14,378 nucleotides of DNA, taken from Chthoniobacteraceae bacterium. GTDB lineage: Bacteria > Verrucomicrobiota > Verrucomicrobiia > Chthoniobacterales > Chthoniobacteraceae. The notes beneath the pieces are model-generated. The model saw only the letters and a program-made list of their open reading frames with translations. It ran no database searches and had not been told where the DNA came from. The stretch lies in contig JANNWY010000129.1 of NCBI GenBank assembly GCA_031409335.1, forward strand, positions 1 through 14,378, given 5' to 3'. The translations under genes were made by a program, and so were the position numbers. Of this stretch, positions 1-14,378 are shown piece after piece; within the stretch, counting starts at the first letter, position 1; each line of letters starts with the position of its first letter.

Positions 1-103
1 CGTTTGGCGTTGAGCCCCGCGCAGCGGCCTCTCGATTTTTTGCTGCGCCATCCGCAGCGATGGTGCCTGCGGCAGGCTCAACGCCAAACGCCAAACGCCA
101 AAC
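1..103. repeat. Heptamer-tailed palindromic element (GCCAAAC variant), truncated by the window edge
   Basis: cgtttggcgttgagcc (1-16) is the reverse complement of ggctcaacgccaaacg (75-90). The right arm is cctgcggcaggctcaac followed by (gccaaac)x3. Same architecture as the elements at 5864-6050 and 6756-6900. Confidence 0.8.
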
Positions 104-137
104 TTCAAATGGGGACACCACCCTTTTACCACGCTGC

Positions 138-431
138 CTACGGCCCCGGCGGCGTCGGCGGCGGGGGCGTGGGGGTGCCGCCGGCTCCGTGGCGATCCAC
201 GATCACCCGCGCGGTGCGATAGCTGCCGTAGAGGGTCGGATTCGTCAGGCGGAAGCGATTCATCAGCGGATCGAGCTGGGCGCGCAGCAGCGTCTTGCCC
301 TAGCGATCCAGCGCGGGGATCGACGCCGTCACGCCGGAACGCTCCGCGGTGGCTTCGCGCGGTTTATTGATCCACGGCGCAAACGCCGTCCGCGCCGTGT
401 TGATCGCCGTCACTTGCGCGGGCGTGCAAAT
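138..431 (-). pseudogene. 3' remnant of a hypothetical protein gene with an in-frame TAG; the 5' part is lost at the REP-like repeat
   Basis: One frame reads ICTPAQVTAINTARTAFAPWINKPREATAERSGVTASIPALDR*GKTLLRAQLDPLMNRFRLTNPTLYGSYRTARVIVDRHGAGGTPTPPPPTPPGP*. Codons are GC3-rich on both sides of the TAG at 300-302. There is no start codon between the repeat edge (433) and the coding-like sequence. Confidence 0.65.
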
Positions 432-432
432 T

Positions 433-499
433 CTGCCATTTCGACCGGGGCGGAGGCGGGCCTGTGGGCGGAGCGGAGTGGAGAAACCTCTCACTTTTC
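433..499 (+). repeat. REP-like repeat, copy A (67 bp)
   Basis: ctgccatttcgacc...gagtggagaaacctctcacttttc. Matches the reverse complement of 1017-1083 at 61 of 67 positions (manual comparison). Confidence 0.9.
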
Positions 500-570
500 T
501 TCGCGCGGGCGAAGGTGGTGGGTAAGCGCATGCTTTGCTCCGCCCCGCCTTCGCCCGAAAGGCAAAGTTT

Positions 571-610
571 GAGGTTTCTCCACTACGCTTCGCTTCGGTC
601 GAAATGACAG
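571..610 (-). repeat. REP-like repeat, copy B (short 40-bp form)
   Basis: gaggtttctccactacgcttcgcttcggtcgaaatgacag. Shares both end segments with copy C but lacks the inner GC-rich segment. Inverted relative to copy A. The A-B spacer has its own inverted repeat, cgggcgaagg...ccttcgcccg. Confidence 0.9.
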
Positions 611-650
611 GCTTTTTCGATTGCCGCTGGGCGGCGTCACCTTTTCGCGC

Positions 651-986
651 TCACGGCATCTCTTCCGGCGAAAGCGGTTCATCCATCTTCGGCAGTTCCT
701 CCAAAATCTCTGCCGACAAATCCTCCCATCCCGGATTCATCCGCCCGATCAGCCAGTCCTTCTTTTCGCGCCGCCATTTCTTGATCTGCGTTTCGCGGGC
801 GATGGCATCGCGCACGTCGTGGAAGACTTCGTAGTAGACGAGGTGGAGCGTGTGATATTGCGCGGTGAAGCCGCGTTCCTGATGCCGGTGTTGCTGGATG
901 CGGGCGAGGAGCGAATTCGTCATGCCGATATAGATCGTGTGCCGGTTGGTGGAGGATAGGATGTACACGTAGAAAGTTTCACACAT
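651..986 (-). CDS. Small stand-alone GIY-YIG nuclease superfamily protein (UPF0213/YhbQ-like)
   Basis: FYVYIL..TIYIGMTN.L..R..QH, then GFTAQY..LVYYE, AIARE.QIKKWRREKK and NPGWEDL. These are the characteristic motifs, including the conserved Arg and Glu. Confidence 0.93.
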   Translation of the reverse strand: MCETFYVYILSSTNRHTIYIGMTNSLLARIQQHRHQERGFTAQYHTLHLVYYEVFHDVRDAIARETQIKKWRREKKDWLIGRMNPGWEDLSAEILEELPKMDEPLSPEEMP

Positions 987-1016
987 CGCAAGCGAAGCAT
1001 AGCTTACTCAGATTGG

Positions 1017-1083
1017 GAAAAGTGAGAGGTTTCTCCACTGCGCTCCGCCCACTGGCCCGCCTTCGCTTCGGTCGAAATGACAG
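1017..1083 (-). repeat. REP-like repeat, copy C (67 bp)
   Basis: gaaaagtgagaggtttctccactgcgctccgcccactggcccgccttcgcttcggtcgaaatgacag. Inverted partner of 433-499. Confidence 0.9.
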
Positions 1084-1103
1084 GAGTTGGATTTCTTGCT
1101 GCC

Positions 1104-1133
1104 TTGCCACGCGCACCGCTGCCGCCGCATTCT
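1104..1133 (+). promoter_or_regulatory. Candidate sigma70-type promoter for a leaderless transcript
   Basis: TTGCCA-N18-CATTCT ends 6 nt before the GTG at 1140. No Shine-Dalgarno is visible. Confidence 0.3.
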
Positions 1134-1139
1134 CGCGAA

Positions 1140-1871
1140 GTGAATTCCACCAAAGTCCAAAAAGCAGTCCTCCTCGCGGCAGGAAAAGGCACGCGAATGC
1201 GCGAGCTGACTAACGACCTTCCGAAGCCGATGATTCCCGTGCGGGGGAAGCCGATCTTGCAACACATCGTCGAAGGCCTCGCGGCGGCGGGGATCACGCG
1301 TGTTCTGATTGTCGTCGGATACCGTGCGGAAGTCGTGCAGGAATTCTTCGGCGATGGGTCGAAGTTCGGCGTTTCGGTGGAATACACGACGCAGGTCGTG
1401 CAGGACGGAACCGGGCGGGTGGTGGCGCTGGCGGAGGAATTTGCGGGCGCTGATCCATTCATCCTGAGTTACGGCGACATCCTGATTACGCCGGAGAATT
1501 ACAAACGTCTCGTCGATCTCGGCGACGCGGAGGCGCTGGTGAGCGTGAAGCACAATCCCGGCGAAGTCGCAAAGGGCGGCGCGGTGTTTGTGAATGAGCG
1601 TTTTGAGATGACCGATCTCCGCGAGAAGCCGCAGCCGGGCGAGCCGACGAGCCCTTGGTATAACGCGGGCGTTTACACGTTTCGCCCGGGCATTTTCACC
1701 CACATCGCGCAGCTCCAGAAATCACCGCGCGGCGAATACGAACTCACGGATGCGATCCGCGCGCTGGCACAGAGCGGGAAGGTGGTGCGCGTGTTCGAGC
1801 TGACTGGCGAGTGGGCCGATGTGCGCGATCCGGAGGTGCTCGCGGAACTCAACGCCCCGCCAGTCTCCTAG
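1140..1871 (+). CDS. Sugar-1-phosphate nucleotidyltransferase (NTP_transferase family, glucose-1-phosphate thymidylyltransferase-like)
   Basis: KAVLLAAGKGTRM..LT...PKPMIPV.GKPIL, YGD, EKP, NAGVY and SPRGEYELTDA motifs. GTG at 1140 is preferred because the ATG at 1077 lies inside the repeat. Confidence 0.92.
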   Translation: MNSTKVQKAVLLAAGKGTRMRELTNDLPKPMIPVRGKPILQHIVEGLAAAGITRVLIVVGYRAEVVQEFFGDGSKFGVSVEYTTQVVQDGTGRVVALAEEFAGADPFILSYGDILITPENYKRLVDLGDAEALVSVKHNPGEVAKGGAVFVNERFEMTDLREKPQPGEPTSPWYNAGVYTFRPGIFTHIAQLQKSPRGEYELTDAIRALAQSGKVVRVFELTGEWADVRDPEVLAELNAPPVS

Positions 1872-2368
1872 CGATCGGGGTCCAGCACGTCTTCGGTCCT
1901 GTGCTGGGCGAGTTCCGGCCGCTTCAACGTCACCACGAAAACCTGCTGTTCGTAGCTCAGGCTGACGGTGCCATCGCCGATCTGCTGCACGCGGACTTTC
2001 ATCGGCGCGCCGCCCTTTGGCATGCGGATGAATTCGCCCTCGCTGTAGGCACGTCCATTCAAGACGGCGAGCGAGGGATTTCCGAGCATGATGCTCGTCA
2101 CGGTGAATGCGTTTTCGTCGAGCTTTGCCTTCGGCGCCTGCGTGATTTCGGTGCGGGTTTCGTTTTTCCTTTTCACCCAACCGATCGGCCAGAATGGCGC
2201 GCGGCGCGCGGCGGCGAGCGTGAAGGTGGACTTGTTCTTCAAGTCGTATTTTGAGCCTGCCGCACCCGAAGTTGCTTCGGATCCGGCACCGGGCTCGGTC
2301 GCGTGAGCGCTGCCGAGCGCTGTCGCCGCGATGGTCGTGATCAGGATTGTGCGAAGGGATGCGTTCAT
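1868..2368 (-). CDS. Exported protein, PilP/GspC-HR-like (type IV pilus assembly), 166 aa
   Basis: Likely start MNASLRTILITTIAATALGSAHA (signal peptide), overlapping the upstream stop as ATGA. Contains RAPFWP and the beta-rich FTVTSIMLGNPSLAVLNG..YSEGE..VRVQQIGDGTVSL. Fourth of the pilM-N-O-P-like genes. Confidence 0.7.
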   Translation of the reverse strand: MNASLRTILITTIAATALGSAHATEPGAGSEATSGAAGSKYDLKNKSTFTLAAARRAPFWPIGWVKRKNETRTEITQAPKAKLDENAFTVTSIMLGNPSLAVLNGRAYSEGEFIRMPKGGAPMKVRVQQIGDGTVSLSYEQQVFVVTLKRPELAQHRTEDVLDPDR

Positions 2369-2931
2369 TGTTTTACGAGATTGTTGACGGTCATCAGGAT
2401 GTGTTGGGCATCGACGTCTTCGCGGGTGGTATCGATCATCATGGTCGCGATTTCGACGAGCGGTTCTTCGTTTTCGAGTTGGGCGATGGCGGCGGCGAAA
2501 GGGATGAAATCCACCCGCGGCAAATCCACGCTCCAGGAGATGCGCCGGTAGCCAGGAAGGTTTTTGTCGGCGAGTTCCGTGCTCATCCGCGTCGCGGCTT
2601 TGTCCATGCCTTGTTTTTTGAAGAAATCGCCGAGCCGTGTCGGGAACCACGCGACCGGCGAACCGTCGGGAATCATGGCGCTGACTTGCGCCAGCGTTTG
2701 CTGGGCCTTCGGTGCGGCCGCCTCGAGTGTGGCGGTCTTCTTCACCTGCGCGTGGGCGGCGGCGATTTTGGGATCGAGGTCCACGATGTTTTGGCGGACA
2801 CCCGCCTGGCGCTGCGTGAGCGGGCCGAGCAGGATGTTGAAATACACATAAACGAGGCCCACGAGCATCAGGCTGCCAAGGACGAGTTTTTGGATTTCGG
2901 CTTTTCCGAATTTGAAGTCTCCGAGTTTCAT
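2365..2931 (-). CDS. pilO: PilO/GspM-like inner-membrane type IV pilus assembly protein
   Basis: One N-terminal TM helix, then a coiled coil, then a ferredoxin-like C-terminus (FIPFAAAIAQLENEEPLVEI). ATGA-coupled to the upstream gene. Confidence 0.7.
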   Translation of the reverse strand: MKLGDFKFGKAEIQKLVLGSLMLVGLVYVYFNILLGPLTQRQAGVRQNIVDLDPKIAAAHAQVKKTATLEAAAPKAQQTLAQVSAMIPDGSPVAWFPTRLGDFFKKQGMDKAATRMSTELADKNLPGYRRISWSVDLPRVDFIPFAAAIAQLENEEPLVEIATMMIDTTREDVDAQHILMTVNNLVKQ

Positions 2932-3578
2932 TTCTGTTTAGGGATGCGCGCGGGTGCTGCCGGCGCGGGTTCTTCGCTGCTTTGGAATTCGATGTTGATG
3001 GCGAACGTCGCGGTCGGCCGCGCGACTCCGTTGAGTTGCACGGTTTCCACACCGTCTTCCAGCGAGCGGAAGTTGGTCGTGACGTCCTTGTATTTCTTCG
3101 CGAACGATTCCGCGATTGAGGTCCGCAAATCCTCCGCGACCTTGCGCGGATCGGTGCCGGACGAGAGGCCGTCGATCGTGAGACGGCATTTTTTCGATGT
3201 TTCACCCAGCACGTCTCCCGTCATTTTTGTGAGCTGAGCTTCCGGCGGCACGGCATTGACGAGTTGCTCGATCATCGGCGCCCAGTAAAAGCGGCCCTCG
3301 ATCCGCTGCACCATGTTGTCGCCAGCGCGAATCGTCACCGAAAGTTCCTCCTCGCGGGCCTTGGCGGCGATGGCTTTGGGTTCGACGGTTTCGAATTCCG
3401 CCTGCTTCTGCGCAAACTCCTGGTAGATCACCCGCATCTTCGCCAACTGGAAAAAGTAGTATGCGGCGAAACACGCGGCGATCGCGCCGACGCCGATCAT
3501 GGAAAGTTTCAGCGGGTCACGCTTGCGCGCTCGTTCCGCCTGGAGGATTTCGTGATTGAGATTGAGACGTAGGGCCAT
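2928..3578 (-). CDS. pilN: PilN-like type IV pilus assembly protein
   Basis: N-terminal LRLNL motif (cf. the PilN INLLP motif), TM helix, coiled coil, then WAPMIEQLVNAVPPEAQLT..LTIDG. Directly follows pilM. Confidence 0.75.
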   Translation of the reverse strand: MALRLNLNHEILQAERARKRDPLKLSMIGVGAIAACFAAYYFFQLAKMRVIYQEFAQKQAEFETVEPKAIAAKAREEELSVTIRAGDNMVQRIEGRFYWAPMIEQLVNAVPPEAQLTKMTGDVLGETSKKCRLTIDGLSSGTDPRKVAEDLRTSIAESFAKKYKDVTTNFRSLEDGVETVQLNGVARPTATFAINIEFQSSEEPAPAAPARIPKQK

Positions 3579-3581
3579 GGG

Positions 3582-4622
3582 TTATGCAGTCAGGAGTTCG
3601 GCGGCAGCGCCGCAGGCGACGTTGAAATCTTGGGAGTCTTGCGCGAACCGGGCCTTTTTATCCCCGGAGACGGCGACATCGCAGCGCTCGGTCGCGGTCC
3701 ATGCCGAGCAGGGCAGTCGCAATTCTTCGCTCATCACTTTCACGAGCGTTTTCGATTTGGAAGGGCCGCCCGAAATCCAAATCTGCTGGATGGTTTCCTC
3801 GCGACGACCTTCAAAAAATCCGATCGAGCTGCCGATCTCGCGCGTCAGGACCATCAGCGCCATGCGCGTATTTTCGATCATCACCTCGTCCTCCTGCTCG
3901 AGCGCGGTGAAGACGGACTCGCGCGACTCGCCACTGAGCGCCATGAGCGTTTCGATGAGCAGCCTGCCGCCAAAATCGATCTGGCGCACGAGCACCAATT
4001 CGCGCTTCACGCCGATCATCATCGTCGCGCTCGTATGGCCGATATCGACGAGGAAAAATGAGCGCTGGTTGAAGATGTCCGGCTGGGCGAATTCAAACGC
4101 GTTGAACAAACAGATCGGCGCGATTTGCAGCGCGGAAAGCGGCTGGCCGCTTTTGCCAAACAACTCGGAAACCTGGCTCACCTGCGTCCGCGGCAGACCG
4201 CCGACGATGTATTTGCGCTGGCGCATTCCGGCGTTTCCACCGGGTGCCTCGGGCTCGCTCGATGGGATTTCATCGCAATCGAGCACGAAGCTTTTGCAAT
4301 CCTGATTCAGCAGCGCCATGCCGTTCAGCCGCAGCGCGTCGCGGAGGATATTCGTCGGCGTTTCCGGTTGCTCGATGATGCGGATGAGCGCATCCGGGCT
4401 GGAGATGCCGACTGCGCAGGTCTTGCTGCTGCCGCCCATCGTCTTGAGCAAAGTTTTTAATTCGCGCCCGAGCTGATCCACGCTCTCGATCGTCTCCGGC
4501 AGGAGTTGCGAGGCGAAGTGCGTGAGCGCATAACGATTCCCGCTCTTGCGTTGCAGCAACACGGATTTCAGGGAATACCGGCCGAGGTCGATCCCGATGA
4601 CGGAGGTTGGAGCTTTTGCCAT
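3582..4622 (-). CDS. pilM: PilM, actin/FtsA-like type IV pilus assembly protein
   Basis: VIGIDLG..SLK, LVDIGHTS, RQIDFGG, IWISGG.S and the C-terminal VACGAA motif. 346 aa. Confidence 0.88.
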   Translation of the reverse strand: MAKAPTSVIGIDLGRYSLKSVLLQRKSGNRYALTHFASQLLPETIESVDQLGRELKTLLKTMGGSSKTCAVGISSPDALIRIIEQPETPTNILRDALRLNGMALLNQDCKSFVLDCDEIPSSEPEAPGGNAGMRQRKYIVGGLPRTQVSQVSELFGKSGQPLSALQIAPICLFNAFEFAQPDIFNQRSFFLVDIGHTSATMMIGVKRELVLVRQIDFGGRLLIETLMALSGESRESVFTALEQEDEVMIENTRMALMVLTREIGSSIGFFEGRREETIQQIWISGGPSKSKTLVKVMSEELRLPCSAWTATERCDVAVSGDKKARFAQDSQDFNVACGAAAELLTA

Positions 4623-4624
4623 TT

Positions 4625-4933
4625 CTATAAAGAGGTAGCAGCCGATATGCCCGCGTTTCCCTCTTTCTTGAAATTCTCGTTTTGCTCCGCGGACGCGGCC
4701 TGCCCGTCGTCGTCAGCCACCGGGCGATGCTGCAAATCGGAGAGCATCTGTTGCAAAACTAAGAGCGCGGCGCAGCACGCGACGACGATCAGCATCACGC
4801 CACCCACCAGCAGCGCGGCGCGGCGCGGCGTTTTGTTTTCGGTCGCGCGTTTCTGCCGCGCGAGTGCGAGCTGGCAATCGAGGAGTTTGACGAGTTGCTC
4901 TGGCGTTGGTTCCGAGGTTCTGGTTTCGTTCAC
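4625..4933 (-). CDS. Small single-pass membrane protein (about 102 aa), first gene of the pil operon
   Basis: GTG start at 4933 (MNETRTSEPTPEQLVKLLDCQLALARQKR...) avoids overlap with the divergent protease. TM segment AALLVGGVMLIVVACCAALLVL. The stop lies 2 nt before the pilM start. Confidence 0.65.
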   Translation of the reverse strand: MNETRTSEPTPEQLVKLLDCQLALARQKRATENKTPRRAALLVGGVMLIVVACCAALLVLQQMLSDLQHRPVADDDGQAASAEQNENFKKEGNAGISAATSL

Positions 4934-4952
4934 GGCGCAATGATTGATTCCA

Positions 4953-5660
4953 ATGTCTGGTAGTTCCCCCGCTGAAAGAGCGTTTTTCGCGCCTCTCGTC
5001 GTCTTCCTCGGCATCATGATGCTCTCCCAAATGGTGAGCGGCATCTTCGATGGCCGCGCTTTCTGGGTCTTTTCCAAGGCGCAATACTGGATGCATCCGC
5101 TCCAGTTGCTCGTCTGCGGCATTCTGCTGATCCGCTGGTGGCACCACTACGAATTCCGCCCGCCGACGCGCGTATTTTTCACCGCGTTCATCGGCATCCT
5201 CGCGCTCGTGCTCTGGGTTTCGCCGCTCGCCTACATCGTCGAGCAATTCTTCCCAAAGCAGATCCGCAAGCCCGGCTTCGATCCCGCGTTCTTCGGCGCG
5301 GACGGCCTGCCGTATTGGCTGAATCTCGCGATTCGCTTCCTCCGCATGGTCATCATCGTGCCGCTCGTGGAGGAAATTTTCTGGCGCGGATTCCTGCTGC
5401 GCTGGCTCATCGACTCGGATTTTTTGAAAGTGCCCTTCGGCAAATTCCAGTGGAAAGCATTCAGCATCGTCACCCTGCTTTTCATGCTGGAGCACACCCC
5501 GCCCGACTGGCCCGCCGCGCTGCTCACCGGCGTGCTGTTCAATCTCGTCGCCATCCACACCCGCAGCCTCAGCTCCTGCGTCCTCGTCCACGCCATCACG
5601 AATCTCGGGCTCGGCCTCTACGTCATGCGCGACATCCCCGGCAGATCAGGTTTCTGGTAA
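4953..5660 (+). CDS. CPBP (Abi/CAAX Rce1-like) intramembrane glutamic endopeptidase, CAAX prenyl protease-related protein
   Basis: Multiple TM helices. EExxxR (VEEIFWRGFL), FxxxH (FMLEH) and HxxxN (HAITN) motifs are all present. Confidence 0.92.
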   Translation: MSGSSPAERAFFAPLVVFLGIMMLSQMVSGIFDGRAFWVFSKAQYWMHPLQLLVCGILLIRWWHHYEFRPPTRVFFTAFIGILALVLWVSPLAYIVEQFFPKQIRKPGFDPAFFGADGLPYWLNLAIRFLRMVIIVPLVEEIFWRGFLLRWLIDSDFLKVPFGKFQWKAFSIVTLLFMLEHTPPDWPAALLTGVLFNLVAIHTRSLSSCVLVHAITNLGLGLYVMRDIPGRSGFW

Positions 5661-5691
5661 ACCCGGCAAGGCTCCTGCTTTCTCGAAAAGC

Positions 5692-5838
5692 ATGGGTTCC
5701 ACGTTCACGCACAAATTCCTGCTGATGATCATCGCCGGCTTTTTCGCCGCGTGCCTCTTCTGGGCCTTCCGCCACATCATCCAGGAAGCGCTGTGGGAAA
5801 CGTCGGACGCGGGCTGGAAGGAAAGCCTGCACAAGTAG
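5692..5838 (+). CDS. 48-aa small membrane protein (not in the ORF track)
   Basis: MGSTFTHKFLLMIIAGFFAACLFWAFRHIIQEALWETSDAGWKESLHK*. One TM helix, GC3-rich codons, starts 31 nt after the protease stop. Confidence 0.6.
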   Translation: MGSTFTHKFLLMIIAGFFAACLFWAFRHIIQEALWETSDAGWKESLHK

Positions 5839-5863
5839 GCGCGGGTGGGGCAGGCCATTCGCG

Positions 5864-6050
5864 GGGGCCCTGCGGGCGGCTGAACATCGAACGTCGAACA
5901 TCGAACATCGAAAGCCGGACAAATCCTGCGCTCGCATCAGCTTCATTTGTAGTTCGACGAATTTCTGCGGCGTAGCGCAGTTCAGACTTCCGCGTTCGAT
6001 GTTCGACGTTCGATGTTCGATGTTCGAAGTTCAGCCGCCCGCAGGGCCCC
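5864..6050. repeat. Heptamer-tailed palindromic element, tails pointing inward
   Basis: Perfect 22-bp terminal inverted repeat ggggccctgcgggcggctgaac (5864-5885 / 6029-6050). Inside it are about 4 RTCGAAC units on the left and 5 GTTCGAN units on the right. Confidence 0.92.
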
Positions 6051-6080
6051 AGCCATCAGAACTCAGCGCCCCTCTTTTCT

Positions 6081-6104
6081 AACAAACCTCCGCCCCATCC
6101 GTCT
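6081..6104 (+). promoter_or_regulatory. Candidate ECF-sigma autoregulatory promoter
   Basis: AAC (6081-6083)-N16-CGTCT (6100-6104), the typical ECF -35 AAC / -10 CGT layout, about 90 nt upstream of the ECF gene. Confidence 0.5.
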
Positions 6105-6190
6105 CACCCCCGAACGATGAAATCCGACTCGCCCCCAAACCCCGCCCGCCGGACGATTCGCCGATGAATCCGCCGCCCTAGAAACTGGCC

Positions 6191-6739
6191 GTGAAAATGC
6201 CGGACGAAACCACGACCCCCACGCCGGAATGGGAGACGATCGAGCAGGTCTTCACCGCTCTCGAATCGCCCCTGCTTGCGTATGCGCGGCGGCTGCTCGG
6301 CGATTTCGCGGTGGCGGAGGACATCGTGCAGGACGCTTTTATGAAACTTCACATGCAATTTAAGAAGGTGCTCACGCCCCAGCCGTGGCTCTACCGCACC
6401 GTCCACAATCTCGCCGTCGATCATCAGCGCCGGTCCAACCGCATCACGCTTTTCGGCGATGGCAAAGACGAAGACTCACCCGCCAGCGACACCGCCGATT
6501 CCCAGCCAATGCCCGACGAACAAATCGCGCGCTGGGAAGGCATTGGCCTCGTCCGCCTCGTCCTCGAAACCCTCGACGACCGCAGCCGCGAACTCATCCG
6601 GCTGCGCTTCAACGAAGACCTTTCCTACAAAGAAATCGCCGACCGCACCGGCCTCACCACCGGCCACGTCGGCTACCTGCTCCACCACGCGCTGAAGGCG
6701 ATGGCCGTGGAGTTGGAGAAAACGGAGATCGCGAGATGA
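6191..6739 (+). CDS. ECF-type RNA polymerase sigma-70 factor
   Basis: Region 2: LLAYARRLLGD..AEDIVQDAF..WLYRTVHNLAVDHQRR. Region 4 HTH: LSYKEIADRTGLTTGHV. Alternative ATG at 6197. Confidence 0.95.
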   Translation: MKMPDETTTPTPEWETIEQVFTALESPLLAYARRLLGDFAVAEDIVQDAFMKLHMQFKKVLTPQPWLYRTVHNLAVDHQRRSNRITLFGDGKDEDSPASDTADSQPMPDEQIARWEGIGLVRLVLETLDDRSRELIRLRFNEDLSYKEIADRTGLTTGHVGYLLHHALKAMAVELEKTEIAR

Positions 6740-6755
6740 CTCTGCTGCTCCCCAT

Positions 6756-6900
<145 letters not shown>

Positions 6901-6941
6901 CGCCGGACGCCAACCGGTTCATTTCGCAACCGCATCCATTT

Positions 6942-9900
6942 ATGAATCCCGAAACTTTGCCATCGCCGCGCGAGGAATTGGAAATCCGGCTCACCGCCAT
7001 GCTCATGGGCGAACTCTCGCCTGAGGAAGCCGATGCTTTGCAAAAACAAATCGCCGCCGATTCCGAACTCGCCGCGCTCCACGCGCGGCTGCGTCAGGCG
7101 ATCGAGCTTTTGCGGGAAGCCAGCGCGATCCCCGAGCAACCCGCGCCACCCGTGCCCGCGCAGCTTTCCAGCGAACGCCGTGAGAAACTGCTCGCGCATT
7201 TCAAAGCACCCGCGCCTGCGCCTTCGGCGGTCATTGTGAAACCGAAAAGGAATTGGAAATGGGCTGTGCCGCTGGGGATAGCGGCACTGTTGATTGCGTT
7301 CATTGGCTTACTGCAAATCCAGTATTTGCAGGTTCGCGCACTCGTTGCTGGCTCGGGGGTCTCTGATCCCCGGGGGTTACGGCCATCGCCGCCGCTTTCT
7401 TGGTTTGTTCCCAATAGTCGGTCGGAGGCTCCGGGCTTTCAATCGGAAGGTGGCGGTCTGATGGCCGACAACTCCGCAGAATCGCGCTGGGGCGCTCAGC
7501 CCGGTGCCGTCCGAAACTTTCAGGCCGAGGCGAATGGCCGAGCCAGCGGCACCGCTTCGAATGGGAGGAACTGGATGTTTTGGAGGAAAGCTCCCGCGCA
7601 GGAGCGCGGAGAAACCACCGAGCCTTTGGCCGATGTCAGCCTCGCTTCGGCGGGCGATTCCCTGGCTGCCAGCAATGTCGAATTCGACGTGGATCGCGCG
7701 GCGCAACCGGAGGCGGTGAGGCGATCCGTCCGGTTTGCGGAGCCTGCGCCCGCCGCCACGCCGGCTCCGGCCGCGCAATTGTTCGCGCGTGCGGATGACG
7801 TGAGCACTGCGGAACCTGCCGCCCGACCAGCCCGGATGCCGATCTATTTGGGAACGGAGTCGGAAAACGCGATGGCCGAAAGCGCGCCCGCTCCCCGGCC
7901 TGAAATCGCGGCAATCACCGCGCCCGCTCCGCTTGCTGCGTTCAAGTTGTATTCGGGTTCCGAAGTGAAGACCGCGGAACCTGCTCCTGTCGCGGCTGCG
8001 TTTGGGAATGGCGTGGTCAATGGCGGAGTTCCGGGATCGCTTTCGGTTGGGGGAAAAGTCCAGTCGCCGCAAGGCGTCGCGGCTGTTCGAGGCTCGACCG
8101 CCGCCCTTGGAAATTGGGATCGCGGTGTTTCCAAACACATGGACGGTGCCTTGGGCGACAAGGTTGACGACGGGAACATCGCGCTTTCGGACCTCCCCAT
8201 CGTCGAACCCCACGCAGTCTCTGATCCGTTCTCGACCGCCGGCAAAGTCAATCTGACGCAGCGCGTTGAGGGATTCGAGTCCGCGACCACTGGCACAGTC
8301 CAGCTCCCGAAACTCACCGGACTCGCGCCTTCCGCCGAGACGAAACCCGCGGCTCCCGAGGCATCCAAGCCCGCCGATTCGAAACGCGGGCGCGCCGTCC
8401 AGTGGATGGATTCCGACGGCGATCGATTAGCGGACATTTCACGGGACAAAGACGCGCCCGTTTCCGGCCCCGCCCCCGCCGAGCCCCCAGTGTCGCAGGT
8501 CCTTGCAAGATCGTTCGCAGGCGCAGGCACGCAGGATGTTTCCGGCGCAGCGAAAGGTTGGGAAGCTCGTGAAAAACTGTCCGTCTCCGATCCGAAAGCG
8601 ACGCGCCTCGATCACTTCTACACTGATTTGAACGCGCCGGTTCTGGCAGATGGCACGGTCGCCTCAAAATTGACCTCGGACGGCGCGGGCGGAGGATCGG
8701 CGCTGGGACTCGAACGACTCTCCCGCGTCGAAGGAGATAAAGGGAAGGCGAGCTTCAACGAGAATTTCGCCTACGCGGTGCCCGACGGAGGTGTCACCGC
8801 GCTCGGAGAGGCTCAGAAAAAACTGGCCCTCACCGACGTCGCGGATGGAGAGATGCTCCACCGCAACATCGTTCCCGGCGCTGATGTGGCCGCGCGAGGC
8901 GGTGCGGTGGGCGGGGGAGCGAATGGCAACATCGCGAGTTTCGGAGGGCGGGGCATTCAGGGACGGGACGGGACCAGCTTTGAAACCGGCAACCGGGATG
9001 AATTTGGTGTCACTGCCGGAGTGGAAGTGACGCGCCTTGGCAACAACTTCACGACTTACTCGATCGACTTGGGACTCAGCCCCGCGGTTCGTGAATTTGA
9101 AGGGTTTATCGCCGGGGAAGGAACGAGAGACTCCCGCCGTGCCGCAGGGCAGAAGCCGCAAGAGGCAAGGTCTCAGGATTGGTCTGGGCAAGTGCAGCCG
9201 ACCGCGAAAAACGCACCCGAAGACTTGGTGACCAAATGGGTCTCTGGCGGAGTCATCAATGGAGTGAAACCAAACGTGGAACTCGCGTTCAGAACGAAGA
9301 CGGATGATTTCACCGGCGTCGCCGAACCCGGAATGGAGGACGGTCAAAAGCTAGCGTTTGTCCCTCAAAAAAGTGACGCGGTGTATTTCCAGAAGGAAGT
9401 GCAAGCCGAGGCTGCGGTGCGGACGAAGAGCAAAGCCGCGCCACCCGCCAAGTCCGCCAGCCTGGCCAAAGAATCGAAGGTCGAGACGCGCAGGCTTTCC
9501 GAGAAAGTGGACGAACTCACCACGCTCGCGATTGAGAACCCGGTGTCCCAGATGGTCACGAAGCTGGATGACAAAGAGAGGGTTGCGCTGAACGCGGTTG
9601 ATTTCGTGGAGCGGCCGGCACCCGCGACGGAGGAATCGTTGAAGGAAGTCCGCGAGATGGAAACCGTCGCAGCCGGTGTGAAGGGAGTCGAAGGTCGCGA
9701 ACTGGTGCGGCGAACTGTTTCCCAAAGTCGTTTTCGCGCCACCACCGAGGAGGGAAAGAAGGCTCTGCCGGAGACGATCAACAAAGCGAAGAATGACCCG
9801 GCGAAGCGCGAGTTGGCTGCTCGCACGGACGATTCCAAAAAGGGCGTGAAGGATGTGCAGCGACTCAGCGAAGAAAGCGACAGTCTTGCGCTGACTGTGG

Positions 9901-11753
9901 AATCCAAGGTCCGTGAAGAAATGAGATCCGGGTCGGGGAAAGCCGGGGATGACATTGCCGTGGTCGTCACGACTGGTGAAAAGGAACTCGCGGAGATGCA
10001 GGCGAAACCTGCGGAGGTAAGCGCCGATACAAGCGAATCCGATCGGTTGGTGGATTCCAGATCCCTCATCACCAAAGAATACAAACTGAAGCCGGGTGTC
10101 TCGATCGCTGGGCGAATGGATGCGAAGGAGTTTTTGATAAGCTCAGGTGTTTCATTTCCGCAAGGTTCAGACGTGACCTATCTGGCGTCGTCCAATCGTT
10201 TGATCATACGAACGTCCCCAGAAAGTCTTGGTTCGGTCGAGAAGGTTCTTGCTGGAAAGGCGGTGGCCGAATCACCGACTGCTGAAACGGTGCAAAAAGA
10301 AGTCGGCGAACCGAAGACCGTCGAACTCGCCAAGCTGGAGCAGGCGAGAAAGCAGGTCGCGCTAAAGGATTCCGACGAAAAACCCGCGACGCCGAAACCT
10401 GCCGAGCCCGCGCCCGTGCCGCAGCCGGAGATCGCCACGAGCGCGAATGCGTTTTCCACGTTCTCGCTGAATGTCAGCGACGTCGCGTTCAAGCTCGCGG
10501 GGGCGAGTCTGGAAAAGGGGCAGATGCCGGAGCTGGCGACGGTGCGCAGCGAGGAGTTCATCAATGCCTTCGACTATCGCGATCCGGAGCCCGCGCCCGG
10601 TGCGGCGCTGGCCTGCACCACGGAGCGGGCGCGTTATCCTTTCGCGCAGAATCGCGATCTGGTGCGCTTCTCGGTGAAGACGGCGGCGGCGGGTCGTCAG
10701 CCGGGGCGCGCGCTGAATCTCGTGCTGCTGCTCGACAATTCCGGCTCGATGGAGCGCGCGGATCGCGTGCGCATCCTGCACGAATCGCTGCGCGTGCTCG
10801 CCACGCAATTGCAGCCGCAGGACAAGCTGAGCGTCGTCACCTTCTCCCGCACTCCGCGGCTCTGGGCCGATGGCGTGGCGGGCGACAAGGCCGGCGAGGT
10901 TGCCGCGCGCGTCGGCGAGATCACCCCGCAAGGAGGCACGAATCTCGGCGCGGCGCTCGACCTCGGCTACAAGACGGCGCTGAAACATTACCAGCCCGGC
11001 AGCATCAATCGCGTGGTGCTGCTCACCGACGGCGCGGCGAATCTCGGCGATGTGAACCCGGACGCGCTCAAGCAAAAGGTCGAGGCGCATCGCAAGCAGG
11101 GCGTCGCGCTCGATTGCTTCGGCATCGGCTGGGAAGGCTACGACGACACGCTGCTCGAAGCCCTCTCGCGCAACGGCGATGGCCGCTACGGCTTCATCAA
11201 CACGCCCGACGAAGCCGCGACGGAATTCGCCGCGCAACTCGCCGGCGCGCTGCGCGTGGCGGCGTCGGATGTGAAAGTGCAGGTTGAGTGGAACCCGCGC
11301 CGCGTCACGTCGTATCGGCAGATCGGCTACGCGAAGCATCAGCTCAAAAAGGAGCAGTTCCGCGACAACACCGTCGATGCCGCCGAGATCGGCGCGGCGG
11401 AAAGCGGGAACGCGCTTTACGCCTGCGAAGTGAACCCGCGCGGCGAAGGCGACCTCGGCACTGTCCGCGTGCGTTTCAAAGTGCCAGGCACTTCCGACTA
11501 CAAGGAGCACGAGTGGACCGTGCCCTACACCAAGGACGCCCCGCCGCTCGAACAAGCCAGCCCCGCGCTGCGTCTGGCTGGAACCGCGAGCGCGTTTTCC
11601 GAATGGCTCGTCTCAAGCCAATACGCGACGGAAGTCACGCCCGACCGCCTGCTCGGCCTGCTGAACGGCGTCCCCGCCATCTACGGCGCCGACCCGCGCC
11701 CGCAGAAGCTCGAGTGGATGATCCGCACGGCGAAGAGTGTTTCGGGACGGTAA
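6942..11753 (+). CDS. Large membrane-anchored protein: anti-sigma-like N-terminus, TM helix, long low-complexity region, C-terminal YfbK-type module (vWF_A + VWA + DUF3520-like)
   Basis: N-terminal LTAMLMGELSPEEADAL helical domain. TM segment WKWAVPLGIAALLIAFIGLL. From about 10428: STFSLNV..VRSEEFINAFDY, MIDAS DNSGS...GGTN...LLTDG, then DVKVQVEWNP..YRQIGY. Confidence 0.9.
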   Translation: MNPETLPSPREELEIRLTAMLMGELSPEEADALQKQIAADSELAALHARLRQAIELLREASAIPEQPAPPVPAQLSSERREKLLAHFKAPAPAPSAVIVKPKRNWKWAVPLGIAALLIAFIGLLQIQYLQVRALVAGSGVSDPRGLRPSPPLSWFVPNSRSEAPGFQSEGGGLMADNSAESRWGAQPGAVRNFQAEANGRASGTASNGRNWMFWRKAPAQERGETTEPLADVSLASAGDSLAASNVEFDVDRAAQPEAVRRSVRFAEPAPAATPAPAAQLFARADDVSTAEPAARPARMPIYLGTESENAMAESAPAPRPEIAAITAPAPLAAFKLYSGSEVKTAEPAPVAAAFGNGVVNGGVPGSLSVGGKVQSPQGVAAVRGSTAALGNWDRGVSKHMDGALGDKVDDGNIALSDLPIVEPHAVSDPFSTAGKVNLTQRVEGFESATTGTVQLPKLTGLAPSAETKPAAPEASKPADSKRGRAVQWMDSDGDRLADISRDKDAPVSGPAPAEPPVSQVLARSFAGAGTQDVSGAAKGWEAREKLSVSDPKATRLDHFYTDLNAPVLADGTVASKLTSDGAGGGSALGLERLSRVEGDKGKASFNENFAYAVPDGGVTALGEAQKKLALTDVADGEMLHRNIVPGADVAARGGAVGGGANGNIASFGGRGIQGRDGTSFETGNRDEFGVTAGVEVTRLGNNFTTYSIDLGLSPAVREFEGFIAGEGTRDSRRAAGQKPQEARSQDWSGQVQPTAKNAPEDLVTKWVSGGVINGVKPNVELAFRTKTDDFTGVAEPGMEDGQKLAFVPQKSDAVYFQKEVQAEAAVRTKSKAAPPAKSASLAKESKVETRRLSEKVDELTTLAIENPVSQMVTKLDDKERVALNAVDFVERPAPATEESLKEVREMETVAAGVKGVEGRELVRRTVSQSRFRATTEEGKKALPETINKAKNDPAKRELAARTDDSKKGVKDVQRLSEESDSLALTVESKVREEMRSGSGKAGDDIAVVVTTGEKELAEMQAKPAEVSADTSESDRLVDSRSLITKEYKLKPGVSIAGRMDAKEFLISSGVSFPQGSDVTYLASSNRLIIRTSPESLGSVEKVLAGKAVAESPTAETVQKEVGEPKTVELAKLEQARKQVALKDSDEKPATPKPAEPAPVPQPEIATSANAFSTFSLNVSDVAFKLAGASLEKGQMPELATVRSEEFINAFDYRDPEPAPGAALACTTERARYPFAQNRDLVRFSVKTAAAGRQPGRALNLVLLLDNSGSMERADRVRILHESLRVLATQLQPQDKLSVVTFSRTPRLWADGVAGDKAGEVAARVGEITPQGGTNLGAALDLGYKTALKHYQPGSINRVVLLTDGAANLGDVNPDALKQKVEAHRKQGVALDCFGIGWEGYDDTLLEALSRNGDGRYGFINTPDEAATEFAAQLAGALRVAASDVKVQVEWNPRRVTSYRQIGYAKHQLKKEQFRDNTVDAAEIGAAESGNALYACEVNPRGEGDLGTVRVRFKVPGTSDYKEHEWTVPYTKDAPPLEQASPALRLAGTASAFSEWLVSSQYATEVTPDRLLGLLNGVPAIYGADPRPQKLEWMIRTAKSVSGR

Positions 11754-11816
11754 GCGCACTCTGAATATGTCCACCCCGTTTCTCCGCACCTCCGCACCGC
11801 ACTCCGGGAACATCCT

Positions 11817-12002
11817 AGCCCCAAAGGGGCGGAACAACCCAGCCCAGGGCAACGCCCTGGGTTTGGCCCAGAGAGACGGCGAAGCCCTGAAGGGGCGACA
11901 CAACGCGACGATGTTTTTGTCCCGCCCCTTCAGGGCTCGCCGCCTTTGTCATCGGGAACCCAGGGCGTTGCCCTGGGCTGTGTTGTTGCAGCCTTTCAGG
12001 CT
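11817..12002. repeat. Nested palindromic REP/REPIN-like element (CCCAGGGCAACGCCCTGGG type)
   Basis: Perfect 24-bp inverted repeat at 11840-11863 / 11957-11980, each arm itself a hairpin. Inner perfect 15-bp inverted repeat at 11883-11897 / 11923-11937. Outer gcccc-aaa-ggggc / gcct-ttc-aggc hairpins. Confidence 0.9.
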
Positions 12003-12030
12003 GCGGGAAGCGGCGGGCGGCTTCGCCGCT

Positions 12031-12106
12031 GCGGTGGGGCGCGGCGTGCGCGGTGGGGCGCAACGTGCGCGGTGGGGCGCAACGTGTGCGGTGGGGCGCG
12101 GCGCGG
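12031..12106 (+). repeat. 19-bp tandem repeat, four copies
   Basis: gcggtggggcgc(gg/aa)cg... units start at 12031, 12050, 12069 and 12088. Confidence 0.9.
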
Positions 12107-12194
12107 CCGGGTCGTCACAAATCCCGCACGCACTTTTGACAACGCTCTGACATCCCGACCAACCGACTCTGCAAATTATCCCAATCCTACTCGC

Positions 12195-14378
12195 ATGAAA
12201 AACATGACCCACGGCTCACGCCTCGCTGCTTCGAAACCCGGTTTGTGCCCGCGAAAGACGCGAAAGGACGCGAAAACTTTTCCGCATTTCCTTTCGCGCC
12301 TTTTTGCGTGTTTCGCGGGCCTCCTCTCGGCTGCGTCCCTTTTCGCGCAGACGGCGGAGATCAAAGACCCCGCCATCAGCGGCGGCGTCGCGGATGGCAA
12401 AATGCGGATCGTCATCGAAGGCCTGCTCAACGGCCAACCGGGCGACAAGGACAAGCTCATTTTCGCCACCGCGTATCAGGACTCCATCAAGATCACGCGC
12501 GAGAAAATCACCCACAACATCGGGATGACGATCGACATCCTGCAGGGCGATCCAAAGGAGATTCCGCTCGCGATTGCCGGCGAGGGCGAAATCAAGAAAG
12601 TCACGGGCGATCAAGTCCAGGACTGGAGCATCCGGCAGGAGACCGATGGCAAACGCACGCTCATCATCCGCCCGAAGAAGGGCGAAAAACCGTTCAACCA
12701 AGTCATCGCGTATGTCATCGCGGAGCGTGAGCTGAAGTCGTGGAAGAACCCGCTCGCGACCTTCGCGCTCGCGCCACCGCAGTCCGTCCTCTTCAGCGGT
12801 TTTGTGAAGGTGGAAGCCACGCCCGATCTCGACGTGCAGCCCGATGCGCCGACCGGTCTGCTGCCGATGGAAGCCAAGTATCTGCCCGGAACCCTCCAGG
12901 CCGAAATCAAACCCGAAGACCCCGAGCCGCTCGCGTTTCAATTCCACGGCGCGGCCTACACTCTGCCGCTGCGCATCACCGTCGCCGATCCCGAGACGCG
13001 CCAGGTTGTGCTGCGCGACTTCAAACTCACCGGCACGCTCGCGGAGCAAAACGCCGCCTTCATCCTGACGGCCACCGCGCGCGTGACGAATCCAAAAGGC
13101 GGCTCGCTCAACCTGCTCGCCGGCGGACTCGCGCTCACCGAACTCCCGCCGCATCCCGACTGGCGGATTGTTTCAAGCAACGGCCAGCTCCGGCTCGTCT
13201 TCGACAAGCCCGGTGACTTCCCGCTCTCGTTCAAATTCAACGCCGCGGTGAAGCAGAACGGCGCGTGGAATGCGGTCGATTTCCGCGTCGCGCCGAGCGC
13301 GCTCCAGCCGATTATCCTGCAAGGCCTCGCCGCGGACACGCAGTTCGAATTCGCCGGCGCCGCGCGCCCGGAGCGCACGGGCAATGACTTCGCGAGCTTC
13401 CTGCCGCCGGATGGTGCGGTGAAACTCTCATGGAAAACCGCCGCGCCTGAAGCCGAGGGCAAACTTTTCTACGCCGCCGAAATGCTCGCGCAGATCAGCG
13501 TCGGGCCGGGGCTGATGCGGCAGTCCGCGCTGCTCGATTGCAAAGTCATGCAGGGCGAACTCGGCCAGGTGACGCTGCTCATTCGCGGCGCGGGCGAGGT
13601 CACGCGCGTGCAGGGCGAGCAGGTGCTCGCATGGAAAGTCGAGCCGGGCGCGAACGCGGGCGAGCGCAAGCTGGTCGTGCAGTTCAATCAGCCGCAGAAG
13701 AATCAGTTCACGCTGCACGTGCAGACGCAGACGCCGATCGGTGCGTTCCCGCAGACGGTGGAGGCGATGCAGCTCCGGCCCGAGGGTGCGACGCGCTTCG
13801 CCGGATATTTCCGCATCGTGAACGAAGGCGCGGTGCGGCTCGAAGTCGTCGAGTCGAAGGGGCTCTCGCAGATTTCGCCTGAGCAGTTTCCCGAGAGCGA
13901 CGCGACCAAGGCGGCGTTCCGCGCAGCGGGCGAACAGAAGTTTGCGTATCGTTTTTCCGGCGCGGATTTCGCGCTGCGCATTCAGGCGGATCAAATCCTG
14001 CCTGAGCTGACCGTTTCGCAAGTCCTCGCGTATCAGCTCGGCGAAACCGAACTGAGCATCGACGCCGAGATCGAGATCGACGTGCGCGAAGCCCCGCTGC
14101 GCGAACTGCAACTCCGCGTGCCGAAAGGTTACGCCGTCGCGAAGCTGAACGTGGCGGGCTTGAGCGACTACTTTCTCCGCGACGCGGACGAAGATGCCGA
14201 GCTGCGGCTGGTGTACGCGCAGCCCGTCTCGGGCCGGCAGGTGATCCAGCTTCGCCTGGAAAAAAATGCGGCGCTCGGCGCGGCGGAGTGGGTGCTGCCG
14301 CGGATCGACGTGACGAAAGCGAAGTCCGTGCGCGGTCATATCGCGGTGACCGCCGACGCGGGTTTCCGGCTCACCGCC
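12195..14378 (+). CDS. Very large exported hypothetical protein with repeated beta-rich domains (3' partial, at least 728 aa)
   Basis: The frame from ATG 12195 (alternative 12204) reads MKNMTHGSRL...FAGLLSAASLFA/QTAEIKDPAISGG... and is still open at the window end (...HIAVTADAGFRLTA). Strong GC3 bias. Absent from the ORF track because no stop falls in the window. Confidence 0.9.
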   Translation, partial: MKNMTHGSRLAASKPGLCPRKTRKDAKTFPHFLSRLFACFAGLLSAASLFAQTAEIKDPAISGGVADGKMRIVIEGLLNGQPGDKDKLIFATAYQDSIKITREKITHNIGMTIDILQGDPKEIPLAIAGEGEIKKVTGDQVQDWSIRQETDGKRTLIIRPKKGEKPFNQVIAYVIAERELKSWKNPLATFALAPPQSVLFSGFVKVEATPDLDVQPDAPTGLLPMEAKYLPGTLQAEIKPEDPEPLAFQFHGAAYTLPLRITVADPETRQVVLRDFKLTGTLAEQNAAFILTATARVTNPKGGSLNLLAGGLALTELPPHPDWRIVSSNGQLRLVFDKPGDFPLSFKFNAAVKQNGAWNAVDFRVAPSALQPIILQGLAADTQFEFAGAARPERTGNDFASFLPPDGAVKLSWKTAAPEAEGKLFYAAEMLAQISVGPGLMRQSALLDCKVMQGELGQVTLLIRGAGEVTRVQGEQVLAWKVEPGANAGERKLVVQFNQPQKNQFTLHVQTQTPIGAFPQTVEAMQLRPEGATRFAGYFRIVNEGAVRLEVVESKGLSQISPEQFPESDATKAAFRAAGEQKFAYRFSGADFALRIQADQILPELTVSQVLAYQLGETELSIDAEIEIDVREAPLRELQLRVPKGYAVAKLNVAGLSDYFLRDADEDAELRLVYAQPVSGRQVIQLRLEKNAALGAAEWVLPRIDVTKAKSVRGHIAVTADAGFRLTA
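12247..12320. repeat. Palindromic element of ACGCGAAA-type units inside the 5' end of the large CDS
   Basis: gcccgcgaaagacgcgaaaggacgcgaaa ... tttcgcgcctttttgcgtgtttcgcgggc, an imperfect inverted repeat with a 16-nt loop. Confidence 0.85.

Follow-up and report, generated by a model that had tools for sequence, protein, structure and literature searches.

A secretin N3 domain among copied envelope-protein pieces in the stalk of a likely VWA/DUF3520 anti-sigma factor from Chthoniobacteraceae

The window, i.e., the whole stretch of 14,378 nucleotides from a Chthoniobacteraceae bacterium analyzed here, encodes a likely anti-sigma factor of which residues 1042–1104 are, on homology and predicted fold, a real N3 domain copied from a pilus secretin of the Amuc_1098 type. 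We give a probability of about 0.42 to the reading that this domain was copied in frame into a swap-prone slot of the stalk, and that the stalk acts as a self-mimicking bait reporting on envelope machines. This reading is based on the origin of the domain, its fold prediction, repeated capture of pieces in related proteins, a bias in frame and donor, and a preferred slot before the VWA domain. The main features of the locus are the following.

6079–6103, forward strand: predicted ECF-type auto-promoter CTAA-N18-GTC (-35 TCTAAcAAA, -10 CGTC), by motif comparison
6191–6739, forward strand: ECF sigma factor, likely partner of the VWA protein (Sigma70_r2/r4; TIGR02937 above cut-off)
6942–11753, forward strand: VWA/YfbK open reading frame of 1603 aa, ECF226/ECF289-like, with anti-sigma anatomy
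6942–7241, forward strand: likely cytoplasmic anti-sigma domain, residues 1–100
7254–7334, forward strand: single transmembrane helix, residues 105–131, by hydropathy
7335–10430, forward strand: periplasmic stalk of about 1030 aa, of low complexity and hypervariable, a mosaic of captured pieces
10050–10259, forward strand: Amuc_1098-type secretin N3 domain lacking the Gly-rich loop, residues 1037–1106, containing 10065–10253
10431–11750, forward strand: vWF_A, VWA and YfbK_C/DUF3520 block with an intact MIDAS motif, DNSGS at 1265 (Pfam)
12195–14378, forward strand: start of a giant exported protein, third gene of a conserved operon

The forward-strand translation of 10065–10253 is identical to the 63 residues quoted in an earlier sequence-only reading, which had taken them for a secretin N3-like domain of verrucomicrobial type lying upstream of the VWA domain in an inner-membrane anti-sigma protein. 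A gap of 60 residues separates this segment from the vWF_A/VWA/YfbK_C block (Pfam matches at 1164–1242, 1259–1422 and from 1436). Both the identity and the type are borne out. In a tblastn search of the same genome, the best match is a secretin on contig C33 (residues 474–525, 50% over 52 aa, E 4e-13), and the NCBIfam model NF042912 (Amuc_1098_fam) matches residues 1052–1108, with E 1.6e-10 for the whole protein. The window protein scores 39.7 bits against this model, below the cut-off of 750, and the C33 secretin 859 bits, above it. Aligned with 43 secretins, the segment is homologous to the domain directly preceding the secretin C-domain, and in the tree it is nested among them. An expected match to PF03958 was thus upheld for fold and origin but not for the Pfam score: Secretin_N is the sole family matched by the 63-mer, with E 0.16 and 12.7 bits against a gathering cut-off of 28.2 bits. 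Genuine N3 domains of the same secretin family are matched just as poorly: of 44 in the alignment, 8 reach E ≤ 1, and the lowest E is 0.0083. Because of this and of its sub-cut-off score, the window N3 is classed by origin and fold rather than as a Pfam member.

AlphaFold2 with the secretin alignment predicts E8–13, H26–33, E42–46, E51–56 and H58–72 (pLDDT 76.6), and from the single sequence it predicts the same elements (pLDDT 79.9, pTM 0.63), in both cases a β-α-β-β-α fold that the window N3 would thus retain despite its divergence. VIA-align against 48,161 chains places secretin N domains at ranks 1–6 (Z 7.1–6.4), led by XcpQ (4e9j, Z 7.1, rmsd 2.8, 65 aligned) and PilQ (6w6m, Z 7.0). By itself this is middling support, because the best Z stays below 8 and KH domains come next, within 1 Z. 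The query was moreover the alignment-based model, which makes the comparison partly circular; the single-sequence model and the ESM Atlas, where the top two matches are Secretin_N clusters (0.90 and 0.89), serve as checks. A sequence search of solved structures with the 63-mer and the alignment as queries gave no useful match. The flanks of the domain are poor in order-promoting residues.

The copy is considerably diverged. Of the 27 positions that are highly conserved in secretin N3 domains, it no longer keeps 10, the RNTQ..DL stretch among them; its branch in the N3 tree is long (1.17 vs. 0.1 for the secretin of the same genome), and its GC3 is low (0.53 vs. 0.84 in the VWA domain). Its dN/dS relative to secretins is saturated and uninformative. 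An assembly artefact was considered and rejected: a contig from run X1 spans 6900–10499 with 0 differences and one from run X2 spans 8862–10447 with 2 differences (both runs are from the same study, and X1 may be the source sample).

The anti-sigma context also agrees with the sequence-only reading, given the ECF gene immediately 5′ of the VWA gene in 132 of 154 ortholog loci, the one transmembrane helix, and a weak match of residues 16–135 to NF010501 (E 0.006). Residues 1–100 are conserved in orthologs (75% identity with P0003) and probably bind the sigma factor. The predicted promoter is the best site of the genome by matrix (28.5 bits; matrix from 100 distinct sites), and an element with the same CTAA-N18-GTC spacing precedes the ECF gene at 108 of 115 ortholog loci. 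The giant gene is present at 128 of 154 loci and encodes about 2100–2300 aa in relatives.

The closest described systems, as far as the available part of the source goes, are ECF226 and ECF289, whose putative anti-sigma factors combine DUF3520 with a von Willebrand domain (Casas-Pastor et al., PMC7826278). The window protein shares with them its +1 position relative to the ECF gene (6191–6739, then the VWA gene from 6942), one transmembrane helix, and a C-terminal VWA plus DUF3520. In the same available text, ECF226 includes Verrucomicrobia and is described as having neither a conserved promoter nor a conserved context, both of which exist here, whereas ECF289 is proteobacterial with a -35 element CCCAAGGA and a reported -10 element, CGTCTxA, that the window matches (PMC7826278). 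For the window sigma factor, ECF226 is therefore favored by taxonomy and ECF289 by the -10 element. Those parts of the ECF226 and ECF289 descriptions mention neither captured pieces, from secretins or others, nor a hypervariable stalk (PMC7826278). Likewise, secretin pieces in VWA anti-sigma factors are not described in the literature searched, which covered mainly openly accessible papers and part of the ECF supplement. PVC bacteria have vWA force transducers, characterized in the available text by an SHLS motif and tolQR-like neighbors, with a similar membrane helix, disordered linker and C-terminal vWA fold (PMC12204202). Membership of this TolA/TonB-like group was rejected, as both the motif and such neighbors are absent: the helix at 105–131 has no His, and the neighbors are the ECF gene and the giant protein.

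The N3 domain is one of several apparent captures in the window stalk. The others are listed below.

8067–8285, forward strand: two joined pieces of Verru_Chthon cassette protein A, residues 376–448 (donor 1037–1077 and 1136–1192; blastp against the ORFs of the genome E 2e-8 and 1e-7; TIGR02600 E 7e-8; DNA 75% over 69 nt)
8979–9110, forward strand: short secretin C-domain piece, residues 680–723 (blastp E 0.022; secretin HMM E 2e-4)
9777–9908, forward strand: probable remnant of the gene behind bamA, residues 946–989, which we take to be of the Skp/OmpH-like chaperone family (blastp E 0.007; DNA 72% over 92 nt, E 3e-5)

In orthologs, the secretin-derived pieces are TPR, N0, N3 and C-domain, of which the window protein holds only two. 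They match the Amuc_1098-family secretin, the donor of the window N3 as well (NF042912; PMC4960237, available part). Unlike that secretin, the window protein has an inner-membrane anchor and no β-barrel; it is not a secretin. Among the 120 closest orthologs, 68 stalks carry secretin pieces (117 in total, with 0 in one reversed and five shuffled controls), 92 carry pieces of any donor (0 in 2895 reversed windows), and 28 are without a detectable donor. These counts overstate the number of independent events because the orthologs are related. The donors are the Amuc_1098-type secretin, Verru_Chthon cassette A, Wzc, pilin and BamA, with scores of 58 for the C33 secretin, 54 for cassette A and 2 for each of the other secretins of the genome. 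N3 itself is found in only 6 of the 120. A survey of N3 in YfbK-type VWA proteins had been proposed, and the domain does recur there, but not as a conserved module: to judge from these comparisons, it is a swappable piece. No close relative sharing the N3 insert of the window was found, and in the closest one, P0004, a Wzc piece occupies the slot. The window N3 is likely a private, already diverged instance among pieces that are gained, kept temporarily and replaced.

Several observations point to repeated capture from resident genes. For 25 pieces from 16 genomes compared with 43 secretins, the secretin of the same genome ranks first in 11 cases and among the top three in 17. In the N3 tree, the starred branches require at least five origins for 15 YfbK rows, and L046 and L121 group with their own secretins (100/96 and 100/93). 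Turnover is very fast: mapped on the VWA tree, 13 changes are needed for 13 Wzc carriers and 25 for 34 TPR carriers. A single ancestral insertion of a whole secretin followed by decay was rejected, as the donor order is scrambled and the pieces group with host secretins. Thus related bacteria, by all these sequence comparisons, have repeatedly copied in-frame pieces of envelope proteins into the same stalk.

The captures are biased in frame, donor and position. In 138 stalks, 72 pieces are in the frame of the donor and 0 in the five other frames, where stop-free stretches would permit 0.8–2.5 pieces per in-frame piece. This bias could alternatively arise, by reasoning, if wrong-frame peptides, being rich in Arg, would block export and were filtered out. 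All 30 best-match donor ORFs are apparently exported or membrane-bound, and no housekeeping cytoplasmic gene is among them. This judgment rests on reading the sequences, because a rough export filter proved too loose (56% of 4362 called genes); that filter also failed to flag 2 of 19 donors, each of them a secretin that seems to carry a signal peptide. Long pieces concentrate within 150 aa before the VWA domain (11/11 for Wzc, 24/42 for secretin), and pilin pieces come after the membrane helix, at a median of 0.16 of the stalk. Many pieces have 20–40 residues, too short for independent folding.

Selection on the inserts is mixed (dN/dS 0.14–0.76). In the Chthoniobacter flavus lineage (L074 vs. 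L195), values are 0.14 for TPR, 0.23 for N0 and 0.16 for N3 (95% interval 0.07–0.33), against 0.48 (0.36–0.63) for the stalk upstream, which indicates clear purifying selection on the whole TPR-N0-N3 insert in this one lineage. The TPR insert of L069/L071 is at 0.76 (0.44–1.57). Pooled values are 0.31 for secretin pieces, 0.37 for the rest of the stalk and 0.09 for VWA.

These figures bear on a tentative but serious alternative, in which the pieces are tolerated filler. The stalk would then need only length, solubility and exportability, pieces delivered by illegitimate recombination from highly transcribed envelope genes would survive if in frame and compatible with export, and they would decay with no sensing role, leaving the window N3 as a fossil. 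Insert dN/dS close to the remainder of the stalk, the very fast turnover, the sub-domain size and shuffled order of pieces, and the long branches and low GC3 all agree with this. In Akkermansia, moreover, the Amuc_1098 secretin is, in the available part of the source, the outer-membrane protein of highest abundance (PMC4960237), so the donor gene is likely a frequent template. A motif scan found no ECF promoter motif upstream of donor genes; the donors therefore lie outside the predicted regulon, and it is not obvious that the sigma factor controls the machines it would monitor. Tolerated filler does not account as well for purifying selection in the C. flavus lineage, the dominance of two donors with 0 of 30 ORFs from cytoplasmic housekeeping genes, the lack of wrong-frame pieces, the preference of folded pieces for one slot, or the recurrence of the same domains in unrelated sensors.

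Regarding this recurrence, the best 150 N3 matches include 18 M56 peptidases, 8 YfbK proteins and 2 other anti-sigma-like proteins. BlaR1-type M56 sensors with secretin/STN domains also sit in the inner membrane and carry the same N3 or secretin pieces, but their output is a protease/repressor rather than an ECF sigma factor. The giant-protein family takes up secretin pieces as well (an insert in L181; 29 of 150 N3-bearing representatives). One of the seven PF00263 matches in the genome is an M56 sensor with a secretin C-piece, which warns of secretin mis-annotation. Proteins of the kind studied here are themselves mis-annotated as secretins or autotransporters in their source names.

Stalk variation might also serve evasion, with stalks exchanged or varied between lineages against proteins of phages, predators or competitors, and envelope genes as the nearest compatible source. 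Between P0031 and P0033, identity falls from 99% in the VWA block and 91% at the N-terminus to about 47% in the stalk, the distribution on the tree is patchy, and the window N3 is closer to the L163 secretin of another genome (53%) than to its own (45%). We consider evasion improbable, since no region examined has dN/dS reliably above 1, a periplasmic stalk would by its topology not be surface-exposed, and the donor bias is left unexplained.

The sequence-only reading had correctly noted a pilMNOP-like operon at 1868–4622 that has no secretin inside the window, and had linked the N3 domain to it: by co-assembling with a secretin ring, N3 would connect the anti-sigma factor to the pilus and replace or sense the missing secretin. 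The real N3 fold suggested by the models is in line with this, a stalk of about 1000 residues could by reasoning span the periplasm, and GspB/OutB, in the available part of the source, are a precedent for inner-membrane proteins contacting secretins (10.1101/2021.08.06.455404). Nevertheless, a dedicated co-assembly module is very improbable. N3 occurs in 6 of 120 orthologs only, conserved secretin positions are lost, the donor secretin sits in its own pil operon on contig C33, and the pilMNOP-like operon could be served by stand-alone secretins of the genome (C161, C83). In the flanks compared, which extend about 0.3–7.8 kb 5′ of the ECF gene, pil, CAAX and nucleotidyltransferase genes lie beside 0 of 154 ortholog loci. 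In the relatives where both loci could be placed (G001, G002, G022, G053), pilM is either about 125 kb distant or on a different contig. A conserved link between the anti-sigma locus and the pil operon was therefore rejected over this range, although a looser one may exist.

In the self-mimicking bait that we prefer, the N-terminal domain would, as in its family, hold the ECF sigma factor at the inner membrane and the VWA/YfbK head would bind a ligand via the MIDAS site. Cleavage of the stalk would trigger regulated proteolysis, freeing the sigma factor to act on its own CTAA-N18-GTC promoter. The pattern of capture suggests that the borrowed pieces present surfaces of the secretin, cassette A, Wzc, pilin and BamA. 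As they share these surfaces with their donors, chaperones, unassembled subunits and proteases of those machines would, we propose, bind or cut the stalk. No individual piece would be essential, each being gained, retained for a time and replaced. A partial parallel in the available text is ECF255, with an anti-sigma factor bearing a TonB C-terminal domain and a neighboring VWA-DUF3520 protein with a carboxypeptidase-regulatory-like domain; it likewise joins an anti-sigma factor to an envelope-machine domain, for which the authors propose a sensor role (PMC7826278). That architecture is described as fixed, whereas the stalks studied here hold sub-domain pieces from several donors, captured again and again from resident genes and rapidly replaced.

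A broader version, which we regard as rather unlikely, is an integrated-decoy system of Verrucomicrobia. Stalks of ECF anti-sigma factors, M56 sensors and giant partners would sample in-frame pieces of the cell's own envelope machines by locus-directed, ongoing capture, and anything that binds, misfolds or cuts envelope machines would also trip the sensor. In plants, NLR receptors with integrated decoys have repeatedly and independently been fused with copies of the cell's own proteins. The stalk pieces resemble these in being independent integrations of copies of own proteins. The system here differs in being bacterial and periplasmic, with many pieces too short to fold and a signaling role that is a proposal.

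A cultured carrier exists, C. flavus Ellin428 (L074), with an intact TPR-N0-N3 insert, and the predicted promoter would be usable for a reporter. The finding offers a concrete, testable idea of what the unstudied VWA/DUF3520 anti-sigma factors sense. In addition, it describes a region of a bacterial gene into which parts of a small number of resident envelope genes have repeatedly been copied in frame, in some cases with purifying selection on the copies. As filler, these copies would make the region an unusually clear natural record of ongoing domain shuffling; as bait, they would make it a prokaryotic counterpart of plant integrated decoys that allows quick retuning of a sensor.

The 7.9 Mb genome, of which one whole contig (C129) is the window, has its closest named homologs in the Chthoniobacterales (Verrucomicrobiota). 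The main features are:

1868-4622, minus strand: pilMNOP-like operon without a secretin, before the ECF gene on the other strand
6191-6739: ECF sigma factor
6942-11753: 1603-aa VWA/YfbK protein
12195 onward: giant exported protein, start only

In the 1603-aa protein, a likely anti-sigma domain (residues 1-100) and a single membrane helix (105-131) are followed by a stalk of about 1030 low-complexity residues and a vWF_A/VWA/YfbK_C block whose MIDAS motif is intact. This anatomy suggests that anti-sigma control would operate by proteolysis. The same anatomy is described in PMC7826278 for putative anti-sigma factors of groups ECF226 and ECF289. The genome encodes a second, more distant YfbK-type anti-sigma (L040, C221:7661-10402); in related genomes, members of its subfamily (L051, L052) carry, as judged by eye, either a brief stretch resembling secretin or an STN-like domain at the C-terminus. 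The window also holds a small GIY-YIG gene (651-986) and an Rce1-like CAAX protease gene (4944-5660), which does not adjoin the ortholog loci within the fetched flanks of 154 loci. Intergenic repeats, which we take to be typical REP-like elements, comprise inverted-repeat arms of the GCCCTGGG/GCCCTTCAGG type after the VWA gene (11760-12180) and tandem cgatgtt/cgaacat units around the ECF gene (5950-6060 and 6740-6930).

The sequence-only reading had recognized a secretin N3-like module ahead of the VWA domain. The 63 residues it quoted do lie at 10065-10253, and their identity is borne out by concordant evidence: a match to NCBIfam NF042912, a 50% match to the Amuc_1098-type secretin of the same genome (contig C33), two AlphaFold2 models with the N3 fold (one built from a single sequence), a fold search whose first six ranks are all secretin N domains (Z 7.1-6.4, with none reaching 8) and the ESM Atlas. 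Pfam Secretin_N matches the segment weakly (E 0.16), as it does true N3 domains of the same secretin family. Compared with its donor, the copy is missing a 29-residue Gly-rich loop. It keeps the fold and 17 of the 27 conserved positions; its branch is long and its GC3 low. Two runs of a single study gave contigs that cover it, one with 0 differences and one with 2.

The N3 segment is not a conserved module of these orthologs. It is carried by six of the 120 closest among 2324 matches (VWA block 77-100% identical) and by 12 of 155 loci with DNA, duplicates counted; a search with the segment itself returned one other protein only, a membrane protein of another family. The ortholog P0004 aligns collinearly through residues 1-965 of the window protein, has a Wzc piece in place of N3 and the preceding Skp-like remnant, and further differs in that short cassette A pieces have been gained or lost. 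The window stalk also contains two pieces of Verru_Chthon cassette protein A, a secretin C-domain piece and the probable Skp remnant, and its pieces stand out of donor order.

Such mosaics are widespread among the orthologs; stalk plus N-terminus ranges from 458 to 1562 residues. Secretin pieces occur in 68 of the 120 stalks and in none of the reversed or five shuffled controls; a piece of some gene from the window's genome occurs in 92 (0 of 2895 reversed windows). Best donor matches fall on 30 ORFs, every one exported or membrane-bound as judged by reading the sequences: the C33 secretin (58 stalks), cassette A (54), Wzc (12), a pilin (9), BamA (6), a porin-like protein, autotransporter-repeat proteins, other secretins and a few more. 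Several of these family names are assigned from the look of the sequences. Long pieces prefer the slot before the VWA block, and pilin pieces come after the membrane helix.

Capture into the stalk is repeated and in frame. Among 138 distinct stalks, all 72 secretin pieces lie in the donor's frame; the five other frames are often stop-free, yet hold none. Captured pieces are patchily distributed over the VWA tree, and two proteins with 99% identical VWA diverge by half over the stalk. An N3 tree of 61 rows and 108 columns leaves many forks open; its starred branches require that the YfbK copies arose five times, with two of them sister to the secretin of their own genome. Of 25 pieces from 16 genomes, 11 match the host's own secretin best among 43 secretins, and 17 have it in the top three. 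For the window N3 the own secretin ranks third, behind L163 and the same-genus L134, so the donor is a secretin of the same sub-clade, though not provably the resident gene. No capture mechanism was evident.

Uptake of secretin pieces reaches beyond the YfbK/VWA gene. An N3 profile matched 2256 cluster representatives, the best 150 of which (Pfam was run on 35) include 8 YfbK proteins, 18 M56 peptidases and 29 giant-protein relatives, with many tandem copies. Other proteins of the same genome with secretin pieces include an M56 sensor (C260) and a large membrane protein (C287). The C287 protein (L010:1440-6014, 1525 aa) has an Amuc_1098-type N0+N3 insert (NF042912 E 4.5e-41), and its relative P0122 a similar one. 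At C260:9948-11816 lies a BlaI/BlaR-like pair whose M56 protein has, at its end, a secretin C-domain piece of Amuc_1098 origin; PF00263 scores this M56 protein as a secretin. Alongside N3, a secreted protein (L009:6331-8046, C160) has two C pieces resembling those of secretins; a thioredoxin-fold protein (L011:3467-7063, C245) has an N3-like piece. At C110:33343-31475, the periplasmic part of a Ser/Thr kinase adjoining an ECF-like gene resembles the Wzc piece of YfbK stalks. The giant operon partner (12195-14378) has internal repeats and no Pfam or NCBIfam match; members of its family (L181; P0127-P0270) carry secretin TPR, N0 and N3 inserts.

The proposed tie between N3 and the neighbouring pilMNOP operon is not supported. 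The ECF gene adjoins 132 of 154 ortholog loci and the giant gene 128, whereas pil genes adjoin none within the fetched flanks; pilM is present in 18 of 19 related genomes, away from the VWA gene wherever both are placeable. The donor secretin sits in an operon of its own, and the pil operon has candidate partners in the stand-alone secretins of C161 and C83. The adjacency is likely incidental, and a ring co-assembly of N3 linked to the adjacent operon is unlikely. A strongly conserved predicted ECF auto-promoter, CTAA-N18-GTC (conserved form TCTAA-x-AAA ... CGTC/TGTC), lies upstream of the ECF gene in 108 of 115 loci and here at 6079-6103. A matrix scan of the genome gave only two sites above 14 bits, this one and the second-best, preceding a 445-aa gene (C230, start near 18380, minus strand). 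Looser patterns add a few secreted-protein genes and no donor gene among the matches listed.

Selection on the captured pieces is mixed. Pooled dN/dS (20 pairs, not independent) comes to 0.31 in secretin pieces, 0.37 elsewhere in the stalk and 0.09 in VWA. In one lineage the TPR-N0-N3 insert is clearly constrained (0.14, 0.23 and 0.16 vs 0.48 upstream); in another a TPR insert is drifting (0.76). We tentatively favour, at a probability of roughly 0.4, that the borrowed pieces act as bait, through which the stalk would share partners or proteases with envelope machines. Nearly as likely, they are tolerated filler that stems from envelope genes with high expression; in Akkermansia, no outer-membrane protein is more abundant than the donor secretin (PMC4960237). 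ECF255 anti-sigma factors offer a precedent of borrowed envelope domains (PMC7826278), and TonB-dependent receptors also have the N0 fold, in their signalling domains (PMC3093366).

We found no description, in the literature searched, of secretin pieces in VWA anti-sigma factors. The window protein is a regulator of a known kind with an undescribed capture process, and the predicted ECF auto-promoter at 6079-6103 is usable for a reporter.
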